Source: Parcubacteria group bacterium M10-OD1-1 (GTDB lineage Bacteria > Patescibacteriota > Minisyncoccia > Moranbacterales > UBA2206). From it: a stretch of 64,000 nucleotides of DNA. The translations under genes and the position numbers were made by a program. Below the pieces are notes generated by a model. That model did not search any database. It was not told the origin of the DNA and saw only the letters and a program-made list of their open reading frames with translations. The stretch lies in the NCBI GenBank assembly GCA_003056145.1, contig LSNL01000003.1, forward strand, positions 201,993 to 265,992, given 5' to 3'. This document shows positions 1-64,000 of this stretch, one piece after another. Numbering within the stretch: the first letter of the stretch is position 1; each line of letters begins with the position of its first letter.

Positions 1-459
1 GCTCAAAAATTTAATTTGGGTTTTGAAGAAGCAGAAGTTTTAAAAATAAAATATTCAGAAGGAAAGCTTAGCTCAGGAGCGAGTACTAAAATTGAAAAAG
101 TACTTAATGATGATTGCTCGGTTTGGCTACGAGGAGTGGAACTTACTTTGGCTGAATTTTCTGAAGCTGATCTTTTACCTCACAGATTTTTTCTTTGTGG
201 TGGTGGGTCGGGTCTAAGTGGCATTAAAAAAGTTCTTCTTTCTGAGAAATGGAGAAAAAACTTGCCTTTTGCTAAATCTATTGAAATCAGTTTTTTACAA
301 CCGAAAGATGTAGTCAGTATTATAGATGAAACTAATGAGCTAAAAGATCCTCAGGATATTACGCCGATGGGGTTAGCTAACTTAGCTTTAGATTTAGTGG
401 GAGAAGAAAAAATGATGTCTGAAATTTTACGAAGGGCAGTAAAAATGATTCAAAAATAA
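1..459 (+). CDS. ftsA: cell-division protein FtsA (actin-fold ATPase), C-terminal fragment; 5' end lies upstream of the window
   Basis: ORF is open to the window edge. Glycine loop 'FFLCGGGSGLSGI', 'DPQDITPMGLANLAL' and a short amphipathic C-terminal helix 'MSEILRRAVKMIQK' are typical of FtsA (PilM lacks the tail helix). Confidence 0.55.
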   Translation, partial: AQKFNLGFEEAEVLKIKYSEGKLSSGASTKIEKVLNDDCSVWLRGVELTLAEFSEADLLPHRFFLCGGGSGLSGIKKVLLSEKWRKNLPFAKSIEISFLQPKDVVSIIDETNELKDPQDITPMGLANLALDLVGEEKMMSEILRRAVKMIQK

Positions 460-487
460 AAAAATAATTTAAACAAATTAAAATTTA

Positions 488-2458
488 TTGATTATGCATC
501 AAACATTTTATATTGATATCGATGAAGAAATAACTTCTATAGTTGAGAGAATAAAAAAAGCTCAAGTCAAAGAGATAATTATGGTTGTGCCAAAGAGAGC
601 TTTATTAATTCAAAGTATTGTTAATTTACGAATTTTAAAAAAAGAAGCTGATGAAGTCAATCTTCAGTTAATAATTGTTACTCAAGATAAGTTGGGTAAA
701 ATTTTAATTGAAAAAGCTGGTATTTTAGTGCAGCCAAAAATTTACAAATCAGAAGAAGAAATTGAAGTAGTAGAAAAAAAGGCAGTAGTTAATTTGAATG
801 ATGATTATAAGAAAATAACAGAAACGGAAAATAAAGAAAAAGAGGAAAAAAATAGAATAGATAATATTGGCTCTAGGGATTACTTTAATGAGGAAAATAA
901 GTCAGAGGACCAGTTTGCTCAAGAATGGGAAAAGGCTAAAGAAATAGAAAATAACATTGAGAAAAAACCATCATTGCCAAATTACAAAGATTCAATTACC
1001 AAGATTAGTGAGGACATTCAATCAAAAAAAACTTCCCAAAAAATAAATTTAAAAGTAGAGAAGGAAAGTAAAAATATTTTTTTAAAACCAAAAAATAAAA
1101 AAAGTTTAGCAGAATTAACAGTAAATCAAAATAAAAAAAAGGAGAGAAAAAAAAATATTATCTTGAAAGATAATTCAGAAACTTTTTCTTGTCCATTACC
1201 AGTGAACCAAAATGAAAAAATTGAAAACTTTTTTAAGCAATCTAACGATTATAAAAAATCTAAGGATAATTATCAAAATTATAATATCTCTAGAAAAACA
1301 CGGCGTTTATTTTGGATTTTTGGTTTGATTGGAATTACTGTTGTTTTAGGTATTGGGGCTTATTTATTTATTCCTAAAGCTACTGTAACGATTATGGCCA
1401 AAACAGAAAGTAAATCTATAGATTCAGAAGTTCTTGGCAAGACTAATATTAAGAAAATAGATTATAATAAAGAAGTAATTCCAGCTAGGTTTATAACAGT
1501 TAATCAACAAATAACTAAAGAATATAATTCTACTGGCAGTAAAGTTGTTTCTAATCAAAAAGCTCAAGGAACAGTTATTATTTATAATGAATATGGACCC
1601 AAGCCACAACCTTTAATAGCGACTACTAGAATTTTAAGTGCCAGCGGAAAATTATTTAGATTGAAAGCAGGAATAGTTGTCCCAGGTTTTACCAAAGAAG
1701 GTGGAAAAGTGAAACCAGGTAGTGTAGAGGCGATAGTAGTGGCTGATTCATCTGGTGAAGATTATAATATTAGTCCGACTAATTTTACTATTCCAGGTTT
1801 TCAAAATAGTGGGGGGGATAAATATCATAAATTTTATGCTAAATCTAACCAGGCTATGACAGGCGGAGGTAATGGGACTAAGAAAGTAGGGACGATTACA
1901 GAACGAGATATTGCCTTAGCTAAGAAAAAAACTTTAAAAGATCTTAATAAACTAGTGGATAGTAAAATTAAAAAATTAGCTGGTGAAGGAGCAGTTGTTT
2001 TAGATGATGCTGTTGAAAAAGATGAAGCTACTTATAGATTATCTAATTCAGCTGGTGATATAGTAGACTCTTTTAATATTACTATTCAAATGGAAGCCAA
2101 AGCTATAATTATTCAAAGAGCGGATCTTCGTCAAGTAGTGGCGCAAATATTATCTCTAGCTGGAGATAGTGCTAAAAAAATAGATAGTCATTCAGTCCTT
2201 TTAGATTTTGGAAAAGCGGATGTTAATTTTCAGACTGGAACTATCAACATTAGATTTCATGCTAGTGGAAAAACTATCACTGGGATTGATACAGCTAAAA
2301 TAAAAAATGATATTTTAGGAAAAAGTGAGAATGATTTGGAAGCTTATTTAAGCACAATTCCTAATATTGAGAAAGTAGCGATTGTGTATTGGCCATCGTT
2401 TATGAGCGGTAGAATTCCTTTCCAAAAGAGTCGAGTGAAAGTATTACTTGACAATTAA
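488..2458 (+). CDS. hypothetical bitopic membrane protein: ~85-aa N-terminal domain, long Lys/Glu-rich low-complexity linker, single TM ('LFWIFGLIGITVVLGIGAYLFIP'), ~370-aa extracytoplasmic C-terminal domain
   Basis: 656-aa ORF sits where ftsZ normally follows ftsA. No tubulin GGGTGTG motif. One predicted TM near residue 275. Confidence 0.5.
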   Translation: MIMHQTFYIDIDEEITSIVERIKKAQVKEIIMVVPKRALLIQSIVNLRILKKEADEVNLQLIIVTQDKLGKILIEKAGILVQPKIYKSEEEIEVVEKKAVVNLNDDYKKITETENKEKEEKNRIDNIGSRDYFNEENKSEDQFAQEWEKAKEIENNIEKKPSLPNYKDSITKISEDIQSKKTSQKINLKVEKESKNIFLKPKNKKSLAELTVNQNKKKERKKNIILKDNSETFSCPLPVNQNEKIENFFKQSNDYKKSKDNYQNYNISRKTRRLFWIFGLIGITVVLGIGAYLFIPKATVTIMAKTESKSIDSEVLGKTNIKKIDYNKEVIPARFITVNQQITKEYNSTGSKVVSNQKAQGTVIIYNEYGPKPQPLIATTRILSASGKLFRLKAGIVVPGFTKEGGKVKPGSVEAIVVADSSGEDYNISPTNFTIPGFQNSGGDKYHKFYAKSNQAMTGGGNGTKKVGTITERDIALAKKKTLKDLNKLVDSKIKKLAGEGAVVLDDAVEKDEATYRLSNSAGDIVDSFNITIQMEAKAIIIQRADLRQVVAQILSLAGDSAKKIDSHSVLLDFGKADVNFQTGTINIRFHASGKTITGIDTAKIKNDILGKSENDLEAYLSTIPNIEKVAIVYWPSFMSGRIPFQKSRVKVLLDN

Positions 2459-2627
2459 TTAAAATAACGATAAAATACTTAAGACATTAAAAAAATCAAT
2501 AAATGATAAATAGAGGGTAGCGCTGTTTTCAGGAATTTGGTCCGATATCCGTCCTTAAGCTAAAATGAAATAATTTTTTTAGTTTGAGAAAAATCCGTCT
2601 ATTTTTTTGTTTTTAAAAATTAGCAAT

Positions 2628-2849
2628 ATGTCACAAGACAAAGAGTTAGTTAAATTAGAAGGTGAAATTATTGAAAATCTTCCTAGCACTACTTTTAAAG
2701 TAAAGTTGGATAATGGACACGAAATTTTAGCTCATATCTCCGGGAGAATGAGAGTGAATTATATTCGCTTAATCCCAGGCGACCGAGTTTTAATTGAAAT
2801 GAGTCCATATGATTTAACTAAAGGAAGAATAACGCAAAGATTAAAATAA
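2628..2849 (+). CDS. infA: translation initiation factor IF-1
   Basis: '[45 protein letters not shown]' S1-like OB fold matches IF-1. Start taken at the second in-frame ATG (MSQDK), not the ORF-track start at 2607. Confidence 0.85.
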
Positions 2850-2913
2850 TAGTTGATAATTTAAAATACGTTTCCTAAAATTTTTATGGAATGTAAAATA
2901 AAATTTATAAAAA

Positions 2914-3027
2914 ATGAAAGTTAGAGCTTCAGTAAAAAGAATTTGTGATAAATGTAAAATAGTAAAACGTAAAGGAACGGTTTATGTTATTTGTTCTAAT
3001 CCAAAGCATAAGCAAAGACAAGGTTAG
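2914..3027 (+). CDS. rpmJ: 50S ribosomal protein L36 (37 aa); below the ORF-track length cutoff
   Basis: Manual translation gives [37 protein letters not shown] with the L36 C-x2-C...C...H zinc ribbon, in the canonical infA-rpmJ-rpsM position. Confidence 0.85.
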
Positions 3028-3055
3028 TTTTTAAAAAGTAATTTATTAAAAGTAT

Positions 3056-3442
3056 ATGTTTAGAATTTCAGGGATTAATATTCCAGATGAAAAAAGAATA
3101 GAAATTTCTTTGACCTATATTTATGGAATAGGAAGTGTAATATCAGCTAATATTTTAGATGAACTTGGAATTTCTAAAGATAGAAGAACTAAAGATTTAA
3201 CAGAAAAAGAACAAAATGAAATTAGAAGTTACATAGAAAAGAAGTTAAAAATTGAAGGAGAATTGAAGCATTTAGTTAGAAGTAACATTAAAAGATTAAA
3301 AGAAGTAGGTTGTTATCGTGGTTCAAGGCATCAGAAAGGATTACCAGCAAGAGGACAAAGAACTAAAACTAACAATAGAACAGTTAGAGGCAATGTTAGA
3401 AGAACTATGGGATCTGGAAGAATTAAAGCGGAGAAGACTTAG
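3056..3442 (+). CDS. rpsM: 30S ribosomal protein S13
   Basis: 'INIPDEKRIEISLTYIYGIG' and 'VGCYRGSRHQKGLPARGQRTKTN' are S13 signatures; conserved position. Confidence 0.9.
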   Translation: MFRISGINIPDEKRIEISLTYIYGIGSVISANILDELGISKDRRTKDLTEKEQNEIRSYIEKKLKIEGELKHLVRSNIKRLKEVGCYRGSRHQKGLPARGQRTKTNNRTVRGNVRRTMGSGRIKAEKT

Positions 3443-3491
3443 GATTAAAATAATGAAAGTTTATAATTTATAATAACAGTTTAATATTAAA

Positions 3492-4079
3492 ATGACTGAA
3501 GAAAAAGTTACAACAACTCAAGAAGATAAAAAGAACGAAACTAAAAAAAGTGCGGAAGCTTTAGAGTTGAAAAAAACTTCTCAACTATCAGCAAAAGATG
3601 ACAAAATAGAAAATAAGAAAACAGTTAAAAAAGAAGAAAACTCTAAAAAAGGAGACGATAAAGTAGCAGAAGAAAAAATAACAGAATCTTCTGTCCTAAG
3701 TAAGAAGAAAAAAGGTAAAAAGGTAAAGAGGCAAATTCTAAAAGGAAAAGCTACCATCAAATGCTCTTATAACAATACAATGGTTAGTATTTCTGATTTG
3801 AAGGGAAATGTTTTAGGTTGGTCAACTTCTGGATTAATGGGGTTTAAAGGAGCTAAGAAAGCTACTCCTTATGCAGCTACTCAAGTAGTAGCTAATGTAA
3901 CTGAGAAAGTTCAAAAATATGGAGTTAAGGAGTTAGAAGTTTATGTTAGAGGGGTTGGAAGTGGAAGAGAATCTTCTATTAGAGCTTTATCTAATAATGG
4001 TTTTGAGTTAATTTTAATTAAAGATGTAACGCCTATTCCACACAATGGATGTCGGCCGAAAAAACCGAGACGAGTTTAA
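3492..4079 (+). CDS. rpsK: 30S ribosomal protein S11 with ~70-aa Lys-rich N-terminal extension
   Basis: Core 'KCSYNNTMVSISDLKGNVLGWSTSGLMGFKGAKKATPYAATQ' matches S11. No internal ATG that would give a canonical-length S11. Confidence 0.85.
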   Translation: MTEEKVTTTQEDKKNETKKSAEALELKKTSQLSAKDDKIENKKTVKKEENSKKGDDKVAEEKITESSVLSKKKKGKKVKRQILKGKATIKCSYNNTMVSISDLKGNVLGWSTSGLMGFKGAKKATPYAATQVVANVTEKVQKYGVKELEVYVRGVGSGRESSIRALSNNGFELILIKDVTPIPHNGCRPKKPRRV

Positions 4080-4113
4080 GTTTCGTGTTTGCAATCAATT
4101 TTTTAAAGAAAAT

Positions 4114-4746
4114 ATGGCTAGAGATATAAATGCAAAATGTAGAAAGTGTAGGAGAGCTGGAGAGAAGCTCTTTCTTAAAGGCGATAGATGTAACGGACCT
4201 AAATGTGCGATGATTAAACGTGCTTATGTTCCTGGAGTTCACGGTAAAAAAATGAGAAGAGGAGGCAGTGAATATGGTATGCAGTTAGCAGTTAAACAAA
4301 AAATAAGAAGAATTTATGGAGTTTTGGAAAAGCAATTCAAGAGACACTTTAATGAAGCTAAAAGCAAAAAAGGAGTAACGGGAGATTTACTTTTAGTGCG
4401 ATTAGAGACTAGATTAGACAATGTAGTTTACAGAATAGGGCTAGCCAGTTCAAGATCCTTAGCTAGACAATTAGTCAATCACGGTTTGATTACAATTGAT
4501 GATAAAAAAGTTACTATTCCTTCTTTCGAAGTTAAAATCGGTCAAACAATTGGGGTTAAAGAAAGTAAAAAAGAAAAGAAATATTTTCAAGAGTTAAAGC
4601 AAGTAATAAAGAATAAAAAAGACTTTCCGGCTTGGATTGACGTTAAAGGTCAATTAATGAAAGGCAAAATAGTTGGTTTGCCACAAAGAGATGATGTTGG
4701 AATTAATGTAGACGCTCAAGTCGTCGTTGAATATTATTCTCGATAA
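4114..4746 (+). CDS. rpsD: 30S ribosomal protein S4
   Basis: 'MARDINAKCRKCRRAGEKLFLKGDRC' zinc-ribbon N-terminus and S4 RNA-binding domain 'LETRLDNVVYRIGLASSRSLARQLVNHG'. Start taken at internal ATG (4114) because the ORF-track start at 4045 overlaps the rpsK 3' end. Confidence 0.85.
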   Translation: MARDINAKCRKCRRAGEKLFLKGDRCNGPKCAMIKRAYVPGVHGKKMRRGGSEYGMQLAVKQKIRRIYGVLEKQFKRHFNEAKSKKGVTGDLLLVRLETRLDNVVYRIGLASSRSLARQLVNHGLITIDDKKVTIPSFEVKIGQTIGVKESKKEKKYFQELKQVIKNKKDFPAWIDVKGQLMKGKIVGLPQRDDVGINVDAQVVVEYYSR

Positions 4747-4804
4747 TTTTTAAAATCAATTTTCCTTAATTAGTAATTCCCTCGTTTAATCGAGGACAAA
4801 AACA

Positions 4805-5779
4805 ATGCAATCAATATCACTTCCCAAAAAACCAAAATATACATCCATTGATGAAAAGACTAGCTCTTTTGAAATAGGTGGATGCTATCCAGGGTATGGA
4901 ACTACTTTAGGTAATGCCTTGAGAAGAGTTCTTTTATCTTCGTTGAGTGGCGCTGCTGTTACTTCAATTAAAATTAAAGGAATTAAGCATGAATTTTCTA
5001 CTATTCCTAATGTAGCAGAAGATGTAATTCAAATTATTCTTAATCTCAAACAAATTAGATTTAATTTACATACAGATGAAAGTGTAAAGGTTCTTTTAAT
5101 GGTTAAAGGAGAAAAAGAAGTAACTGCCAAAATGATTAAATGTCCTTCTAACATAGAAGTTGTTAATAAGGATGCTCATATTGCTACTATTACTAGTCCA
5201 AAGGGAGAGATTGAAATGGAAATTGAAATTTCGGGCGGTATTGGTTATGTTCCAGTTGAACAGCAAAAAAGAGAAAAAAAAGAAGTGGGAGTTATTGCTA
5301 TTGATGCTATTTATACTCCGATTAGAAGGGTGAATTATACTATTTCCAATATGCGGGTTGGTAAAAGAACTGATTTTGAAAAAATATTATTAGAAGTTGA
5401 AACTGATGGAAGCTTAGAACCAGTAGAAGCTTTTTCCCAAGCAGTAGAAATTCTAGTTAATCAATTTTCAGAGTTAAAAGCTATCCAAGAAGCTGAAGAA
5501 CCAGTAGAAGTTATTGAAGAAGAAAAAGAAGATATTAAGAAAGAAATTAAAGAAGAAGAAAAAGCTATTGATCCAAGAAAAATAGTAATAGTTGAATTAA
5601 AAAGTCTTTCTACTAGAACATTAAATTCTTTAGAAAAAGGAAAAATTAAAAATATAGGAGGGATTGTTGATTTAAATGAAGACGAGCTAGGTGAGTTAGA
5701 TGGAATGGGGGCTAAAGGAATTAAAGAAATTAAGAAAGCAGTTGGAGAGTTTGGATTAAATTTAAAAAAAAGAGATTAA
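4805..5779 (+). CDS. rpoA: DNA-directed RNA polymerase subunit alpha
   Basis: N-terminal dimerisation domain 'GYGTTLGNALRRVLLSSLSGAAVTSIKIKG' and C-terminal domain (aCTD) with helix-hairpin-helix; conserved position after rpsD. Confidence 0.9.
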   Translation: MQSISLPKKPKYTSIDEKTSSFEIGGCYPGYGTTLGNALRRVLLSSLSGAAVTSIKIKGIKHEFSTIPNVAEDVIQIILNLKQIRFNLHTDESVKVLLMVKGEKEVTAKMIKCPSNIEVVNKDAHIATITSPKGEIEMEIEISGGIGYVPVEQQKREKKEVGVIAIDAIYTPIRRVNYTISNMRVGKRTDFEKILLEVETDGSLEPVEAFSQAVEILVNQFSELKAIQEAEEPVEVIEEEKEDIKKEIKEEEKAIDPRKIVIVELKSLSTRTLNSLEKGKIKNIGGIVDLNEDELGELDGMGAKGIKEIKKAVGEFGLNLKKRD

Positions 5780-5834
5780 TAATCTGATTGATTTAAAATT
5801 AATATAAATCGGTAAAATAGTTCAATAAAGACCA

Positions 5835-6197
5835 ATGAAACATTTAAAAAAAGAAAGAGAATTAGGAAGAGTGAGAAGTCAAAGAAAAGCTTTGTTTAGA
5901 ACAATGCTTGGTAGTTTAATAATGCAGGAAAGAATTAAAACTACTGAAGCTAAAGCTAAAGAACTAAAGCCAAAGATGGATAAGCTAATTAATAAATCTA
6001 AAAAAACTCAAGATGCTACTAAGAAAGTGGCGGTGCTTAGAAATTTACGGAATGAAATACCAGCAATGGCAGTTAAAAAAATAACTGGAGAATTTTTAAA
6101 AAAGTTTGATGAACGGGATTGCGGATACACTAGAATTATTAAATTAGCTCCTAGAAAAAGCGATGGAGCTAAAATAGCTATTATAGAATTTGTCTAA
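5835..6197 (+). CDS. rplQ: 50S ribosomal protein L17
   Basis: 'LGRVRSQRKALFRTMLGSLIMQERIKTTEAKAKELKP' matches L17; follows rpoA. Confidence 0.9.
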   Translation: MKHLKKERELGRVRSQRKALFRTMLGSLIMQERIKTTEAKAKELKPKMDKLINKSKKTQDATKKVAVLRNLRNEIPAMAVKKITGEFLKKFDERDCGYTRIIKLAPRKSDGAKIAIIEFV

Positions 6198-6231
6198 TTC
6201 TTTATAATCTAAGTAAACTATAGTAAAATTT

Positions 6232-6630
6232 ATGGCAAAACAGATTAATAGAAAATATCATTTATTTGATGCAAAAAAAGAAATACTTGGAAGGTTAGCA
6301 ACAGAAATTGCTAAAGTATTAAGAGGTAAAAATAAAGTTGATTTTACTCCTAATATAGACGGGGGTGATTTCGTGGTGGTTATTGATTCTGATAAGCTAA
6401 GAGTTACTGGGAATAAATTAGAAGATAAGATGTACCATTACTATAGTGGTTATCCAGGAGGGATGAGAGATGTTAAACTAAAGGAAAAAATTGAAAAAGA
6501 TTCTCGAAAAGTAATTAGTGAAGCTGTCTATGGGATGCTTCCTAAAAATAAACTAAGAGATAGAATGATGACTAGACTTTTGGTCTATAAGGATAATGAA
6601 CATGATCATAAGATAGAAATAACCCATTAA
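6232..6630 (+). CDS. rplM: 50S ribosomal protein L13
   Basis: 'KYHLFDAKKEILGRLATEIAKVLRGKNKVDFTPNIDGGDFVVVI' matches L13. Confidence 0.9.
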   Translation: MAKQINRKYHLFDAKKEILGRLATEIAKVLRGKNKVDFTPNIDGGDFVVVIDSDKLRVTGNKLEDKMYHYYSGYPGGMRDVKLKEKIEKDSRKVISEAVYGMLPKNKLRDRMMTRLLVYKDNEHDHKIEITH

Positions 6631-6660
6631 ATTTTTGTATAATTTAAGTAAACAATTAGT

Positions 6661-7134
6661 ATGACAACAAAGAAAACTCAAGAAACCAAGGATATTAGCC
6701 AGGAAGTGAAAAAGGAAACTCAAGAAGAAAAAAAATCTTCCCGTTATTTCTATGCGATTGGTAGAAGGAAGACCTCTATTGCCAAAGTTAAACTTTTTCC
6801 AACTAAAACTTCTAAAAATGTAATTATTGTTAATGAAAGAAAAATAAATAATTATTTTCCTATTGTAAATCATCAGGATATTATTAATGCTCCTTTAGCT
6901 TTGACTGGAAAAGATGATAAATTTAAAGTAGTTATTAAAGTTGTCGGTGGAGGGGTAAGTGCTCAAGCTGAAGCGATAAGGTTGGGGATTGCTAGAGCTT
7001 TAGTAATTTTGGATAAAGACTTAAAGAAGGTTCTTAAAAGTGAAGGATTTCTCAAAAGAGATGCCCGAGAGGTTGAACGAAAGAAACCTGGTTTGAAAAA
7101 AGCTAGAAAATCACCTCAATGGGCTAAGCGTTAA
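6661..7134 (+). CDS. rpsI: 30S ribosomal protein S9 with ~27-aa N-terminal extension
   Basis: 'YFYAIGRRKTSIAKVKLFP' and C-terminal 'KKPGLKKARKSPQWAKR' match S9. Confidence 0.9.
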   Translation: MTTKKTQETKDISQEVKKETQEEKKSSRYFYAIGRRKTSIAKVKLFPTKTSKNVIIVNERKINNYFPIVNHQDIINAPLALTGKDDKFKVVIKVVGGGVSAQAEAIRLGIARALVILDKDLKKVLKSEGFLKRDAREVERKKPGLKKARKSPQWAKR

Positions 7135-7155
7135 ATTAAAAATTAGATTACTTTT

Positions 7156-7196
7156 AAAATCTCTGCCTGATTATTTAAGGTAGAGATTTTTATTTG
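7156..7196 (+). terminator. intrinsic terminator after rplM-rpsI
   Basis: 12-bp stem aaaatctctgcc/ggtagagatttt (one G-U), 11-nt loop, followed by tatttg T-rich tract. Confidence 0.5.
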
Positions 7197-7418
7197 AAGA
7201 AAACGAGTGTAAACTATTAGAATTTAATTAAATTCTAATTAAAAAATAAAATATTATTTAAAGTAATTAACAAGAAAAATTTAAAAATATAGTTGAATTT
7301 AAAATTAAATAAAACTAGGTAGAATGAAATAGCCAAAAAGTAGTTCTTTCAATTGCTAAGATTATTCTTTAGAATGAATTTTTATTAAAGTGGAAATAAA
7401 TTTAATTTACTCAAAAAT

Positions 7419-7447
7419 AAGATACTCAGTTAAAAACTGAGTATCTT
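7419..7447 (-). terminator. intrinsic terminator of rpmE (minus strand)
   Basis: Perfect 11-bp hairpin aagatactcag/ctgagtatctt with 7-nt loop. On the minus strand it is followed by ATTTTTGAG. Confidence 0.55.
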
Positions 7448-7467
7448 GATAGAAAAAATTTAAAAAA

Positions 7468-7776
7468 CTATTTTTTTTCAGCTGTAACTTTTTTAGTTGC
7501 AGTTTTTTTAGTTGCTTTTTTCTTTTTAGCTAAAGCTTGTTCGGTAGCTTTTTCAGTCTGAGCTTTCTTTTTAGCTGTTTTTTTGGTTAGATTTTTAAAT
7601 CTTTCTACTCGTCCAGTTGTATCCATAAGTTTCTTTTTGCCAGTATAAAGAGGATGACAAGCAGAACAAATTTCAATTTTCATTTCAGGAACAGTTGAAC
7701 CAGCTATGATAACATTACCGCAAGCACAAGTTATTTTGGCTTCAGTATAATATTTAGGATGAATATCTTTTTTCAT
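7468..7776 (-). CDS. rpmE: 50S ribosomal protein L31 with ~35-aa Lys/Ala-rich C-terminal tail
   Basis: '[10 protein letters not shown]' and '[13 protein letters not shown]' zinc-ribbon signature of L31. Confidence 0.85.
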
Positions 7777-7890
7777 AAAGTATTAATATCTCAGAATTGT
7801 TTCCGTCAAAAACTAAATTGTTTTAGGCGAAAGAACGAGTCCGATTTAGTTAGCTTATATACTCAAGTAATCTAGCACATTAGATAAAAA

Positions 7891-7919
7891 TTGACAAGTG
7901 GTCGCTAGACTGATATATT
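7891..7919 (+). promoter_or_regulatory. candidate sigma70-type promoter (TTGACA, 17-nt spacer, TATATT)
   Basis: Consensus -35 at 7891-7896 and a near-consensus -10 at 7914-7919 in the long AT-rich spacer upstream of rpsB. Confidence 0.4.
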
Positions 7920-8131
7920 ATTTAAGTAACTTGAGTAAAGCTATTAAATGAAGAGGATAGCTTATTTACTAAGTTTTCATAAAACTCATACTTTTTTAAG
8001 TTTCCTTCCTGTTTCTAATAAAAGAAATATAAAGAAACTAGTTATCTTATTTATAACAATAAAAAAGTAGCGGATTCAATTTAATTAAATTTATTATTTG
8101 TTAAATTGAAATAATTAATAAAGGAAAAAAT

Positions 8132-8935
8132 ATGGAACAAGAAGAAAAAAAGTCAACTCCAAAAGTTGCAACAAAAGTGGTAAAAAAGAATCCCCTGGGG
8201 GATTATTTTTCTAGTGTGGATTTTTCAAAGTTAGAAGTCAGTATTAGAGATATGTTTAAAAGCGGGGTACACTTTGGACATCATAAATCTAGAAAAAATC
8301 CTAAAATGAACGAGTATATTTTTGCTACTAAAAATAATATTGATATTATTGATTTGGAAAAAACTCAAATAATGCTCAAAGAGGCAATGAAGTTTATTGC
8401 GGAAACTGTCGCCAAAAATGAAGACATTTTATTTATTGGGACTAAAAAACAAGCTAAAAAAATTATTCAAGAAGTGGCAGAAAAGTGCGGAATGCCTTAT
8501 GTTAATGAAAGATGGCTAGGCGGAACTTTTACTAATTTTTCAATGATATCAACTAGAACTAGATATTTAAGAGAAGGAACTAAAAAAATGGAACAAGGAG
8601 AGTATGCTAAATACACTAAGTTTGAACAAGTGAAAAAAGCAGAAGAGCTAGAAAGATTAGAAAGAAGAATGGGTGGAATTAAGGAGATGAGAAAATTTCC
8701 AGGAGCTATCTTTGCTACTTCAGTTAATGAAGATAATTTAGCTATTCAAGAAGCTCATCAAAAAAATATTCCGATTATTGCTTTTGTAGATACTAATGTT
8801 AATCCTAAAAATATTGATTATCCAATTCCAGCTAATGAAGATGCAATTTCATCTTTGAAATTAATGTTGAGTTATATTAGCAAGGCTGTTTTAGATGGTA
8901 AGGAACAAAGAAAGTCCGTTATAGCTAAAAAATAA
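8132..8935 (+). CDS. rpsB: 30S ribosomal protein S2
   Basis: 'MFKSGVHFGHHKSRKNPKMNEYIF' and 'ERWLGGTFTNF' are S2 signatures. Confidence 0.9.
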   Translation: MEQEEKKSTPKVATKVVKKNPLGDYFSSVDFSKLEVSIRDMFKSGVHFGHHKSRKNPKMNEYIFATKNNIDIIDLEKTQIMLKEAMKFIAETVAKNEDILFIGTKKQAKKIIQEVAEKCGMPYVNERWLGGTFTNFSMISTRTRYLREGTKKMEQGEYAKYTKFEQVKKAEELERLERRMGGIKEMRKFPGAIFATSVNEDNLAIQEAHQKNIPIIAFVDTNVNPKNIDYPIPANEDAISSLKLMLSYISKAVLDGKEQRKSVIAKK

Positions 8936-8969
8936 AATTAAAAATAATTGGTTAATAGATAAAACAATT

Positions 8970-9551
8970 ATGAGTTTAGAAAAAATAAAACAACTAAGAG
9001 AGCAAACTGGTGCCGGAATAGTAGATGTCAAAAAGGCTTTAGATGAAGCTCAAGGAAATGAGATTGAGGCCATTAAAATTCTTAGAAAAAAAGGAGCTGA
9101 AAAAGCTTCTAAAAAATTAACTAGAACAACTCAAGAAGGAGTTATTGCTAGCTACATTCACTCTAATAAAAAAGTAGGAGCAATGGTAAAGCTTCTTTGC
9201 GAAACCGATTTTGTGGCGCTGAATGGTGATTTTCAAGAATTAGCTAAAGAGATTGCAATGCATATCACAGCTATGAATCCACAATGTATTAAACCAGAAG
9301 AAGTTAGCTTGGAAATAGTTGAGAAAGAAAAAGTAATTTGGGTAGAGAAGCTTAAAAATGAAGGAAAAACCAAAGAAATGATAGCCAAGATTATTATTGA
9401 AAAAGAGAAAAAATTTAGAGAGGAAAAAGCTTTATTAACTCAAGCTTTTATTAAAAATCCAGAACAAACTATTGAAGAGTTGATTACTCAAACAATTTCT
9501 AAGATAGGAGAGAATATTCAAGTCGCTAGTTTTAATCGTTTAGAATTATAA
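8970..9551 (+). CDS. tsf: elongation factor Ts (short form)
   Basis: 'IKQLREQTGAGIVDVKKALDEAQGNEIEAIKILRKKG' UBA-like N-terminus and 'LLCETDFVA' core; rpsB-tsf pair. Confidence 0.9.
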   Translation: MSLEKIKQLREQTGAGIVDVKKALDEAQGNEIEAIKILRKKGAEKASKKLTRTTQEGVIASYIHSNKKVGAMVKLLCETDFVALNGDFQELAKEIAMHITAMNPQCIKPEEVSLEIVEKEKVIWVEKLKNEGKTKEMIAKIIIEKEKKFREEKALLTQAFIKNPEQTIEELITQTISKIGENIQVASFNRLEL

Positions 9552-9620
9552 TTTTGGAATAAAGGTGGCTTTATTAACTTAATTTATTTTGAGGCGGTTA
9601 ATTTAAAAGTTTAAGATATT

Positions 9621-10397
9621 ATGATAAAAATTCTAGTCAATATATATTTATGGGAAAATCCTAGACTATTTGGAAGTAATTTCAGGGTTAAAGAAGATGA
9701 TAAAGTTATCATCCCAATGGAAAATAGCAATGAAATCGGAGTTGTTTTAAAAACTGATGTTAAAACTAAGGATAATCCTCAAGAAAAAATTATTAGAATA
9801 GCCACAGAGCGTGACAAGATAGTTTATCAGCAACATGAAAAAGAAAAATCTGAATTCATTAAACATTGTCGGAAAAAAGTCAAAGAGCTTGAATTGTCAA
9901 TGAAAATTATTGACGCTAGAATAAGCTTGGATGGGAAACAAGTAATTTTTATTTTTACAGCTGACGGAAGAGTGGACTTCAGAAGTTTAGTTAAAAATAT
10001 ATCTAGGGATTTAAAGAAGCTAATTAGGATGCAACAAATTGGCAGTCGTGATGAGGCCAGAAAGCTAGGTGGCTATGGAATTTGCGGTAGAGAATTATGC
10101 TGTGTCAAATTTCCGGGTAGTATTCCAAGTATTACTACTGATATGGCTAGGGTGCAACAAATTGCTCATCGTGGATCAGAGAGAATGTCTGGACTTTGCG
10201 GGAGGTTAATGTGTTGCTTAGCTTATGAAGCGGAACAATATAAAAAAATGCTAGAAGGAATGCCAGAATTATATAGTATTGTTGATACCAAGGAAGGGAA
10301 GGGAACTGTTGTAGAAATTATTGTTCCTACTCAGGAAATCAAAGTAAAAACTCAAAGTGGAAAATACCTAATTCTTAAAAAAGAAGATTTTAAATAG
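9621..10397 (+). CDS. PSP1 C-terminal domain protein (YaaT/RicT-like)
   Basis: 'LGGYGICGRELCCVKFPG' and 'SGLCGRLMCCLAYE' Cys-pair motifs of the PSP1/YaaT family. The true start may be downstream of 9621. Confidence 0.7.
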   Translation: MIKILVNIYLWENPRLFGSNFRVKEDDKVIIPMENSNEIGVVLKTDVKTKDNPQEKIIRIATERDKIVYQQHEKEKSEFIKHCRKKVKELELSMKIIDARISLDGKQVIFIFTADGRVDFRSLVKNISRDLKKLIRMQQIGSRDEARKLGGYGICGRELCCVKFPGSIPSITTDMARVQQIAHRGSERMSGLCGRLMCCLAYEAEQYKKMLEGMPELYSIVDTKEGKGTVVEIIVPTQEIKVKTQSGKYLILKKEDFK

Positions 10398-10400
10398 TTT

Positions 10401-11141
10401 ATGCTTTACTCAATTATACCTCCAATCATAGTAGTCTTAAGTTTATTAGGAATAATTCTATTCTTAATGAAAAAAGCTCCAGAAATAGCTCGTTTAGCTG
10501 AAGCCCAAAAGAAGATTAATAACACTGAAACATATTATACTCATTCAGTAAAAATGATTGAGAAGCAAAAAATAGTAACCATAATCGGCTTGCTTTTAAT
10601 TAAAAAAATTCATCAATTAAAAATATTTTTTCAAGAAAATAAAAGATTTTTTATTGATTGGAAAAAGCAACTAAAAATTAAAAAGGCACAGAAAGAAAAA
10701 TTAGCAGAAAGAAAAGAATTAGAACAGTTAGAAAATTTAGAAAATAAGGAAGGGGATACTTTGATTGATGTGCATAATGAGGAATATCTTAATAAACTAA
10801 TAGAGGAGAATAGTGAATTACAAAAAAAAGAAGTTACTAAACAGGCTAAGATTATTAGAAAAAGAGAAATTAGAAAAGCTATTAAACCAATAGTTAGTAA
10901 AAGAGTAGTAACACCTAAAAAAATTAGAGAGAGAAAAGATATTTTTGAAAAGATATTAATTGATAGAATCGCGGTTAATCCAAAGGATATTGAAGCTTAT
11001 GAAAGATTGGGAGAATATTATAGTGAGATTGAGAACTGGGAGTATGCTAAAGAATGTTTTAAGCAAGTTATAAGACTTGATAATAAAAATATTAGTGTTA
11101 AAATAAAAATGAAAAGATTAGAACGATTGCTGAGCAAATAG
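10401..11141 (+). CDS. hypothetical membrane-anchored coiled-coil protein with C-terminal TPR-like repeat
   Basis: N-terminal TM 'IIPPIIVVLSLLGIILFL', Lys/Glu-rich coiled coil, and 'YERLGEYYSEIENWEYAKECFKQVIRLD' TPR-like helix pair. Confidence 0.5.
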   Translation: MLYSIIPPIIVVLSLLGIILFLMKKAPEIARLAEAQKKINNTETYYTHSVKMIEKQKIVTIIGLLLIKKIHQLKIFFQENKRFFIDWKKQLKIKKAQKEKLAERKELEQLENLENKEGDTLIDVHNEEYLNKLIEENSELQKKEVTKQAKIIRKREIRKAIKPIVSKRVVTPKKIRERKDIFEKILIDRIAVNPKDIEAYERLGEYYSEIENWEYAKECFKQVIRLDNKNISVKIKMKRLERLLSK

Positions 11142-11228
11142 TTCTCAGGAAGTGTTTTATTTTTTCGCCAAGAAAGTTAAAAAATCTAAAGGCTAGTTAA
11201 CTTGGCGAATAAATTTAAAAATGATTTT

Positions 11229-11302
11229 GCCTGAATAGCTCAGTTGGTTAGAGCAACTGTTTTGTAAACAGTAGGTCGTCGGTTCGAATCCGACTTCAGG
11301 CT
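11229..11302 (+). tRNA. tRNA-Thr (anticodon TGT)
   Basis: Hand-folded cloverleaf: acceptor gcctgaa/ttcaggc, D arm gctc..gagc, anticodon stem actgt/acagt with loop tttgtaa, T arm gtcgg-ttcgaat-ccgac. No encoded CCA. Confidence 0.8.
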
Positions 11303-11325
11303 CAGTAATGATGGAATTTAATTAG

Positions 11326-11408
11326 GGGTCGGTGGCAGAGTGGTTAAATGCACCTGACTGTAAATCAGGCGACGTAAGTCTACGGCGGTTCAAATCCGTC
11401 CCGGCCCA
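11326..11408 (+). tRNA. tRNA-Tyr (anticodon GTA) with long variable arm
   Basis: Acceptor gggtcgg/ccggccc (one G-U), anticodon stem cctga/tcagg with loop ctgtaaa, long variable arm, T loop ttcaaat. Confidence 0.75.
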
Positions 11409-11463
11409 CATCAAGATTGTAAAAAGCAGGCTATTATTATAGATAGAGAACGGAGGTTTCTAC

Positions 11464-11536
11464 GCCGAGATAGCTCAGCTGGTAGAGCACGTCCATGGTA
11501 AGGACGGGGTCCCGGGTTCAAGTCCCGGTCTCGGCT
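11464..11536 (+). tRNA. tRNA-Thr (anticodon GGT)
   Basis: Acceptor gccgaga/tctcggc, D arm gctc-agctggtag-agc, anticodon stem cgtcc/ggacg with loop atggtaa, T arm ccggg-ttcaagt-cccgg. Confidence 0.8.
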
Positions 11537-11616
11537 CAGGGATTATTGAGGAAAAATAGTTTAGTAGGTAATAAAATTAATCGAAATTAAAATTTAACAT
11601 ATTTAATATAATAATT

Positions 11617-11772
11617 ATGACACGAGAAAATTTAGTGAAGATGAAATGCGAAGTTTGTAAAAATATTAATTATTTTACATCCCGAAATAAAAAAACTATC
11701 AAAGAAAAATTAGAGTTAAAAAAACATTGTCCAAAATGTCGCAAGCATACTTTACACAAAGAAATGAAATAA
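11617..11772 (+). CDS. rpmG: 50S ribosomal protein L33 (51 aa); below the ORF-track cutoff
   Basis: Manual translation [51 protein letters not shown] shows the L33 CxxC...CxxC zinc ribbon. Sits directly after the tRNA cluster, as in many bacteria. Confidence 0.85.
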
Positions 11773-12118
11773 GTGGAAGATTTGATAGGTTCTACTTTTG
11801 TGAACTTGCGAGTTTGGTTTGTTAGAATACTCTTTGACAAATAAAAGTAAATGCAGATTAATAATAAAGTGAGGATCCCCAAATTTCTTAACGGAAGCTT
11901 GATTCTCTTTTATTGTTTTGGAGGTAGTCATTTTTAAAATGGCTGTCTTTGTTTCATCAAAGGCTTTAAATAATAGTAAAGCTTGACTTAGTGCTTATTT
12001 TATATTAAACTTATATGTTGAGTAAACTTACTCACAAATTTACAATTGAATAGTTGAATATATGGATAAAAATGAATCTTATTTAAAAAAATTTTACTAA
12101 GAAAAAAGGAGGGAGAAG

Positions 12119-12571
12119 ATGAAAATAAGAAGAGTTTGTGAAGATGATAGAAAAGTTCTTAGAGTAATAGCTTTTGGCATACTTGAGCCTTTGTATGGAG
12201 ATCAGTCAAAAGCTTTGCATGAATGGATTTCTGGAGAAGGTTTTAAATATGCCTTTGCCCTAGTATCAAAAAACAATGAGGTGGCTGGATTTTTGTCTCT
12301 CAAAGCTAATCCAGCTAATCTATATCTAAAAATTTCAACACTTCTGATTTTTGATGGACATAAAAAACTTGGATATGGTAAAAAATTACTTGCTAAAGCT
12401 ATTCACGTAGCAGAAGAACTTGGTTTCAAGAAGATAAAAGTCACAGTGTCTGACAGCAAGCAGGAATCTCTGAATTTTTTTACTCATGCAGATTTTATTA
12501 TTGTTGATAAAAAGTTGGGTAAATATAGACAAGACGCTACTGAAATAATACTTGAAATGGAGGTTATATAG
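12119..12571 (+). CDS. GNAT-family N-acetyltransferase
   Basis: Acetyl-CoA P-loop-like motif 'KKLGYGKKLLAKA' (Q/R-x-x-G-x-G/A). ~150 aa. Strong SD AAGGAGGG at 12107-12114. Confidence 0.75.
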   Translation: MKIRRVCEDDRKVLRVIAFGILEPLYGDQSKALHEWISGEGFKYAFALVSKNNEVAGFLSLKANPANLYLKISTLLIFDGHKKLGYGKKLLAKAIHVAEELGFKKIKVTVSDSKQESLNFFTHADFIIVDKKLGKYRQDATEIILEMEVI

Positions 12572-12912
12572 TGAAAGAGTTAAGATTTAAACGCAAATAT
12601 TTAATGATGGTTGATTCGGAGAATAAGACTCTGGAATGTAGAGTTAATTATCCATTTATCAGAAACATCAAAAAAGGTAACGTTGTGAAATTTTTTTGGG
12701 AGAAAGTATCCTTAATTGTTAAAATTATTGAGATTAGGCGATATAAAACATTTAGGGATATGTTCATGAAAGAGAATGTTAGTAAGCTTGTTCCTGGAAT
12801 GACACCAGAACAAGCGTTGCGTGAATATGAGTCAATCTATCCGAAATGGAAAGTCCAGAGGTTTGGCGGGCTTATTGTTTTTGAATTTAAACTTATTCAC
12901 AGGGAAAAGTAA
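12571..12912 (+). CDS. ASCH-domain protein, YqfB-like (putative N4-acylcytidine amidohydrolase)
   Basis: GTG start overlaps the GNAT TAG stop by 1 nt (taGtg). ASCH 'NKTLECR' (GxKxxExR-type) motif, plus 'EQALREYESIYPKWK...LIVFEFKLI' resembling E. coli YqfB 'ADIYPGQTQFYVIEFK'. Confidence 0.65.
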   Translation: MKELRFKRKYLMMVDSENKTLECRVNYPFIRNIKKGNVVKFFWEKVSLIVKIIEIRRYKTFRDMFMKENVSKLVPGMTPEQALREYESIYPKWKVQRFGGLIVFEFKLIHREK

Positions 12913-12935
12913 AATTATATTGCAGTATCAATAAT

Positions 12936-12970
12936 AAGGTGGTAGGCTGAAAAAGCAAACCACCTTTTTT
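12936..12970 (+). terminator. candidate intrinsic terminator after GNAT-ASCH pair
   Basis: 8-bp stem aaggtggt/accacctt, ~15-nt loop, followed by TTTTTTATTTT. Confidence 0.45.
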
Positions 12971-12981
12971 ATTTTAGAATT

Positions 12982-13314
12982 ATGAAAATTATTTCAATCA
13001 ACATACAGGAACCATATTATTCATTTATTTTGAATGGAAAAAAGACTATAGAAGGACGTCTAAATAAGGGAAAATTCGCTTCTATAAACATTGGTGATAG
13101 CATAGAATTAAAGCCGGAAAAAATCAGGTTTTTGATTGTTGAAAAAAAAATATATAAAAATTTTAAGGAAATGATGAAAATAGAAGGTGTAAAAAATGTT
13201 ATTCCTGATAAAAATAGCTTAGATGAGGCAGTGAATGTTTATTATAAATTTTATACAAAAGAAGACGAACAAACATTTGGTGTTGTGGCTATTAGAATTA
13301 AAAGAGACAATTGA
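12982..13314 (+). CDS. ASCH-domain protein, second YqfB-like paralog
   Basis: Perfect ASCH motif 'NGKKTIEGR' (G-x-K-x-x-E-x-R). ~110 aa. C-terminal 'VYYKFYTKEDEQTFGVVAIRIK' resembles the YqfB C-terminus. Confidence 0.65.
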   Translation: MKIISINIQEPYYSFILNGKKTIEGRLNKGKFASINIGDSIELKPEKIRFLIVEKKIYKNFKEMMKIEGVKNVIPDKNSLDEAVNVYYKFYTKEDEQTFGVVAIRIKRDN

Positions 13315-13516
13315 AGAAGTAATTGATGATTTGCTTAAAAGAATAATAGAAGTTAAAATAAATATTAAGGAAGGTAGGAGTTAAATAAGATTAATTCTAG
13401 TTATTATCTTTGTAGATACACTTATAATTTTAACTAAACTTTTGATTGGAAATTTCTTTTATTGTTTTAAATTGATTATCTAGTAAAAAAAATTAAATGC
13501 AAAAGGAGGAAGGCTA

Positions 13517-13759
13517 ATGAAACAGAGAAAGGAAGTTATGTTAACAGTCTGTTGTGGTTGTCAGGATAGAGGAGCCTTGGGTTGTTATGATAGTCGCAGA
13601 GAAGAGGAGAAAAAAATTCTTTATTGTGAATCTTGTGGTGTCATGCATTGCCCGACAACTAATAGTCCAGATAGCTATGGGCTATGTCCAAAGTGTCATC
13701 AAGGACTTCTTCAAAAAATAAAGGAATTAGCACTAGCTGAAAAAAATAAAAAAAAATAA
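13517..13759 (+). CDS. small Cys-rich (9 Cys) putative zinc-ribbon protein
   Basis: 'VCCGCQDRGALGC' plus 'CESCG...(16 aa)...CPKCH' (CxxC-x16-CxxC). Strong SD AAAGGAGGAAGG immediately upstream. The true start may be the internal Met at 13538. Confidence 0.55.
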   Translation: MKQRKEVMLTVCCGCQDRGALGCYDSRREEEKKILYCESCGVMHCPTTNSPDSYGLCPKCHQGLLQKIKELALAEKNKKK

Positions 13760-13781
13760 AAAGAAGATTGCTCTTTTTTAA

Positions 13782-13819
13782 GTGGTATTTTTCGTAATTA
13801 CGAAAAACACCACTTTTTA
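13782..13819 (+). terminator. intrinsic terminator after the Cys-rich ORF
   Basis: ~14-bp near-perfect hairpin gtggtatttttcgta/tacgaaaaacaccac with aatt loop, followed by TTTTT. Confidence 0.65.
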
Positions 13820-13990
13820 TTAAATAAATTTTAGAGATAAAAATTTTAATAATAAAAAATAAATCAAGCTAATTAAGAATTCTTTTTATAGTGTAAATTT
13901 TAAATTGTGATATAATAATAAAAAGTGAGATAAACATTAAAAACTTTTGAAATTATAGGAGATGGGAGATATTAAATAACTGATAAATGT

Positions 13991-14695
13991 ATGAGTATAA
14001 AAAAAGAAAAAATAATAATTGCTGTTGACGATTTTGGTGTCAGTAAAAAAGCCAATCAAGCTATTTTAAAATTGGTGAAGGTCGGAAAAATTGACCGAGT
14101 AGCGGTAATGATGGGAGGAAAAATTTCCAAAGAAGAGGCACGAGAACTTTTAAATTCAGGCGTGAAACTAGATATACATTTACATCTTTTGGGAAAGAAT
14201 TTTTTCGCCAAAAGAAAGGATGAACCATCTATTAATATTTTTCAAAGAATAGCTTTTTTTTTAGTGGATATTATGATTGGGAAGTATAGTGTTCCAAAAA
14301 TTAGAAAAGCTTGGAGAAGGCAGTTGGAAGATTTTAAGGCTTCGTTTGAAAGATATCCTGATGGTATAAATTCTCATGAGCATATGCATTTTTTTCCGAC
14401 ATTCTTTAAGGTTGCCCTGAAGTTAAAAAGAGATTGTAGTATTGGCTATATTAGATTTGGGGAAGAAAAATATAATTTAAAATTTAATTTGGTGGCTTTT
14501 ATTCTTGATCTCCTAAGAATAGTGAATTTAAAATTTAACAAAGATAAATTTGAAACATCTAAGTATTTAGTCAGTTTTGATTGGATTGAAAATGATGCTA
14601 ATTTCTTTAAGCATCTTTCTTCGGTTGATAGTACTGAATTGGTTTTTCATCCAGAGCGAGACAATGAATTTGAATTTTTGATAAAAAACTTTTAG
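13991..14695 (+). CDS. YdjC/ChbG/HpnK-family carbohydrate deacetylase-like protein
   Basis: N-terminal 'IIIAVDDFGVSKKANQAI' matches the YdjC 'NADDFGLS' signature; His-rich metal-site region 'HLHLLG...HEHMHFF'. Confidence 0.65.
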   Translation: MSIKKEKIIIAVDDFGVSKKANQAILKLVKVGKIDRVAVMMGGKISKEEARELLNSGVKLDIHLHLLGKNFFAKRKDEPSINIFQRIAFFLVDIMIGKYSVPKIRKAWRRQLEDFKASFERYPDGINSHEHMHFFPTFFKVALKLKRDCSIGYIRFGEEKYNLKFNLVAFILDLLRIVNLKFNKDKFETSKYLVSFDWIENDANFFKHLSSVDSTELVFHPERDNEFEFLIKNF

Positions 14696-14891
14696 ACTAA
14701 ATTATTTTTGAAGAGTAACAAAATTTAGAAGATATATTAGAGTGTGATAATTTTTGTTTCAACGCTATTTTTTATAAAGATAGACATTAGATAATGGATA
14801 GTTTTATCGTTAATGATATGTGCAGTGATTTTAGAAAGTTCTTTCACTAGATTTTAAATAAATATAAATTTATTTTTTATTTTTCTAGTGT

Positions 14892-16133
14892 TTATGACTG
14901 TTTTATTTTTGAAATTAAACTTTTGATAGGAATAATCTTGCTCTTTATTTCGTTTCTCTTTTTAAACTCAACGCCACCAGCGTCAATGGATTTTCCACTA
15001 ATTACGACTCTATACGGAATTCCAATTAAATCTGAGTCGGCAAACTTTTCTCCAGCTCGGACATTACGATCATCATAAAGAGTTTCAATGCTGTTTTTCA
15101 ATAAATCATCGTAAATTTTTTGTGCTTCCTCATCTTTTCCAAGGCTAATGAGATGAACATTAAAAGGTGCAACAGCTTCTGGCCAAATAATTCCCTTATT
15201 ATCATTGTAGATTTCGGTGATTGTTCCCATGACGCGTTGCGGACCGATACCGTAACATCCCATGATTACCGACTTTGATTTTCCTTCCTTATCTTTATAT
15301 TTTAAATCTAGTGCTCTAGAGAATTTATCCATAAGTTTAAAAATATTTCCTACTTCTACGGCTTTTTCTTCGTGCAATTTAGCATTTCCGCACTCAGGGC
15401 ACTGGTGATTTAAATCTTTGATTATTTCCTTGTTGACGGCGATGTGACACTTATCGCAAACATAAATTAAGTCTTCTCCAGAAGAAGTAATCGTTTGAAA
15501 TTCATGGGAATATTGGGAAAAAGTCCCACCAGAAGCATAAGTCATATAGGTTTTATCTCCTAATCCTAGTCGATTAAATATTTTAAGATAAGCCTCTTGA
15601 GCTTTTTTATAATATACTTCTAAATCTTCTTGATTGGCGTGGAAGGAATAAAGGTCTTTCATAATGAATTCTCTAAGACGCATTATTCCAGATTTGGCAC
15701 GTTTTTCATTTCTAAATTTAGTTTGAAATTGGTAGACATATTTTGGTAGGTCTTTATAGGAATTGATGTGTTTTTTAATTAAATTGACTAATGGTTCTTC
15801 ATGAGTTGTTCCTAGTCCAACTTCTCCGCCAGTTTTTATTTTGGTTTTAAACCACACATCCAAAACTTCGTCGTCCCAACGTCCGGTTATTTTCCAGATT
15901 TTCGGATTTTGAAGGGCGGTCAAAAGAATTTCTTGTCCTCCTATGGCATTAATTTCTTCGCGAATTATTTCTATTATTTTATTAAGTGTTCTAAGTCCAA
16001 GTGGCAAAAAAGAATAAACTCCAGCCATTTCTTTATCAATAAACCCAGCCCTAAGAAGAAGTTGAGCATTTAGACTGACCTCATCTTTGGGGGCTTGCTT
16101 TTGGGTTTTGGTAAATAATTGTGATTGTTTCAT
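14892..16133 (-). CDS. proS: prolyl-tRNA synthetase, short bacterial form lacking the INS editing domain
   Basis: 'MKQSQLFTKTQKQAPKDEVSLNAQLLLRAGFI' ProRS N-terminus; motif 2 'FRNEKRAKSGIMRLREFIMKDLYSFH'; 'SQYSHEFQTITSSGEDLIYVC' and C-terminal anticodon-binding domain. Only ~25-aa CxxC...CxxC mini-insert where INS would be. Confidence 0.85.
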   Translation of the reverse strand: MKQSQLFTKTQKQAPKDEVSLNAQLLLRAGFIDKEMAGVYSFLPLGLRTLNKIIEIIREEINAIGGQEILLTALQNPKIWKITGRWDDEVLDVWFKTKIKTGGEVGLGTTHEEPLVNLIKKHINSYKDLPKYVYQFQTKFRNEKRAKSGIMRLREFIMKDLYSFHANQEDLEVYYKKAQEAYLKIFNRLGLGDKTYMTYASGGTFSQYSHEFQTITSSGEDLIYVCDKCHIAVNKEIIKDLNHQCPECGNAKLHEEKAVEVGNIFKLMDKFSRALDLKYKDKEGKSKSVIMGCYGIGPQRVMGTITEIYNDNKGIIWPEAVAPFNVHLISLGKDEEAQKIYDDLLKNSIETLYDDRNVRAGEKFADSDLIGIPYRVVISGKSIDAGGVEFKKRNEIKSKIIPIKSLISKIKQS

Positions 16134-16295
16134 ATTTTTTAATAAAGTTAGGAAAGAATAAATAAAATAGACTAGAGGTAGTTTATTGTAAATTTAGTGC
16201 TTTTATAATGGCATAATAAAAAATAAAAATCAACTGAAAAATTTTCCTGACTAATTTCTTAAAACCAAAGAAGGTTTATTTTTCTAGATTAATTA

Positions 16296-16304
16296 TGCTA
16301 TAAT
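16296..16304 (+). promoter_or_regulatory. candidate extended -10 promoter (TGcTATAAT) for ispG
   Basis: TG at 16296-16297 and TATAAT at 16299-16304, about 30 nt upstream of the ispG ATG. Confidence 0.4.
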
Positions 16305-16333
16305 TAGCTTAAAATAATTCTAAAATAATTATT

Positions 16334-17386
16334 ATGAAAAAATATATTTCAAGTGTAGTGAAAGTTGGTCAGTATAGATTAGGAGGAAAAAATCCAGTTC
16401 GTATACAATCAATGTGCAACACTGACACACGAGATGTTGCGATGACAGTTAAGCAGATATTAAATTTAGAAAAAGTTGGTTGTGAAATAATTAGAGTAGC
16501 GGTTCCTGATCAGGAAGCAGCTAAAGCTTTAGGAAAAATAAAAAAACAAATCCATATTCCTTTAGTAGCGGATATTCATTTTGATTATAAGCTAGCTTTG
16601 GAAGCTATGAAACAAGGAGTGGATAAACTAAGAATTAATCCTGGAAATATCGGTTCGGAGGAAAAAATCAAAGCGGTAGTTTTAATGGCTAAAAAGAAAA
16701 AAATTCCCATTAGAATTGGTATCAATAGTGGTTCGTTAGAAAAGGATATTTTGAAAAAGTACAAAGGTAAAGCTACTGCCAATGGGATGGTGGAATCAGC
16801 TATGAGGCATATTAAAATTTTAGAAAAGTATAAGTTTAAAGATATTTTAATTTCTCTTAAAGCTTCTGATATTAAAAGAACCGTAGAGGCTTATAGAATG
16901 TTAGCCGAAAAAGTTAAGTACCCTCTTCATATCGGAGTAACAGAAGCCGGAACATCCTTTAGAGGAACAATAATGTCATCTATTGGTTTAGGAATTTTAC
17001 TTTATGATGGTATTGGAGCAACAATGAGAGTTTCTTTAACGGCGGACACAACTGAAGAAGTGAAGGTGGCTTGGGAAATTCTGAAATCTTTGAAGCTTCG
17101 AAAAAGGGGAATAACTGTTACTAGTTGTCCAACTTGCGGGAGAACAGAAATTGATTTAATTGGATTGGCGAAAAAAGTTGAAGACGCAGTAGCTTTAATT
17201 GATAAGGATATTCACGTGGCGGTAATGGGCTGCGTTGTTAACGGTCCGGGGGAAGCACGCGAAGCGGATGTTGGAGTTGCTGGTGGAAAAAAATCGGGAG
17301 CTATTTTTGTGCGAGGTAAGATAAAAAAAACTGTTCCAGAAAATAAAATTTTAGAAGCTCTTTTAGAAGAGATTGATAAGTTATAA
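16334..17386 (+). CDS. ispG: 4-hydroxy-3-methylbut-2-en-1-yl diphosphate synthase (IspG/GcpE)
   Basis: 'VGQYRLGGKNPVRIQSMCNTDTRDVAMTVKQILNLEKVGCEIIRVAVP' TIM-barrel N-terminus and 'TSCPTCGRTEIDL...MGCVVNGPGE' [4Fe-4S] Cys motif. Confidence 0.9.
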   Translation: MKKYISSVVKVGQYRLGGKNPVRIQSMCNTDTRDVAMTVKQILNLEKVGCEIIRVAVPDQEAAKALGKIKKQIHIPLVADIHFDYKLALEAMKQGVDKLRINPGNIGSEEKIKAVVLMAKKKKIPIRIGINSGSLEKDILKKYKGKATANGMVESAMRHIKILEKYKFKDILISLKASDIKRTVEAYRMLAEKVKYPLHIGVTEAGTSFRGTIMSSIGLGILLYDGIGATMRVSLTADTTEEVKVAWEILKSLKLRKRGITVTSCPTCGRTEIDLIGLAKKVEDAVALIDKDIHVAVMGCVVNGPGEAREADVGVAGGKKSGAIFVRGKIKKTVPENKILEALLEEIDKL

Positions 17387-17445
17387 TTAAATAAAAAAGT
17401 AATATAAAAATTTTTTATATTTCAAAATAGATTACTAGCTAAAAT

Positions 17446-18507
17446 TTATTTCTGCATTTTTAATTTTATATCAGCTTCTTGAAGAGAAAGAATAATATTG
17501 TCTAAATCTCCACTAAGAATACCTTCTAAGTTGCTCCAACTTTTTTTGATACGGTGATCAGTTACTCTATCCTGAGGATAATTATAAGTTCTAATTTTTT
17601 CACTTCGGTCGCCAGTTCCAATTTGACTACGACGAGCATCTCCAACTTTATTTTCTCTCTTCTCTTTTTCTATTTGTAGTAATCTGGAACGAAGAACTTT
17701 CATTGCTTTATCTTTATTTTTAAGTTGGGATTTTTCATCTTGACAAGAAACTATTAAGTTAGTAGGTAAATGAGTAATCCGAACAGCTGATTTAGTAGTA
17801 TTGACGGATTGACCTCCTGGACCAGAAGAGCAAAAAGTATCAATCCGAATATCTTTCTCTTCGATAACTAAATCAACTTCTTCGGCTTCTGGTAGAATAG
17901 CGACGGTAACGGTAGAAGTATGAATTCGTCCAGATTTTTCGGTTTCTGGAATTCTTTGCACCCTGTGTACTCCTGATTCATATTTCATTTTACTATATAC
18001 ATCAGTACCTTTAATTTCAAAAATTACTTCCTTATAACCACCAATGCCAGTTGTATGAGAATTGAGAAGAGAAATTTGCCAAGTATTCTTTTCAGCGAAA
18101 TGGGAATACATTCTAAAAAGTTCAGCGGAAAATAAAGCTGATTCGTCACCTCCAGCTCCAGCTCTAATTTCTACAATAATATTTTTATTATCGTTAGGAT
18201 CCTTAGGAATTAATGCTTGCTCAAGCTTTTTTTTAAGAATTTCTTTTTGAGAAGCTAGCTCAATATTTTCAGACATAGCCATTTCTTTTAATTCTTGATC
18301 AGTATCATTATTAGCTATATCAGCATTTTCTTGCATAGTTTTTTCAAGACTTTCTAACTCATTGATTATTTTTATGGTTCCTTCTAATTCAGATTGTCTT
18401 TTGCCAAGTTGAGCTAATTTTTGAGTATCAGAAACAACCTCAGGTAAATTGAGTTGCTCTTGTATATTTTGATATTCTTGTTTAATAGCGTCTATTTGGC
18501 TTTTCAT
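17446..18507 (-). CDS. prfA: peptide chain release factor 1
   Basis: GGQ motif 'SSGPGGQSVNTTKSAVRITHLPT' and RF1-type 'RIPETEKSGRIHTS' (PxT) rather than the RF2 SPF motif. No frameshift site. Confidence 0.85.
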   Translation of the reverse strand: MKSQIDAIKQEYQNIQEQLNLPEVVSDTQKLAQLGKRQSELEGTIKIINELESLEKTMQENADIANNDTDQELKEMAMSENIELASQKEILKKKLEQALIPKDPNDNKNIIVEIRAGAGGDESALFSAELFRMYSHFAEKNTWQISLLNSHTTGIGGYKEVIFEIKGTDVYSKMKYESGVHRVQRIPETEKSGRIHTSTVTVAILPEAEEVDLVIEEKDIRIDTFCSSGPGGQSVNTTKSAVRITHLPTNLIVSCQDEKSQLKNKDKAMKVLRSRLLQIEKEKRENKVGDARRSQIGTGDRSEKIRTYNYPQDRVTDHRIKKSWSNLEGILSGDLDNIILSLQEADIKLKMQK

Positions 18508-18649
18508 TAATCCAATCTTAGCTTACTTTAAAAGGTTTGTAAACTAAAGCTTAGGAGTAAAAATTTGCTTTTTACTTATTTTTTATGCTTTAATAAAAGA
18601 AATAGTTCCTTATTAGATTATCATTCTATTAATAAAGGAGGATGGGAAA

Positions 18650-18952
18650 ATGGAAAATTATATATTTTTAGTTCTTGGTATATTGGTAGTTGATTTAGTG
18701 GCAATATTTATTTTGAAAGAGTTTGATATTTTAGAATATTGCCAAAAGAAATATCAGGACCCAATCGCCTATATAGTAATGACCATGTTGATGTATATGG
18801 CGATAATAGGCAGTTGGATTATGCTGCCATTTATTGTCACTCTTTTCTTAGTTGAGAAAATTGGTCAAGCAATTATTATTAGGATAGTTAGTTTGGCATT
18901 AATGTTGGTTTTTAATAAAATGATGGGAGAAAAATCTTTTTTGGCGAGTTAA
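18650..18952 (+). CDS. small hypothetical membrane protein (3 TM)
   Basis: Three hydrophobic helices. Strong SD AAAGGAGGAT upstream. Followed by a clean terminator. Confidence 0.45.
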   Translation: MENYIFLVLGILVVDLVAIFILKEFDILEYCQKKYQDPIAYIVMTMLMYMAIIGSWIMLPFIVTLFLVEKIGQAIIIRIVSLALMLVFNKMMGEKSFLAS

Positions 18953-18971
18953 CTAACGCCTTAAAACAGAA

Positions 18972-19007
18972 GGCTATTCTTTTGAAAACGAAAGAATAGC
19001 TTTTTTG
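18972..19007 (+). terminator. intrinsic terminator
   Basis: Perfect 10-bp stem gctattcttt/aaagaatagc with 8-nt loop, followed by TTTTTT. Confidence 0.7.
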
Positions 19008-19033
19008 ACCAAAAGGTATTTTTTTAGTAGAAT
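19005..19033 (+). promoter_or_regulatory. candidate sigma70 promoter for secA (TTGACC, 17-nt spacer, TAGAAT)
   Basis: -35 at 19005-19010 overlapping the terminator T-tract; -10 at 19028-19033; secA ATG 38 nt downstream. Confidence 0.5.
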
Positions 19034-19071
19034 AGATAAGTTAAGTTTTTAAAATTAATAAAATATAAAAT

Positions 19072-21714
19072 ATGTCATTTCTTAATAAATTATTTGGTTC
19101 CAACGAGAGAGAGGTTGTTAAGTTACATCCGACAGTAGAAAAAATAAATTCTTTAAGTCCTGAAATAGAAAAACTTTCAGATCTTGAATTGCAAGGTAAA
19201 ACAGAGGAATTTAGAAAAAGAAGTAAAACGGGAGAAAGTCTAAATGATTTATTGCCAGAAGCTTTTGCTGTGGTTAGAGAAACCGCCAAGAGGGTGATTG
19301 GCGAACGGCATTACGATGTTCAGTTAATGGGAGGTATAGTTCTTCATCAAGGAAAAATTGCTGAGATGAAAACTGGAGAAGGAAAAACCTTAACCTCTAC
19401 TTTGCCAATTTATTTAAACGCTATTTCTCAAAAAGGTGTTCATGTAGTGACAGTTAATGACTATTTAGCAAAACGAGATTGTAACTGGATGGGTTCTATT
19501 CTTCATTTTTTAGGAATTTCCACTGCTTGCATAATTCACGATACTTCTTATATTTATGGTCCGAAAATTATTGATAACGATGAAGTTAGTGTAGAAATGG
19601 AAAATCTAAAACCAGTCAGCCGAAGAGAGGCTTATCAGGCTGATGTTACTTACGGGACTAACAACGAGTTCGGTTTTGATTATTTGAGAGATAATATGGT
19701 GCAAAGCTTAGAGGAAATGACTCAAAGAGAGCCTAACTTTGTAATTATTGATGAGGTAGATTCTATTTTAATTGATGAAGCTAGAACACCGTTAATTATT
19801 TCGGCTCCAGATAATGAATCAACTAAAATGTATCAACAGTTTGCTTCATTAGTTCCAAGATTAAAAAATGGAGAAGACTATGAAGTGGATGAAAAAATGA
19901 AGGCAGTGGCTATTTCTGAAAAGGGAATTTCTAAAATTGAAGCGTGGTTAGGAATAGATAATATTTATGAACAAGGACGGATGAAATATGTTCATCATTT
20001 GGAGCAAGCGTTAAAAGCAGAAGCAATTTTTAAAAAAGATCATGATTATGTGGTGAAGGAGGGAGAAGTAATGATTGTAGATGATTTTACAGGACGATTG
20101 ATGCCTGGTCGTCGTTATAGTGAAGGACTTCATCAAGCGATTGAAGCCAAAGAGGGAGTGATGGTGCAAAAAGAATCTAGAACCTTAGCTACTATTACTT
20201 TTCAGAATTACTTTAGAATGTATGAAAAGATTTCTGGTATGACTGGGACAGCTACTACTTCTGCTGAGGAATTTTTTAGAGTATATAAAATGGAAGTCAT
20301 TGAGATTCCAACTGGGAAAAAACTTATTCGAAAAGATTTGCCGGATATTGTTTATAAATCGGAAAAAGGAAAATTTGATGCGATTGTAAAAAAAATAAAA
20401 GAAGTCCACTTAATAGGACAACCAATTTTAGTAGGAACAATTGCTATTGAAAAATCAGAATATTTAAGTGCTCTATTAAAACGATTTGGCATAGAACATG
20501 AAGTTCTTAACGCCAAGCAACACGAAAAAGAAGCCACGATAATTACGGATGCTGGTAAGAAAAATGCGGTAACCATTGCTACTAATATGGCGGGACGAGG
20601 GACAGATATTAAATTAGGAGAAGGCGTTAAAGAAGTAGGCGGATTGTTCATCTTAGGGACAGAACGACACGAAGCTCGGCGTATTGATAATCAATTAAGA
20701 GGTCGTTCTGGAAGACAAGGTGATCCAGGAGTTTCTCAATTTTATGTTTCTCTAGAGGACGAGCTTATGCGAAGGTTTGGCGGAGATAAATTGATTAAGA
20801 TGATGGATACCTTAAAACTTCCTGAAGACCAGCCAATCCAAAATAGAATTATTTCTAAAACTATTGAAAATGCTCAATCAAAGATTGAAGGATTTAATTT
20901 TGATATCAGAAAGCATGTTTTGGACTATGATGATGTAATGAATAAACAAAGAGAAATTGTTTATAAAACACGAAAAGAAGTTTTAAAAGCTAAAGACACT
21001 AAAAATGAGATTTTAAAATATATCAACGATGAGGTGGATAGGATTATTTCTTTTCATTGTGCAGGAGAAGAAAATAATTGGAATCTTGAAGAAGTCCTTG
21101 AAAATATAAAAAGTATTGTAGCTGTTGATGCAGTAGTTATAAAAAAATTAGAAGCTATTAAAAATGATAAAGTAAAAACTTTAGCTGAAAAAAATGTTGC
21201 TATGGCTGAATATCTAGTAGGTATTATCAAAGAGGCTTATAACAAGAAAGAGCAAGAAGTAGGAATAGAAAATTTAAGAATGATTGAACGATCTATTATC
21301 TTACAGACAATAGATGCAACTTGGATGGATCATTTAGATGAAATTGATTATCTTCGTGAAGGAATTGGTTTGCGTGGCTATGGACAGAGAGACCCTTTGG
21401 TAGAATATAAAAGAGAGGCTTTTATTATGTTTTCTAGTCTTTTGGATAACATTCATTCTACTGTTGTACGGACTATCTTTAAAATTACTATTGCTCCTTC
21501 AGAACCAACAGACGAAACTATTACGGCTAATAATTTAAATTATAGCGGAGGAGAAGACACTCACCAATTTGAAAATACTCAGGCAGAATTAACGGCAGAA
21601 GGTTCAAAAATAGAAGCGCCGAAGCAAGAACCTATTATTAGTAGCAAAGTTGGGAGAAATGATCCTTGTCCTTGTGGTAGCGGGAAAAAATATAAAAAAT
21701 GTCACGGAAAGTAA
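19072..21714 (+). CDS. secA: preprotein translocase ATPase SecA
   Basis: DEAD-motor motifs 'MKTGEGKTLTSTLP', 'VIIDEVDSILIDEARTPLIIS', 'MAGRGTDIKLG', and C-terminal zinc finger 'CPCGSGKKYKKCHG'. Confidence 0.95.
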   Translation: MSFLNKLFGSNEREVVKLHPTVEKINSLSPEIEKLSDLELQGKTEEFRKRSKTGESLNDLLPEAFAVVRETAKRVIGERHYDVQLMGGIVLHQGKIAEMKTGEGKTLTSTLPIYLNAISQKGVHVVTVNDYLAKRDCNWMGSILHFLGISTACIIHDTSYIYGPKIIDNDEVSVEMENLKPVSRREAYQADVTYGTNNEFGFDYLRDNMVQSLEEMTQREPNFVIIDEVDSILIDEARTPLIISAPDNESTKMYQQFASLVPRLKNGEDYEVDEKMKAVAISEKGISKIEAWLGIDNIYEQGRMKYVHHLEQALKAEAIFKKDHDYVVKEGEVMIVDDFTGRLMPGRRYSEGLHQAIEAKEGVMVQKESRTLATITFQNYFRMYEKISGMTGTATTSAEEFFRVYKMEVIEIPTGKKLIRKDLPDIVYKSEKGKFDAIVKKIKEVHLIGQPILVGTIAIEKSEYLSALLKRFGIEHEVLNAKQHEKEATIITDAGKKNAVTIATNMAGRGTDIKLGEGVKEVGGLFILGTERHEARRIDNQLRGRSGRQGDPGVSQFYVSLEDELMRRFGGDKLIKMMDTLKLPEDQPIQNRIISKTIENAQSKIEGFNFDIRKHVLDYDDVMNKQREIVYKTRKEVLKAKDTKNEILKYINDEVDRIISFHCAGEENNWNLEEVLENIKSIVAVDAVVIKKLEAIKNDKVKTLAEKNVAMAEYLVGIIKEAYNKKEQEVGIENLRMIERSIILQTIDATWMDHLDEIDYLREGIGLRGYGQRDPLVEYKREAFIMFSSLLDNIHSTVVRTIFKITIAPSEPTDETITANNLNYSGGEDTHQFENTQAELTAEGSKIEAPKQEPIISSKVGRNDPCPCGSGKKYKKCHGK

Positions 21715-21833
21715 GTATATATTTAATTAGTTAGTCAATACTATACTATTACTATAAATTAAAAAAATTCTTGACTGTTAGCTAACTACAGATTAAGCTT
21801 ATAATAGTTATTTAAAATAAAGGAGGTTTGAAA

Positions 21834-21977
21834 ATGGATTGGTTAATGAATAATTTTTTAAGATTTCTTTGGCGCAAGCTTCACAGTTTTGCTCGGCCCA
21901 CTAGTTTGGGTCAACGGGATTACTCCAAGGAAGTAACCTGGAGAAATTATAAGTTAAAAATTAAAAATAATAATCAA
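21834..21977 (+). CDS. 47-aa ORF that looks like a 3' remnant of one repeat unit of the downstream Cys-rich gene (possible pseudogene fragment)
   Basis: Manual translation MDWLMNNFLRFLWRKLHSFARPTSLGQRDYSKEVTWRNYKLKIKNNNQ. Its 3' half is encoded by direct repeat R1. N-terminal 'FLRFLWRKLHSF' resembles the 'FLAVLRYKFY' end of the downstream gene. Strong SD AAAGGAGG. Confidence 0.35.
21897..21937 (+). repeat. direct repeat R1 (41 nt), partner at 22509-22549 (3 mismatches)
   Basis: cccactagtttgGgtcaacgggattaCtccaaGgaagtaac versus cccactagtttgAgtcaacgggattaTtccaaAgaagtaac, read directly from the sequence. Confidence 0.9.
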
Positions 21978-21999
21978 TAAAACTAGGCTAAGAAGGAGA

Positions 22000-22521
22000 T
22001 TGAAAATGAAAAAAGTAGAGTGCAGGAGTATACTTGGAAATACCGTTGTGTTATATTGTTCGGATGAGGCATTGAAGCAGTTTATGATGCCAGATGGAGA
22101 ACCAGCTAAGCGTGGCGACTGCTGGAATAGTAACTGTGGTCCATTGACAATATATGGAACAATGGACAATCGTTTGTATGCAAAATGGGAAGATCCTGTA
22201 GAAGTTGTTGATTCTCTCAATGGAAGTGAGGAGCCATTTTCTGAGGCTGTTCGTAAATATAATCTAACTTTAGTTTCTAAAAATATTAAAGTGGATTGTT
22301 CAGATGAGGCATTGAAGCAGTTTATGATGCCAGATGGAGAACCAGCTAAGCGTGGCGACTGCTGGAATAGCAGCTGTGGTCCATTGACAATATATGGAGC
22401 AATGGACAATCGTTTATATGCAAAATGGGAAAAAGATGCAGAAATTCTGACTCCTCTTAATGGAAAGGATGAACCATTTTTTCTGGCGGTTCTTAGATAT
22501 AAATTTTACCCACTAGTTTGA
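22000..22521 (+). CDS. hypothetical protein made of two tandem ~80-aa Cys-containing repeats (no known family)
   Basis: Two copies of 'CSDEALKQFMMPDGEPAKRGDCWNS(N/S)CGPLTIYG(T/A)MDNRLYAKWE'. SD AAGGAGAT. GC content visibly above the flanking genes. Terminator downstream. Confidence 0.6.
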   Translation: MKMKKVECRSILGNTVVLYCSDEALKQFMMPDGEPAKRGDCWNSNCGPLTIYGTMDNRLYAKWEDPVEVVDSLNGSEEPFSEAVRKYNLTLVSKNIKVDCSDEALKQFMMPDGEPAKRGDCWNSSCGPLTIYGAMDNRLYAKWEKDAEILTPLNGKDEPFFLAVLRYKFYPLV

Positions 22522-22536
22522 GTCAACGGGATTATT
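22057..22536 (+). repeat. 2 x 240-nt tandem duplication inside the ORF; the first 134 nt of each unit are nearly identical, the remainder diverged
   Basis: Units at 22057-22296 and 22297-22536. Conserved cores 22057-22190 versus 22297-22430 differ only at the few positions named in the finding (tcGgat/tcAgat, TAA/CAG, ggaAca/ggaGca, tttGta/tttAta). Confidence 0.9.
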
Positions 22537-22549
22537 CCAAAGAAGTAAC
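22509..22549 (+). repeat. direct repeat R2 (partner of R1)
   Basis: See R1. Overlaps the stop codon of the tandem-repeat ORF. Confidence 0.9.
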
Positions 22550-22603
22550 TTAGAAAAGTTCTAGGTTTAAAAAATAGTAGAGATTTTTGATTTTTTAAAT
22601 CTT

Positions 22604-22642
22604 AAGCTACAAGGAAATTAAATTTCTTTGTAGCTTTTTTTG
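22604..22642 (+). terminator. intrinsic terminator after the duplicated Cys-rich locus
   Basis: ~14-bp stem aagctacaaggaaat/atttctttgtagctt (one G-U) followed by TTTTTTT. Confidence 0.65.
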
Positions 22643-22731
22643 TAATTTCAGAACTATTAATAAAAAGAAACTAATACAAAAAAAGAAATATCTTTTGTTT
22701 TATTTAAAATAGGTCAGGCTAAGACTAAAAG

Positions 22732-22759
22732 TTGCATTTTATGGAGAATGATGTAAAAT
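22732..22759 (+). promoter_or_regulatory. candidate promoter for secD (TTGCAT, 16-nt spacer, TAAAAT); predicts a leaderless or very short-leader secD mRNA
   Basis: -10 ends 7 nt before the secD ATG. No SD present. Confidence 0.35.
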
Positions 22760-22766
22760 ACAAAAT

Positions 22767-24467
22767 ATGAATTTAAGGAAAAAACTTTTAATAAAATTTT
22801 ATTCAGTTATTTTATTAACCCTTATTGTGGGGGTGATTTCTTATCCTAAAATTATTTCTTTTGCCCCGCCAGCTTATAATCTTTTGAATAAAGTGAAAAT
22901 TCGTTTAGGATTGGATTTGCAAGGAGGTATTCACTTAGAATATAGAGCCGATCTTTCAAAAGTTAGCTTCAATCAAAAGAAAGAAGCTATGCAAGCGTTG
23001 CAGGATGTTATTGAAAGGCGAGTTAATGCTTTTGGCGTGGCTGAACCACTTATTTATACCACTAAATCAGGAGATAAAGAACATCTAGTTGTTGAATTAG
23101 CAGGAGTTAAAGATATAGATAAAGCGAAAGCAATGATTAAAGAAACTCCATTTTTGGAGTTTAAAAAAGAAAAAGCGGATCAAACAGTTCAAAAAATTCC
23201 ACCTAAAATTTTGGAAAAAATTAATGCTGAAAAAGAAAAAAGAGCTGAAAAAATTCTTCAAGAAGCTCTAGCGGGAAAAGATTTTAATCAGTTAGCTAAA
23301 GAAAATAGTCAAGATTCTGAATCTAAAAACAAGGGTGGTGACCTAGGTTTTATCAAAAAAGGCATGCTATTGCCAGCGGTAGAGAAAGTTGCTTTTGACC
23401 CTAATTTTAAAGATGGAACAATTTACCCTAAATTAGTAAAATCTATTTTTGGATGGCATATTATCAAGAAGATTGGTGAGCGGGGTCAAGGAAATTCACG
23501 AGAAGTTCATATTGCTCACATTTTAATTATGCTTGAAATGCAACCTCAGGCACAAACTCAATATGTGCCAACTGGTTTAACAGGGAAAGATTTAAAGAGT
23601 GCTAAGATGGAAATTCCACAACAAGGATTATCTGGTCCAGAGGTATCTTTAGAATTTAATAATCAAGGTACTAAATTATTTGCAGCGCTTACCAAAGATA
23701 ATATTGGTAAACGAGTAGCAATTTATTTAGACGGAAAGTTAGTTAGTGCACCTACTGTTCAAGCTGAAATTACTAATGGAAGGGCGGTTATTTCTGGAAA
23801 TTTTACAATAGCGGGAGCGAAAAAATTAGCTAACAGATTAAACGAAGGTGCTTTACCAGTTCCTATTCACTTAATATCACAACACAGCGTTGATGCTTCT
23901 CTAGGAGCAGAATCTTTTATTAAAAGTATTAAAGCTGGAGCAGTTGGTTTAGGTGTAGTAATAATTTTTATGATTTTCTATTATCGCTTTCTAGGTTTGA
24001 TAGCTTCAATAGCTCTTTTAATTTATACTGCCTTAATGGTTGCAATTTTTAAGCTATCCACCTTAACTCCTTGGTCAATTACTTTTACTCTCTCTGGGAT
24101 TGCGGGTTTTATTTTGTCTATTGGAATGGCTGTAGATGCTAATGTTTTGATATTTGAAAGAACTAAAGAGGAATTAAAGAAAGGGAGAAATGTCCTAGGT
24201 TCTATTGAGGAAGGTTTTAATAGAGCTTGGCCGAGTATTCGGGATGGTAACTATTCTACTATCATTACCTCAATTATTTTAATTGGAGTGGGTACGGGAT
24301 TTGTCAAAGGTTTTGCTATTATTTTAGTTATTGGAGTTTTAGTATCAATGTTTACCGCGATTATTATAGTAAAAACAATTTTAGAATTTACAGTTGGCGA
24401 TTGGTTAGAAAAAAGAGTTTGGCTGATTGCTAGGGTTGAAAATAAAACTAACGAAGAAAATAAATGA
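22767..24467 (+). CDS. secD: protein translocase subunit SecD carrying an inserted parvulin-type PPIase-like domain in the periplasmic head
   Basis: SecD signatures 'LGLDLQGGIHLEYRA' and 'AIYLDGKLVSAPTVQAEITNGRAVISGNFT', plus 6 C-terminal TMs. Residues ~160-250 'GKDFNQLAKENSQDSESKNKGGDLGFIKKGMLLPAVEKVAFD...FGWHIIKK' closely parallel E. coli PpiC. Confidence 0.85.
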   Translation: MNLRKKLLIKFYSVILLTLIVGVISYPKIISFAPPAYNLLNKVKIRLGLDLQGGIHLEYRADLSKVSFNQKKEAMQALQDVIERRVNAFGVAEPLIYTTKSGDKEHLVVELAGVKDIDKAKAMIKETPFLEFKKEKADQTVQKIPPKILEKINAEKEKRAEKILQEALAGKDFNQLAKENSQDSESKNKGGDLGFIKKGMLLPAVEKVAFDPNFKDGTIYPKLVKSIFGWHIIKKIGERGQGNSREVHIAHILIMLEMQPQAQTQYVPTGLTGKDLKSAKMEIPQQGLSGPEVSLEFNNQGTKLFAALTKDNIGKRVAIYLDGKLVSAPTVQAEITNGRAVISGNFTIAGAKKLANRLNEGALPVPIHLISQHSVDASLGAESFIKSIKAGAVGLGVVIIFMIFYYRFLGLIASIALLIYTALMVAIFKLSTLTPWSITFTLSGIAGFILSIGMAVDANVLIFERTKEELKKGRNVLGSIEEGFNRAWPSIRDGNYSTIITSIILIGVGTGFVKGFAIILVIGVLVSMFTAIIIVKTILEFTVGDWLEKRVWLIARVENKTNEENK

Positions 24468-25372
24468 TCTCAATTATTAATAAAAGAAAATATTTTTATG
24501 TGGCTTCTAGCACTTTAGTGATAGCTAGTTTAGTAGTTTTATCTGTTTGGGGACTTAAATTAGGTATTGATTTTACTGGTGGAACTCAAATGAAAATTAA
24601 ATTTGAAAAGTCTGCTCCAACTAGAACTCAAATTCAAAAAGCGGTTAAAAATTTAAAGTTAGATAGCTTTATTGTTAAACCAGTAGGAGGTCAAGAAATT
24701 ATCTTAAAATATAAAAATTCTAGCGACGCAGTTAATTTAAAAGTTTTTCAGGCGATTAAAAGCATTAAACCTCAAGCTAAACGATTGAGTGTTGATTTTA
24801 TTGGCTCTTCAGTTTCTGATCAATTAAAAACTAATGCTATCAAGGCGATTGTTTTATCGGTATTGGGTATTGCTTTATATATTGCTTGGGCGTTTAGAAA
24901 GATTTCTTATCCAGTTAAATCTTGGAAATATGGCTTAGGAGCAATTATTGCTTTAGCTCATGATATTATTATTACAGTGGGAGCTTTTGTTTTACTTGGT
25001 CATTTCTTTAATATTGAAGTAGGAGTTCCTTTTATTGCGGCTTTACTAACAATTTTAGGTTATAGCGTTAATGATACAATTGTTGTCTATGATCGAACTC
25101 GGGAAAATCTGATGAAATCAAACGGTAAGGAAGATTTTGAAAATATAGTCAATCGCTCGCTTAATGAAACTTTGGCTCGGTCTATTAATACTTCATTTAC
25201 GGTGATTGTAGTTTTAATTGCTATTATCTTTTTCGGTGGAGTAGCGATAAAATATTTTTCTCTAGCTCTTTTAATCGGAGTAGTCTTTGGGACTTATTCT
25301 TCAATCTATGTAGCCTCAGCTTTGATGGTAACTATTTATAAATTTCAAGAAGTACAAAATAATAATAAATAA
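24464..25372 (+). CDS. secF: protein translocase subunit SecF
   Basis: 'GIDFTGGTQMKIKF' SecF signature and 6 TMs. 4-nt overlap with secD. Confidence 0.9.
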   Translation: MISIINKRKYFYVASSTLVIASLVVLSVWGLKLGIDFTGGTQMKIKFEKSAPTRTQIQKAVKNLKLDSFIVKPVGGQEIILKYKNSSDAVNLKVFQAIKSIKPQAKRLSVDFIGSSVSDQLKTNAIKAIVLSVLGIALYIAWAFRKISYPVKSWKYGLGAIIALAHDIIITVGAFVLLGHFFNIEVGVPFIAALLTILGYSVNDTIVVYDRTRENLMKSNGKEDFENIVNRSLNETLARSINTSFTVIVVLIAIIFFGGVAIKYFSLALLIGVVFGTYSSIYVASALMVTIYKFQEVQNNNK

Positions 25373-25386
25373 TAAATAATAAAACT

Positions 25387-25626
25387 ATGTTTAATCCTTT
25401 TAGCAAAAATAAATCAGGAGCTAACGCTGGGAAAATGGGAATGTTACAAAAAATAGCCATGAAAAAATTGGCTAAAATGAGTCCGCAAGAACAGCAAAAG
25501 GTTATGCAAGAAGCTATGAAACCAAAAAATAGAGATAAAATGATAGCAGCAATGGAACAAATGAAAAAATCTGGTCAAATTACTGAAGAACAATATAAAA
25601 TAGCGAAACAAAAAATGGGAATGTAA
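25387..25626 (+). CDS. hypothetical small Met/Lys/Gln-rich protein
   Basis: 79 aa with 11 Met ('MGMLQKIAMKKLAKM...'), loosely reminiscent of the Met-rich Ffh M-domain tail. No TM. Confidence 0.4.
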   Translation: MFNPFSKNKSGANAGKMGMLQKIAMKKLAKMSPQEQQKVMQEAMKPKNRDKMIAAMEQMKKSGQITEEQYKIAKQKMGM

Positions 25627-25717
25627 ATTTGAAAAATAGTGGAATAAAAGGCAAAATAAATTTTTTAAAATTGCCTTTTATTTTGACTTTTTAGGCTTTT
25701 AAAGCTAAAATAAACTT

Positions 25718-26776
25718 ATGAAAAAAGAAAAAATTAAAAATTTAAGTAATCAATTTTTTCAAGAAATTCAAACTGTTCAGTCCGAAGATCAGCTTTTTCA
25801 GTTAGAAAAAAAATATTTAGGACGTAAAAGCGAATTTATTGGATTTTTAAAGAGTTTAAAGAATTTAGCGCCCGAAGAAAGAAAACAATTTGGAAGGTTA
25901 GCTAATGAAATTAAAAAAGAGATTACTCAAAAATTAGAAGAGAAAAAGAAAGAATTAATAGAGAAAAGTTTTGACTTTGAAAAAGAAAGCTTAGATGTTA
26001 CGATGCCTGGAAGAAAAAAGGGAGTTGGTCATTTAAATCCTATTTCAATAGTGCGATATAAAATAGAGGATATTTTTAGTCGAATGGGCTATGAGGTAGC
26101 TGATGGATCAGAAATAGAAACAGAATTTTACAATTTTGATGCTTTAAACATTCCAGCACATCATCCAGCTAGAGATATGCAAGATACTTTTTGGCTTCAA
26201 CAAAAAATTAAAAACCAGCATCCAAAAGTTAAAAGAGAAGAAGAACGTTTGGCAATGCGATCTCAAACTTCAGCGGGACAAGTTAAATATATGGAAAAGC
26301 ATAAGCCACCATTCAGAATTATTGTTCCTGGAAAATGTTTTAGAAATGAAGCAACTGACACTACTCATGAACATACTTTTTATCAATTTGAGGCTTTGGT
26401 AGTGGGAGAGAATATTAATGTGGGTCATCTAAAGTTTACAGCTCAAGAATTTTTTTCTCAATTTTTTAAACAGAAAGTAAAAATTCGTTTAAGACCAAGC
26501 TATTTTCCTTTTACCGAGCCAGGTTTTGAATTTGATATCACTTGTACTGTTTGTCATGGAAAAGGTTGTAGCGCTTGCCAAGGTGGTGGTTGGTTAGAGC
26601 TTGGTGGAGCAGGAATGGTCAATCAAAATGTTTTTGAGGCATCGGGTTATCCAAGAAATAAATACCAAGGTTTTGCTTGGGGGTTTGGAATAGAAAGATT
26701 GGCAATGATGAAATATGGAATTGATGATGTCCGACTTTTTCATTCAGGAGATTTACGATTTATAAAACAGTTTTAA
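25718..26776 (+). CDS. pheS: phenylalanyl-tRNA synthetase alpha subunit
   Basis: 'FDALNIPAHHPARDMQDTFWL' motif, 'FRNEATDTTHEHTFYQFEALVV', 'GFAWGFGIERLAMMKYGIDD'. Has a Cys4 insert 'CTVCHGKGCSACQ'. Confidence 0.9.
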   Translation: MKKEKIKNLSNQFFQEIQTVQSEDQLFQLEKKYLGRKSEFIGFLKSLKNLAPEERKQFGRLANEIKKEITQKLEEKKKELIEKSFDFEKESLDVTMPGRKKGVGHLNPISIVRYKIEDIFSRMGYEVADGSEIETEFYNFDALNIPAHHPARDMQDTFWLQQKIKNQHPKVKREEERLAMRSQTSAGQVKYMEKHKPPFRIIVPGKCFRNEATDTTHEHTFYQFEALVVGENINVGHLKFTAQEFFSQFFKQKVKIRLRPSYFPFTEPGFEFDITCTVCHGKGCSACQGGGWLELGGAGMVNQNVFEASGYPRNKYQGFAWGFGIERLAMMKYGIDDVRLFHSGDLRFIKQF

Positions 26777-26790
26777 ATATTTTAAAGACT

Positions 26791-29175
26791 ATGAAATATA
26801 GTTACAATTGGTTAAAAGAATTAGCTAACACACAAAAGACTGCAGAGGAAATGGCAGAACTTTTAACTATGCATTCCTTTGAGCTAGAAGGATTAGAGAA
26901 AAAAGAAATTAATTTGACTGGAGTAGTAATAGGAAAAATTTTAGAGATTAAAAAACATCCAGATGCTGATAAGTTACAGCTAACTAAAATAGAGATTGGC
27001 AAAAAAAAATTAGAGATAGTTTGTGGAGCGCCAAATATTAAAATTGGTGATAAAGTGCCAGTCGCTTTGGTAGGAGCTCAATTGCCAAACGGAATAAAAA
27101 TTAGAGAAACAAAAATACGAGGAGTAAAATCCGTGGGAATGTTATGTGCAGAAGATGAATTAGATTTAGGAGAAAATCATAATGGAATTATGATTTTAGA
27201 TGAGGACGCTCCAGTTGGAATGTCCATAAAAAAATATCTAGAGATTAGAAACGACACCATTTTTGAAATAAAAATTTTACCAGATAGGGCTCACGACGCG
27301 ATGAGTTATGTTGGAGTAGCTAGGGAGATGGCAATTTTAGATAATCAAAAATTTGATTATGATTTTGCAGGTTTAAAGTTACCAAAAAAGAAATCTCGTA
27401 AATTAAAAGTTATAATCAAAGATAAAAAACTATGCCCTCGTTATATTGGTGCTGTAATGGAAGGAGTGATAATTAAAGAGTCTCCTGATTGGCTAAGAGC
27501 TCGCCTAGAAGCTTCTGGAATTCGTCCTATCAATAATGTAGTAGATGCAACTAATTATGTGATGTTAGAGCTTGGACAACCCTTACACGCTTTTGATTTT
27601 TCTCAAGTTCAAGAAATTTCAAAAAACGAGACGGCTAAAATTATAATTAGAAAAGCTCAGAAAAATGAAAAGATTGAACTTTTAGATGGAGAGGTTTTAA
27701 AATTAACGGTTGATAATTTAGTTATTGCTAATAATCAAGAACCGCTAGTCTTAGCTGGAGTAATGGGAGGAAAAAATTCTGAGATTAATAATGATACAAA
27801 ATCAATAATTTTGGAATCGGCTAATTTTAACGCAATTTCAATTAGAACAACTAGAATAGAACATAAAATTAGAACAGAATCATCAGATAGATTTGAAAAA
27901 AATATTGACCCTAATTTAGCAGAAAAAGCAATAAGAAGAGTCATAGAAATCTTAGAGCATACCGCTGAAGCTAAATTAGAAGGGGTAGTAGATATTTATC
28001 CGCAAAAAAACAAACCTCAAAAAATAGAGATTAATTTAGACTATATTAATAGTTTATTAGGAGAAGAAATAAAAAAAGCAGAGGTTTTAAAAATTTTGAA
28101 ATCTCTACAATTCAAGATTATTGGAAAAGAAGAAGAAAAAACTATTTTAGTAGAGGCACCAACTTATAGAGTTGATTTAAAAACTCCAGAAGATGTCATT
28201 GAGGATATCGGAAGAATTTGGGGCTATGAAAAAATCAAACCTCAGCCACTAGTGGAACCAATTATTCCAGCTAAAATAAATCAACAATTATTTTTAGAAA
28301 GAAAAATTAGACAAAATATAATTGGTTTAGGCTTTGATGAAATTTATAATTATTCTTTTTATGGCGAAGAAGATGTCGTAAATTGTAAATTAAATCAAAA
28401 ACAACATTTAAGATTAGAGAACCCGATGAACCCTAGTCAGCATTTAGTAAGAGCTAATTTGGTTCCAAATATCTTAAAAAATATTTTTATCAATTTAAAA
28501 CATTTTGATAGTTTTAAAATATTTAAAATAGGCAGGAATTATTGGTTGGAAAAAGGGACAGTTAAAGAAGAAAGAAAATTAGTGATGGCAAATATTTTAA
28601 AGAAAGATCAAGACGGAGAAACTTTTTATGAAATGAAAGGAGCAGTAGAAGATTTATTAGAAATTATTGGCATAGACAAAAAAGCACTTGTTATCTCAAA
28701 AATAAAAGAATTAAATAAATATTATATTCATCCAACCAGAAGTGCTGAAATAAAAATCAATGAAAAACTCATCGGCTATGTTGGAGAAATTAATCCTTTA
28801 GTGCTTTTAAAATATAAAATTGAAAAAAGAGTAGCTTTGGCTGAGATTGATTTGAGAAAACTTTTGGCTATTACTCAAACAGAAAAAAAATATCAGTCTT
28901 TAAAGAAATTTCCTAGCGTTACAAGAGATATTTCAATGCTAGTTAATCACGATGTGCAAGTTTTAGACATTGTAAATTTAATTAAAAGAGCTGGGAAAGT
29001 AATTTTGAAGGTTAGCTTATTTGATGTCTTTAAAAAAGATAAAAAAACTAGTTTAGCTTTCCATCTTGAATTTGGAGTAGATGACAGGACTTTAAAAAAT
29101 AAAGAAATTGATAAGGAAATAGGAAAAATAGTTACAGAGTTGGAAACTAAGTTAAAAGTAGAAGTCCGACAATAG
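26791..29175 (+). CDS. pheT: phenylalanyl-tRNA synthetase beta subunit
   Basis: 'MKYSYNWLKEL' N-terminus, tRNA-binding EMAP-like domain, B3/B4 and B5 domains; ~794 aa. Confidence 0.9.
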   Translation: MKYSYNWLKELANTQKTAEEMAELLTMHSFELEGLEKKEINLTGVVIGKILEIKKHPDADKLQLTKIEIGKKKLEIVCGAPNIKIGDKVPVALVGAQLPNGIKIRETKIRGVKSVGMLCAEDELDLGENHNGIMILDEDAPVGMSIKKYLEIRNDTIFEIKILPDRAHDAMSYVGVAREMAILDNQKFDYDFAGLKLPKKKSRKLKVIIKDKKLCPRYIGAVMEGVIIKESPDWLRARLEASGIRPINNVVDATNYVMLELGQPLHAFDFSQVQEISKNETAKIIIRKAQKNEKIELLDGEVLKLTVDNLVIANNQEPLVLAGVMGGKNSEINNDTKSIILESANFNAISIRTTRIEHKIRTESSDRFEKNIDPNLAEKAIRRVIEILEHTAEAKLEGVVDIYPQKNKPQKIEINLDYINSLLGEEIKKAEVLKILKSLQFKIIGKEEEKTILVEAPTYRVDLKTPEDVIEDIGRIWGYEKIKPQPLVEPIIPAKINQQLFLERKIRQNIIGLGFDEIYNYSFYGEEDVVNCKLNQKQHLRLENPMNPSQHLVRANLVPNILKNIFINLKHFDSFKIFKIGRNYWLEKGTVKEERKLVMANILKKDQDGETFYEMKGAVEDLLEIIGIDKKALVISKIKELNKYYIHPTRSAEIKINEKLIGYVGEINPLVLLKYKIEKRVALAEIDLRKLLAITQTEKKYQSLKKFPSVTRDISMLVNHDVQVLDIVNLIKRAGKVILKVSLFDVFKKDKKTSLAFHLEFGVDDRTLKNKEIDKEIGKIVTELETKLKVEVRQ

Positions 29176-29190
29176 TTTTTAAAATAGTTT

Positions 29191-31785
29191 ATGAAAGAAA
29201 TTTCAAAAAAATACGAAGCTGGAAAATACGAGGAAAATATTTATAAACTTTGGGAGAAGTCAGGTTTTTTTAATCCTGATAATATTAATTCTAAAAAAAA
29301 ATATAGTAATATCTTGCCACCACCCAATGCTAATGGTGGTTTACATTTAGGACATGCCAGTGGATACACAGTAATGGATATTTTTGGTCGCTTTGAAAGA
29401 ATGAAAGGTAAATCTGTTTTACTTTTGCCAGGCAAAGATCACGCTGGAATTCAAACTCAGGTTGTTTACGAAAAAAAATTAGAAGATGAGCAAGGAATAA
29501 ATAGAAATGATTTAGGAAGAAAAAAGTTTTTTCAATCAATTTATGATTTTTGTCTAGAACGGGCTAATTATATGCGGTCACAAGAGAAAAAAATTGGGGT
29601 GAGCGCTGATTGGTCAAGAGAAAAATTTACTTTAGATACTGAAGTTTCAAAAATTGCTATGGAAACTTTCGTTAAAATGCACAAAGACGGAATGATTTAT
29701 CAGGGTGAAAGAATTATTAATTGGTGTCCACGATGTAAAACAGCTTTATCGGATATTGAAGTGGATCATAAAACAGTTCAAGGAAAAATATACTTTATTA
29801 AATATCCTATTCAAAATTCAGAAAAGTTTATTACAGTGGCAACAACTAGACCAGAGACAATGTTAGGGGATAGTGCTGTAGCAGTTAATTCTCAAGACGA
29901 AAGATATACAAAATTGGTGGGTTTAAAAGTTATTTTACCCTTAGAAAATAGGATTATTCCGATAATTGCTGATAAAAGAATTGATAAAGAATTTGGAACA
30001 GGAGCGGTTAAAATTACTCCTGCTCACGATCTTTTAGATTGGGACATTGGTCAAGATCACCAGCTTCCTATTATTCAAGTTATTAATGAGAAAGCTCAAA
30101 TAACTAAACAGGGAGGGAAATATCAAGGTCAAGATGTTTTAGTAGCTAGGAAAAATATTTTAGCTGATTTAAAGATGCAGGGTTTTTTTGAAAAAGAAGA
30201 GGACTTAGAAATTAATAAATCAATTTGTGAAAGATGCAAGGAAACGATTGAACCCCTTATTTCAAAGCAATGGTTTGTTGCCGTAGATGCTAAAAAATAC
30301 TCGTTAAAGAAAGAAGCTTTGAAAGCTATTAAAAATGGTGAAATAAAATTTTTTCCAGAAAATTTTCGGAAAACAATGATTCAGTGGCTTTCTAATTTGC
30401 ATGATTGGTGTATTTCTCGACAAATCTGGTGGGGTCATCAAATCCCAGTTTGGTATTGTGAAAAATGTGGAGAAGAGGAATACATTGTTTCTATTGAAAA
30501 ACCCTTAGCTTGTCCAAAATGTCAAGGTAAAAAATTAAGACAAGAAACCGATACTTTTGATACTTGGTTTTCCTCTGGTCAATGGGTGCATACTACACTT
30601 GGCTATCCTCAAGGAAAAGATTTCAAAGAGTTTTATCCGACAGATATGATGATTATGGGAAGAGATCTCCTCTTTTTTTGGGCTTCCAGAATGATAATGA
30701 TGAGCTTATATAGAACAGGAGAGGTTCCTTTTAAAAACTTATTTTTTACAGGATTGATTAGAGATAAATTAGGTAAAAAAATGTCTAAATCTAAGGGTAA
30801 TGGTATTGATCCTTTACAAATGATAGATAAATATGGAGTTGATGCACTAAGACTTAGCTTGGTAATGGATACAACTCCTGGACAAGATTCTCGGTTGTAT
30901 GAAGAAAAAATTGAAGGTTTTAGAAATTTTATTACTAAACTTTGGAATATTTATCGTTATTCAACTACAGCTAGTCCAGAATTTTTCTTAAAGGAAAAAA
31001 TTGCTTCTCGAGATGTTAAATCAGTGGCTGACCAATGGATTATAGCTAAGCTAAATGAAACCATAGAAAGTGTAACAATCTTTATGGAGAAAAAGGAAAT
31101 TTCTTTAGCTCAGGAAAAACTTAAAAAATTTACTTGGGATGATTTAGCGGATTGGTATTTAGAAATTCATAAAATTGAGAAAAATAATCAAGTTTTAGGT
31201 TACCTTTTAGATAAAATTTTAAAACTTTGGCACCCATTTACTCCTTTTGTAACCGAAAAAATTTGGCAAGATTTTTGGCAAGGAGAAAAAATGTTGATGA
31301 TGGAAAAGTGGGTAAAGCCAGAAAAAAAATTAGAAATTAAAAAAGCACAAGAACTTTTTGAAGAAATCAAAGAAGTAATTTCTAAAGTAAGAAATTTAAG
31401 AGCTAATTATAGAATAGACCCAGCTAAAATTGTTCAAGCTTACTCAATAAAAATAAAGGAGCAAAAAATTATTGAAAAATTAGCTCGGATAGAAATCATT
31501 GAAAAACTAGCTAGCACTAAAAGTATTCAAATAATAACTAAGAATGTAGAGTTGTCTTTAGATATTGCTAACTTAATAGATATTGCTAAAGAAAAAAAAC
31601 GGACCAAAAAAGAAATTGAACAATTAAATCAATTAATTGTTAAAATAAAAAATTTATTAGCTAATAAAAAATTTAAAGATAGTGCTCCTGAAAAAGTTAT
31701 TTTGCAAAACCAAAAAAAGTTAAAAGAATATCAAGAAAAAATAAAAACTCAAAAAGAGTTGTTAATGAATATCACTAAATTTTAA
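29191..31785 (+). CDS. valS: valyl-tRNA synthetase
   Basis: 'PPPNANGGLHLGHASGYTVMDIFGRFERMKG' HIGH region, 'KMSKSKGN' KMSKS motif, C-terminal coiled coil. Confidence 0.9.
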   Translation: MKEISKKYEAGKYEENIYKLWEKSGFFNPDNINSKKKYSNILPPPNANGGLHLGHASGYTVMDIFGRFERMKGKSVLLLPGKDHAGIQTQVVYEKKLEDEQGINRNDLGRKKFFQSIYDFCLERANYMRSQEKKIGVSADWSREKFTLDTEVSKIAMETFVKMHKDGMIYQGERIINWCPRCKTALSDIEVDHKTVQGKIYFIKYPIQNSEKFITVATTRPETMLGDSAVAVNSQDERYTKLVGLKVILPLENRIIPIIADKRIDKEFGTGAVKITPAHDLLDWDIGQDHQLPIIQVINEKAQITKQGGKYQGQDVLVARKNILADLKMQGFFEKEEDLEINKSICERCKETIEPLISKQWFVAVDAKKYSLKKEALKAIKNGEIKFFPENFRKTMIQWLSNLHDWCISRQIWWGHQIPVWYCEKCGEEEYIVSIEKPLACPKCQGKKLRQETDTFDTWFSSGQWVHTTLGYPQGKDFKEFYPTDMMIMGRDLLFFWASRMIMMSLYRTGEVPFKNLFFTGLIRDKLGKKMSKSKGNGIDPLQMIDKYGVDALRLSLVMDTTPGQDSRLYEEKIEGFRNFITKLWNIYRYSTTASPEFFLKEKIASRDVKSVADQWIIAKLNETIESVTIFMEKKEISLAQEKLKKFTWDDLADWYLEIHKIEKNNQVLGYLLDKILKLWHPFTPFVTEKIWQDFWQGEKMLMMEKWVKPEKKLEIKKAQELFEEIKEVISKVRNLRANYRIDPAKIVQAYSIKIKEQKIIEKLARIEIIEKLASTKSIQIITKNVELSLDIANLIDIAKEKKRTKKEIEQLNQLIVKIKNLLANKKFKDSAPEKVILQNQKKLKEYQEKIKTQKELLMNITKF

Positions 31786-31880
31786 GACCTTATTTACAAA
31801 AAGTTAATTTTATGGTAAGGTTTCAGGTGGTTTAAAAAGTGAAATTTTAAGAAATAAAGTAGTTCTTTTAATACTTATCA

Positions 31881-32204
31881 AGGTAAATTGAGTAGTCGCT
31901 CCAGTTTTTGGAGAGGAAAGTCCGGACATTCAGCCTAATCTTAATTGGCAAGGGTAGCGGGTAACTCCCGTCTAGAGTAATCTAAGAGGTGCGAGCAGAG
32001 ACGCTTCCTTCAGAAATGAAGAAGCACCCTTTTGGGGTGAGCTCTAATAGTAATATTAGAGGTGAAACGGCAAAATCCTTACCTGAATGCAAGGTCGTGT
32101 TCTATTTTTGAATAAAATATAGAAAGTGCCGCGCGAGGTTTTAAGTAATTAAAACCCAAGATAAATGACTACTCACGACAAAATCCGGCTTATAGATTTA
32201 CCTT
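31881..32204 (+). ncRNA. rnpB: RNase P RNA (bacterial type, compact)
   Basis: CR-I 'GAGGAAAGTCCGGAC', CR-II-like 'AGAGGTGAAACGGC', CR-V 'GACAAAATCCGGCTTAT' (P4 halves). Terminal P1 pairing aggtaaattgagtagtc / gactactc...atttacct. Confidence 0.8.
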
Positions 32205-32260
32205 GATAAATATCAAAAGAATTAAAAACTAAATTAAGTAAAATTAGAAATAAGATTATT

Positions 32261-33688
32261 ATGAAAAAATCAGAATTATTTTTTAGTGCTGTTCAGGTCT
32301 TAATTGATTTTTTAATGATTATTTTGGCAGCCACTTCTGCTTATTATATTAGAAATGTTCCAGAAATATTAGCTTTAAAATCAAAACTTTATAATTTTTC
32401 TTTCCACAATTATATCCAAATTGTGTTAATTGTAGTGCCATTCTTCTTAATCATTTACGCGTTGGAAGGTCTTTACGATATTAGAGCTACTAGAAAATTT
32501 TGGCAAGAAGCTGTAAAAATATTTTCGGCTACTTCTATTGGCTTAGTGATAATTATTGTTGCTATATTCTTAAAACGAGAATGGTTTTCTTCCCGTTTCG
32601 TTATTTTGGCTGGTTGGATGTTGGTTACTTTTTACGTTGTTTCGGCTAGATATTTTGTGCATCTTATTCAAAAATGGTTATTAAGAAATAAAGGAATTGG
32701 TATACACAGGCTTTTATTGATTGGTAGAAACGGGAAAATTAGTACTATTGCTAAATTTATTTTACAAAATCCTAATCTTGGTTATAAAGTTATTGATCAG
32801 ATTAATACGGCCAGTGTACACTTAATTAAGCAAATAAAGAAGGAAAGGGGAATTGACGATATAATTTTGTGTGAACCTTCAATTACTGATGCGGAACAAG
32901 AGAAGTTAATTGATTTCTGCTCCATTCATAATATTAAGTATCAATATATTCCAACTACTCTACAAACTTCTAAATTTGAGATAGGTGTTTTAAATGGAGA
33001 GCCGTTAATTGAAGTTAAAAATACTCCCTTAGAAGGTTGGGGAAAAATTTCTAAGAGAATTTTTGATATAGTGATTTCTGCACTAGGAATTATTCTAGCG
33101 TCGCCAATAATGTTATTAGTGGCGATAGCTATTAAATTAGATGATGGCGGTCCAATTATCTATAAAAATGAGAGGATTGGTAACGATGGAAAAAAATTCT
33201 TAGTCTATAAATTCAGATATTTAAAACAAAATTGTTGTATTTCTAAAGACAATCCAAAGCTAGAAGAAGCCTTAAATTTAGAAAAAAAACTAATCAAGAA
33301 GCAAAGTGTTCGGAAAGGACCTCTCTATAAAATTAAAAATGACCCTAGAAAAACTATAACGGGAAACTTTATTGAAAAATATTCCATTGATGAATTACCG
33401 CAATTTTTCAATGTTCTCTTTGGATCAATGAGTATGGTTGGTCCACGTCCTCATCAAAAAAGAGAAGTAGAAAAATATATGGAATATCATAGAAGGTTAT
33501 TAACTATTAAACCAGGAGTAACGGGTATGGCACAAGTTTCTGGACGTTCTGACTTAGATTTTGAAAATGAATATAAATTAGATTTATTTTATATTGAAAA
33601 TTGGTCGTTAAAACTAGATATTCAGATATGTCTCAAAACTTTTGGAGTGTTATTTAGAAAAAGAAAAAATATTTCTTCTCAATCTTAA
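32261..33688 (+). CDS. polyprenyl-phosphate sugar phosphotransferase (WbaP/CpsE 'bacterial sugar transferase' family); initiating enzyme of the glycan locus
   Basis: 4 N-terminal TMs and C-terminal 'ISKRIFDIVISALGIIL...KLDDGGPIIYKNERIG...KFRYL...DELPQFFNVLFGSMSMVGPRPH' domain. Confidence 0.85.
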   Translation: MKKSELFFSAVQVLIDFLMIILAATSAYYIRNVPEILALKSKLYNFSFHNYIQIVLIVVPFFLIIYALEGLYDIRATRKFWQEAVKIFSATSIGLVIIIVAIFLKREWFSSRFVILAGWMLVTFYVVSARYFVHLIQKWLLRNKGIGIHRLLLIGRNGKISTIAKFILQNPNLGYKVIDQINTASVHLIKQIKKERGIDDIILCEPSITDAEQEKLIDFCSIHNIKYQYIPTTLQTSKFEIGVLNGEPLIEVKNTPLEGWGKISKRIFDIVISALGIILASPIMLLVAIAIKLDDGGPIIYKNERIGNDGKKFLVYKFRYLKQNCCISKDNPKLEEALNLEKKLIKKQSVRKGPLYKIKNDPRKTITGNFIEKYSIDELPQFFNVLFGSMSMVGPRPHQKREVEKYMEYHRRLLTIKPGVTGMAQVSGRSDLDFENEYKLDLFYIENWSLKLDIQICLKTFGVLFRKRKNISSQS

Positions 33689-33890
33689 ACTAATTAAAGA
33701 TAAGAATAGTTTAGTTTTTTATAAACTTGACCAAAGCTGACAAGAAAGTTAATCTGAATAAGTAGAAATTAACTATGACAATGAAAATTAATAATACAAC
33801 AATTTGGTTTTTCTTTTATTTGTTCTTTACTGAGCAAGAAGGCCATTTTGTTTTTGCGAAAAAAGATTAAATAAATTTTTTCCTAAAAAT

Positions 33891-33918
33891 AAACTGGTCT
33901 GATGACCAGTTTTTTTTG
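33891..33918 (+). terminator. intrinsic terminator
   Basis: Stem aaactggtc/gaccagttt with tgat loop, followed by TTTTTTT. Confidence 0.65.
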
Positions 33919-33975
33919 TTCTTTCAATTTAAGAGTATCTTCACTAATTAACAATTAAAACAGGGGGAGAAGGCT

Positions 33976-34200
33976 ATGAATTTAAAACGAGCTAAGAAGA
34001 TTAAAGAAGAAATTGCTGAAATTGTAGATGATTTTCCTTATGTAGTTTTAGAATTTTTTCTTGACTCGGGAATAAGAGTAAGTGGTAGCTACACTAAATC
34101 ATTGGAGGGCACGAGTCTTCCGTGGATAATTTTAAATGAAAATTATCCACTTAATTTGAACGAAGTGGCTAGTGTTAAAATAGCAGATGATGACTTCTAA
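33976..34200 (+). CDS. hypothetical small acidic protein
   Basis: 74-aa ORF with strong SD AGGGGGAGAAGG. No recognisable motif. Confidence 0.4.
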   Translation: MNLKRAKKIKEEIAEIVDDFPYVVLEFFLDSGIRVSGSYTKSLEGTSLPWIILNENYPLNLNEVASVKIADDDF

Positions 34201-34285
34201 TAGGTAGAAGATAATTTTTTAAAATTAATTCCTTACTGTTTCAACGAAATGGCAAGGAATTTTTTAATTAAAAAATAGTTAGTTA

Positions 34286-34954
34286 TTAGAGGGTAATCAA
34301 AATAAAAACTAAGAGAAAAGAAAGAAGAATAAATCCGAAACCAATAAAATTTAGGAAATAATGCTTTAGAAACCAAGGCTTGTATTGAGAAATTCTTTGA
34401 TTGAGTTCTTGAATATTTTGCCATAAATAATAGTTAAGATAGGCTGGACGCATAGCCAGTGATTGATTTACTATAACTTGATTGCCGATTGCTAGATATT
34501 TATTTTGAGGCATTGAATTTTTTATAATAAAAAGATAAGCGTGTTTAGATTTTGGTTTGGGATAAAAATGTAAATTTAAACAATAGATCTTTCCTTGGGA
34601 ATGGTTAATTCTAGAGAAGGCAAAATCAATAGTATCTTTGGATTTTAATGAATGTAATTTTAATTTAGAAGTTCTCAATAAATGAGAACAATCAGTTGAA
34701 GAAATCTTTAATTCTAGGGTTCCTCCATGGCTTACACGAGAATTACCGAATAAGATCCTTATCTGAGACAAACCATCATAATCAGCTTGAAATTTTTGTG
34801 TAATTCCTTGATCGGGGAGCTTTATCTTAGTTCCCTTCTCTACCGTCCAATGATTATCAGGAAAAGACCATTTTTGGTTAATTCCAGCTAAAATAATTCC
34901 AAAAAGAATAAGGAGAGAAATTAAAAAAATATTTTTTTTCAAAAGATAAAACAT
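34286..34954 (-). CDS. hypothetical membrane protein (N- and C-terminal TM, extracytoplasmic middle)
   Basis: 4-nt gap to the upstream GT-C-like gene on the same strand. Confidence 0.5.
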   Translation of the reverse strand: MFYLLKKNIFLISLLILFGIILAGINQKWSFPDNHWTVEKGTKIKLPDQGITQKFQADYDGLSQIRILFGNSRVSHGGTLELKISSTDCSHLLRTSKLKLHSLKSKDTIDFAFSRINHSQGKIYCLNLHFYPKPKSKHAYLFIIKNSMPQNKYLAIGNQVIVNQSLAMRPAYLNYYLWQNIQELNQRISQYKPWFLKHYFLNFIGFGFILLSFLLVFILITL

Positions 34955-34958
34955 AAGT

Positions 34959-36419
34959 TTATAAGTAAAAACGAGGGAGAATAAAATTAAAAATTATATA
35001 AAAACAAAAAGAAAACATTAAGATAAATCCAGTAAGAAGAATATTTTTAAAATAGCGCTCCTTTTTCAATAACATGCCCAAGCCAACAAAAACCAAAATA
35101 AGATGAGAAGCTAAATTAGGTAAGAAATATCTTCCGGGTGTGCCGAGAGTTAATCGATGGAAACTTATAAAAACTTTCCAATCGTAAGTCCGAATACCTA
35201 GCTGTAAGGCAATAATCATTAATAATAAAAAAATAATATATTTTTTATCGGGTAAATAATGAGGTATTTTTTTAGTCCAGAAAAATAAAACTAAACCTAG
35301 CACAGATAAGGTTTCTATCCAAAAAATTAAATTAGTAAAATTATGAGTAAGCCAATTACTCTTCCAACTTAAACTACCCCAATAAGTACGAGAAGATAAA
35401 GCAAAACGACCCATACTCAAGCTAGTATCAAGATATTTTTGTAAAGAGGAAAAAGTTTGAGTTGGAGTACCTTCGAAAGGCAAAAGTCCTCTTAGATTAT
35501 ACTGAGTGTTAGCTAGAAAAGTGAGAGTGATTAAAAAAACGAAAAAAAGAGATAAATAGTAGCCTAAATGTCGTTGGCGCTTTATTTTTTGATAGCTATG
35601 AAAAGCGATTAAAAAAATAAAAGCTATCAAAAGAACAATAGCTGTTCCTTTGGTTAATAAACCTAAGATTAGAGCAATCAGCATTAGAGTAAAATTTTTC
35701 CAGTTTAATCCTTGTTTTAAACTTAAAATGCCACCTAAAGTAAAAAGAAAAAAGAGAGGAATGAGTAAAACATCATAATTGATGTTAGTAAAATACATGG
35801 TAAATTTAGGCTGGAAAGCTAGTATAGCGCTTAAAATTAGGCTGTAGTCCCTTTTTAAACCGATATTAATAGCAATTAGGTAACTTAGGAAAACAGCCAG
35901 AGTACCCAAGAAAACAGAAAAAATTCTGATCAAATAAAATCTTACTAGAATATTACTACTAGAAAAAGTTTTTTCTATCCAAGAGGCGAGTGTATGATAA
36001 AGAGTATGGGTAGCGGTATCGGCTGGATAATAATAATTAAGGGGCTTCCATTGAGAAGCGCTGATAGAATTTTCATTTTGACCGATATAGCCAGGGACGA
36101 AATTGGCGGTATTATATAAACCTTTGCGAATTATATTAAGGTTGCTAGCTTCTCCAGCGTGGATTATTTCTTGGGAAAAATTATAATTCTCAATCTGTTT
36201 ATTTTTGTGTCCAATTCGGCGTTTGATTTTTTGAGCAGAAGGAACGCTGGGATAAGAAATGGATTGAATAGTATTATAGTGTCGGGCTTCATCTTGTCCA
36301 GTAAAAAGAGGATAAAGTGTAGCCAAAAAAACGCCTTTCAAAAAAAAGACACTTAAAATTAAAAGTAAAATAACTTTTGTTTTTTGGAAAGATTTTAATT
36401 TAAATAACCATTTTTGCAT
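34959..36419 (-). CDS. polytopic membrane protein, putative GT-C-fold glycosyltransferase (ArnT/PMT-like)
   Basis: ~12 TMs. Acidic 'TGQDEARHY' motif in the first extracytoplasmic loop, as in GT-C enzymes. Confidence 0.45.
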   Translation of the reverse strand: MQKWLFKLKSFQKTKVILLLILSVFFLKGVFLATLYPLFTGQDEARHYNTIQSISYPSVPSAQKIKRRIGHKNKQIENYNFSQEIIHAGEASNLNIIRKGLYNTANFVPGYIGQNENSISASQWKPLNYYYPADTATHTLYHTLASWIEKTFSSSNILVRFYLIRIFSVFLGTLAVFLSYLIAINIGLKRDYSLILSAILAFQPKFTMYFTNINYDVLLIPLFFLFTLGGILSLKQGLNWKNFTLMLIALILGLLTKGTAIVLLIAFIFLIAFHSYQKIKRQRHLGYYLSLFFVFLITLTFLANTQYNLRGLLPFEGTPTQTFSSLQKYLDTSLSMGRFALSSRTYWGSLSWKSNWLTHNFTNLIFWIETLSVLGLVLFFWTKKIPHYLPDKKYIIFLLLMIIALQLGIRTYDWKVFISFHRLTLGTPGRYFLPNLASHLILVFVGLGMLLKKERYFKNILLTGFILMFSFCFYIIFNFILPRFYL

Positions 36420-36697
36420 AAATTTAGTATACTATATTTGATTAAACCTGTCATTTCAGCATCTCAGGGAGAGTAGCACTAATATAGGAAAAGGATGACA
36501 AGTTTAATCTTTACGAATACCTAAATATAAAAAATTGATGCTTTTTAAATCCATTGTTATAATGAAAATATGAAAAAAATAAATGACAATAAAAAAATAG
36601 AAAAAGTTTTCTCATCTAATGAATTCTTTTTTGTTTTCTAGGAAAACAGTAAGTTTATGCTATAGATGAGTGATATTTTTGGATAAAAATAAAAAAG

Positions 36698-36706
36698 TGC
36701 TATAAT
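36698..36706 (+). promoter_or_regulatory. candidate extended -10 promoter (TGcTATAAT) for the AbrB-like gene
   Basis: TG at 36698-36699, TATAAT at 36701-36706. Confidence 0.4.
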
Positions 36707-36717
36707 AAATACGTATT

Positions 36718-36743
36718 TAACTCTGTATTTAAATACAGAGTTA
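36718..36743 (+). promoter_or_regulatory. perfect 26-nt palindrome taactctgtatttaaatacagagtta between promoter and AbrB-like gene; operator or leader hairpin/attenuator
   Basis: Perfect inverted repeat read from the sequence, followed by TTATTTTTT. 20 nt upstream of the ATG at 36763. Confidence 0.5.
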
Positions 36744-36762
36744 TTTTTTAAAAATAAAAAAT

Positions 36763-36945
36763 ATGAGTAGAAAATCTTTAGGGCAAAGAAGTGTTAGAAA
36801 ACTGGGTAAAGTCGGTGGCGGAACATCATATTCTGTTACTTTGCCAATTGAAATTATAAGAGAATTTAGGTGGAAAGAAGGTCAAAAACTTGTAATTAAG
36901 AAGTATGGAAAGAATAAAATTGTAATTGAGGATTGGAAAAAGTAA
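36763..36945 (+). CDS. AbrB/MazE-family (SpoVT_AbrB swapped-hairpin) small DNA-binding protein, 60 aa
   Basis: 'VRKLGKVGGGTSYSVTLPIEIIREFRWKEGQKLVIKKYGKNKIVIED' matches the AbrB-N pattern (R-K-[LV]-x-x-G-x-x-x-[IV]-P-x-E-[IL]-R-x-x-x-x-I-x-x-G-D-x-[LV]). Confidence 0.6.
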   Translation: MSRKSLGQRSVRKLGKVGGGTSYSVTLPIEIIREFRWKEGQKLVIKKYGKNKIVIEDWKK

Positions 36946-37127
36946 AATACAAGCAACCAATGATTGCTATTAGAATATAAAAAAATGGTAAGCGAATATA
37001 TTAGAATAGATAAAAAACAATAGAGTATCAGGACAAAAAATTAATATTTACCGAAGCCGAGCCTGCTCAGTATTTGTAGATAGTATATAATTTCAGTAGT
37101 AATAATTCAAAAAAGTATTTTATTAAC

Positions 37128-38060
37128 ATGAGAAAAAATGATTTTAAAATTTCAATCGTGATTCCAGTTCTCAATGAAGAATTAAATATTGCGGAGCTAT
37201 TTTCTAAATTGAAGCCATTTTTAGAAACATATTTTAATTACGAAGTAATTTTTGTTGATGATGGGAGTACTGATAATACCCTTAAAATTATTAACGATTT
37301 AAGAAATAAAAATGATAAGGTGAAATATCTTTCTTTTTCCAGGAATTTTGGACATCAAAATGCTCTTCGTGCTGGCATGCGATATACAACAGGGGGGTGT
37401 GTCATTTCAATGGATGCTGATATACAACATCCACCAGAATTAATCCCAAAAATGATTAAAAAATGGCAAGAAGGATATGAAATTGTTTATACTGTACGTA
37501 AGGATAGCAATAAAAATTCTTTTTTCAAGAAAAAAACATCGGATATTTTCTATGGTATACTGTCGAGGCTTTCCGATGTAAGAGTGCCTAAAGGTGCGGC
37601 GGATTTTCGTTTATTAGATCGTTCAGTAGTTGATATAATTTCTCAGTTAAAAGAAAATACATTATTCTTGCGTGGAATGATTGCATGGTTAGGGTTTAAA
37701 CAATATGCTATTGAATATAATCCCGGAGAGCGATTTGCTGGTGAGACTAAATATTCTATAAGAAAAATGGTATCCTTAGCATTAAATGGTATTACATCTT
37801 TCAGTATAAGACCACTAAGGTTGGCTACTTATTTAGGATTTACAATTGCCTCGCTATCTTTTTTATATGCGGCTTATGCAGTTTACCTTAAAATTTTTAC
37901 TGATAAAGTGATTTCTGGTTGGACATCAGTGCTAGTTAGTGTTTTATTCTTATCAGGCATTCAGCTGATAACGTTTGGAATCATGGGTGAATATATAGGA
38001 AAGTTATTTATAGAATCAAAAGGTCGTCCTAGCTATATAATAAAAGAAAAGAAGTTATGA
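37128..38060 (+). CDS. GT2 polyprenyl-phosphate glycosyltransferase (GtrB/ArnC/Dpm1-like) with two C-terminal TMs
   Basis: 'ISIVIPVLNEELNI...FVDDGSTDNT...DADIQHPPELIPKMI' and C-terminal TM pair. Confidence 0.8.
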   Translation: MRKNDFKISIVIPVLNEELNIAELFSKLKPFLETYFNYEVIFVDDGSTDNTLKIINDLRNKNDKVKYLSFSRNFGHQNALRAGMRYTTGGCVISMDADIQHPPELIPKMIKKWQEGYEIVYTVRKDSNKNSFFKKKTSDIFYGILSRLSDVRVPKGAADFRLLDRSVVDIISQLKENTLFLRGMIAWLGFKQYAIEYNPGERFAGETKYSIRKMVSLALNGITSFSIRPLRLATYLGFTIASLSFLYAAYAVYLKIFTDKVISGWTSVLVSVLFLSGIQLITFGIMGEYIGKLFIESKGRPSYIIKEKKL

Positions 38061-39373
38061 ATTTTTTTCAATCTAGCAAGAAAAATAAAATAATTTCTCT
38101 AATTATTTTTGTTGCTATCTTTTTTGCAATATTTTTTATCAATAATAAAACTCCAATTTATTCTGATGATTGGGCTTTTTATGTTTCTTATCAAAATCAA
38201 AGAATACAATCAGTCAACGATGTTTTTTCTTCGATAAAATATTTTTATTTGCATGTCAATGGTAGAAGCGTGGCTAATTTAATCGTTGTCTTATTCGCTT
38301 TTTTAGGGAAAAATATATTCAATTTTTTCAATACTTTAATGTTTATCCTCCTGGGTTGGGAAATTTATTTTTTTGCTAGTGACGGAAAAAAAATAAAACC
38401 TCTGGGACTACTGGCTGTATTTATTCTACTTTGGTTTTTAAGTCCTTCTCCAAATCAAACTCTTTTTTGGATGTGTGGAGCAGTAGTCTATTTATGGATG
38501 GCAGTACTTACTCTTCTATTTTTAATTCCGTTTCGCGGATTTTTTTTGAAAAATAAAAAATTTATAAAAGACAACCAGCTGGGTGTTTTTTTGATGTTTG
38601 TTCTTGGAATTTTAGTTGGAAATTCTCATGAAATTATAGTGCCAGCAGTGTTTCTAGTTATATTATTTGCTGGATATATTCTTTTTAAAAAAAGAAAGAA
38701 AATTTCAAAGTGGGCAATTAGTGGATTTATCGGGTTTATGATTGGTGCCATTATTCAATTCTTTGCACCAGGTAACTATGTAAAACTTAATCATACACTT
38801 GGTAGTAAAGGATTTTTCCAATTATCTTCAGGATTCCATCGGGTTCTAGAAAAAATATCGGCATATCAAATTGTTTTGTGGGAAATAGTTGGGGTGATAG
38901 TATTTCTATATGTAATTAATAAAATCTATTTCAAATTTAGAAAGAAAATTATGGATTCATTTATGCTATTATTAATAATAGTTGCTTTTTTTCTGGATGT
39001 TTTAGGAATATTTTTCCCCTACTTTCCGCCCAGGGCGTTTTTTTTCAGTAATGTAGCTTTAATAATTTTTATAAGTAGGTTTTTATTGAATAATGAATTT
39101 AAATTAGTAAAAACACTAGGTATAATTATTTTAATTCCAGCTTTTATTCTGTCTATGGAAACATCAATGAATAAAGCTAATATTTTATATAAACAGTATC
39201 AAAAGAGAGATGAGTCTATATTAAAACAAAAATTTCAAGGTAAACAAAATATAACGGTTAAAAAAATTAAAAGGGTTAAAAATAAAATATTACTCAATGA
39301 ACCTCTATTACCTCATTCTAAAAATGTTTGGGCTAGTCGATTCTACGGAGTAGATAGTATTAAATTAAATTAA
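38057..39373 (+). CDS. polytopic membrane protein, putative GT-C-like glycosyltransferase or polymerase
   Basis: ~11 TMs. 'IYSDDWAF' acidic motif after TM1. 4-nt overlap with upstream GT2. Confidence 0.4.
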   Translation: MNFFQSSKKNKIISLIIFVAIFFAIFFINNKTPIYSDDWAFYVSYQNQRIQSVNDVFSSIKYFYLHVNGRSVANLIVVLFAFLGKNIFNFFNTLMFILLGWEIYFFASDGKKIKPLGLLAVFILLWFLSPSPNQTLFWMCGAVVYLWMAVLTLLFLIPFRGFFLKNKKFIKDNQLGVFLMFVLGILVGNSHEIIVPAVFLVILFAGYILFKKRKKISKWAISGFIGFMIGAIIQFFAPGNYVKLNHTLGSKGFFQLSSGFHRVLEKISAYQIVLWEIVGVIVFLYVINKIYFKFRKKIMDSFMLLLIIVAFFLDVLGIFFPYFPPRAFFFSNVALIIFISRFLLNNEFKLVKTLGIIILIPAFILSMETSMNKANILYKQYQKRDESILKQKFQGKQNITVKKIKRVKNKILLNEPLLPHSKNVWASRFYGVDSIKLN

Positions 39374-39384
39374 ATTTTAAAAAT

Positions 39385-39714
39385 ATGCTTAATTACATAC
39401 TAATTTTATTAGGAATAATAACAAGTGCTTTGGCACAAGTGATGTTAAAAAAATCAAGCGAGTTTTCATTTTTTAAAGAATATAATTTCTTTATTTTCTT
39501 TATTTTGGGCGGATTGTTTTATATTATTTCTTTCGGTTTATATGCCTACATTTTAAAAATATTTGATATTAGTAAAATTAGTCCAGTAATGACTATTGGG
39601 GTAATGGTAATAGTTGTAGCATCTGGGATATTATTTTTTAAAGAAACTCTCTCATTAATTCAATCAGTTGGTATCATATTAGGTGTAATATCTATAATAT
39701 TAATTTTAAAATGA
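39385..39714 (+). CDS. small 4-TM SMR/DMT-like protein (ArnE/ArnF-like candidate polyprenyl-P-sugar flippase subunit)
   Basis: 109 aa, four TMs, 'LGIITSALAQVMLKK' resembles EamA/ArnE. Confidence 0.45.
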   Translation: MLNYILILLGIITSALAQVMLKKSSEFSFFKEYNFFIFFILGGLFYIISFGLYAYILKIFDISKISPVMTIGVMVIVVASGILFFKETLSLIQSVGIILGVISIILILK

Positions 39715-39722
39715 CATAACAA

Positions 39723-41282
39723 ATGCAAAAAAAACATAAATATATCGCGCTTATAGTATTTATTTCTATTTGGTTCGGAATAGCAGTTTTTAGTGGTTCA
39801 GTCTTTTCTGGATATCACTTAACAGATGATCATGAAATAGTTAGAATTAAAAAGGATTTAAGCTCTCAAACAACAATGCAAGTTGCGGGAAAGTGGATGA
39901 GACGGGACCAATTTTCTACGCATAGATTTAGACCATTTTATTTTTTACATAGAGTGATTGAAACAAGAATATTCGGTTCTAATTTTGTAATCTGGTCAGT
40001 CTATACAATTATTCTAGCTATTGCAACTTCTTTTTTACTATTTTATTTTTTATCGCTTGTTGGTTTTTCTTTTTGGGAGTCTTTTCTATTTTCAGAAATT
40101 TCTTTAATTGGTCCACAAGCTCAAATTTGGTGGCGTCTAGGACCTAATGAAACTATTGGAATGTTCATGCTGGCTGTTTCACTGCTCTTTCTTGGTTTAT
40201 ATTATAATTCGCAAAAAAATGAACGGATATTGAAAATACTATTTATAATATTTTCAATCCTAATGGCTTTATCGAAGGAGAGTTTTATTCTTATTCTTCC
40301 AGCATTTATTCTGATTTTAACTTATCTTTCAAAGATGAAAAATCAAATTTCTTGGAAAAAAGTGTTTCAAGAAAATTATATAAGCATTAGTATTTTGATG
40401 GGTGTATTTATTGGATTTCTTCTGTATATTAAAAATTTAATAGGAATGGCTGGCATAGGATACGCCGGAATTAATGGGTTTCAACCAGAAAAATATATTA
40501 AAACTTTTTTAAATTTATCAACTAAAAGTTGGATAGATTATCTTATTTTTATTCAATTAATTTTAATAATATTGTTTATTTTCTTAAAAGGATTAAGTAA
40601 ACAAAATATTTGGAAAATAGTAAGGAAGTATTTATTGGTAACTACTATTTTTTTAGCTATTGTTATTCCTCAGGTTATTCTTTACACTAAATCCGGATTT
40701 AATAAGAGATATTTACTGCCATCAATGTTGGGTTATTCATTCATTTTCGTTTATTTGCTCAAACAGATGAGAAAAAAGACACTTATTATTTGGAGTGGAA
40801 TAGTTTTTGTAAGTTTATTCTTTCTTCTCGGTAATTTAAGAAGCGATTTCAAAAATGCTCAAGAGTTTACTCAGAGAGGAAAAGCTATCAATGGCGTCTT
40901 TAATATTATTAAGATAAAAACATCCCCAACGGACAATATACTTATTGTTGGTGATCCAATAATGTATTATGAATGGTCAGATTCAATAAACTATTACTTA
41001 AAAAATGAGTTAAGTAGGAAAAATCTTTTTATATACCCGCTATTTAGAAAAAAACTATCTTCCTATTCTGTTTTTGGTAGAAATTTAATAAAAGGGTTTG
41101 GAAAAATTTATGGAAAAAATAGATATGAGAATATTAAGAATGAGAGTATAATTGATACAATTGTGTTATTTCCCAGAATGGAAAAAACTTTCTTGAAGAA
41201 TTTTTCAGATATTGGTTTGCTGAAGAGTGATTTTACTGAGAAAAGCTCTGGTAGATACGTAATTTATTATAAGAATAAGTAA
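39723..41282 (+). CDS. polytopic membrane protein with C-terminal soluble domain, putative GT-C-like glycosyltransferase
   Basis: ~10 TMs. 'GYHLTDDHEIV' acidic motif after TM1. Confidence 0.4.
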   Translation: MQKKHKYIALIVFISIWFGIAVFSGSVFSGYHLTDDHEIVRIKKDLSSQTTMQVAGKWMRRDQFSTHRFRPFYFLHRVIETRIFGSNFVIWSVYTIILAIATSFLLFYFLSLVGFSFWESFLFSEISLIGPQAQIWWRLGPNETIGMFMLAVSLLFLGLYYNSQKNERILKILFIIFSILMALSKESFILILPAFILILTYLSKMKNQISWKKVFQENYISISILMGVFIGFLLYIKNLIGMAGIGYAGINGFQPEKYIKTFLNLSTKSWIDYLIFIQLILIILFIFLKGLSKQNIWKIVRKYLLVTTIFLAIVIPQVILYTKSGFNKRYLLPSMLGYSFIFVYLLKQMRKKTLIIWSGIVFVSLFFLLGNLRSDFKNAQEFTQRGKAINGVFNIIKIKTSPTDNILIVGDPIMYYEWSDSINYYLKNELSRKNLFIYPLFRKKLSSYSVFGRNLIKGFGKIYGKNRYENIKNESIIDTIVLFPRMEKTFLKNFSDIGLLKSDFTEKSSGRYVIYYKNK

Positions 41283-41391
41283 GTTTTAACCAAAGAATAA
41301 ATTTCCAAAATTGTTCTCAAATCGGTGTGATAGATTTTGATGGATGAGTGTTAAAATGAAATTACAGAGCTAATTCTGTAGTTAGTGATAA

Positions 41392-41499
41392 ACTAAAAAT
41401 TATAGTACTAGTCAAGAAAAAAGTTTTAGCGAAAAAGAAAAAACAGTGAAAAAATATGGAAAAGAGAAAAGGATAATAATTAAGGATTGGAAAGAATAA
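41392..41499 (+). pseudogene. 3' remnant of an AbrB-like mini-gene (encodes ...VKKYGKEKRIIIKDWKE*; no start codon)
   Basis: 41446-41499 is 51/54 nt identical to 42906-42959. Frame is closed by TAG TGA TAA upstream; no ATG. Confidence 0.55.
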
Positions 41500-41837
41500 A
41501 ATAATGGTTGCTCTATTTAAAGAAAAATCAATGTTTTTAGCACAAGTATTGGCAGAAAGAATTTTGGGCTCTGGAGAATTTAATGAATACACTATAGCCA
41601 TTGCTATTTCCTGAATGGTGGTAATTTTTTCGGTTTTTGGTATGGATACAGGGATGGTAAAAAGTCAAAGTTTATGATGATGTCAAAAAAATATTGAGAC
41701 AAGACTGCTAGAAGTCCTTTTATTTGAATCGAAATGCTATAGGTGTTAGAATAAATAATGTAAAAAAGACAAGTGAAGTTTCGAATTAGTAGGTATAATT
41801 TTAAATAAAAAAGTAAATTCTTAATAATATATAAACT

Positions 41838-42815
41838 ATGAAGAAAAAAGCGCTCATTACAGGAATTTTAGGTCAAGATGGTCCGTATCTTGCCAAATTA
41901 CTATTAGGGAAGGACTATGAAGTTTATGGACTTATAAGGCGCTATGCCAATCCAAATTTTAGTAACACTGATTATCTTGGGATTACGGATAAAATAAATT
42001 TTATATCAGGAGATATGACAGATGAGGCATCAATAATTAACATTATAAAAGCTATCCATCCAGATGAGGTATATAATTTAGCTGCGCAATCTTTCGTGGG
42101 CGTATCATGGGATCAATCGAAAGTCACGACTGAAATAAATGCACTTGGAGTTCTTTATTTACTTAACGCAATTAAATATTTTTCTCCGACAACAAAATTT
42201 TATCAGGCATCAACTAGCGAGATGTTTGGAAATAGTCATATCGAGGGGTTGCAAACAGAAGAAACTCCCTTTTATCCAAGAAGTCCATATGCCATTGCCA
42301 AGCTCTATGCCTATTGGATAGTGATTAATTTCAAGGAAAGCTATGGAATGTATTGTGCTAATGGGATTCTTTTTAATCATGAATCTCCCATTAGAGGAAT
42401 GGAATTTGTTACAAGGAAAATAACAGATGGCGTAGCTAGGATAAAATTAGGACTGTCTAAAGAAATATATCTTGGAAATCTTGATAGCAAGCGAGATTGG
42501 GGGTTTGCCGGAGATTACGTAGAAGCGATGTGGCTTATGCTACAGCAAGAAAAACCAGACAACTATATTATTTCTACGGGAGAGACTCATTCAGTCAGAG
42601 ATTTTTTAGACATCGCTTTTAAATATGCTGGTATTGATAATTGGGAGAAATATGTAAAACTAGACCCTCGGTTTAGAAGACCAGCCGAATTGTTTTCGCT
42701 ACACGGAAAGAATGATAAGGCAAGGGAAGTTTTAGCGTGGGAGCCAAAAGTTAAATTTAATGAGTTGGTTAAAATGATGATGGAAGCAGATTTAAAAAGG
42801 TTGTCAGTAAAGTAG
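41838..42815 (+). CDS. gmd: GDP-mannose 4,6-dehydratase
   Basis: 'KKALITGILGQDGPYLAKLLLGKDYEVYGLIRR' Rossmann N-terminus and SDR catalytic region typical of Gmd. Confidence 0.9.
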   Translation: MKKKALITGILGQDGPYLAKLLLGKDYEVYGLIRRYANPNFSNTDYLGITDKINFISGDMTDEASIINIIKAIHPDEVYNLAAQSFVGVSWDQSKVTTEINALGVLYLLNAIKYFSPTTKFYQASTSEMFGNSHIEGLQTEETPFYPRSPYAIAKLYAYWIVINFKESYGMYCANGILFNHESPIRGMEFVTRKITDGVARIKLGLSKEIYLGNLDSKRDWGFAGDYVEAMWLMLQQEKPDNYIISTGETHSVRDFLDIAFKYAGIDNWEKYVKLDPRFRRPAELFSLHGKNDKAREVLAWEPKVKFNELVKMMMEADLKRLSVK

Positions 42816-42959
42816 CAAATTATAATTTGTGGAACATCATATTTTATTACTTTGTCAGCTGACATTATTCGTGAGTTTGATTGGCGTGAAGGGCAGAAAT
42901 TAGTAGTGAAAAAATATGGAAAAGAGAAAGGGATAATAATTAAGGATTGGAAAGAGTAG
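42816..42959 (+). pseudogene. N-terminally truncated AbrB-like paralog (47 codons, no ATG), contiguous in-frame after the gmd TAG stop
   Basis: Encodes 'CGTSYFITLSADIIREFDWREGQKLVVKKYGKEKGIIIKDWKE', ~70% identical to the C-terminal 42 aa of the 36763 protein. Possible TTG/ATT starts only. Confidence 0.5.
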
Positions 42960-42976
42960 GCCATCTGATTTTTTTT

Positions 42977-44332
42977 ATGGAAAAGTATATAAAAATTTTT
43001 ATTCCAGAGATTATCTGGAATAAGATTGATAAAAATCCAGAGCTTAAAAAAATATTAGCCAATCTTAATTGGCTATTTCTTGATAAAGCAATTCAGCTAG
43101 TGATAGCTTTTTTTGTAGGAATCTGGGTTATTCGGTATTTGGGTCCAGAGCGATACGGAATGCTGAGCTATGCAGTAGCATTTGTTTCATTGTTTGGTTT
43201 TATTGCATCGATGGGAATAAATGGAATTGCTGTTCGTGAATTCGTAAAAAATAAAAATAGAGAAGATGAACTCTTTGGGACACTATTCTTTCTTAAGCTA
43301 ACGGCTGGATTTTTAGCATTTATTAGCTCATGGGTTGTTATTTTTTTTGTAAAACCTGGTAATAGTTTAATTTTTTGGTTAGCTTTTATTATTGCCTTAG
43401 GTTTCATTTTTAAGGTATCGGATATCTTTGATTTTTGGTTTCAATCTAAAGTGATCTCAAAATATACGGTATATGTAAAAAGTTCAATCAGTATTATCAT
43501 TGGAGCAATAAAAGTAGTTTTAATTTTAGAAAGAGCTTCTTTAATTGCTTTTGCCTGGGTTATTTTATTAGAATCTGTAGTAACTCTCATTGGATTTATT
43601 TATATATATATTAAAAAGAAAGGAAATCTTACTATTCTAAAAATAAGCGTTCCTATTGGAAAAAAAATCTTATCAGATAGTTGGCCATTAATGTTATCAA
43701 GTATAGCAGTTACTGTGTATATGAAAATTGATCAAGTTATGATTGGTAATATGCTTGGTAATAAATCGCTTGGAATTTATTCTGCTGCTGTTTCATTGAG
43801 TGAAGTATGGTTTTTTATACCAATAATAATAACAACTTCTGTATTTCCAGCAATAATTTATGCGAAAAAAAAGAGTATAGATATATATAAAAATAGGTGG
43901 CAATCTCTTTATGATATCATGGTTTGGTTATCGATTATAATTATTTTACCAATAAGTTTATTTTCAAAAGATATAGTCAATATATTGTTTGGAATAAAGT
44001 ATGTTCAATCATCTAGCGTCTTATCTATTTATATATGGTCATCTATTTTGGTATTTTCTGGTGTGGTAGGAGAAAAATTTTTAGTTGCTGAAAATATAGC
44101 GAAAATATCTCTTCTGAAAAATATTATGGGCGGGATAATTAATATAATACTTAATTTGTGGTTAATTCCTAAATATGGGATAATTGGAGCAGCATGGGCT
44201 ACTGTAATTTCTTATATGGTTTCTTTTGCTGGTCTTGTCATTTGGAAAAGAACAAGAATAAATATTAAATTATTTTTAAATGCATTTAATTTAATTAGAA
44301 TATATAAGGATAATAAAAAATTAATAATTTGA
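42977..44332 (+). CDS. Wzx-like polysaccharide flippase (MOP superfamily)
   Basis: ~12 TMs; 'LDKAIQLVIAFFVGIWVIRYLGPERYGMLSYAVAFVSLFGF' typical Wzx/RfbX N-terminus. Start taken at the second ATG, clear of the upstream remnant. Confidence 0.75.
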   Translation: MEKYIKIFIPEIIWNKIDKNPELKKILANLNWLFLDKAIQLVIAFFVGIWVIRYLGPERYGMLSYAVAFVSLFGFIASMGINGIAVREFVKNKNREDELFGTLFFLKLTAGFLAFISSWVVIFFVKPGNSLIFWLAFIIALGFIFKVSDIFDFWFQSKVISKYTVYVKSSISIIIGAIKVVLILERASLIAFAWVILLESVVTLIGFIYIYIKKKGNLTILKISVPIGKKILSDSWPLMLSSIAVTVYMKIDQVMIGNMLGNKSLGIYSAAVSLSEVWFFIPIIITTSVFPAIIYAKKKSIDIYKNRWQSLYDIMVWLSIIIILPISLFSKDIVNILFGIKYVQSSSVLSIYIWSSILVFSGVVGEKFLVAENIAKISLLKNIMGGIINIILNLWLIPKYGIIGAAWATVISYMVSFAGLVIWKRTRINIKLFLNAFNLIRIYKDNKKLII

Positions 44333-45045
44333 ATAAAATAAATAAAAACGAATTAGTGAATAATTATTTAAATACAGCTCCTATTGGTCAAATGGGTGGT
44401 ATTTCTAATGTAAAGATAGAATGGATAAAATATAACTTCTCAAAATTTTTCAAAGGTAAAAATGCTACTTATTTAGACATAGGACCAGGGCAAGGAGAAG
44501 TATTGATTTTGTGGAAAAAAATGGGATTTAAAAATATTAATAGTGTCGATATTTCCAGTGGAGTATATGAACACATTAAAAAACTTGGTTTTAATTGCAT
44601 TCTAGTCGATAATACCGAGGCATATCTTAAAAATAATAAAGAAAAATTTGATTTTATAATGCTTAATGATGTTATAGAACATATTCCTAAAAATGAACTA
44701 GTTTCTTTTATGCAAAATGTTTATTTAAGTTTAAAAATTAATGGTAGAGTTATCATAAAAGTTCCCAATGCTCAATCACCTCATTTTTCTATTGGTAGAT
44801 ATGATGACTTGACTCATGTACAGTCGTTTACTGAGAAATCTCTTTATCAATTATTAAAAGTAGCTAAATTTAAAAAAGTAAATATTTATCCAGAGAAGTT
44901 TATTGTTAGAAATTTTAAAGATAGCTTAGTTAAATACTTTACTATGCCAATTTATTTTTGGTGGATTCGTAAAATTAGAGGTGCTAGTGGACATTTTAGT
45001 CCAAAAATATTGACACAAGCTATAATAGCAATTGTTCATAAATAA
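44329..45045 (+). CDS. class I SAM-dependent methyltransferase
   Basis: Motif I 'YLDIGPGQGEV', motif II 'FDFIMLNDVIEHI'. Confidence 0.75.
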   Translation: MNKINKNELVNNYLNTAPIGQMGGISNVKIEWIKYNFSKFFKGKNATYLDIGPGQGEVLILWKKMGFKNINSVDISSGVYEHIKKLGFNCILVDNTEAYLKNNKEKFDFIMLNDVIEHIPKNELVSFMQNVYLSLKINGRVIIKVPNAQSPHFSIGRYDDLTHVQSFTEKSLYQLLKVAKFKKVNIYPEKFIVRNFKDSLVKYFTMPIYFWWIRKIRGASGHFSPKILTQAIIAIVHK

Positions 45046-45050
45046 TTTAT

Positions 45051-46193
45051 ATGGCAATGATAAAAATAATAATAACGAGTATTTTAGATATTATTAATCC
45101 AAAAAGAATTTATATAGGTAACTTATATAAAAGTAATTTTTCTAAAAATGTCTTAATATCATATATAACATATCCATTTTTTAAGGGTTTATCTGGACAT
45201 AGCAATACGCAAGAGGTATTAGAAATTGCTAGAATCTTTAATGAATTAGAATATAATGTAGATATTATAAATTATAGTACTAATATTAAAAAAATTAAAT
45301 TTTTAAAAAAAGAATATAGTATTGTATTTGGGTTAGAGCCAAACTTTATAAAGTTAATAAAAAAGTTTAATCCTCAAAAATCAATATATTATGCAACTGG
45401 ATCACATTTTTATTTTCAAAATAAAGCTGAACAAAAACGAATAGAAAGTTTAAACTATCGAAAAAAATCGGAGCTTTCTTCGGTTAGATATGTAAAACCT
45501 CACGATTCATCTTTAATGGCTGATGCAGTAATTTGTATCGGAAATAGACAAACTAAAGAGACATATAGAAATAGATGCAATCAAATTGAATGTATTAGAG
45601 TTTCTGCATATTCATATTTTCCTTTTCAGTCTATTATAAATAATAAAAATTGGAATTTAGCAAAGAAAAATTTTTTATGGTTTGGAAGTAGCGGTGCAGT
45701 GCACAAAGGCTTAGATATTCTTTTGGATATTTTTAAAGAAACTCCAAATATTAATTTATTTATTGCAGGAAATATTAAAAAAGAAAAATCTTTTATGAGC
45801 CTCTATTCAAAAGAACTTTTCAATTTACCTAATATTTTTTTTAAAGGATTTATTAATCCTCACTCAGAGAGCTTTAAAAAGTTGATGAACACATGCGGAT
45901 TTGTAGTAATGCCATCTTGTAGTGAAGGTATGAGTAGTTCAGTAGCTACATGTATGCATGCTGGTTTAATCCCAATAATTAGCAAGGAAACAGGAATAGG
46001 AGAAAATGATATAGGTATAATTTTGAAGAAAAATAGTCATGAAATAATTAAAAATGAAATGTTAAAAAGTACAAAAAAAGAAGCTAAATGGATAGAAAAT
46101 GAGTCTAAAAAGTCTTATGATTATGCAAAAAATAATTTTACAATTAAAATATTTTCTAATGATTTTAAAAAAGCATTAATAAAAATATTATGA
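45051..46193 (+). CDS. GT-B glycosyltransferase (GT4-like)
   Basis: C-terminal 'EGMSSSVATCMHAGLIPIIS' resembles the GT4 'EGFGLSVLEAMAxGxPVIAT' sugar-donor region. Confidence 0.5.
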   Translation: MAMIKIIITSILDIINPKRIYIGNLYKSNFSKNVLISYITYPFFKGLSGHSNTQEVLEIARIFNELEYNVDIINYSTNIKKIKFLKKEYSIVFGLEPNFIKLIKKFNPQKSIYYATGSHFYFQNKAEQKRIESLNYRKKSELSSVRYVKPHDSSLMADAVICIGNRQTKETYRNRCNQIECIRVSAYSYFPFQSIINNKNWNLAKKNFLWFGSSGAVHKGLDILLDIFKETPNINLFIAGNIKKEKSFMSLYSKELFNLPNIFFKGFINPHSESFKKLMNTCGFVVMPSCSEGMSSSVATCMHAGLIPIISKETGIGENDIGIILKKNSHEIIKNEMLKSTKKEAKWIENESKKSYDYAKNNFTIKIFSNDFKKALIKIL

Positions 46194-47212
46194 AATCAAA
46201 ATTAGCGTATATTGATCATTCATTTCATAAAAAAACAAAATCAACTTATTTCTTAAGGGATATTTTAAAAAAGGAATTTGAAATAATTAATATTTGGGAT
46301 GAATCATGGAAAAGTGGAAAAAAAATAAATATAGCTAACATTAATTCCCAAAATTTTGAATATGTTTTATTTTTTCAATCGCTACCATCTATAAAAGAGC
46401 TCCAAGAGATCAAAAGTAAGATAATTTGGGTTCCTATGTATGACGGGATTGTTGGTAGTAGTTGGAGTTTTTGGAAAGAGCTGTCGTCATTACAAATTAA
46501 AATAATTTCTTTTAGTGAAACATTGACGAATAAATTGAAGAATTTTAAGATGGATGTTTTGAACGTACGGTATTTTTTTAATCCAAAGGAATTCAATGAA
46601 GCGAAAAAAAGCCAAAAGAGAAGAATTCTTTTTTGGCAACGTACAACATTTTCTTTTAATGATGTAAAAAAAATTATTGGGAATCAGCAGATTGATAGAT
46701 TTATTTTAAAATTAGATTCAGATCCTGGCTATGAACCTATAGAACCAACAATAAAAGATATAAAAAAATATAATATTAAGGTGATAAGAGGCACAATTCA
46801 AAAACAGGACTATTTAAATTTATTAGAAAATAGTAATATATTTATATCACCAAGAAAATTTGAGGGTATTGGCATGAGTTTTATCGAAGCTATGTCTATG
46901 GGAATGGCTGTGGTTGTGTTTGATAATCCTACTATGAACGAATATGTAAAGCATAATAATAATGGATATATTATAAATTCAAAACGGATAAAAAAAATTA
47001 ATTTTGATAATTTTGCAGATATGGGTAAAAATGCAAGAGAATATTGTAATTACGGATTTAAAAAATGGAGAAAAGATAAACTGGCAATAATTGAATTTTT
47101 ACATTCAGAATACGAATCAGCTGTTGAATTAAATATGGCTACAAAGTATTGTATCAAATTGTTTAAAATAATTTATAAGTTTGCTCTAAAAGTAAGGTCT
47201 TACTATAAATAG
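46190..47212 (+). CDS. GT-B glycosyltransferase (GT4-like)
   Basis: 'FISPRKFEGIGMSFIEAMSMGMAVVVFDNP...NNGYII' matches the GT4 C-terminal motif. 4-nt overlap with upstream gene. Confidence 0.5.
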   Translation: MKSKLAYIDHSFHKKTKSTYFLRDILKKEFEIINIWDESWKSGKKINIANINSQNFEYVLFFQSLPSIKELQEIKSKIIWVPMYDGIVGSSWSFWKELSSLQIKIISFSETLTNKLKNFKMDVLNVRYFFNPKEFNEAKKSQKRRILFWQRTTFSFNDVKKIIGNQQIDRFILKLDSDPGYEPIEPTIKDIKKYNIKVIRGTIQKQDYLNLLENSNIFISPRKFEGIGMSFIEAMSMGMAVVVFDNPTMNEYVKHNNNGYIINSKRIKKINFDNFADMGKNAREYCNYGFKKWRKDKLAIIEFLHSEYESAVELNMATKYCIKLFKIIYKFALKVRSYYK

Positions 47213-47223
47213 TCATAATATAC

Positions 47224-49413
47224 ATGAATTTAATCAGTATTTTTTTTATTTTTTTACTTCCAGCAAACGTAATCTTGCTTTTGTTGTTTAATTTTAACAA
47301 ATATTTTAAGTTAAAATATTATATTCAATTTATTTTTTCTTATGGAGTGGCTCCTTTGTCTAGTGCGTTAATTTTTCGTTATCTAATACTATTATTTCCA
47401 GAGAAAAGTAGCTTGTTTTATACCCTAATAATTGGTTCTTTTTGGATAATTTTATTGATCTTGTTTTTCAAAAATGTAAATAAATTAAAGATAGCTTATA
47501 GAAAGTTATATTTTTTTACAAAAAGGATTATTTCTTTTAGAAATTTTTTGATTTATTTTCCAATTATTTTTATGCTAATCATTTTTACTTTTCAAGCACT
47601 GGTTTACCCTATTGTTGATGGAGATGGAGCACGGTATATAAATCAAAGTAAAGCTATTTATACTTATAAAAATATTCAATGGGAAAAAAGAGCGGCGGTA
47701 ATTATTGCTAGTAATAATGAATACAGGTTTAATCCAATGATTAGGCCAGCTATTCCATATTTCGTAGCTTTAACTTTTATGATTGATGGAAATAGTAGAA
47801 GTTACTTTATGTATAAATTTTTAGCTTATTATTATTACTTATTACTTTATTTAATTTTTATAGTTTTGGTTTATACATTAGCAGACAAACTCAAAAAAAA
47901 TAAGAAACTTGCTATTTTTTTTGGAATGTTATTTTTTACTTTTTCTTGGGCATTGACTAGAACAATGATTTTTAGTAGTAAAGAATCAATTATTTATTTT
48001 TTTACTTTACTGGGAATTTATTTTGTATATCAACTTATTAACCATAAAAAAAGAAATGCTTATCTAGAAATTTTACTAGGTATTATTCTAGGGATTAACT
48101 CTTTTGTTAACCTCCATGGTATTATAATTGGATTGATTCTACTTTTTTTACTTCTAATATTTTCTAGCCTCAGCTTCTGGGAAAGGTTAAAACAATCTCT
48201 CGTTGTTTTTTCTCTGTATCTATTTTTTGGAGCATTTGAATTTATACTTAATTTTAAAGGTGTGTTTCCTTTTGTCTCAGCTAAAATTAGCAACTTTATT
48301 CTGAAAATATTTCCAGTCAAAGAATTAAAACAATCTTATGAAGATAATCTAGCCAGTATAAAAATAGACAGCCTTTTCTCAAAAGGAAGAGAAGGTGTTA
48401 GGCATATTATTTCAAGTAATAAAGAAATAAAGACTATTAAGGAAAGTAATCTTGGCTTATACCAAGTGAATAATGGTTGGGGTATATATCTTAAAGGAAA
48501 ATTGCAAATATTGACCAAGATAGGTGTTTTTGGTTTTTACTTTTGGTTTTTTTTAATAATAGTTGTAAATAATTTTAAAAAAATAGTATTTAGTCGGGTA
48601 GGAAAATTAATTGTAGCCTTTATAATTGTTTATTTTTTCTTATTTATGGACCCGTTTAATATAGATAAAAGTCCATTAGCTATTGTTTTATGGGGGAGTA
48701 CTAAATATGCAGAACTAGTTCTATTAATGAGTTTAGTTATTGTATCTGTGTATTTCTATGATTTTGCAAAAGGAATTTTTAGTTATTTAAATAAATATAA
48801 ATATAAAATGTTAATCTCATTAAGCTTTATAGTATTGATTCTGATTATTTTTAAAAATTTAATTAATGAAGTAGCTTTAAAAATGTTATTTGTAACAATT
48901 CCAATCTATAAGAATATTTTATTTTATAAAGATAAAATTTCTTTTTTCTATTTTTCCATGTTTCTATTTTTAATAGTAATAATATTATCATTGATAGTAA
49001 ATTCATTTAAGAAAAAGCAAATAGCATTTTATATATTCTTAACTACCTGTATTTTATTTTTCATAGGAGTACCATTTTTTATTACAAATATTGGTAAGGT
49101 TCCATTAGATAAAACTATCAGTGACTTATTTTTAGATCGTAAATTAAAATTAGAGGCAACAGTTAATAATAATGCTATATATGATGTATATTTTTATGCT
49201 AAAAAAATATTGCCAAAAAATACAATAATAACGACAAATTTTTCGGAATTATATATATATAATGATTACTTTAAATTAACAAAAACAAGGTATGTTGGGG
49301 TGGATTATCTAATAACAAAATCAGATTGTAGCGATAAATGGAGTAATATTTATTCCAATCAAGATGTAAATTTGTGCAAGAAAGTTAATGGAATAGACTT
49401 CTTTTCTGATTGA
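47224..49413 (+). CDS. large polytopic membrane protein (729 aa, ~16 TM), putative GT-C/Wzy-like polymerase or transferase
   Basis: Acidic 'YPIVDGDGARY' motif after early TMs. No soluble enzymatic motif. Confidence 0.4.
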   Translation: MNLISIFFIFLLPANVILLLLFNFNKYFKLKYYIQFIFSYGVAPLSSALIFRYLILLFPEKSSLFYTLIIGSFWIILLILFFKNVNKLKIAYRKLYFFTKRIISFRNFLIYFPIIFMLIIFTFQALVYPIVDGDGARYINQSKAIYTYKNIQWEKRAAVIIASNNEYRFNPMIRPAIPYFVALTFMIDGNSRSYFMYKFLAYYYYLLLYLIFIVLVYTLADKLKKNKKLAIFFGMLFFTFSWALTRTMIFSSKESIIYFFTLLGIYFVYQLINHKKRNAYLEILLGIILGINSFVNLHGIIIGLILLFLLLIFSSLSFWERLKQSLVVFSLYLFFGAFEFILNFKGVFPFVSAKISNFILKIFPVKELKQSYEDNLASIKIDSLFSKGREGVRHIISSNKEIKTIKESNLGLYQVNNGWGIYLKGKLQILTKIGVFGFYFWFFLIIVVNNFKKIVFSRVGKLIVAFIIVYFFLFMDPFNIDKSPLAIVLWGSTKYAELVLLMSLVIVSVYFYDFAKGIFSYLNKYKYKMLISLSFIVLILIIFKNLINEVALKMLFVTIPIYKNILFYKDKISFFYFSMFLFLIVIILSLIVNSFKKKQIAFYIFLTTCILFFIGVPFFITNIGKVPLDKTISDLFLDRKLKLEATVNNNAIYDVYFYAKKILPKNTIITTNFSELYIYNDYFKLTKTRYVGVDYLITKSDCSDKWSNIYSNQDVNLCKKVNGIDFFSD

Positions 49414-50143
49414 GTATATATAGAAAAATTAAAAATTTTAAAATGAAGTAATTCTTTATGTATGTATTATATATGTCAATATGCTCGTTGTTGTATTTTC
49501 CAATTGAGCTTTGTGAATTTTTTCTAACTGAAAAGTTGCAAATTACTAAATCAATAAAAAGTGCGTTAATCTTTTTGCTAGTGAGCCTAATCCAAAGCTC
49601 ATAATCCATTGAATTTTTATATTTTTGATTAAACAAACCATATTTTTCGAATACAGATTTTTTTAAGAAAACGGTTTGATGAGGGATATAGTTGGTTAGG
49701 AGTAACAGCCAAAAATAAGTTTTTTGATAGATTTTGCGATGGGGTATTATCCGAAAGTTTTTTGTGTTGATATTTATGAATTTGGCTTTGCCATAAATCC
49801 AATCGGGATTATTTTTTTTTGTGATAAAATTAGATACATTCTCCAGCACGTTATTATCAAAGAAACTATCATCTGAATGAAGATGGATAATATATTTTCC
49901 TAAAGACTTATTAATACCTTTGTTCATTGCATTACCAATGCCTTTAGCTGGAAACTGAAAAAACTTTACTTTATCTGGAAATTCTTGGCGATATTTTTTA
50001 ATCATTTTAACTGTGCCGTCAGTTGAAAATCCGTCAATAAAGACATGCTCAAAATCACGAAAAGTCTGATTCTTGACCGAGTTGATATTTTGTTGTAAGT
50101 ATTCTTCGCTGTTATATGTGCAGGTGATGATAGAAAATTTCAT
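49385..50143 (-). CDS. GT2 glycosyltransferase
   Basis: 'MKFSIITCTYNSEEYLQQNINSVKNQTFRDFEHVFIDGFSTDGT' GT-A N-terminus and DxD-like 'HLHSDD'. Confidence 0.8.
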   Translation of the reverse strand: MKFSIITCTYNSEEYLQQNINSVKNQTFRDFEHVFIDGFSTDGTVKMIKKYRQEFPDKVKFFQFPAKGIGNAMNKGINKSLGKYIIHLHSDDSFFDNNVLENVSNFITKKNNPDWIYGKAKFININTKNFRIIPHRKIYQKTYFWLLLLTNYIPHQTVFLKKSVFEKYGLFNQKYKNSMDYELWIRLTSKKINALFIDLVICNFSVRKNSQSSIGKYNNEHIDIYNTYIKNYFILKFLIFLYILNQKRSLFH

Positions 50144-51300
50144 AAAAATATAATACTTATCTTGTTAATCATATTTGGAATGTCTGTTTTTTTGAGAATT
50201 TCTTTGGAATTATTTCTAATATAAAGTTTATTTTCAAAAACTTTTCCAATGGCTAAAGTAATTTCTTTTGGGTTATTTGGTTTTATTATGTATCCATTTT
50301 TTCCTTCTTCAACTAAATCAGCACCAGCGCCTGCAACTATAGTGGTTATGACTGGCAAACCGCAGGCTAGAGCTTCATTGATAACTAAACCCCAAACTTC
50401 TTCGCGTGAGGGCGTTATTAATAAATCTGAAATTGAATAGTATTTATAAAGTTCATCGTACTGAATAAAATCAGTAAAAAAAACATTTTGGATATTCTGT
50501 TCTTTAATTATTTCTTTAATTCTTTCTTTTTCTTGCCCTTTGCCAAGAATAAGTAGGGAGATATCAGCGTTTGTTTTTTGATAACCCTGAAATCCTTCCA
50601 AGAGCTCAAAAATTCCTTTTCTCTCAATAATTTGTCCGCTAAATAAGATTATCTTAGAAGTTTTAATTTTTAGTTTCTGTTTGAGGAGTCTCTTTTTTTC
50701 TTCGGAAAAATTTTCCGATTTATTTTTGAAATAATCAATGTTAACTGCATTGTAGAATATTTGAATTTTTTTTGGATTAGCACCGAGAGAAATTAAATAT
50801 TCTTTAGCTCGAGTTCCATAGGCAATAAAATTATTTGAATTTCGAATAATGTATTTAACTAAAGGATTGAAAACTGTTCTACGCCAACTTTTTTCGAATT
50901 TTGTGCTACCAGACCAAAGAGTAAAAACTTTTTTATTTTTTTTACACCAGTAAGCGGCTATATAAGCAGCCCAATTATCCCAGCCGAAAGAAATAATGCG
51001 ATCAGGATTTTCTTGTTGGATTTTTTTATAAATGCCAGGGTTGATAAAAAAAGTATTAAGATCTTTTCCAGCGATTCTAATAGAAAAATTATCTAATATT
51101 TCATAGCTAAAATTCATTTTATAATTAATTTTCCAGTTACGATTTTTATCACTGACACTTAAAAAAATAACTTTAAATTTAATCTCTTTTTTCTTGTAGT
51201 ATTTATCTAATTCGTTAAATAGAAAGATTCTAATTGGGCTTATAATATTATGTAAAACTATTATTTTTTTCATATAGCTATAGTTTATAGATATTTTCAA
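50140..51300 (-). CDS. GT4 glycosyltransferase
   Basis: 'PSREEVWGLVINEALACGLPVITT...EEGKNGYII' GT4 signature. Confidence 0.8.
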   Translation of the reverse strand: MKISINYSYMKKIIVLHNIISPIRIFLFNELDKYYKKKEIKFKVIFLSVSDKNRNWKINYKMNFSYEILDNFSIRIAGKDLNTFFINPGIYKKIQQENPDRIISFGWDNWAAYIAAYWCKKNKKVFTLWSGSTKFEKSWRRTVFNPLVKYIIRNSNNFIAYGTRAKEYLISLGANPKKIQIFYNAVNIDYFKNKSENFSEEKKRLLKQKLKIKTSKIILFSGQIIERKGIFELLEGFQGYQKTNADISLLILGKGQEKERIKEIIKEQNIQNVFFTDFIQYDELYKYYSISDLLITPSREEVWGLVINEALACGLPVITTIVAGAGADLVEEGKNGYIIKPNNPKEITLAIGKVFENKLYIRNNSKEILKKTDIPNMINKISIIFL

Positions 51301-52444
51301 CTTTTTTGAGTGTAATTTTTAAATCAAAATAATTTCTAACTACATTATTCGCATTTCTTGAAAATTTTTGATGCAAAACCGGATCGTTTAATAGCGATAA
51401 TATTTTTTCTGTTATTTTATTTTCTTCGGTTAGATTAAATTCAAAACCGCCGCCATATTTTTCAATTTCTGGCACATGGCATTCTCGAGAAATAATTTGG
51501 GGCACTCCTAAAGCAGCAATTTCCAAAACAGTCATTGGAAGACCTTCATTTCTGGAAGTAAAAAGAAAAAGGTCGCAAGATTTTATTGTCTCGAGCTTTT
51601 CTTTTCCTTCTAATATTCCAGTAAAAAGAACATTTTTTTTCAATTTCAGTTTTTCAATTTTATCTTCTAGTTTTGTTTTTTCGCCTTCATCCGGACCGAT
51701 GATTAAATATGTAAGACTTATTTCATTTTTTAATTTAGCAAGAATCTCAAGTGCTATATCTATTCCTTTGATATATTGAATCCGGCCAATATAGCCAATA
51801 ATTTTATTCTCTTTTGGGAGGTTATATTTTTCATGTAAATCAATTTTTCCTATATTTTTAAATTCTTCTAGTTTTATTCCATTAGGAATAATTGCTATTT
51901 TGTTTTCTAATTTATTGTCAATGGAAATTATTTCAGTTTTTTCGTTTTCAGTGAGAGCTATAATATTTTTTGAATTTTGCAAAACATCTAGGAATAATTT
52001 TAAAAATATTTTTTTAATTGTTTTAAATCTTGCTTTTTGGCGGACGGGAGAGAGGGTACCATGGGGTTGCACAATAAATGGAACTTTATATTTTTTGCAA
52101 AAGTGTGAGACAACGATATTTTGCAGAGTGAAAAAATCATGACAATGGATCGCATCAAAATTTTTAATATTGTTTTTTGCCCAACTATAAAAACCAATCG
52201 GCAAATACCCATTATAATTTTTTGCCAGCCAATTGCTGACATTCTTAAAACGGATTACCTTTATGCCATTTATTTCTTCTTTCAGCGTTGCTATTCTATT
52301 CTTACTGTCTAGCGTATCAGTGGTCGTTACTGTTATGTCGTGTCCACGTTTGGTTAATTCCTGAGAAATGTCTAAGCAAACCTTGATTGGTCCACCATAG
52401 CTGTAGGCTGGGACGAAATAGGGTATGACTTGGAGAATTTTCAT
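51278..52444 (-). CDS. GT4 glycosyltransferase
   Basis: 'MKILQVIPYFVPAYSYGGP' N-terminus and 'SRNEGLPMTVLEIAALGVPQIIS' C-terminal motif. Confidence 0.8.
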   Translation of the reverse strand: MKILQVIPYFVPAYSYGGPIKVCLDISQELTKRGHDITVTTTDTLDSKNRIATLKEEINGIKVIRFKNVSNWLAKNYNGYLPIGFYSWAKNNIKNFDAIHCHDFFTLQNIVVSHFCKKYKVPFIVQPHGTLSPVRQKARFKTIKKIFLKLFLDVLQNSKNIIALTENEKTEIISIDNKLENKIAIIPNGIKLEEFKNIGKIDLHEKYNLPKENKIIGYIGRIQYIKGIDIALEILAKLKNEISLTYLIIGPDEGEKTKLEDKIEKLKLKKNVLFTGILEGKEKLETIKSCDLFLFTSRNEGLPMTVLEIAALGVPQIISRECHVPEIEKYGGGFEFNLTEENKITEKILSLLNDPVLHQKFSRNANNVVRNYFDLKITLKKVENIYKL

Positions 52445-53931
52445 TTTAATTTTATAAACGAGTATTCTTCTCGAGAGGAAGATATGGAGAATATTTTATA
52501 GCCCGCTTTGTTTAATTTTTTTATAGCTCTTTTTGTTCTCTGAGGAGAAATCTGAGAAAATCTGTGGTGAAACTCTACGAGTATTTGATCTATTTCCAAG
52601 TTACTTTTTAATATATCATTTATGACATCATATTCTGAGCCTTCAATGTCCATTTTTAATATGGAAATTCTATTGTGTCCTAAATTGTGCATAATAGTTT
52701 TAAGTTTTGCGATTTTTGCTTTGATAGAATTCTGCGAATCCTTTTGAAAGATACTATGGGAAATATGATTTGGATTTATTGGTGGGAAAAGTTGAATAAA
52801 CCCATCCGTTGCTCCTATTCCATATTTAAAGTATGAAAATTTTTTTGGTAGAGTTTGTTTTTTTAGCCAGGTTATTGATTTTGGCGTAGGATCAAAAGCG
52901 AAAACATTGCAATTAAACTTTCTAATTATATCTAAATCAAAAGAAACATCCTCTCCTACGCCAAAAGAATATATAATACTATTTTTGTTAATCTTATCTG
53001 GACAAATAAACCAACCGCCATACTTTTGAGACCCAAGATATTTTTTATTTATATTTCTGCTTTGGATAGGAAAATAAATTTCATTGCCTGTAATGGTTTT
53101 TATTAAAAACATAAATTTTCTATATAGTAATCTTAGCATAGTCTCTATTTTTGAATAAATTTTATTAAACATATTTAAAATTTTATAAATCCCAGTTATT
53201 TTATAATAGTTAATTTGATGTAAAAAAATTGATAGGGGATAGGCGGTGCCATATTTTTTGGCTAATCGGAGTTCATCTTGAAATTGTTTTTTATTCACGC
53301 TACCAGATTTTGAATTAATGTAGTAGCGGAAATTTGCTAGATAACTATTAATTATTCCGGCTGGATATTTTTGCCCTATTCTGAGCCAAAATTCATAGTC
53401 CATGCAGAAATTTTCTGTTGTATTAAAATTACCAATTTCATTAAGTATTTCTTTTTTCCAAAAGGTAGCTGGTTGAGAAATGAAATTCTCGGTCAGTAAT
53501 TTTTTGTAGGAATAATTTTTAAGCAATAAATTTTTATACCAAGTAATTGGTTTACGAATTTCTTGATCTTTTTCATTGATAATTTTACATTTTCCATAAA
53601 CCCATTTTTTAGTTAGATTTTTTTGAAAAAAATCAGTAACTTTTCTAAGTGTTTCTGATTCATAAGTATCATCTGAATTAAGATAGGCGATAATATCTCC
53701 AGTTGCAATCTTAAATCCTTTGTTAATAGCATCTGATTGCCCGTTATCTTTTTCAGATTTCCAAATTATTTTGTCGGAATATTTTTTTAAAATTTCAATT
53801 GTGCCATCAGTTGACCCACCGTCTATAACAATATATTCCAAATTGGGATGGTTCTGACTAAGAACACTTAAGATTGTTCGTTCAATAAATTTTGCTTGAT
53901 TGTATGACGGAGTAATAATAGAAATCTTCAT
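52441..53931 (-). CDS. bifunctional GT2 glycosyltransferase / FkbM-family methyltransferase fusion
   Basis: N-terminal 'KISIITPSYNQAKFIERTILSVLSQNHPNLEYIVIDGGSTDGT' (GT2). C-terminal 'GVGEDVSFD...FAFDPTP...YGIGATDGFIQL...ILKMDIEGSEYDVI' (FkbM-type SAM methyltransferase). Confidence 0.75.
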   Translation of the reverse strand: MKISIITPSYNQAKFIERTILSVLSQNHPNLEYIVIDGGSTDGTIEILKKYSDKIIWKSEKDNGQSDAINKGFKIATGDIIAYLNSDDTYESETLRKVTDFFQKNLTKKWVYGKCKIINEKDQEIRKPITWYKNLLLKNYSYKKLLTENFISQPATFWKKEILNEIGNFNTTENFCMDYEFWLRIGQKYPAGIINSYLANFRYYINSKSGSVNKKQFQDELRLAKKYGTAYPLSIFLHQINYYKITGIYKILNMFNKIYSKIETMLRLLYRKFMFLIKTITGNEIYFPIQSRNINKKYLGSQKYGGWFICPDKINKNSIIYSFGVGEDVSFDLDIIRKFNCNVFAFDPTPKSITWLKKQTLPKKFSYFKYGIGATDGFIQLFPPINPNHISHSIFQKDSQNSIKAKIAKLKTIMHNLGHNRISILKMDIEGSEYDVINDILKSNLEIDQILVEFHHRFSQISPQRTKRAIKKLNKAGYKIFSISSSREEYSFIKLK

Positions 53932-54275
53932 TTCTTATTGCTTATTTCTTTTAGAGAATCTTTGCGAGTAAGCTCAGAAATATTTTGTTCCAATTTTTCA
54001 ATAGCGGATAAGAGTTTAAAAATCATGAGGAAGATAAGAATGAACCCAGTTAAAATTACAGCGTTAATATTTCCTTCAATGCCAATGATGTGAGCGAGAA
54101 AAACAGTAAATTTTGGAAAAACAGCTATAAGTGCCATACTTCCCCAAACTGCAATTCGTACAGAGAGCTTTAAAAAGGTTTGTCCTTTCTTTCTTTGAAT
54201 GTATTTTTTAATGCCTTGGTAGATCATTGCAAAGGCAATTAAACTAACGAGAATTTGGTAAAGGTGAAAAGTCAT
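53928..54275 (-). CDS. small membrane protein (DUF2304-like partner of Dpm1-type GT2)
   Basis: 115 aa, 3-4 TMs, directly downstream of the soluble Dpm1-like GT2 on the same strand. Confidence 0.5.
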   Translation of the reverse strand: MTFHLYQILVSLIAFAMIYQGIKKYIQRKKGQTFLKLSVRIAVWGSMALIAVFPKFTVFLAHIIGIEGNINAVILTGFILIFLMIFKLLSAIEKLEQNISELTRKDSLKEISNKK

Positions 54276-54457
54276 ATTTCAATAAAAAGTATTTTATTTA
54301 GCACTTGTTTAATTGTAGCAAAATCAAAAGGAAAGAGCAAAATGTTGAAAAAGTTAAAGGATAATTTAAAAAACTCTCTGAAAATAGATTGAAAATATTA
54401 TTCAAATACTAAAATCAAAGTAAAATTAGGAGTAGCTAGTAAAGTAGTTTGAGGTTA

Positions 54458-55147
54458 TTAACTAATTAAATTCCAAATCATTTTATAAACAGTCTGAACT
54501 CCATTAAAAAATCCTTGTTTTTGAATTTTTCCCATTGAGTATTTTGTGTAGCGGACTTGAATAGGTATTTCTTTGTATCTTAGCTTATATTTATACACCT
54601 CGTGGATTACTTCACTGTCATATTCATAACGGTCTCCTAATGTATTGATAAGGGTAAAAGCTTTTTTGGAATAAGCACGAAAACCAGATTGACTATCTGT
54701 TACCCAAAGACCATATAAATACCAAGTGATTAAATTTCCTATTTTATTGTGAAGAATTTTATACCAAGGCATTCCTTTGGGATTTATTAAGCGAGAGCCT
54801 AAAACAACATCACACTTGTTTTCAATGAGTGGTTTAATTAATTTAATGATGTCTTGGGGATTATGCTGTCCATCGGCATCCATAGTTACAATAATGTCTG
54901 CACTGAGTAATTTAGATGCTTCAATTCCAGTTTTAGTAGTCGCTCCTTTTCCACGATTAATTTTATGACGAAAAACTAAAACACCAGTTTTTTTGGCTAC
55001 TTTAAAAGTTTGGTCTGAACTGCCATCGTCAACTAGGATTATATTTTGATAGCCAACTTTCTGAATTTCTGTAATAACTTCTGTAATAACTTTTTCTTCG
55101 TTATAGGCAGGAAGGATAATATAGATTTTTTTATTCTGTTTTTCCAT
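54458..55147 (-). CDS. GT2 polyprenyl-phosphate glycosyltransferase, soluble Dpm1-like form
   Basis: 'IYIILPAYNEEKVI...ILVDDGSSDQT...TMDADGQHNPQDIIKLI...VVLGSR'. No C-terminal TMs. Confidence 0.8.
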   Translation of the reverse strand: MEKQNKKIYIILPAYNEEKVITEVITEIQKVGYQNIILVDDGSSDQTFKVAKKTGVLVFRHKINRGKGATTKTGIEASKLLSADIIVTMDADGQHNPQDIIKLIKPLIENKCDVVLGSRLINPKGMPWYKILHNKIGNLITWYLYGLWVTDSQSGFRAYSKKAFTLINTLGDRYEYDSEVIHEVYKYKLRYKEIPIQVRYTKYSMGKIQKQGFFNGVQTVYKMIWNLIS

Positions 55148-55157
55148 AATTTATTTA

Positions 55158-56879
55158 TTATTTGAAGGCTTTTTTCCAAGTATAGACTTCGGAAATTTTT
55201 TGCATTTGATTGGTTATTTCTTTCTGTGATCTTTTCTGCCGAAGGGCTTTAGCTACATTTTTTTTAGGTTTCCAATAATCAACAGTCAAAGAACCAAATA
55301 CTTTTCTAGCTTGAAGTCTAAAATGTTTGCCAGGCTTTTTCTTCTTAATAGATTGATAAATCATAAAATAGTTACCTTTTTGATAAATAAGTTGACTGTT
55401 TATGGGTGCGTAATAATCAATGCCTCGTTTTCTTAAATGATACCAAAAAGCAGGAGCATATTCATGGAGAGTTTTTAAATAAACTGGATAATGATTTTTT
55501 TCGTATTTGGACTGAATATAATCAACAATTTCTAATTGTTGCTTGAGGGTTAAACGATTAGTATTGGGAAAAACATCTTCAGTTTCTAATTTCATTGGTT
55601 GAGTTTGAGCACGAGAGTAGTTTTTAAAAATTTTAGAAAGCTCTGTTAAATTTAAAAGGACTAGTGTTAAAGAAATTAAAATAATAATAACAAGCTGGCG
55701 ACGGTCTTTTTTGGGATAAATACTTTCAAATACTAAGCCAAGGAGAATGAAGGCTAAAGGAGTATTAAGTAGAAAAAAGCGAGGATAAAATCGGTAACCG
55801 CTATGCAAAAGAGCGAGATAATAGAAAAAAGAGAAACCAAGCCAGATGGAAATTAGCTGAAGAAATGATTTTTTATTTTCATTTTTTTCAAAATAAGTCT
55901 TTCTAAAAAGAAGGTAAATTGCTAAAAAGAAGATTAGAATACTTAGAATTTGGAGAATTCTTCCATTGATTAATAAATCTTTTAAATGATTTATTTGATT
56001 TCTAGCTTGGGCTTTTCCATTAATTTCATCTTGACCAGTCAGAACAAGTAAGCTTTCTAAAGCATTGAAACGAATATCACGAACCAAGATTTTTCCTAAA
56101 TGTTTATTTACTCTTGTTGTTCGAGTAAATTTTTTTTCAAAAAACTTAAGGTTTTCTCCATTGGTTTTTAGGTCATTAACAATCATGGGAGAATAAATAA
56201 TCAAGAAAATAGCGATAGCTCCAAGCCAAGTTTTAATCTTGAATTTTGGTTTTTTTAAAATAAGAAAAAATACTACAATTGGAGGAACTACAAAAAAAGC
56301 ATTAAAGTGAATTTGGGTAATTATAGCAATAGAAAGTACAGAAGCTAAAAACCACCAATCTCGTTTTTTTTCGTTTCGATTGATACTTTTTAACAAGAAG
56401 TAAAAGGAAAGGATGATAAAAAAAGGTAGGATATTGGGACTCCAAGAAAAACGAGAATAAAGCACTAGATAGGTAGAAGAAGAAAAAATAGTTAATAGTA
56501 GAAGCGAGATAGTAGTAGAAAAGTATTTTTTCAAAAATAAATAGAAAAGAGGAATAGCTAATAAAGAAGTGATAAGGATTAGCATTGCGTGTCCAGTAGG
56601 AGTATTGCCAAAAATCCTAGCACTTAAATATTCTAGATAATAAAAAGCTGGACCAAGACGCAAAGCACGTCCTCCGCCAGCTGTTGGTCCCAAGAGAGGA
56701 AGATTGGCGATGCCTTTTTCTATTCCTTGAGAAACTAGGATGGTGTCATAAGTTTGATCAATCTCAAAATGAAGCCAATCGGAAAAATGGTATGTTCTTA
56801 GGAAAAATCCTAGCGTAAAAATTAAAACTAGAAAAATTATTTTCCCTTGGGAAAGTTTTATTTTTTGAAAAATATTCAT
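55158..56879 (-). CDS. polytopic membrane protein (573 aa), putative GT-C glycosyltransferase (ArnT/PMT-like)
   Basis: ~13 TMs. 'HFSDWLHFEIDQTYD' acidic loop after TM1. Confidence 0.45.
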   Translation of the reverse strand: MNIFQKIKLSQGKIIFLVLIFTLGFFLRTYHFSDWLHFEIDQTYDTILVSQGIEKGIANLPLLGPTAGGGRALRLGPAFYYLEYLSARIFGNTPTGHAMLILITSLLAIPLFYLFLKKYFSTTISLLLLTIFSSSTYLVLYSRFSWSPNILPFFIILSFYFLLKSINRNEKKRDWWFLASVLSIAIITQIHFNAFFVVPPIVVFFLILKKPKFKIKTWLGAIAIFLIIYSPMIVNDLKTNGENLKFFEKKFTRTTRVNKHLGKILVRDIRFNALESLLVLTGQDEINGKAQARNQINHLKDLLINGRILQILSILIFFLAIYLLFRKTYFEKNENKKSFLQLISIWLGFSFFYYLALLHSGYRFYPRFFLLNTPLAFILLGLVFESIYPKKDRRQLVIIILISLTLVLLNLTELSKIFKNYSRAQTQPMKLETEDVFPNTNRLTLKQQLEIVDYIQSKYEKNHYPVYLKTLHEYAPAFWYHLRKRGIDYYAPINSQLIYQKGNYFMIYQSIKKKKPGKHFRLQARKVFGSLTVDYWKPKKNVAKALRQKRSQKEITNQMQKISEVYTWKKAFK

Positions 56880-57017
56880 AATTTTATTTTAGCACAATTA
56901 GTAGGAAACAAAAAAAGAAAGGTAAATGTTTGTTAAGAGGGATAAAAAAATCAAAATTTAGAAAATGTGTTATAATAAAAATAATTAAAATAAAAAATTT
57001 CCACTCAGGCAAAATTT

Positions 57018-57353
57018 TTGCAGGAGTTAGGGAAGAAAAAAAATATGATAAATGATATTGGAATTGGAAGTGTTAAAAATGAGTGGATACTAAACACCTT
57101 TTTTCTTACGTTTGCTCTAGCTCTTTCTATTTATATATGGAAAAGAAGAAAAAATCTGCTCATGGGAATTTTAATTTTTTCCTTACTAGGGAATTTGGTA
57201 TTTTATACTGACTCAGGATCTCTTTTTTACAGCATATATCATCTTAAATGGATTGTTAAATTTACTCTATGGTATTGGCCTTGGATAAATCTAGTTTTAT
57301 TAATTTTTATAATTATAAATTTTATCAAAAACAAATATGTTAAAACAAAATAA
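57018..57353 (+). CDS. hypothetical small membrane protein (3 TM)
   Basis: ORF with three hydrophobic helices. Overlaps the next gene start by 17 nt. Weak support. Confidence 0.3.
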   Translation: MQELGKKKNMINDIGIGSVKNEWILNTFFLTFALALSIYIWKRRKNLLMGILIFSLLGNLVFYTDSGSLFYSIYHLKWIVKFTLWYWPWINLVLLIFIIINFIKNKYVKTK

Positions 57354-60189
57354 AATCAAGAAAGTAACTATTATTATATCAATAATAGTTTTTATTTTTT
57401 TTCTCTTTAATTTTAGCAATCTCAGCTTTCTAAAAATAAAAAATATCGCCGATGCTGAAGAATTTAATAATTTTCCATATAGAGATAATTCTGGATCTAT
57501 CAGCATCATAGGAAATGCGATTTGGACAAAAGATACTCCAGATTTAGTTTTTGATGAGCCAGTATATATAGAGAATGGAGCTACTCTTACTATTAAAAAA
57601 GGCACGGTAATTAAATTTAAAAAAGCTATTGAATCTAATGCTCCTCCTGGAATTTTTGTTACTAACGGAAAAATTATAGCCAATGGAACTCAGGGCGAAC
57701 ATATTAAATTTACTTCTGATCAGGATGATAGCGGTTTCGTTTTAAACTTTTATGACCGAGGAGAAAGAACTTCATTTTTACGTTATGTTGAAATTTCTAA
57801 AGGCGGTAATACGGAAAAACCAATTCTTTTAGGACATTTAAAATCATCAGGCTTTTTTATTAACACAGTATATGCTTATGACAGTTCACATCCTGTGCCA
57901 GAAACAGGAGAAACTGTATTAATAGGGGCTGGGAAAGTACATATTGAAAATTCCTTTTTTCATAATAATAAAACTACAGATATTCTTATTCGAGACAGTG
58001 CAAAATATGACAATGATTATAACCAAATAGGCACATATTCTCCTGAGGTTGAGGTGATAAATTCTAATTTTTCCAAAAAGAGTTCAATTTATTCTAATAT
58101 AGCTTGCTCTAAAAATAATAATGGTAATCCTGACAAACAATGCGCTAAAAGAGTTTACTTAAAAGATAATTGGTATGGTGACTCAGCTGGTCCGACAGAA
58201 AAACAGGATAGCCGTTACAAAGGAGCATTCATTGGTGGAATTTATACGCTAGATTCTTTTCGAAAAAATAAGTTAGTAGTTGATCCAGTAATCATTATTC
58301 CAGGAATCATGGGATCAGCTAGAGTTTTCGATAAATGGAAGTTAGACCCAATTTTACATACATATGATAATTTAGTTGAATCATTAAAAGAGAATAGTTA
58401 CGAAGAAAACAAAAATCTTTTTGAATTTCCGTATGAATGGCGGGACAGCAATATAGTAACAGCTGGTTTATTGAAAAATAAGATTCAGGAAGTTAAATCT
58501 AAAACTAAAATTTCTAAAGTTGATTTAGTGGCACATTCTATGGGCGGGTTAGTTGCTCGTTATTACATTGAGAGTTCAAATTATCAAAATGATGTTGAAA
58601 AACTAATAACCTTAGGAACTCCTCAGTATGGAGCACCAGAAAGCTATCTTGAGTGGGAAGCAGGAGAAGGATTTTTTACTAGAGAAGAAAAAATAGGTAA
58701 ATTTATTTTTACTGTTGAAGCACATGAAGCAGGCTACAACAGTCTTAAAAAATATATACAATCGCGTATAAAATCAGTCGGGGAGCTTTTGCCTGACTAT
58801 AATTATCTCAAAGAAGCTTCAACTGGAAAGATGCGATCGTATCCAAATAACTATCCTAAAAATATTTTCTTAGATTTTCTAAATAAGCAAAGTAATCTTA
58901 AAAATTTAAAAAGCGTAAACTTTTTTAATATTATTGGAAAGATTAATTCAGAAAGAACTATTAAATCTTTTGATGTTGTTGATAGCACTAAAGATGGCAA
59001 ATGGGAAAATGGTATGCCCAAAAATTATTATGATGTTACTACAAATCAAGGTATTGAGTATGGCAAAGGTGATGGTACTGTTCCACTGGAAAGTGCTGAG
59101 GGAATTGCGTCTACGGAGAAAGAAATGCTAAGTTCATCTCATATAGATCTTCCTACTGAAGCTCAATGCGATGTTATCATCAAATTAACTGGACGAACGA
59201 ATTGTAATTATATCAATACTGTAAAACGAGTTATACATATTTTAATATTTGGAGTTTTTTCTCCCATTGACATTCAAGTTGTGGCACCGGATGGAAAGAG
59301 GGTGGGCAAGGATTTTGATAATCTCGGAAAGACCCTGAATGAAATTTCCGGAGCATATTACACAGGATATGAAACTGACAATGAATTCTTGACTATTCCT
59401 AACCCTCAAGACGGAGAATATAAGGTTATTACTCAAGGAACAGGGGCAGGGGATTACAAAGTAGCAATAGCTAATATTTCCGAAGATAGAAACAATCCTG
59501 GGCAAGCCACAGAAGTAACTGCGGAAATTACTGGAACAACAGAAGAGGGAAAAATTGAAACAACTCCAGCAGAAATAACTGAAAACAAGATAACCGTAGC
59601 ATCTCAAGACACCATTCCGCCTACCATAAAAATAACTTCTCCAAAAAATAAAACTTATCTAAATAATCAAAGCTTAAAAATAATTTATACTGCTAATGAT
59701 AATTTAACCATTCCTGATAAAATTAAAACAACTTTAATTTATGATAATCAGCTGTTAACTTCAAAAAAAATTGATTTATCCTTAGAACATCTAGGAAGGC
59801 ATCATTTAAAAATTATAGCCCAAGATGAAGCTAAAAATAAAATAGCAAGAAAAGTTAACTTTAAGATAGCAACTAATTTAAAAGCTATTGGTCAGAATAT
59901 TTATCATTATCGAAAACTGAAACTTATTAAAAATCAAATGGCAGCTACTATCTTAGAAGAAAGAATAAGCCATATTCAAAGAATAGAAGAGCTGTCGCGA
60001 CGTTTAGAAAAAAAATGGTTTCCTGCTTGGTGGAAGAAAAGAATTAATCGTCATTTTCAATTACAAAAGGATCAGCAGATTAAATTTTTAATTAAAATGA
60101 TTATTAAAAGTCACTATTTACAAAAAAATATTACTAAATCAGTGAGAATTATTTTAGTAGAAGATTTGAGAGACTTAGAAAAAATATAA
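57337..60189 (+). CDS. large secreted/surface protein: signal-anchor, parallel beta-helix-like region, Bacillus LipA-like alpha/beta-hydrolase (lipase/esterase) domain, beta-rich region, C-terminal coiled coil
   Basis: N-terminal TM 'VTIIISIIVFIFFLF'; beta-helix-like 'NGATLTIKKGTVIKFKK'; oxyanion 'IIPGIMGS', nucleophile elbow 'VAHSMGGLVARYY' (A-x-S-x-G), 'GDGTVP' Asp and 'SSSHIDL' His. Confidence 0.65.
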   Translation: MLKQNKIKKVTIIISIIVFIFFLFNFSNLSFLKIKNIADAEEFNNFPYRDNSGSISIIGNAIWTKDTPDLVFDEPVYIENGATLTIKKGTVIKFKKAIESNAPPGIFVTNGKIIANGTQGEHIKFTSDQDDSGFVLNFYDRGERTSFLRYVEISKGGNTEKPILLGHLKSSGFFINTVYAYDSSHPVPETGETVLIGAGKVHIENSFFHNNKTTDILIRDSAKYDNDYNQIGTYSPEVEVINSNFSKKSSIYSNIACSKNNNGNPDKQCAKRVYLKDNWYGDSAGPTEKQDSRYKGAFIGGIYTLDSFRKNKLVVDPVIIIPGIMGSARVFDKWKLDPILHTYDNLVESLKENSYEENKNLFEFPYEWRDSNIVTAGLLKNKIQEVKSKTKISKVDLVAHSMGGLVARYYIESSNYQNDVEKLITLGTPQYGAPESYLEWEAGEGFFTREEKIGKFIFTVEAHEAGYNSLKKYIQSRIKSVGELLPDYNYLKEASTGKMRSYPNNYPKNIFLDFLNKQSNLKNLKSVNFFNIIGKINSERTIKSFDVVDSTKDGKWENGMPKNYYDVTTNQGIEYGKGDGTVPLESAEGIASTEKEMLSSSHIDLPTEAQCDVIIKLTGRTNCNYINTVKRVIHILIFGVFSPIDIQVVAPDGKRVGKDFDNLGKTLNEISGAYYTGYETDNEFLTIPNPQDGEYKVITQGTGAGDYKVAIANISEDRNNPGQATEVTAEITGTTEEGKIETTPAEITENKITVASQDTIPPTIKITSPKNKTYLNNQSLKIIYTANDNLTIPDKIKTTLIYDNQLLTSKKIDLSLEHLGRHHLKIIAQDEAKNKIARKVNFKIATNLKAIGQNIYHYRKLKLIKNQMAATILEERISHIQRIEELSRRLEKKWFPAWWKKRINRHFQLQKDQQIKFLIKMIIKSHYLQKNITKSVRIILVEDLRDLEKI

Positions 60190-60306
60190 ATTACTTAAAA
60201 ATATTTAATGCATAAAGATTAAGTTGCTGTTTTTCTGAAAATAGCTTATTATTTAAATAGAAAAAATAGAAATTTTCTCAAGTAATAAAATTCTAAAATT
60301 AAATAA

Positions 60307-61251
60307 ATGGAACAAAAACCATACCTGTCTATCGTGGTACCTCTATATAATGAAGAGGATAATGTTAAAGAATTACATTCAAAAATTTTACAAGCCTGTC
60401 GAAAATTAAATAAGGATTTTGAAATTATTTTTATTGATGATGGCTCTAGTGACGAAACGGTTAAAAATTGTCAAAAACTTTCGCCTCTTAAATTAATTAA
60501 ATTTCGTCGTAATTTTGGACAAACTGCTGCTTTTGACGCAGGAATTAAAGAAGCTAAAGGAGAGATTGTTATTACGATGGACGGAGATTTACAAAATGAT
60601 CCAGCTGATATTCAGTTACTTTTAGATGAGATGAAAAAAGGTTATGATGTGGTTTCAGGTTGGCGATGGCAAAGAAAAGATAGTTTTACTAAGAAGTTTT
60701 TTTCTCGTGGAGCTAATTTGTTGCGGAAAATCTTAATTCACGATCATATCCATGATAGCGGATGTAGCTTGAAAGCTTACAAACGAAAGTGTTTTCAAGG
60801 AATTGACCTCTTTGGTGAGATGCATAGATTTATTCCAGCTATTTTAGAATTAGAAGGTTACAAAGTAGGAGAAACTAAAGTTTCCCATTACCCACGAGTT
60901 AGTGGAGTAACGAAATATAGTTGGAATAGAGCCATCAAGGGTTTTGTTGATATGATTGCAGTTTGGTTTTGGAGAAAATATTCCAATCGTCCTATTCATC
61001 TTTTTGGAGGTGCAGGAATAATTTTTTCTTTAACGGGAATTATAATTTTAATTTGGATGGTGACTGAAAAAATATTTTTTGGTGCATCTCTGGCTGAACG
61101 AATATGGCCACTTATCGGAGTCTTTTTAATTCTTGTCGGAATCCAACTTTTTGTGTCTGGTTTATTGGCGGATATTATAGTAAAGAATTACTATAAGAAT
61201 CAACATCGGATGAATTATACTATTAGCGAAATAATTACCAGAGAAGACTAG
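60307..61251 (+). CDS. GT2 polyprenyl-phosphate glycosyltransferase (GtrB/ArnC-like) with C-terminal TMs
   Basis: 'LSIVVPLYNEEDNV...IFIDDGSSDET...TMDGDLQNDPADI' plus two C-terminal TMs. Confidence 0.8.
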   Translation: MEQKPYLSIVVPLYNEEDNVKELHSKILQACRKLNKDFEIIFIDDGSSDETVKNCQKLSPLKLIKFRRNFGQTAAFDAGIKEAKGEIVITMDGDLQNDPADIQLLLDEMKKGYDVVSGWRWQRKDSFTKKFFSRGANLLRKILIHDHIHDSGCSLKAYKRKCFQGIDLFGEMHRFIPAILELEGYKVGETKVSHYPRVSGVTKYSWNRAIKGFVDMIAVWFWRKYSNRPIHLFGGAGIIFSLTGIIILIWMVTEKIFFGASLAERIWPLIGVFLILVGIQLFVSGLLADIIVKNYYKNQHRMNYTISEIITRED

Positions 61252-61555
61252 TTGATAATTAAATTTTTTAAAGGCTGAACTTTTTCACGAATATCTAAAT
61301 CTTATTTTTTCTGGTCTATTTTTACAATAAGTTTTTCCAACCTTTAAAAGATTTTGGCCTAAATTTTTCTTTATTATTCTTAATTTGATTAAGTCTTTAT
61401 TAAAAGAATTTCAAGAGCTTATAAAGGCTATTAGTTGACAAAGATTAAATTTAAATTATACTAAAATACTAGTACTTTAAATTTTTTAGTGTTTTCGGTT
61501 GGACTGATTTTGGTCTATTTGTAAATATTAACAATACAATATAAGGAGATAAAAG

Positions 61556-62893
61556 ATGAGAATTGCAATTATTGGTACTGGATATGTGGGCTCTGTAACA
61601 GGAGTTTGTTTAGCGGAAATGGGAAATATGGTTGTTTGTGTAGATAATAATAAAGAAAAAATTGCCCAATTTCGTAAAGGCGAAGCCCCTTTTTCAGAAA
61701 AGGGATTAGATGAATTGATCAAAAGAAATTTGAAAAATCAAACGCTTCTTTATACGACTGATTTTAAACAGGCGGTGAAAAAAAGTGATATGGTTTTTAT
61801 TGCAGTGGGAACGCCTTCAGGAGAAGATGGAAGTGCAGATCTGAGTTACGTTATTGCAGTGGCTCAGTCTATTGGACAAGTAATTGATCATCAACTAATT
61901 ATTGTTGATAAATCAACGGTGCCAGTGGGAACGGCTGAGTTAGTAAAAAAAACTATTTTTGCAGAGCAGAAGAAACGGGGAGTTAATTTCCCTTTTACGG
62001 TAGTTAGTAATCCTGAATTTTTGGCTCAAGGAACGGCGGTTAAGGATTTTATGGAGCCTAGCCGAGTAGTAGTAGGGGCGGATAATCCTGAAGATATTGA
62101 AATAATGAGGGAACTTTATGCTCCGTTTATGCGGAGAGAAGGGCGTTTTTATTCTATGAATCCTCAAACGGCGGAAATGGTGAAGTATGCAGCTAATAGT
62201 TTCTTAGCGGCTAAAATTTCTATTAATAATGAATTGGCCAACATCTGTGCTTTAATGGGAGCTGATTTTGATCAAGTGCGAAGAGCAATGGGAGCTGATC
62301 CAAGGATTGGTGAGGCGTTTATGTACGCCGGGCCTGGTTTTGGAGGGAGTTGTTTCCCTAAAGATGTCAGAGCTTTGATTAAGATGGCTCAAGAGAGAAA
62401 TTATGAAGCGGAGATGTTTTTGCAGACTTTGAAAACTAATGAAGAGCAGAAGCATCTTTTAGCTAAAATAGTTCAAAGGTACTTTCAGTATTTTAATCAA
62501 AGCTTAAAAGAGAAGGTTTTGGCTGTCTGGGGCTTAGCTTTTAAAGCAGGGACAGATGATATGCGGGAATCATCGGCTTTAACTGTTGTCCAAGATTTAA
62601 TTGAAGCTGGGGCTAAAATTCAAGTCTATGATCCTGAGGCTATGAAAACAGCTCAACTCCCAGAGTATTTTGGTGATAATCCAGCTATTAAATACTGCAA
62701 TAATAAGTACGAGGCTTTGGAAAAAGCGGAGACCTTATTAATTGTTACGGAATGGAAAGAATTCCGGACGCCGGATTTTGAGGAAATGAAGAAAAGATTG
62801 AGGCATCCGGTAGTAGTAGATGGTCGGTTATTGTATAATCCCGATAAAATGAAGAATAGAGGATTTGTCTATTACTCTGTTGGACGTCCTTAA
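61556..62893 (+). CDS. ugd: UDP-glucose 6-dehydrogenase (nucleotide-sugar dehydrogenase family)
   Basis: 'MRIAIIGTGYVGSVTGVCLAEMGNMVVCVD' NAD-binding N-terminus and catalytic 'GGSCFPKDVRAL'. Confidence 0.85.
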   Translation: MRIAIIGTGYVGSVTGVCLAEMGNMVVCVDNNKEKIAQFRKGEAPFSEKGLDELIKRNLKNQTLLYTTDFKQAVKKSDMVFIAVGTPSGEDGSADLSYVIAVAQSIGQVIDHQLIIVDKSTVPVGTAELVKKTIFAEQKKRGVNFPFTVVSNPEFLAQGTAVKDFMEPSRVVVGADNPEDIEIMRELYAPFMRREGRFYSMNPQTAEMVKYAANSFLAAKISINNELANICALMGADFDQVRRAMGADPRIGEAFMYAGPGFGGSCFPKDVRALIKMAQERNYEAEMFLQTLKTNEEQKHLLAKIVQRYFQYFNQSLKEKVLAVWGLAFKAGTDDMRESSALTVVQDLIEAGAKIQVYDPEAMKTAQLPEYFGDNPAIKYCNNKYEALEKAETLLIVTEWKEFRTPDFEEMKKRLRHPVVVDGRLLYNPDKMKNRGFVYYSVGRP

Positions 62894-62922
62894 TTAAAGA
62901 CAAACAGAGCTTAAACTTAGCA

Positions 62923-62957
62923 AGCCACAAGAAAATTCTCTTGTGGCTTTTTTTATT
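62923..62957 (+). terminator. intrinsic terminator after ugd
   Basis: 8-bp stem gccacaag/cttgtggc with 8-nt loop, followed by TTTTTTTATT. Confidence 0.65.
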
Positions 62958-62991
62958 GTTTTTAATTTTTATTTTTGCTACTATAAAATAG

Positions 62992-64000
62992 ATGAGAATT
63001 TTATTTTTTAATTACGAATATCCACCCTTAGGGGGCGGAGCAGCTAACGCTACCGCTTATCTTTTGCGTGAATATGCTAAAATTAAAGATCTTAAAATTG
63101 ATTTAGTAACTTCTTCAACAAATAGCCAGTACCAACAAGAAAAAATAGGTGAAAATATTATTATCCATAAATTACCTATTGGAAAAAATAAAGAAAATCT
63201 TCATTTTCAATCGCAAAAAGAATTATTAGTTTATTCTTACAAGGCTTATTTTTTTTCTAAAAAATTGATTAAAAAAAACCAATATTATTTAACTCATTCT
63301 TTTTTCTCAATTCCTTGTGGACTGCTATCTTTATTGTTTAAGTGGCAATTTGATATTCCTTTTATTATCTCTCTTCGTGGGGCAGACGTACCAGGTTACG
63401 CGGAAAGATTTACTTGGATTTATAAAATTTTAACTCCGCTAATAAAATTTATTTGGAAAAAAGCTGATAAAGTAGTAGCTAACTCTCAAGGATTAAAAGA
63501 TTTAGCTTTAAAAACTAATCCACAACAAAAAATAGAAATTATTTATAACGGTATTGATACGGAGAAGTTTCAACCTTTAGAGCTTTCTAAAATTTCTAAC
63601 GATATTCAAGAAAAATTTATTATTACCTCTGGAGCTTCTAGAATAACTTCCAGAAAAGGTCTTAAATACTTACTCCAATCGGTTCAAATATTGTCTCAAA
63701 AATATCCGCGAGTTTATTTAGAAATTATGGGAGATGGAGATCAAAAAAGCGAATTGGAAAAATTAGCGCAAGATTTAAAAATTAATGAGCGCGTAAAGTT
63801 CTTCGGTCGGATTCCGCGGGAAAAAACTGTTCAATATTATCAGAGAGCCAGTGTATTTGTTTTGCCTTCGTTTAATGAAGGAATGTCTAACGCTATGTTA
63901 GAGGCTTTAGCCACTGGTTTGCCGATTATAGCCACTAAAACTGGAGGAGCAGAGGAGCTCATTATGGAGGGAAAAAATGGATTTATAATTAAAATGAAAA
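62992..64000 (+). CDS. GT4 glycosyltransferase, 3' end beyond window
   Basis: ATG at 62992, open to the window end. 'MRILFFNYEYPPLGGGAANATAYLL' and 'PSFNEGMSNAMLEALATGLPIIATKTGGAEELIMEGKNGFII' GT4 motifs. Absent from the ORF track because no stop codon lies in the window. Confidence 0.8.
   Translation, partial: MRILFFNYEYPPLGGGAANATAYLLREYAKIKDLKIDLVTSSTNSQYQQEKIGENIIIHKLPIGKNKENLHFQSQKELLVYSYKAYFFSKKLIKKNQYYLTHSFFSIPCGLLSLLFKWQFDIPFIISLRGADVPGYAERFTWIYKILTPLIKFIWKKADKVVANSQGLKDLALKTNPQQKIEIIYNGIDTEKFQPLELSKISNDIQEKFIITSGASRITSRKGLKYLLQSVQILSQKYPRVYLEIMGDGDQKSELEKLAQDLKINERVKFFGRIPREKTVQYYQRASVFVLPSFNEGMSNAMLEALATGLPIIATKTGGAEELIMEGKNGFIIKMK

Follow-up and report, generated by a model that had tools for sequence, protein, structure and literature searches.

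Acetylation of cytidine at N4 is carried out by TmcA and NAT10, whose GNAT domain uses acetyl-CoA, while TmcAL, another writer of N4-acetylcytidine (ac4C), is not a GNAT. Removal of the acetyl group is known from YqfB, the product of a stand-alone gene, and from EOLA1; deacetylation of ac4C by these proteins allows cytidine to be reused. A preprint of 2026, not peer reviewed, describes ASCH proteins of the Glu class as ac4C deacetylases in vitro (bioRxiv 10.64898/2026.02.27.708502). There, all 19 ASCH proteins assayed, Glu-type paralogues from Pyrococcus among them, stripped ac4C from tRNA in vitro, and two Glu-type Pyrococcus proteins, Pku1 and Pku3, fully hydrolysed free ac4C within 4 h. Mutation of Tyr, Lys, Glu and Arg in the Thermus ASCH protein revealed that Lys and Glu are essential for ac4C removal from tRNA. 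A pI of at least 9 was tied to tRNA or DNA binding among ASCH proteins, while the acidic YqfB does not bind nucleic acids. The activity is contested: an earlier report, in the form in which the preprint cites it, saw ZmASCH, TRIP4 and EOLA1 inactive. The assayed Glu-type proteins were described without a GNAT partner, and the word "GNAT" is absent from the preprint's main text (bioRxiv 10.64898/2026.02.27.708502). The (PIN)-GNAT-EVE + ASCH systems are known by prediction; in the part of PMC7641849 dealing with them, their predicted targets are a nucleic-acid base or aminoacyl-tRNA.

The locus analyzed here lies in a window of 64,000 nucleotides from Parcubacteria group bacterium M10-OD1-1. Downstream of tRNA-Thr(tgt), tRNA-Tyr(gta) and tRNA-Thr(ggt) (11229-11537) and of rpmG (11617-11772; Pfam L33, 2e-18), all five ORFs listed in the sequence-only reading are present on the + strand. 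They encode a GNAT of 150 aa (12119-12571; Pfam Acetyltransf_1, 1.6e-11), ASCH1 with 113 aa and a GTG start (12571-12912; PF04266, 8e-8), ASCH2 with 110 aa (12982-13314; PF04266, 8e-13), a Cys-rich product of 80 aa (13517-13759) and a YdjC protein of 234 aa (13991-14695; PF04794, 4e-26); the Pfam search thus confirmed the domain calls for GNAT, ASCH1, ASCH2 and YdjC. The reported 1-nt overlap of GNAT and ASCH1 exists, base 12571 being common to the stop codon TAG and the start codon GTG, and so does the hairpin with T-tract between ASCH1 and ASCH2, GC-rich and similar to an intrinsic terminator (12936-12972, + strand; dG -17.7 kcal/mol, z -5.2). In the source genome, the surroundings contain the core genes SecA, SecDF, PheT, ValRS, proS and prfA.

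The sequence-only reading combined GNAT, the two ASCH proteins, a Cys-rich zinc ribbon and a YdjC-like deacetylase into one candidate five-gene module. The genes are adjacent and on one strand in the source organism, and YdjC has a deacetylase-type fold, but the neighbourhood survey contradicted the idea and we now regard it as scarcely credible. Neither the Cys-rich ORF nor YdjC occurs in the approximately 20 other cassette loci; among all loci retrieved, both were found in the window's own organism only. Moreover, AT-rich spacers of 200-230 nt and a strong hairpin 3' of the Cys-rich ORF (13780-13815; dG -20 kcal/mol, z -6.9) set the last two genes apart, each behind a separate hairpin. The Cys-rich product contains nine Cys residues including two CxxC pairs, and its putative zinc ribbon obtained a Pfam E-value of 0.15 and an AlphaFold2 pLDDT of 53.

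The conserved unit is therefore three genes, GNAT, ASCH1 and ASCH2, and not five. The order GNAT, ASCH1, terminator-like hairpin, ASCH2 is repeated in about 20 distinct loci of Patescibacteria (CPR), a recurrence in independent loci that is more than chance. Searches starting from ASCH1 homologues found GNAT upstream and ASCH2 downstream in 5/5 neighbourhoods. With a GNAT motif as the starting point, species-representative genomes revealed an adjoining ASCH gene in all seven CPR/DPANN loci (7/7) and in most Chlamydiae loci. In metagenomes searched with an ASCH1 motif, GNAT was upstream in 13/13 loci, and ASCH2 followed ASCH1 in each of the 12 loci with downstream DNA. The genes flanking the cassette vary (ilvE/ilvD, tmk/DUF1846, MazE/SMC-like, rpsP/trmD, dnaX, NUDIX/CTP synthase); because they differ between loci, the trio can be regarded as the conserved unit. 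GNAT and ASCH1 overlap by 1, 4 or 14 nt in four loci with called genes. Reduced versions exist as well: DPANN archaea possess a GNAT-ASCH pair, and one lineage (L057) without ASCH1 has retained GNAT, the hairpin and ASCH2, from which it follows that ASCH1 is not indispensable to GNAT. In Chlamydiae, GNAT-ASCH fusions occur besides free ASCH and GNAT-WD40 proteins. The cassette is rare and strictly ordered, and the microbes in which it occurs, namely CPR bacteria, DPANN archaea and Chlamydiae, depend on a host.

Fusions tie the genes together still more closely. GNAT-ASCH fusions are present in P0065, P0067, P0082, P0089, P0093, P0107, P0283, P0287 and P0311, with GNAT joined to ASCH1 in the first six of them, and the reverse order, ASCH-GNAT, was detected in P0272 and P0351. 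The P0107 fusion was found in two independent assemblies with a free ASCH gene still next downstream; in L059 and L060, the gene after the GNAT-ASCH1 fusion is ASCH2. The predicted two-domain fold of the P0065 fusion is packed confidently (AlphaFold2 pLDDT 96.4, pTM 0.81), without a flexible linker. A functional link between GNAT and the two ASCH genes is thus upheld by an order strictly kept in unrelated neighbourhoods, by the overlaps and by fusions in both orders. Co-occurrence in relatives had been set beforehand as a test of this link, and the conserved order, the overlaps and these Rosetta-stone fusions provide it.

The expression signals are conserved too. The strong SD motifs pointed out earlier are real: a match of at least 6 nt precedes only 5 of the 53 ORFs in the window, and GNAT, ASCH1 and the Cys-rich ORF are three of these. 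The SD of GNAT (AAGGAGG, 12106-12112, + strand) lies 6 nt 5' of the start codon, that of ASCH1 (GGAGGT) inside the 3' end of GNAT. A GGAGG-like SD is located ahead of GNAT in 13/13 CPR loci checked, compared to about 15% of the remaining ORFs in nine sampled loci. ASCH2 lacks an SD, and its start lies 10 nt past the T-tract. A hairpin with a T-rich tail is present within a spacer of 48-82 nt in 18/18 trio loci, and L054, L057 and L058 likewise possess it; the stem sequences differ between lineages. The suggestion that the genes were recently acquired by horizontal transfer was not borne out. GC and GC3 are those of the rest of the window, the cassette is also present 3' of the same rpsB-tsf-PSP1 block in a relative whose GNAT is 45% identical, and the strong SD is no sign of recent acquisition since the cassette keeps it in 13 CPR loci.

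These data also bear on the proposal of a toxin-antitoxin or defence function, in which a GNAT toxin acetylates, for example, aminoacyl-tRNA or a base and an ASCH hydrolase reverses the damage as in DarT-DarG, or in the manner of the (PIN)-GNAT-EVE + ASCH systems. Bell et al. 2020 predicted to be TA-like just this layout, in which a GNAT is fused to a PUA-like domain and ASCH is encoded separately (PMC7641849), neighbourhoods are varied and include once a MazE-like gene with an SMC/AAA ATPase (L009) and twice GIY-YIG fragments, and the conserved terminator within the cassette could fix the ratio of toxin to antidote. However, expression of the putative antidote would be lower than that of the toxin, and the fusion of both activities into one chain argues against a simple toxin/antidote pair. 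PADLOC gave nothing beyond a marginal 0.003, Pfam found neither an EVE nor a PIN domain, and an RHH/DUF1778 partner is missing. Together with the core-gene setting, the synteny in the relative mentioned above, the native composition and a GNAT unlike the known GNAT toxins, this makes such a function, including the DarT-DarG-like pair of the sequence-only reading, very improbable.

The GNAT is outside every characterised family, judging from its sequence, and its nearest folds are RimI/Naa-type. Members of its family, marked by the N-terminal motif P-[LI]-Y-G-[DSN]-Q-x-K-A, are rare: at E<=1e-30 they account for 24 of 1.84 billion cluster representatives. The GNAT has an intact acetyl-CoA loop, KKLGYGKK, and the G-x-G of this loop is conserved across the family. 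Two assignments were rejected: a TmcA/NAT10 type, as Pfam did not match GNAT_acetyltr_2 and neither a helicase nor a tRNA-binding domain is present, and a TacT/AtaT toxin, as TacT, AtaT and KacT are absent among the PDB matches. The nearest folds belong to protein N-terminal acetyltransferases and to polyamine or antibiotic acetyltransferases. The top Foldseek match is the RimI-like 9mto, and several database sources name relatives "RimI-like"; PaiA and streptothricin acetyltransferase lead the sequence matches at about 1e-7. It is conceivable, if improbable, that the GNAT acetylates proteins at the N-terminus (or at lysine) in the manner of RimI/Naa enzymes and is tethered to rRNA or tRNA by ASCH domains serving as non-catalytic PUA-like docks. 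Besides these matches, the WD40 or LRR protein-interaction domains fused to chlamydial GNAT relatives would fit such an enzyme, as would the frequent translation neighbours (rpmG and tRNAs here, rpsB-tsf, rpsP-trmD, S1 and LepA, secY-adk-map), but any reduced genome is rich in translation genes. The RimI equivalog model yields only 23 bits against a cut-off of 86, and in both ASCH proteins the catalytic-type pocket of Lys, Glu, Arg and Tyr is invariant, which exceeds the needs of an adaptor.

Both ASCH proteins match the Pyrococcus structures 1xne, 1s04 and 2z0t at 1e-17 to 3e-19. ASCH1 is of the PF0469 type (1xne, 1.5e-17) and ASCH2 of the PF0455/PH0355 type (2z0t, 3e-19; 1s04, 7e-18), and a rough NJ tree places them beside PF0469 and PF0455, respectively. 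These types replace the earlier label "YqfB-like": only one of the three residues of the YqfB triad persists, a pI of about 10 contrasts with about 4.7 in YqfB, and YqfB was not among the PDB matches of ASCH1 or ASCH2 at E<=10. Against the YqfB sequence used for the comparison, hhalign gave a probability of only 7%, and Glu74 of YqfB aligned to an invariant Pro of the ASCH proteins. The full GxKxxExR motif described for ASCH2 is confirmed (octapeptide GKKTIEGR), and the C-terminal "IYP" block common to YqfB does align. Of the motif Lys and Thr said to be kept in both proteins, the Lys is retained, and a Glu takes the position of the YqfB catalytic Thr24. Invariant in the ASCH1 family are R5, K7, Y10, K19, E22, R24, Y58, Y86 and Y90, which include an Arg and a Lys near the N-terminus; the Lys/Glu/Arg equivalents of this pocket are invariant in ASCH2 as well. 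The pI of ASCH1 is 10.0 and that of its family 9.2-10.0. Outside support for the acetyl-cytidine idea has come from the Glu-type ASCH proteins of the preprint, Pyrococcus ones among them, which removed ac4C in vitro.

We tentatively favour an explanation, itself somewhat short of an even chance, in which GNAT and ASCH1 would form one enzyme with a substrate of the cytidine type and ASCH2 would be a separately dosed deacetylase. GNAT and ASCH1 would be made together and work as a single two-domain enzyme, in which GNAT transfers the acetyl group from acetyl-CoA to an acceptor bound by ASCH1, a PUA-like and very basic domain. For this acceptor, a cytidine base within tRNA or rRNA would be the most probable candidate, ahead of free cytidine as nucleoside or nucleotide. 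Like an editing domain, ASCH1 may in addition remove N4-acetyl groups from wrong positions by hydrolysis. ASCH2, made by read-through of the conserved hairpin or from a weak internal promoter, would be a free N4-acetylcytidine amidohydrolase. Since GNAT-ASCH1 is proposed to write and ASCH2 to erase, the cassette would set and reset an acetyl mark; the acceptor, the reaction directions and the way in which ASCH1 and ASCH2 share the work are what we infer. As a whole, the writer/eraser interpretation of the sequence-only reading is partly supported. It draws on the gene order, the fusions in both orders, the predicted packed fold and the conservation of active-site residues, hairpin and SD. The basic ASCH1 family, taken with the pI link of the preprint, may point to RNA as substrate, although a high pI is weak evidence because it is common in AT-rich proteomes. 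Separate dosing of ASCH2 is consistent with a hairpin kept in all trio loci with lineage-specific stems. Against the putative activity of the GNAT on a nucleobase stand its nearest folds and its lack of the helicase and tRNA-binding domains of known ac4C writers; moreover, an eraser fused to a writer risks a futile cycle.

House-cleaning nucleotide hydrolases (NUDIX, HD, Ham1, HIT) lie within 5 kb in 6/12 annotated contexts and point to free nucleotides at least as much as to RNA. The cassette may serve salvage or sanitation of the nucleotide pool, acting on free host-derived N4-acyl-cytosine nucleosides or nucleotides: the ASCH proteins would deacetylate ac4C for cytidine reuse, and the GNAT would modify a related small molecule. 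We consider this unlikely. It matches the limitation of the cassette to nucleotide-scavenging, host-dependent lineages (CPR, DPANN, Chlamydiae), near neighbours such as NUDIX (L015, L056, L057), an HD hydrolase with a DHODH-like gene (L016), Ham1 (JGI 3300075153), HIT and purL (L058), tmk and purD (L006) and CTP synthase (L056), the complete hydrolysis of free ac4C by Pku1 and Pku3, and the small-molecule acetyltransferases among the best GNAT matches. On the other hand, a hydrolase alone would suffice, leaving over the rigid fusion to an acetyl-CoA-dependent transferase, the ASCH1 family is strongly basic, unlike the nucleoside-specific YqfB, and the neighbour enrichment is anecdotal, its background being a guess.

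Compared to known systems, the putative GNAT-ASCH1 writer is far from TmcA/NAT10/Kre33, which comprise about 670-1000 aa with a helicase/ATPase, a tRNA-binding domain and Pfam GNAT_acetyltr_2, all lacking in the cassette GNAT. TacT, AtaT, KacT and ItaT are GNATs of similarly small size (about 150-175 aa), encoded like the cassette GNAT in a compact operon alongside another small protein, but their partner is an upstream RHH/DUF1778 repressor, whereas the cassette has a downstream ASCH partner and a core-genome location; specific similarity to these toxins was not detected with family models or in PDB searches. YqfB (octapeptide GKTR) resembles the cassette proteins in its ASCH fold, in Lys and Arg of the octapeptide and in the C-terminal block, and differs at its catalytic Thr24 (Glu) and at Glu74 (Pro). 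The Glu-type (GKER) proteins, TthASCH (2DP9), Pku1/3/5/6 of P. kukulkanii and human EOLA1, belong to the same octapeptide class as the cassette ASCH proteins, in which their essential Lys and Glu and the mutated Arg and Tyr are invariant. The tRNA binders among them and the cassette proteins are both basic, the activity of the latter being predicted. Direct homologues with the same Glu-type octapeptide and about 110 aa are Pyrococcus PF0469 (1XNE) and PF0455/PH0355 (1S04, 2Z0T); these structures are structural-genomics entries without a function label, the assayed proteins being Pku1-6. A second ASCH gene follows PF0469 as in the cassette, but the Pyrococcus genes have no adjacent GNAT. The (PIN)-GNAT-EVE + ASCH operons (Iyer et al. 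2013, as related in PMC7641849) have, as here, a GNAT fused to a modified-base-binding domain of the PUA superfamily and a separate ASCH gene. In the cassette, however, the fused domain is ASCH and not EVE, PIN, AAA_17 and HTH are missing, and a linkage to restriction-modification, CRISPR or prophages does not exist. While those operons, as far as that account describes them, reside in defence islands of Proteobacteria or Firmicutes, the cassette is situated in core parts of the genomes of CPR, DPANN and Chlamydiae.

All five ORFs that a sequence-only reading had placed downstream of tRNA-Thr, tRNA-Tyr, tRNA-Thr (11229-11537) and rpmG (11617-11772) were found, and Pfam agreed with its GNAT, ASCH and YdjC assignments. 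The first three, all on the plus strand, encode an acetyltransferase (GNAT, 12119-12571, 150 aa; 1.6e-11) and two ASCH proteins (ASCH1, 12571-12912, 113 aa, 8e-8; ASCH2, 12982-13314, 110 aa, 8e-13), which are separated by a terminator-like hairpin. They are followed by a Cys-rich ORF (13517-13759) and a YdjC gene (13991-14695; 4e-26). The window is AT-rich (GC approximately 30%), and in an Rfam scan of 11000-15000 at E<=1 only the three tRNAs exceeded the gathering score. Elsewhere in the window two large ORFs, 488-2458 (656 aa) and 47224-49413 (729 aa), gave no Pfam match at 1e-5, while their surroundings are a well-annotated core region.

To define the conserved unit, gene neighbourhoods were surveyed, as had been suggested together with the initial assignments. 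Loci were collected from ASCH1 homologues, from a scan for the GNAT signature motif with one genome per species and from an ASCH1-motif scan of metagenomes, and their ORFs were classified with HMMs built from the three proteins. Wherever DNA was available, the order GNAT, ASCH1, ASCH2 was recovered, with ASCH1 missing from one locus. It was present in 5/5 neighbourhoods of ASCH1 homologues, in all five CPR loci from the GNAT-motif scan and in four of five further lineages; in the metagenomes, GNAT preceded ASCH1 at all 13 loci that could be tested, and ASCH2 followed ASCH1 at all 12. The locus without ASCH1 (L057, 5001-5829), from a Pacebacteria-like lineage, comprises GNAT, hairpin and ASCH2, showing that GNAT can persist with the PF0455-type paralogue alone. 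The flanks of the trio vary from locus to locus: ilvE/ilvD; another GNAT with DUF1846 and tmk; a MazE-like gene with an SMC-like ATPase; rpsP-KH-trmD; dnaX; NUDIX with CTP synthase. The sequence-only reading had joined all five genes into one module. Among the fetched loci, however, the Cys-rich ORF and YdjC were confined to the window's own organism, and joint action of five genes is scarcely credible. The two are set apart by long AT-rich spacers and by a second, very stable hairpin behind the Cys-rich ORF (13780-13815; dG -20 kcal/mol, z -6.9). The Cys-rich ORF codes for 80 aa, nine of them Cys, with two CxxC pairs and a helix at the C-terminus, and has a strong Shine-Dalgarno (SD) site; it belongs to no family in Pfam or NCBIfam, has no homologue in any of the fetched loci, and its single-sequence AlphaFold2 model, with a pLDDT of 53, was uninformative. 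YdjC is a clear PF04794 member (92.9 bits, cut-off 29.7). Both are neighbours of the cassette, not components. The cassette itself is real, rare and sharply defined, whereas its chemistry is entirely inferred.

The cassette is also marked by its expression signals. As proposed, GNAT and ASCH1 overlap by one nucleotide, base 12571 being common to the GNAT stop and the GTG start of ASCH1; counting the window, four loci with called genes show an overlap of 1, 4 or 14 nt. A programmed frameshift at this junction, where slippage by -1 would join the two reading frames, was considered and dismissed, a slippery heptamer being absent. SD sites are almost absent from the 53 ORFs of the window. Matches of at least 6 nt occur in only five, among them, in line with the strong SD motifs reported before, GNAT (12106-12112), ASCH1 (12556-12561) and the Cys-rich ORF (13502-13508). 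The other two are UDP-glucose dehydrogenase (61542-61547) and a 100-aa ORF (18650-18952) without Pfam family, whose site (18636-18642) is a perfect AAGGAGG. A GGAGG-type SD site precedes GNAT in 13 of 13 CPR loci inspected, compared to approximately 15% of other ORFs in nine loci sampled. The hairpin with T-tract 3' of ASCH1 (12936-12972) was confirmed by folding (dG -17.7 kcal/mol, z -5.2). The spacer between ASCH1 and ASCH2 measures 48-82 nt and contains a GC-rich hairpin with a T-rich tail in 18/18 loci (the window, L004, L006, L009-L014, L036-L039, L042-L046); hairpins were additionally found in L054, L057 and L058. A consensus terminator scan missed these structures because their loops exceed 8 nt, and direct folding recovered them. 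Since the stems differ in sequence among lineages, it is the position and structure of the hairpin that are conserved, not its sequence. ASCH2 starts 10-35 nt past the T-tail, in the window without an SD site, and the 3' end of ASCH1 contains a possible weak promoter (12886-12915, 9-of-12 match). The conserved layout of SD site, overlap and hairpin indicates that GNAT and ASCH1 form a translationally coupled pair while ASCH2 is dosed separately. Its dosage would depend on read-through of the hairpin or on the weak promoter, and the hairpin may be an attenuator that sets or regulates it.

GNAT and ASCH1 also occur joined in single polypeptides. GNAT-then-ASCH1 fusions were identified with the GNAT profile in six proteins (P0065, P0067, P0082, P0089, P0093, P0107), more distant GNAT-then-ASCH fusions in four (P0283, P0284, P0287, P0311), and the reverse order in P0272 and P0351. 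P0107 occurs in two independent assemblies, with a free 112-aa ASCH gene 39 nt downstream. An AlphaFold2 model of P0065, based on 56 aligned family members, gave a pLDDT of 96.4 and a pTM of 0.81 without a low-confidence linker, which points to a two-domain protein with confident packing. None of the solved structures spans both parts of the fusion, the best query-normalised TM-score being 0.51. Fusions in both orders, coupled translation and the packed predicted fold together argue that GNAT and ASCH1 act together. A distant member of the GNAT family, P0363 (795 aa, E 8e-15), carries a complete acetyl-CoA synthetase (ACAS_N, AMP-binding) in the same chain; acetate activation and acetyl transfer would thereby be coupled.

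GNAT scored 44.9 bits with Acetyltransf_1 (cut-off 20.7) and has an intact acetyl-CoA loop (KKLGYGKK), in which G87 is invariant in 33 sequences. It lies outside every characterised family. NCBIfam scores were all far below the cut-offs, and the best PDB profile matches, at approximately 1e-7, were PaiA, streptothricin acetyltransferase and Naa50. The RimI equivalog cut-off was not reached, and a RimI/Naa-like protein acetyltransferase that is docked on RNA via ASCH appears improbable. A toxin-antitoxin or defence system is more remote still and very improbable: unlike TacT, AtaT and KacT, this GNAT is partnered by ASCH domains and an adjacent RHH/DUF1778 antitoxin gene is absent, and no toxin family was assigned to it in NCBIfam, PADLOC or the PDB matches listed. 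A defence or phage origin was likewise rejected, as PADLOC returned nothing useful and PHROGs only the generic families 'acetyltransferase' and 'RNA-binding protein'.

Both partner proteins exceed the PF04266 cut-off of 21.2 bits (ASCH1 33.3, ASCH2 49.5) and have the PUA-like beta-barrel fold of the ASCH superfamily. ASCH2 carries the octapeptide GxKxxExR as GKKTIEGR. In ASCH1 it reads ENKTLECR, the Gly being missing only in the window organism, while its relatives have G-x-K-T-L-E-C-R. Lys, Glu and Arg of the octapeptide are invariant across both paralogues, and Lys19, Glu22, Arg24, Tyr10, Tyr58, Tyr86 and Tyr90 in 22 ASCH1 sequences, fused ones included. ASCH1 is a homologue of Pyrococcus furiosus PF0469 (1xne, 1.5e-17) and ASCH2 of PH0355/PF0455 (2z0t, 3e-19; 1s04, 7e-18). 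In a rough neighbour-joining tree, CPR ASCH1, the GNAT-linked ASCH proteins of DPANN archaea and PF0469 group together, and ASCH2 is placed with PF0455. In Thermococcales no GNAT gene adjoins PF0469 or PF0455. In P. furiosus (L050, 4001-4911), another ASCH gene, coding for 190 aa, overlaps the end of PF0469 by 4 nt, so that ASCH genes occur in tandem in Thermococcales too, without GNAT. Both proteins had been called YqfB-like, a label that did not hold: no YqfB chain appeared among PDB matches at E<=10 and hhalign gave a probability of 7%, so that YqfB membership was dismissed for either ASCH. The catalytic residues of YqfB, whose octapeptide is of the GKTR type, are Lys21-Thr24-Glu74. Of the Lys and Thr that the sequence-only reading had seen kept in the motif, Lys is retained, whereas Thr24 of YqfB corresponds to Glu22; in the same alignment its Glu74 falls on an invariant Pro75. 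ASCH1 and ASCH2 both belong to the Glu ('GKER') octapeptide class, and the ASCH1 family is basic throughout (pI 9.2-10.0). According to a recent preprint (10.64898/2026.02.27.708502), 19 of 19 ASCH proteins, including six P. kukulkanii paralogues, four Glu-type, removed N4-acetylcytidine (ac4C) from tRNA in vitro. Activity in TthASCH, EOLA1 and TRIP4 required the Lys and Glu of this motif, and those members that are basic bound tRNA or DNA; an earlier study mentioned there found no ac4C activity for some Glu-type proteins (10.64898/2026.02.27.708502). The Lys and Glu that are essential in Glu-type ac4C deacetylases are invariant in ASCH1 (K19, E22; n=22) and ASCH2.

The GNAT family is rare, with 24 matches at E<=1e-30 and 244 at E<=1e-10 among 1.84 billion representatives. 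Database labels of the window's relatives are Patescibacteria, Parcubacteria or Pacebacteria. Metagenome-assembled genomes titled 'uncultured Bdellovibrionales' or 'Gammaproteobacteria' (L010, L011, L012) hold CPR-type cassettes whose GNATs are 45-78% identical to that of the window, and their taxonomic labels or binning look doubtful. Two DPANN loci (L015, L016) possess a GNAT-ASCH pair (37% identity) with a NUDIX gene directly downstream in one and an HD hydrolase in the other. In six of 12 annotated contexts, a raw count, house-cleaning nucleotide hydrolases (NUDIX, HD, HIT, Ham1) are found no more than 5 kb from the cassette (L015 5917-6396; L016 1379-3713; L056 1468-1995; L057 26-508; L058 7517-7981; a contig of JGI 3300075153). 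Loci of environmental Chlamydiae (approximately 32% identity) combine a GNAT-WD40 protein, a GNAT-ASCH fusion, one to three free ASCH genes and a WD40 protein. The GNAT-WD40 fusions measure 520-565 aa, one LRR-GNAT-WD40 form reaches 766 aa (L027 4887-8893; L026, L028, L030; P0277, P0290, P0361), and these forms adjoin the GNAT-ASCH fusions and free ASCH genes. Interaction domains of this eukaryote-like type point to a role directed at the host. CPR, DPANN and Chlamydiae are host-dependent groups with reduced genomes.

Recent horizontal acquisition, which the position of the genes and their SD sites had seemed to indicate, found no support: GC, GC3 and skew equal those of the surroundings, and the strong SD sites are no relic of import, as they are conserved with the cassette across CPR loci. 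The core genes around the cassette in the window comprise SecA, SecDF, PheT, ValRS, proS, ispG and prfA, and in L058, a relative with 45% GNAT identity, the trio lies downstream of the same rpsB-tsf-PSP1 block. On the other hand, the location differs between lineages and an identical GNAT protein (P0062) was found in two different neighbourhoods (L054, L055), from which it follows that, over longer time scales, the cassette changes place as a unit. Just upstream of it, L054 (3725-4719) and L058 (3759-4010) have GIY-YIG endonuclease genes or fragments; together with the two settings of P0062 these hint at occasional mobility.

To our knowledge, the only amide substrates known for ASCH pockets, bound or cleaved, are N4-acyl-cytosines. 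This makes an acetyl-CoA-dependent enzyme in which ASCH1 holds the acceptor the simplest model. GNAT would move the acetyl group from acetyl-CoA onto this acceptor, probably a cytidine-type base, with RNA preferred because of charge, and the separately dosed ASCH2 would be the deacetylase. That GNAT-ASCH1 acetylates a cytidine-type acceptor and ASCH2 removes the group is quite possible, and we favour it tentatively. ASCH1 keeps a catalytic-type pocket and might be an 'editing' hydrolase in cis, by analogy with the editing domains of aminoacyl-tRNA synthetases and their free-standing paralogues. The main rival is salvage or sanitation of free nucleotides. It is supported by the scavenging lifestyle of the carriers and by genes for NUDIX, HD, Ham1, HIT, tmk and CTP synthase near the cassette in 6/12 annotated contexts, but it leaves the fused transferase unexplained and is considered rather unlikely.

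The cassette bears on a current question, the writers and erasers of ac4C; an eraser role of ASCH domains has been proposed only just now. In it, an acetyl-CoA-dependent transferase is linked genetically, by nature, to this putative eraser family. It can be tested directly as a candidate for a small acetyl writer of a new kind, or for one that has editing built in; its short genes and natural fused variants make it a tractable system. As a feature confined to CPR, DPANN and Chlamydiae, it would also mark a trait that host-dependent microbes have in common. Even if GNAT turned out to be a protein or small-molecule acetyltransferase, it would still define a gene family that is both rare and conserved among minimal genomes.

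TmcA and NAT10 unite helicase/ATPase, GNAT_acetyltr_2 and tRNA-binding domains in one protein. Unlike these enzymes, the window GNAT is a single domain of 150 aa which matched only general GNAT Pfam families at E<=1, and neither a TmcA nor a NAT10 chain was among the best 60 PDB matches of each search. It is conceivable, albeit rather unlikely, that GNAT-ASCH represents an unrecognised minimal, helicase-free class of RNA cytidine N4-acetyltransferases, in which the ASCH domain presents or proofreads the base and a second ASCH erases the mark, a compact ac4C write/edit/erase system confined to the genome-reduced symbionts of CPR, DPANN and Chlamydiae. Full-text literature searches for ASCH together with GNAT yielded only the (PIN)-GNAT-EVE system, although the papers of Iyer et al. 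from 2006 (on ASCH) and 2013 may already mention GNAT-ASCH fusions. The cassette contains no Pfam match to EVE or PIN, PADLOC recognised no system, and core genes flank it. The closest concept described is nevertheless the (PIN)-GNAT-EVE + ASCH system, a computational prediction (Iyer et al. 2013; summary in PMC7641849), as far as that summary portrays it: it differs in its fused domain (EVE), accessory genes, defence-island context and taxa, but has in common with the cassette a GNAT fused to a PUA-like domain and accompanied by a free ASCH gene.

Follow-up and report, generated by a model that had tools for sequence, protein, structure and literature searches.

Between secA and secD, in one lineage of Candidatus Moraniibacteriota, sits a two-gene operon with internal repeats, and part of it recurs, letter for letter, as a spacer in a CRISPR array from the same sample. 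What kind of locus is this, how does it evolve, and how did a piece of it come to lie in the array of another organism? Our best explanation, which we consider probable as a whole, is a lineage-specific insertion into a variable secA-secD gap, namely an orphan operon that evolves fast and whose nucleic acid, RNA or DNA, a co-resident bacterium has sampled. In what follows, the window is the whole stretch of 64,000 nucleotides that was analyzed, and the basic elements of the operon are these:

21800..21805, + strand: putative -10 element (TATAAT) of the operon, as read in the sequence
21834..21980, + strand: upstream small ORF, 48 aa, pI 10.7 (51 aa in strain L001), annotated as a gene by NCBI
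22006..22521, + strand: main orphan ORF, 171 aa, pI 4.9, 7 Cys, 0 His
22604..22643, + strand: intrinsic-terminator-like hairpin (15 pairs; the hairpin itself at 22604-22636) with a T-run, at the end of the operon

An earlier note, made from the letters of the window, had described the locus as richer in GC than its surroundings, and this is borne out by the main ORF, whose GC content of 0.391 stands at the 98.7th percentile of a window that averages 0.298 +/- 0.038 and whose GC3 is 0.30, the adjacent genes having 0.19-0.24. The secA-secD gap of 24 relatives either measures 129-173 nt or holds NUDIX and other genes, and the main ORF is absent from it in all 24 relatives compared; it is from this absence, together with the raised GC and GC3, that we read the operon as an insertion. 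Both ORFs have Shine-Dalgarno sites at optimal spacing, and the hairpin with its T-run closes the operon, so that the initiation sites and the terminator that had been claimed for the locus are indeed its own; the status of an independent operon without recognizable family is supported. The same spacing favors the ATG at 22006, also the start called by NCBI, which gives a main protein of 171 aa instead of the 173 aa counted previously from the TTG at 22000. On the promoter side, TATAAT at 21800..21805 was not picked up by the promoter scan, and a TTGACT at 21771-21776 lies 23 nt 5' of it, which exceeds the canonical distance of a sigma-70 -35 element. Matches in PLSDB (Bacillus mycoides) span the terminator hairpin alone and are due to chance.

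As to the proteins, the impression that they belong to no recognizable family held throughout. Neither ORF has a match in Pfam, NCBIfam, PHROGs, or PADLOC, no homologue of the upstream ORF was found, and the main protein has no match among PDB sequences and returned the query alone, both in a word-indexed search of 5.8 billion clusters and in an exhaustive phmmer search over 1.84 billion representatives. The hits to CotJB (E = 0.015), TIGR04140 and thioredoxin (E = 0.46) are noise, with nothing in Pfam below E = 0.015, and the apparent "36% identical protein relative" in L003 is an artefact, being a translated CRISPR array. The idea of an expanding family of secreted or surface proteins is not supported, given that the main ORF has no paralogue in the 64-kb window and no homologue among the 1.84 billion representatives, and that its product has no signal peptide or transmembrane segment (maximum Kyte-Doolittle 19-residue score 0.64). 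Its cysteines follow the spacing C-x20-C-x4-C, and a metal site of three Cys plus His, as had been imagined, finds no support in a protein with 7 Cys and no His at all. A thioredoxin-like or zinc-binding Cys domain was likewise rejected, with no Cys/His set and no similarity in sequence or fold, the models being of low confidence: AF2 reached a pLDDT of 41 on the whole protein and 61.5 on a single unit modelled from an alignment of two sequences, and with these low-confidence queries Foldseek gave nothing at E <= 0.001 against PDB and BFVD, the FGF/beta-trefoil and WD40 rows having TM scores below 0.4 and hence being meaningless. The best reading is that of a predicted cytoplasmic, acidic, Cys-containing and fast-evolving orphan protein.

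The inner architecture of the main ORF is that of two tandem units:

22055..22262, + strand: repeat unit 1 (homogenized part 22055-22191, old diverged part 22192-22262)
22295..22502, + strand: repeat unit 2 (homogenized part 22295-22431, diverged part 22432-22502)

Tandem Repeats Finder reports a period of 240, 1.9 copies, and 87% matches at 22055-22502, in agreement with the two 240-nt units already recognized by reading; at this period the units align over 208 nt, unit 2 being truncated at its junction with the R2 repeat described below (22508/22509). The division of the units into a conserved and a diverged part is real, given that the first 137 nt (22055-22191 vs. 22295-22431) share 96.4% identity, whereas the next 71 nt (22192-22262 vs. 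22432-22502) share 69%, which was reached in 0 of 10000 shuffles. The conserved part contains 5 differences by our count, in which TAA/CAG counts as 2, and not 6 as first stated. The 69%-identical parts are in frame, without indels, and retain LNG..EPF..AV..Y. Moreover, the two strain SNPs within the ORF, 22062 G>A in strain L001 and T>C at about 22457 in L093, both change to the base found in the paralogous unit, and this, together with the 96%/69% split, leads us to a duplication of old date on which gene conversion has acted recently. The earlier proposal of a recent duplication plus gene conversion confined to the Cys-bearing core thus stands as far as conversion is concerned, with the duplication now read as old and the conversion as recent. 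Where the units differ, the changes are mixed transitions and not A-specific. There is no further copy of the unit in the 64-kb window, the reading of the first 17 residues as a partial unit was rejected, and the suspected variation in copy number was not seen: both full-length strain versions, on two independent long contigs of 197,992 and 273,852 nt, have exactly two units and are 1 SNP apart. Three assemblies break within the locus.

All of this resembles the concerted evolution of intragenic repeats, with in-frame units, a sharp identity boundary, and SNPs that copy the paralogous base, but it differs from concertedly evolving repeat domains in having two units only, with no copy-number polymorphism seen, and from repeat proteins of the surface adhesin type in belonging to a predicted cytoplasmic orphan. 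Taken by itself, the locus offers a clean instance, on a small scale, of gene conversion in a young orphan gene.

Both ORFs, in addition, share their ends, as listed here with the region in which the strains differ most:

21820..21836, + strand: initiation region of cassette 1 (AAGGAGGTTTGAAAATG)
21837..21904, + strand: strain-difference hotspot in the interior of cassette 1, from strain comparison
21897..21960, + strand: direct repeat R1, at the 3' end of cassette 1
21993..22008, + strand: initiation region of cassette 2 (AAGGAGATTGAAAATG)
22509..22572, + strand: direct repeat R2

The motif AAGGAG-N1-3-TTGAAAATG occurs at the start of cassette 1 and at 21993, and nowhere else on either strand of the 64-kb window. 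R1 and R2 match over 64 nt at 84%, thus extending the 41-nt direct repeats with 3 mismatches that had been noticed, now the core at 92.7%, and no extra copy of R lies in the window. This repeat ends the upstream ORF as well as the main ORF, the latter entering R2 for four codons (PLV*) in a frame unlike that of the upstream ORF in R1; read in the R1 frame, R2 does give the similar tail foreseen for it, PTSLSQRDYSKEVT*. A programmed frameshift that would carry the main ORF into this frame was rejected, with TAA and TAG stops directly upstream in that frame and, by reading, no X XXY YYZ slippery site. The suggestion that the upstream ORF is the tail of a third unit did not survive shuffle tests, in which its part 5' of R1 did not resemble the units significantly, either as DNA (z = 0.6) or as protein (z = 1.5), so that R1/R2 is what the idea is left with. 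The hotspot holds 4 SNPs (2 synonymous and 2 non-synonymous) and one in-frame 9-nt indel, that is, 5 of the 13 strain differences over 20.5 kb fall within 68 nt (Poisson P about 1e-9; about 4e-7 window-corrected), and the frame of the upstream ORF is preserved across the indel. Contig VAPM010605624.1 terminates at 21836.

The operon may accordingly be pictured as two cassettes with homologous ends, an RBS/start motif opening each at the 5' side and the repeat R, of 64 nt, closing it at the 3' side, with unrelated interiors: cassette 1 would encode a basic peptide of 48-51 aa whose interior varies between strains, and cassette 2 a 171-aa protein derived from an old internal duplication, in which the first 137 nt of the units would be homogenized by ongoing gene conversion. 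Of the "phase-variable or recombining cassette" raised in the earlier note, the recombining half has gained from the unique 5' initiation motif, the 3' R repeat common to both ORFs, and the strain hotspot inside cassette 1, and the phase-variable half has been lost, with no RT or recombinase among the genes within +/-10 kb of the operon and two units in both strains. Phase variation or a DGR was rejected as a mechanism, there being no RT/template pair, no invertase, no A-specific changes, and no inverted repeats except terminator hairpins. The arrangement is reminiscent of integron gene cassettes in its consecutive small ORFs, each with its own RBS and ending in a similar repeat of ~64 nt; in contrast to integron cassettes, R overlaps coding sequence, and the Pfam gene list contains no integrase or transposase within +/-10 kb. 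An attC site was discarded, given that reading by eye reveals in R a hairpin of just 5 bp and neither GTTRRRY/RYYYAAC cores nor an imperfect palindrome of the attC kind, and the inverted-repeat search found none inside R1 or R2.

The homogenized core of the two units is where the CRISPR spacer matches:

22060..22093, + strand: protospacer 1, 34/34 identical to spacer A3 of the array on VAPK010664701.1
22300..22333, + strand: protospacer 2, 33/34 identical, with the mismatch at crRNA spacer position 32 (3' end)

With a chance expectation of 0 in shuffles, the core is, as judged by sequence identity, the exact source or target of a type III CRISPR spacer. Compared with the 64 kb of the target genome, 1 of the 7 spacers of this array matches, and 0 of the 14 in two sister arrays; the remaining spacers of the array and its sisters have no match in 1 Mb of Moraniibacteriota loci, INPHARED, and IMG/VR. 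The CRISPR repeat itself is absent from the 64-kb window. Array and target occur together in run SRR6439371, which contains both L084 (the CRISPR contig) and L093 (the secD side of the locus), and in assembly GCA_006243085.1, with the array on VAPK010664701.1 and the target locus on VAPK010323647.1.

The CRISPR locus runs in the order type III RAMP, cas2, cas2, leader, array, cas1, stand-alone RT, and cas6. Its array has 8 repeats of 37 nt, of the family GTTGGAAG[G/A]ACTCCTCGCTAAAGAAGAGGATTGAGAC, and 7 spacers of 33-34 nt at a period of 70-71 nt, and its orientation follows from four concordant cues, namely an AT-rich leader that is conserved in the sister array, the degeneration of the terminal repeat, the ending of the repeat in ATTGAGAC, and a strand shared with the cas genes. 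Cas1 is recognized at E = 1.5e-66, Cas6 and two Cas2 were detected beside the array, and the RT (Pfam E = 1.5e-14; PADLOC CRISPR-RT E = 1.8e-93) is a 282-aa RVT_1 gene overlapping the 3' end of cas1 in L084, L086, and L088. The partial 388-aa RAMP scores 188.6 bits with TIGR03986 (cutoff 161.35) and is Csm3/Cas7_IIId in PADLOC (E = 2.7e-51), its homologues being at most 40% identical save one 90% fragment; the assignment to type III comes from a short contig that ends before any Cas10. Reverse transcriptases adjacent to or fused with Cas1 are established in type III adaptation modules (Silas et al. 2017, PMC5513706; Gonzalez-Delgado et al. 2019, PMC6821258), and the present module resembles them in its group-II-intron-like RT directly 3' of cas1, the cas6 alongside, the RAMP effector gene, and the 34-nt spacers, most of them without a database match. 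It differs from RT-Cas1 fusions in its separate RT gene, and from RT-associated type III systems in that the short contig lacks Cas10 and further effector genes and acquisition from RNA is presumed.

The owner of this array is a taxon other than Moraniibacteriota, an unrelated GC-rich bacterium, since the GC content of the CRISPR contig is 0.52-0.58 against 0.30 for the target window and its Cas1 is nearest to Desulfobacterota, the closest named proteins being those of Desulfomarina, Desulfobacteraceae, and Desulfocicer. A 70%-identical Cas1 relative adjoins dsrC. The bearer thus probably belongs to the Desulfobacterota, which we infer, the CRISPR contig being unbinned and cas loci moving horizontally.

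An exact spacer match in a bacterium of the same sample means that nucleic acid of the locus probably entered that other cell. Operon RNA or DNA would have come into the CRISPR-bearing bacterium, by cell-cell association or by uptake of free nucleic acid, and a Cas1-Cas2(-RT) module would have captured a 34-nt fragment, with RNA as a possible substrate on account of the stand-alone RT in the adaptation module. The predicted crRNA is complementary to the + strand, i.e., antisense to the predicted ORF mRNA, an orientation that for a single spacer has a 50% prior and is also required for interference. The type III complex would see the transcript as foreign, given that the 5' tag of the crRNA does not pair with the protospacer flank (pairing at 3/8 positions).

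CRISPR spacers mostly derive from mobile elements, and one may ask whether the operon is a fragment of a phage, a plasmid, or another mobile element integrated at secA-secD, with R1/R2 as its scar and the spacer taken from a free copy. The GC at the 98.7th percentile, the raised GC3, the 64-nt direct repeats bracketing a 548-nt segment, the variability of the gap among relatives, and an orphan protein like many of those encoded by mobile elements would all suit such an origin, as would the usual source of spacers; nevertheless, the protospacer, inside its GC-rich and repeat-bracketed insertion, is flanked by secA/secD on all contigs, every contig with the main ORF has this context, and no same-sample assembly has a copy elsewhere. 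The main ORF is also absent from IMG/VR, INPHARED, and PLSDB and belongs to no PHROG family, the integrase or transposase is missing as said, the spacer equals the chromosomal allele of a strain in that very sample, and it would be unusual for one element to infect both a CPR cell of 30% GC and a bacterium of 55% GC, so that we regard a mobile origin as distinctly unlikely. Even less can be said for a non-coding or artefactual locus, with untranslated ORFs and a repeat made by assembly, which is very improbable: a mirror 151-aa ORF on the minus strand, the several short-read contigs that break within the locus, and the lack of homologues that could reveal purifying selection speak for it, but the Shine-Dalgarno site, the terminator, and the gene direction argue for coding on the + strand, and the agreement of the two long contigs, the optimal spacing at both ORFs, the 69% unit parts kept in frame, the upstream ORF in frame through its 9-nt indel, and Rfam, which gave sub-threshold miRNA/snoRNA noise only and no family match, all stand against it.

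More weight, though still on the unlikely side, goes to an ordinary young, fast-evolving gene whose spacer is incidental, the product of abundance-driven uptake of free DNA or RNA from a common neighbor, with no specific association and nothing particular to this locus. The one matching spacer and the unmatched "dark matter" of the others agree with this, but in a genome of roughly 1 Mb, as estimated from CPR genomes generally, it is improbable that a 34-nt sample would land in an independently flagged 0.8-kb locus, unless this locus is over-represented among the nucleic acids. According to Sures et al. 2025 (PMC12612501), co-resident prokaryotes are a frequent source of spacers, and the abundance of the donor accounts for part of this, which favors an incidental origin, whereas in a FISH-confirmed Patescibacteria partnership type III spacers struck repeated ORFs (bioRxiv 10.64898/2026.09.16.751625). 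A closer relationship, in which the Moraniibacteriota cell would be an epibiont or parasite of the CRISPR bearer, the operon an interaction locus whose transcript or DNA reaches the host cytoplasm, and its mRNA the target of the host's RT-equipped type III system, is a tentative idea that we hold to be unlikely as a complete account; if true, it would be the first lead to the host of a Moraniibacteriota lineage, and it would suggest repeated orphan ORFs as the part of Patescibacteria that host CRISPR systems preferentially "see".

Returning to the sampled orphan operon as the preferred explanation, cross-species spacer capture is a kind of event already known. The case just mentioned is that of Ca. 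Phosphoribacter, whose type III-E spacers match Ca. Lutisaccharimonas in repeated ORFs of unknown function, and Altiarchaeum-Huberarchaeum (Esser et al. 2023, as cited in that preprint and in Sures et al.) is another chromosome/episymbiont spacer case. Ours resembles the Phosphoribacter-Lutisaccharimonas pair in its cross-phylum match within one community, its type III system, and the place of its protospacer, a repeated ORF of unknown function within a Patescibacteria region that is not recognizably viral. It differs in its donor, a member of the Moraniibacteriota, and its probable recipient, of the Desulfobacterota, in the stand-alone RT that makes RNA capture possible, in an internal tandem duplication in one gene instead of 4-6 dispersed copies, and in a single spacer known from sequence alone. 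It would be the second case, after that preprint, of a type III spacer in a repeated patescibacterial ORF of unknown function. Our literature search found no paper that names a host for Moranbacteria or Moraniibacteriota; most Patescibacteria have no known partner, a perfect spacer match from the same sample is one of few sequence-based clues to contact, and here it provides a testable hypothesis on the partner of a Moraniibacteriota lineage. Lastly, the RT beside cas1 raises the possibility that such modules record foreign bacterial RNA besides that of phages.

The gap between secA and secD holds a locus of two cassettes, as follows from what the cassettes share at their ends: an AAGGAG-N1-3-TTGAAAATG start, which occurs only twice in the window with both strands scanned, exactly where the two ORFs begin, and the 3' direct repeats R1 and R2. 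The 5' initiation regions and the 3' repeats are thus homologous, whereas the interiors, of 63 nt in cassette 1 and 503 nt in cassette 2, are unrelated.

Features of the secA-secD region (window positions; strand is given for the two ORFs)
19072-21714, secA, 5' neighbour of both ORFs
21834-21980, upstream ORF of 48 aa (cassette 1), same strand as the main ORF
21897-21960, R1, 64 nt, 84% identical to R2
22006-22521, main ORF of 171 aa (cassette 2), ATG start, same strand as the upstream ORF
22055-22262, unit 1 as aligned by the repeat search
22295-22502, unit 2 as aligned by the repeat search
22509-22572, R2, 64 nt, 84% identical to R1
22604-22643, hairpin of 15 pairs with a T-run, 3' of the main ORF
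22767-24467, secD, 3' neighbour of both ORFs

The main ORF stands as observed, and the 171-aa length is favoured over the 173 aa of the earlier note, given that its ATG lies 7 nt past GGAGA and the alternative TTG at 22000 only 1 nt past. Its GC content is above the surroundings, as had been noticed (0.391 vs. 0.298 +/- 0.038 for the window, the 98.7th percentile; GC3 0.30 vs. 0.19-0.24 for neighbouring genes), and the terminator that had been read 3' of the locus is there. Positions 22604-22640 of this hairpin are 89-92% identical over 37 nt to intergenic DNA of 17 Bacillus mycoides plasmids, a similarity that chance or convergence of AT-rich hairpins most likely explains.

The tandem architecture of the main ORF was recovered by Tandem Repeats Finder (period 240 nt, 1.9 copies, 87% identity), together with the split in divergence between the unit halves: identity is 96.4% over the first 137 nt (5 differences) and 69% over the next 71 nt, the latter tract being far above chance (0 of 10,000 shuffles as good), and the flanks of the two units are unrelated. 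The direct repeats, first seen as 41 nt, are present and extend to 64 nt, and neither the unit nor R has a further copy in the 64-kb window. The idea that the upstream ORF is the tail of a third unit fails, since its part before R1 has no significant similarity to the units (z = 0.6 for DNA, 1.5 for protein), which leaves R as the sole evidence. Read by eye in the frame of the upstream ORF, the R1/R2 differences amount to three synonymous changes, a Gly/Ser replacement and a stop, and in the main-ORF frame every one of them is non-synonymous, which hints, not significantly, that R is native to the small ORF; in that case, the main ORF would just read 4 codons into R2, with unit 2 truncated at the junction.

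L001 (GCA_003056095.1), another assembly of this species, is 99.9% identical to the window over 20.5 kb; 12 SNPs and one indel separate the two. Five of these 13 differences lie inside 21837-21904, a stretch that coincides exactly with the cassette 1 interior (Poisson P ~1e-9; ~4e-7 after correction): two of the SNPs there are synonymous and two non-synonymous, and the 9-nt indel keeps the frame. Three of the 12 SNPs form a second micro-cluster within 4 nt at 18697-18700, in a 100-aa hydrophobic ORF (18650-18952). In the main ORF, the sole SNP of L001, 22062 G>A, puts the unit-2 base into unit 1, and L093, a third version covering the secD side, has a T>C near 22457 by which unit 2 takes on the base of unit 1. 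Both changes fit ongoing gene conversion, and the earlier gene-conversion reading of the bipartite identity holds. Both full-length strain versions have two units, so that no copy-number difference separates them. Short-read contigs end inside the locus at 21836, 22092, 22341 and 22463, as expected because repeats and strain-variable sites lie there. In parallel, the exact strain sequence of the window, over the 100-aa ORF and the secA region, is found in Logan contig SRR32234002_7985, from a run of much later accession number, so a further dataset may contain this lineage as well.

The 171-aa protein had been said to belong to no recognisable family, and neither a search of 5.8 billion clusters nor exhaustive phmmer over 1.84 billion representatives gave any match but the protein itself. 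Pfam, NCBIfam, PHROGs, PADLOC and the PDB sequences had no match either; Rfam has no family at the locus, and fold searches with weak AF2 models (pLDDT 41 and 61.5) gave no match. With 7 Cys, no His, a pI of 4.9 and no hydrophobic segment, the protein lends no support to the Cys/His metal site or to the secretion once suggested. The organism, judged from SecD relatives, is a Candidatus Moraniibacteriota. Of 24 relatives in which secA precedes secD, none has the main ORF: the gap either measures 129-173 nt or is occupied by NUDIX and further genes. Among those with the short gap is L036, a sister MAG with an accession next to that of L001. The operon is a lineage-specific insertion into a variable slot, and our only commitment as to its nature is that it is a young orphan operon undergoing rapid change. 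Across the Moraniibacteriota loci examined upstream of secD (L004-L083), the interval runs from 129 nt to 4.3 kb and most often contains between one and three genes for NUDIX-type hydrolases (FEKSVGAVVFR...HWDFPKGH), none of which occurs there in the window's organism.

The single "relative" returned by a metagenome scan, VAPK010664701.1, turned out to be no protein homologue: what it carries is a CRISPR array, in which eight 37-nt repeats alternate with spacers of 33-34 nt, adjoined by cas1 (E = 1.5e-66). Its third spacer from the leader, TCGGATGAGGCATTGAAGCAGTTTATGATGCCAG, matches the window at 34/34 positions in 22060-22093 and 33/34 in 22300-22333, where no chance match is expected, and must descend from the main ORF sequence or an identical copy. 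A longer contig with identical cas1, L084, carries on one strand a type III RAMP (TIGR03986 above cutoff; Cas7_IIId/Csm3-like), cas2, cas2, an AT-rich leader, the array, cas1, a stand-alone group-II-like RT and cas6; the two different cas2 genes (95 and 123 aa; L084 1178-1882), in tandem directly 5' of the leader, are an unusual duplication within the adaptation module. Given that the leader position (also conserved in a sister array), the degenerate terminal repeat, the repeat end ATTGAGAC and the strand shared with the cas genes fix the direction of array transcription, the crRNA spacer is antisense to the main ORF coding strand. Between the 8-nt tag and the protospacer flank, only 3/8 positions pair, and in type III systems such non-pairing is the non-self configuration. 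Two sister CRISPR loci, L086 (1-975) and L088 (1-436), with Cas1 identities of 84% and 70%, keep the repeat 3' half and the cas1-RT-cas6 order, L086 also the leader, and have wholly different spacer sets (10 and 4 spacers, zero matches). The other 20 spacers of the array and its sisters found no match in phage and viral collections, nor in 1 Mb of Moraniibacteriota DNA, with the true target genome represented by 64 kb only.

The array owner is a bacterium other than Moraniibacteriota: GC is 52-58% on the CRISPR contig vs. 30% in the window, the nearest Cas1 proteins are those of Desulfomarina, Desulfobacteraceae and Desulfocicer, and a relative with 70% Cas1 identity lies next to dsrC. It is probably a member of the Desulfobacterota, a putative assignment of an unbinned contig that a RAMP homologue search made no more precise. 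Owner and Moraniibacteriota share the same material, given that run SRR6439371 yielded both L084 and L093, and assembly GCA_006243085.1 both VAPK010664701.1 and VAPK010323647.1.

We consider the chromosome or its transcript the probable source of the spacer, because every contig carrying the main ORF has the secA/secD context and IMG/VR, INPHARED and PLSDB hold nothing similar. A mobile-element origin of the operon and spacer, to which the variability of the secA-secD slot, the elevated GC and the repeats on either flank would point, seems unlikely against that constant context and those empty collections. As to the route, the nucleic acid may have crossed during an intimate association of the two cells or may have been taken up incidentally. 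Sures et al. (PMC12612501) show that neighbouring prokaryotes commonly contribute spacers, in part according to their abundance. A close parallel is reported in a 2026 preprint (10.64898/2026.09.16.751625), where type III-E spacers of Ca. Phosphoribacter match repeated ORFs, likewise of unknown function, that its epibiont Ca. Lutisaccharimonas carries. An RT adjoining cas1 is a known arrangement, and the acquisition of spacers from RNA has been shown for RT-Cas1 fusion proteins (PMC5513706; PMC6821258); here the RT stands alone. The notable result is this perfect cross-phylum CRISPR match within one sample: it adds a new case to a phenomenon recognised only recently, and it offers a lead, open to testing, to a host or partner of a Moraniibacteriota.

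Elsewhere in the window, a PpiC-type rotamase domain (PF00639/PF13616) lies in SecD (566 aa), where it separates SecD_1st from the P1 head, and ~80 Moraniibacteriota/Parcubacteria relatives (51-71% identity) have this architecture over the full length. A 79-aa Lys/Met/Gln-rich ORF between secF and pheS (25387-25626), a gene call in the NCBI assembly, has no Pfam match, and at 31880-32208 and 11229-11536 lie the bacterial RNase P class A RNA (136 bits) and a three-tRNA cluster, both ordinary housekeeping.

What the first reader, a model, noticed from the sequence alone, without database searches (positions are those of the whole stretch)
22767..24467. SecD with an embedded parvulin (PpiC-type PPIase)-like domain in its periplasmic head
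Between the SecD N-terminal TM / 'LGLDLQGGIHLEYRA' block and the conserved 'YLDGKLVSAPTVQAEITNGRAVISG' P1-base region, residues ~160-250 read 'GKDFNQLAKENSQDSESKNKGGDLGFIKKGMLLPAVEKVAFD...GTIYPKLVKSIFGWHIIKK', followed by 'REVHIAHILI'. This parallels E. coli PpiC 'GADFGKLAKKHS..SGKRGGDLGEF..GQMVPAFDKVVF...TQFGYHIIKV' almost motif for motif. The His-bearing first strand 'HILV' appears after rather than before the domain, which may indicate a circular permutation. A foldase built into the SecDF protein-pulling module would functionally merge SecDF with a PpiD/PrsA-like chaperone. I am not aware of this being a standard SecD architecture.
Basis: partly seen in the sequence, partly recalled or inferred. 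Interest (0 to 1): 0.58.

Follow-up and report, generated by a model that had tools for sequence, protein, structure and literature searches.

The report
SecD with built-in permuted parvulin foldase
The protein-export subunit SecD of this small-genome (Patescibacteria/CPR) bacterium carries a complete prolyl-isomerase (parvulin) domain, with its first strand moved to the end, spliced into the outward-facing head that grips exported proteins; this suggests export and folding help are joined in one protein.

Summary
ORF 22767-24467 (+, 566 aa) is a true SecD: TIGR01129 scores 365 bits against a cutoff of 244, and secF overlaps its stop codon.

- **Domain:** Pfam Rotamase hits (E about 3e-18) lie between SecD_1st and SecDF_P1_head.
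- **Permutation:** The parvulin lacks its N-terminal strand. A conserved trailing strand (246-255, with H251-I-L invariant) most likely replaces it.
  - Moving that strand to the front restores full profile coverage, whereas shuffled or reversed versions do not.
  - AlphaFold models the insert alone as one compact domain (pLDDT 90.9, pTM 0.82).
  - Solved parvulins superpose at 1.4-1.9 A, but only over the helix1-to-strand4 part.
- **Active site:** The residues at catalytic positions (S181, D183, H231, H251) are invariant.
- **Distribution:** The architecture is typical of its lineage. All 120 closest homologues have it, as do 66 of the 150 best SecD cluster representatives. Named examples are Moranbacteria, Falkowbacteria and Parcubacteria. 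Tandem and larger variants also exist.
- **Literature:** I found no paper describing a SecD-parvulin fusion or a permuted parvulin.

Function is inferred: a PrsA/PpiD-like foldase tethered to the SecD head. I rate it a new variant of a known kind, of moderate interest.

The parts
22767..24467 (+). secD gene, 566 aa, including the stop codon
   Evidence: ORF list. NCBIfam TIGR01129 secD scores 365.1 bits against a cutoff of 244.4. T. thermophilus SecDF 3aqp matches at E 2e-70. Foldseek places SecDF structures 5yhf, 5xan and 3aqp at the top.
22773..22841 (+). N-terminal transmembrane helix (residues 3-25)
   Evidence: Helix 3-25 in the AF2 model; hydrophobic sequence.
22992..23171 (+). SecD_1st / P1 N-terminal part (residues 76-135), ending in the PFLEFK strand
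   Evidence: Pfam PF21760, E 2.9e-15; strand 130-135 in the model.
23172..23201 (+). Variable linker 1 (residues 136-145) leading into the insert
   Evidence: Mean majority frequency 0.52, against 0.78-0.87 for the neighbouring domains.
23202..23486 (+). Parvulin core, helix 1 to strand 4 (residues 146-240). Carries S181, D183, the GGDLG loop, and GWH231II.
   Evidence: Pfam Rotamase and Rotamase_3. AF2 pLDDT 87-98. Foldseek rmsd 1.4-1.9 A to 6xd8, 2m08, 2rqs and 4g2p over 75-76 columns. S181, D183 and H231 are invariant or nearly so.
23502..23531 (+). Trailing strand EVHIAHILIM (residues 246-255), the displaced parvulin strand 1 carrying H251
   Evidence: E246, H251, I252 and L253 are invariant in 80 sequences and in 13 diverse ones. 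It is a DSSP strand with pLDDT about 95-97 in the insert-only model. Placing it at the N-terminus restores Rotamase profile coverage to 1-95/97 and moves the start on an independent parvulin HMM from 16 to 3, whereas shuffled or reversed controls do not.
23532..23567 (+). Variable linker 2 (residues 256-267) back into the P1 head
   Evidence: Mean majority frequency 0.56; lower pLDDT.
23571..23861 (+). SecDF P1 head core (residues 269-365)
   Evidence: Pfam PF22599, E 7.9e-30, profile positions 19-114 of 114. Aligns to TtSecDF from residue 157 onward.
23868..24389 (+). SecD_SecF_C membrane domain (residues 368-541), with D457 at nt 24135-24137
   Evidence: Pfam PF02355. D457 aligns with TtSecDF D340 (alignment). 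D457 is invariant.
24464..25372 (+). secF, whose start overlaps the secD stop codon (ATGA)
   Evidence: ORF list. Pfam SecD_SecF_C at E 1.4e-58. Overlap seen in the sequence. secF follows secD in the related loci examined.
19072..21714 (+). secA, upstream neighbour
   Evidence: 880-aa ORF whose translation reads as SecA on direct inspection. Its C-terminal part is 65% identical to the region upstream of secD in Moraniibacteriota locus L002 and also matches regions in five other loci.

Best explanation
This is a true SecD, the proton-driven partner of SecF in the Sec translocon. Its extracytoplasmic P1 domain has acquired a circularly permuted parvulin-type peptidyl-prolyl isomerase domain of about 110 residues. 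The domain is tethered by two short variable linkers at the N-terminal edge of the P1 head.

The parvulin runs helix1-helix2-helix3-strand2-helix4-strand3-strand4. It is then completed by a trailing strand (246-255) that folds back as a hairpin onto strand 4 and takes the place of the canonical N-terminal strand 1. This brings H251 next to H231 and recreates the parvulin dual-histidine site.

Proposed mechanism (inferred): polypeptides leaving SecYEG are captured by the SecD P1 head. The attached parvulin binds them there and catalyses prolyl isomerisation, or at least holds them. It would do in cis what PrsA, PpiD or the Mycoplasma PrsA-like dome proteins do in trans.

The architecture is ancestral to, or at least widespread in, Patescibacteria. 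Variants carry one, two or more parvulin-like units.

What is shown: domain identity, position, conservation, lineage distribution, and the predicted compact fold. What is inferred: the strand-1 slot assignment, catalytic activity, and action on translocating substrates.
For: - **SecD identity:**. D457 equals TtSecDF D340, and secF is translationally coupled.
- **Parvulin identity:** Pfam E about 3e-18 and PDB parvulin hits.
- **Permutation, profile coverage:** In natural order the Rotamase profile is matched only from position 7-15 (PF00639) or 32-33 (PF13616). Moving residues 241-262 to the front gives 1-95/97 and about +6 bits.
- **Permutation, independent control:** Against an HMM built from 72 free-standing parvulins, 128 family members shift the HMM start from 16 to 3 with a mean gain of +2.2 bits. 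Shuffled or reversed strands give -0.3 bits and no shift.
- **Models:** The AF2 full model shows the order H146-168, H173-180, H184-187, E192-197, H203-209, E229-239, E246-255, and the insert is its best-predicted part. The insert alone gives pLDDT 90.9 and pTM 0.82.
- **Geometry:** Foldseek superposes single-domain parvulins at 1.4-1.9 A over only 75-76 of their 93-108 residues. So strands 2 and 4 sit at canonical positions. Strand 2 is assigned as strand by DSSP, and the only strand left to fill the slot between them is 246-255.
- **Conservation:** S181, D183, H231 and H251-I-L are invariant. The core (0.78) and trailing strand (0.80) are as conserved as the P1 head (0.82), whereas the linkers score 0.52 and 0.56.
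- **Distribution:** All 120 nearest homologues carry the insert, as do 66 of 150 representatives at 50% identity. Named members are Moranbacteria, Parcubacteria, Falkowbacteria and Patescibacteria.
- **Functional precedent:** PPIase-domain proteins associate physically with SecDF or SecYEG in Mycoplasma and in E. coli (PpiD/YfgM).
Against: - No coordinates were available, so the occupancy of the strand-1 slot is a logical inference from DSSP plus superposition statistics. It was not a measured contact.
- The bit-score gain on re-permutation is modest (2-6 bits).
- The query has V205 and L201 where the family and canonical parvulins mostly have Phe and Phe/Met in the proline pocket. Many parvulin domains with good folds are catalytically dead (SurA P1, PpiD; established knowledge).
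- AF2 inter-domain confidence is low (pTM 0.51), so the position of the parvulin relative to the substrate path is unknown.
- I could not test whether the genome lacks a separate PrsA/PpiD. I only showed that there is no other parvulin in this 64-kb window.
Confidence: 0.6

Rival explanations
1. The insert is a folded parvulin that has lost isomerase activity and serves only as a substrate-binding or holdase module, or as a docking surface, like SurA parvulin-1 or the PpiD parvulin domain.
For: The query replaces two pocket residues that the family consensus keeps aromatic: L201 for Phe, and V205 for Phe, which is the consensus in 65% of sequences. Unit A of the tandem relatives has clearly degenerated, with the strand-4 His replaced by Glu in 84 of 119, yet it is retained. 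So non-catalytic parvulin units are tolerated and kept in this position. From established knowledge, SurA P1 and PpiD parvulin domains are inactive but functional.
Against: S181, D183, H231 and H251 are invariant across sequences only 36-70% identical. This pattern is typical of active parvulins. A Pin1 C113D-type Asp supports activity, as cited in the preprint read. In tandem forms, one unit always keeps both histidines (119 of 119), which suggests selection for catalysis.
Confidence: 0.25
2. The trailing 'EVHIAHILI' strand is merely a relic of a lost second parvulin domain, or part of the linker or P1 head. On this reading it does not complete the fold: the parvulin is incomplete, or is completed by some other SecD strand.
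For: The insert is collinear with E. coli SurA parvulin-1 (helix 1 to strand 4) followed by strand 1 of parvulin-2. In tandem SecD relatives the same kind of strand is the ordinary N-terminal strand of the second unit, with Pfam coverage 1-97/97.
Against: H251-I-L and E246 are invariant, although no second domain follows. The strand is as conserved as the core, whereas the flanking linkers are not. AF2 folds residues 134-270 alone into a single confident domain that includes this strand (pTM 0.82, strand pLDDT about 95-97), with no P1-head sequence present. No strand-1-like sequence lies upstream of helix 1. A parvulin sheet without its central strand is not expected to be stable (established fold knowledge).
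Confidence: 0.08
3. The parvulin acts in cis on SecD/SecF itself. For example it might isomerise a proline that gates P1-head movement, or assist assembly of the complex, rather than act on exported substrates.
For: It is covalently placed at the junction between the P1 base-side strand and the moving head. There is no direct evidence.
Against: There is no precedent in characterised SecDF systems. The variable number of units (1-3) and the long variable linkers fit a substrate-facing accessory module better than a precise intramolecular switch.
Confidence: 0.05
4. Assembly chimera or chance similarity.
For: None beyond the metagenomic origin of the relatives.
Against: The same architecture appears in hundreds of independent assemblies from NCBI, JGI, ENA and Logan and in 8 species-representative genomes. 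The reading frame is intact and the E-values are 1e-18.
Confidence: 0.01

Closest known systems
SecDF of Thermus thermophilus / Deinococcus radiodurans (PDB 3aqp, 5yhf, 5xan)
   Same: Same family and overall fold: TM1, P1 base and head, then five TMs. The proton-pathway Asp is conserved (D457 = Tt D340). SecF is a partner.
   Different: Here SecD and SecF are separate genes. About 110 residues (146-255 plus linkers) replace a short loop of about 14-30 residues at the N-terminal edge of the P1 head (query 157-267 against Tt 143-156). None of the solved SecD/SecDF structures found aligns over the parvulin region.
PrsA (Bacillus/Listeria/Staphylococcus lipoprotein foldase)
   Same: An extracytoplasmic parvulin at the outer face of the membrane of a (probably) single-membrane cell. 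It is the closest solved parvulin by fold (6xd8, rmsd 1.4 A, 43% identity). It has the same Ser-x-Asp and dual-His signature.
   Different: PrsA has its own lipid anchor and an N/C chaperone (dimerisation) domain, with the parvulin in canonical strand order. Here there is no chaperone domain, the anchor is SecD itself, and strand 1 is permuted to the C-terminal end.
PpiD-YfgM at the E. coli SecYEG translocon; SurA
   Same: Parvulin-containing chaperones that contact the Sec machinery and receive emerging chains (abstracts listed). The insert is collinear with SurA P1(helix 1..strand 4)+P2(strand 1).
   Different: Those are separate proteins with large chaperone domains, and the PpiD and SurA-P1 parvulins are catalytically inactive (established knowledge). 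Here the link is a covalent fusion, with residues at the catalytic positions conserved.
Mycoplasma pneumoniae Mpn444/Mdp 'dome' complex on SecDF-SecYEG
   Same: A genome-reduced bacterium couples PrsA-like PPIase domains physically to SecDF at the translocon exit. Substrate density contacts the active PPIC domain (bioRxiv 10.1101/2025.04.25.650208; 10.1101/2024.09.05.611430).
   Different: That is a non-covalent assembly of separate, large lipoproteins. Here a single minimal parvulin is spliced into SecD.
Tandem- and multi-parvulin SecD of other Patescibacteria (for example P0129, 694 aa; P0160, 776 aa; P0147, 1075 aa SecDF)
   Same: Same insertion site and the same trailing strand followed by the T-x-LTGK motif of the P1 head.
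   Different: They contain an extra canonical parvulin (Pfam 1-97/97) and a degenerate first unit. The window's protein has one unit with both histidines intact.

Membership tests
SecD (TIGR01129 / PF21760+PF22599+PF02355) | Whole-protein match above the curated cutoff | tested here: met
   TIGR01129 scores 365.1 bits against a cutoff of 244.4 over residues 47-539. Pfam SecD_1st, SecDF_P1_head and SecD_SecF_C are all above their gathering scores.
SecD (TIGR01129 / PF21760+PF22599+PF02355) | Topology: TM1, large extracytoplasmic P1 (base and head), then five C-terminal TMs | tested here: met
   AF2 secondary structure. Foldseek top hits are SecDF structures 5yhf, 5xan and 3aqp.
SecD (TIGR01129 / PF21760+PF22599+PF02355) | Conserved membrane Asp of the proton pathway (TtSecDF D340) | tested here: met
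   D457 aligns with Tt D340 (alignment) and is invariant in 80 homologues.
SecD (TIGR01129 / PF21760+PF22599+PF02355) | Partner SecF encoded alongside | tested here: met
   secF lies at 24464-25372, overlapping the secD stop. The same order is seen in relatives.
Parvulin PPIase domain (PF00639 / PF13616) | Profile match above the gathering score | tested here: met
   PF00639 scores 66.8 bits (cutoff 21.7) and PF13616 scores 67.0 bits (cutoff 22.5).
Parvulin PPIase domain (PF00639 / PF13616) | Canonical order of elements: strand1-helix1-3-strand2-helix4-strand3-strand4 | tested here: not met
   No strand 1 precedes helix 1. In natural order the profile is matched only from position 7-15 (PF00639) or 32-33 (PF13616). 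The strand-1 equivalent follows strand 4. So the fold is kept but the connectivity is permuted.
Parvulin PPIase domain (PF00639 / PF13616) | Parvulin three-dimensional fold | tested here: met
   The insert-only AF2 model has pLDDT 90.9 and pTM 0.82. It superposes on 6xd8, 2m08, 2rqs and 4g2p at 1.4-1.9 A, with TM-score normalised to the target of 0.60-0.72. This is a predicted structure, not an experimental one.
Parvulin PPIase domain (PF00639 / PF13616) | Dual-histidine motif plus Ser-x-Cys/Asp active-site residues | tested here: met
   H251 (strand 1'), H231 (strand 4), S181 and D183 are invariant or nearly so. Equivalence to Pin1 H59, H157, S111 and C113 rests on alignment to PpiC, SurA and PrsA and on the residue mapping quoted.
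Parvulin PPIase domain (PF00639 / PF13616) | Peptidyl-prolyl cis/trans isomerase activity | not testable with these tools
   Needs an enzyme assay.
PrsA / SurA / PpiD-type foldases | N/C-terminal chaperone (SurA_N / PrsA NC) domain flanking the parvulin | tested here: not met
   No such Pfam family was found in the protein at E up to 1. The flanks are SecD_1st and the P1 head. Weak NCBIfam PrsA hits (about 50 bits against cutoffs of 343-361) are carried by the parvulin region with its short flanks.
PrsA / SurA / PpiD-type foldases | Physical association with the Sec translocon exit | tested here: met
   Met trivially, by covalent fusion into SecD P1.

The most novel reading that the evidence does not exclude
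A naturally circularly permuted, catalytically active parvulin is built into the moving P1 head of SecD. It would be the principal (perhaps only) extracytoplasmic prolyl isomerase of these Patescibacteria. Proton-driven head movements would then deliver the emerging chain directly to a foldase site, giving a one-polypeptide translocation-folding machine. The tandem relatives would be a 'parvulin nested inside a permuted parvulin', preserving intermediates of a duplication-based permutation pathway.
Probability: 0.3. Interest if true: 0.72.

Novelty: new variant of a known kind. Interest (0 to 1): 0.55.

Why it matters
- **Rosetta-stone evidence:** It indicates that SecDF and parvulin foldases work on the same substrate at the same place. 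That idea currently rests on crosslinks, co-purification and in-cell tomography in E. coli and Mycoplasma.
- **Experimental handle:** It offers a compact, covalent, 1:1 model for structural work on hand-over from the translocon to a foldase.
- **Fold evolution:** I found no description of a natural circular permutant of the parvulin fold. Single, tandem and multi-unit relatives could document how such a permutation arises.
- **Annotation:** Thousands of CPR proteins labelled simply 'SecD' carry an unmentioned PPIase domain. This matters when judging which envelope-biogenesis functions these minimal genomes retain.

Tried and rejected
- **Chance or artefact:** Rejected on E-values and on hundreds of independent homologues.
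- **Hidden upstream strand 1:** I looked for one before helix 1. The only strand there is the universal SecD 'PFLEFK' strand, and the Rotamase profile does not reach its first positions in natural order.
- **Other parvulins in the window:** phmmer of the insert against all 242 six-frame ORFs of at least 50 aa found only SecD itself. This says nothing about the rest of the genome.
- **Taxon names for tandem and large representatives:** The cluster look-up returned none. Names came instead from a homologue search with P0129.
- **Literature:** Searches for SecD+parvulin, SecDF+rotamase, SecD+PpiC, parvulin with 'circular permutation' or 'circularly permuted', and CPR+peptidyl-prolyl+SecDF found no description of this fusion. 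The library covers only open-access papers and bioRxiv.
- **Rfam on the secA-secD spacer:** Nothing credible was found.
Full report
**Observation.** All quoted peptide strings are present at the stated positions. The protein is an unambiguous SecD.
- NCBIfam TIGR01129 scores 365 bits against a cutoff of 244.
- Pfam finds SecD_1st (76-135), SecDF_P1_head (269-365) and SecD_SecF_C (368-541).
- The best PDB sequence matches are T. thermophilus and D. radiodurans SecDF, at E 2e-70 and 1e-62.
- A full-length AlphaFold2 model (mean pLDDT 80.5) has SecDF crystal structures as its top Foldseek hits.
- The membrane Asp of the proton pathway is present: D457 aligns with Tt D340 and is invariant.
- secF follows, with its ATG overlapping the secD stop codon as ATGA. 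secA lies upstream.

**The insert.** Pfam Rotamase (PF00639, E 3.6e-18) and Rotamase_3 (PF13616, E 2.9e-18) match residues 145/152-235, between SecD_1st and the P1 head. Solved parvulins (SurA, PrsA, PpiC, NmPin, Par14) match at E 1e-11 to 1e-4. Relative to TtSecDF, query 42-156 aligns to Tt 30-142 and query 268-553 aligns to Tt 157-437. About 110 extra residues therefore sit at the N-terminal edge of the P1 head.

**Circular permutation.**
- *Profile coverage in natural order.* The Rotamase profiles are matched only from position 7-15 (PF00639) or 32-33 (PF13616). The first strand, which carries the first catalytic histidine, is missing before helix 1.
- *Re-permutation test.* When residues 241-262 (…REVHIAHILI…) are placed in front of the core, coverage becomes 1-95/97 (PF00639) and 14-112/116 (PF13616). 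Scores rise by about 6 bits.
- *Independent control.* I built an HMM from 72 free-standing parvulins from many phyla, taken from the loci, and scored 128 single-insert family members. With the true strand moved to the front, the median HMM start moves from 16 to 3 and the mean gain is +2.2 bits. With shuffled or reversed strands the start stays at 15-16 and the change is -0.3 bits.
- *Models.* Both AlphaFold models give the element order helix 146-168, helix 173-180, helix 184-187, strand 192-197, helix 203-209, short strand about 224, strand 229-239, strand 246-255. This is the parvulin pattern with strand 1 moved to the end and joined to strand 4 by a hairpin.
- *Autonomy.* Modelled alone, residues 134-270 form one confident compact domain (pLDDT 90.9, pTM 0.82) with the trailing strand at pLDDT about 95-97. 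No P1-head sequence is needed for this.
- *Geometry.* Foldseek superposes single-domain parvulins (6xd8, 2m08, 2rqs, 4g2p) at 1.4-1.9 A, but only over 75-76 of their 93-108 residues. That is what a sequence-order-dependent aligner must give if strand 1 is out of order.
- *Slot assignment (inference).* Strands 2 and 4 sit at canonical positions and strand 2 is assigned as strand by DSSP. The slot between them must therefore be filled, and 246-255 is the only strand left. I could not inspect coordinates, so this is an inference and not a measured contact.

**Conservation.** In 80 homologues at 61-71% identity, and in 13 single-insert sequences at 36-60% identity, the following are invariant or nearly so: S181, D183, G190-G191, F210, G229, (W230), H231, E246 and H251-I252-L253.
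- By alignment to PpiC, SurA and PrsA, H251 and H231 are the dual histidines (Pin1 H59 and H157).
- S181-x-D183 corresponds to Pin1 S111-x-C113. The Asp variant is the one found in PrsA and is reported to be compatible with activity (paper read).
- Region by region, the parvulin core (majority frequency 0.78) and the trailing strand (0.80) are as constrained as the P1 head (0.82) and the membrane domain (0.84). The two linkers score 0.52 and 0.56.
- The query itself has L201 and V205 where the family mostly has Phe in the hydrophobic pocket. This is a mild caveat for activity.

**Distribution and variants.** This is not a singleton.
- All 120 closest clusters at 90% identity have the same Pfam architecture. 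The named ones are Candidatus Moranbacteria or Parcubacteria, and all are annotated only as 'SecD'.
- Among the 150 best SecD representatives at 50% identity, 66 contain a parvulin-like insert.
- In species-representative genomes, the parvulin hits embedded in SecD were L001-L007 and L026. All are Patescibacteria, Moraniibacteriota or Parcubacteria, except one contig binned as a Bathyarchaeia archaeon, which is probably mis-binned. The other 72 loci were free-standing parvulins from many phyla.
- Size classes are about 570 aa (single unit, as here), about 680-700 aa (two units), about 780-810 aa (further degenerate units) and 900-1100 aa (SecD-SecF fusions with insert).
- The two-unit family comes from Falkowbacteria, Parcubacteria and Patescibacteria.

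**What the tandem forms say.** Their order is core A, then a 'xSHILI' strand, then core B, then a second trailing strand, then the P1 head. Pfam reads the middle strand plus core B as a full canonical parvulin, 1-97/97. In 119 sequences:
- the middle-strand His is invariant (119/119);
- the core-B strand-4 His is invariant (119/119);
- the core-A strand-4 His is never present (Glu in 84);
- the trailing-strand His survives in only 51, although its Glu and hydrophobic residues are conserved.

The histidines therefore co-vary as (middle strand + B) and (A + trailing strand). This suggests that core A is also completed by a trailing strand, with a canonical parvulin nested in the hairpin. A serial arrangement of two permuted units is not excluded.

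The single insert is collinear with E. coli SurA parvulin-1 (helix 1 to strand 4) running into strand 1 of parvulin-2: [29 protein letters not shown] against GWHIIKKIGERGQGNSREVHIAHILI. So it looks like a register-shifted slice of a tandem array. That is the textbook duplication-and-truncation route to circular permutants (established concept). The direction of evolution, single to tandem or tandem to single, is unresolved.

**Mechanism (inferred).** In characterised SecDF, the P1 head binds the emerging preprotein and swings between conformations powered by proton flow. This is established from the TtSecDF and DrSecDF work behind 3aqp, 5xan and 5yhf. Here a parvulin hangs on two variable linkers at the junction of the base-side strand and the head. 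It should therefore meet the chain as it leaves SecYEG, binding it and probably isomerising its prolyl bonds.

The closest functional analogues are separate proteins:
- PrsA in Firmicutes;
- PpiD-YfgM at the E. coli translocon;
- the PrsA-like Mpn444/Mdp dome that sits on SecDF-SecYEG in Mycoplasma pneumoniae, where substrate density contacts the active PPIC domain.

The insert lacks the chaperone (NC/SurA_N) domain of those proteins. It works like their parvulin module but is not a member of the PrsA/SurA/PpiD families.

My estimates: domain presence about 0.99, permuted fold about 0.85, action on translocating substrates about 0.7, catalytic activity about 0.6.

**Novelty.** The Pfam domains are already precomputed on these proteins in public resources, so the co-occurrence is discoverable. 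However, I found no paper describing a SecD-parvulin fusion or any circularly permuted parvulin (open-access and bioRxiv only). I class it as a new variant of a known kind: known parts, an undescribed combination and connectivity, and confinement to one lineage.

**Limits.**
- No coordinates, no enzyme data and no whole-genome census for other PPIases. Only this 64-kb window was checked, and it has none.
- Taxon labels come from MAG records and include a few evident mis-binnings.

Noticed in passing
window 21897-22640 (secA-secD spacer): A 171-aa ORF (22006-22521, with AAGGAG just upstream of its ATG) consists of two copies of a Cys-containing unit of about 80 aa. At the DNA level this is a 208-nt direct repeat, 87% identical (22055-22262 and 22295-22502). 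The ORF is flanked by a 64-nt direct repeat (21897-21960 and 22509-22572) and followed by a strong terminator-like hairpin (22604-22636, 15-bp stem plus a T-run). It has no Pfam or Rfam match and no homologue in the eight related secD loci, so it looks like a strain-specific insertion between secA and secD.
   Followed up: partly
L005 (DATGZC010000075.1, labelled Candidatus Bathyarchaeia archaeon); P0360 (Bacteroidales), P0365 (Actinobacteria): Patescibacteria-type SecD-parvulin genes (63-66% identical to the window's SecD outside the insert) sit in MAGs labelled as an archaeon, Bacteroidales or Actinobacteria. These are most likely mis-binned CPR contigs.
   Followed up: no
L039, L050, L053, L059, L079 (Alphaproteobacteria: Hyphomicrobiaceae, Devosiaceae, Rhabdaerophilaceae): Free-standing parvulin genes lie within about 3 kb of secA on the opposite strand. 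This is an independent gene-neighbourhood link between parvulins and the Sec system.
   Followed up: no
Proteins P0160, P0170, P0212 (776-812 aa) and P0145, P0147, P0172 (1015-1075 aa): These larger SecD or SecD-SecF fusion proteins have 120-190 extra residues before the canonical parvulin. The extra residues look like one or two further, highly degenerate parvulin-like units, and no Pfam chaperone domain was detected.
   Followed up: partly
window 31880-32208 (+); 11229-11537 (+): Bacterial class A RNase P RNA (136 bits) and a tRNA-Thr/Tyr/Thr cluster.
   Followed up: no
window 1-64000: GC is about 24-35% (about 30% overall). GC skew is positive in all but one 2-kb bin (50001-52000, -0.03) and weakens from about 50 kb onward. 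This fits a single replichore of a small AT-rich genome. The ORFs of 19-29 kb all lie on the + strand.
   Followed up: no
window 25387-25626 (+): A 79-aa Lys/Met/Gln-rich ORF lies between secF and pheS. It has no significant Pfam match.
   Followed up: no
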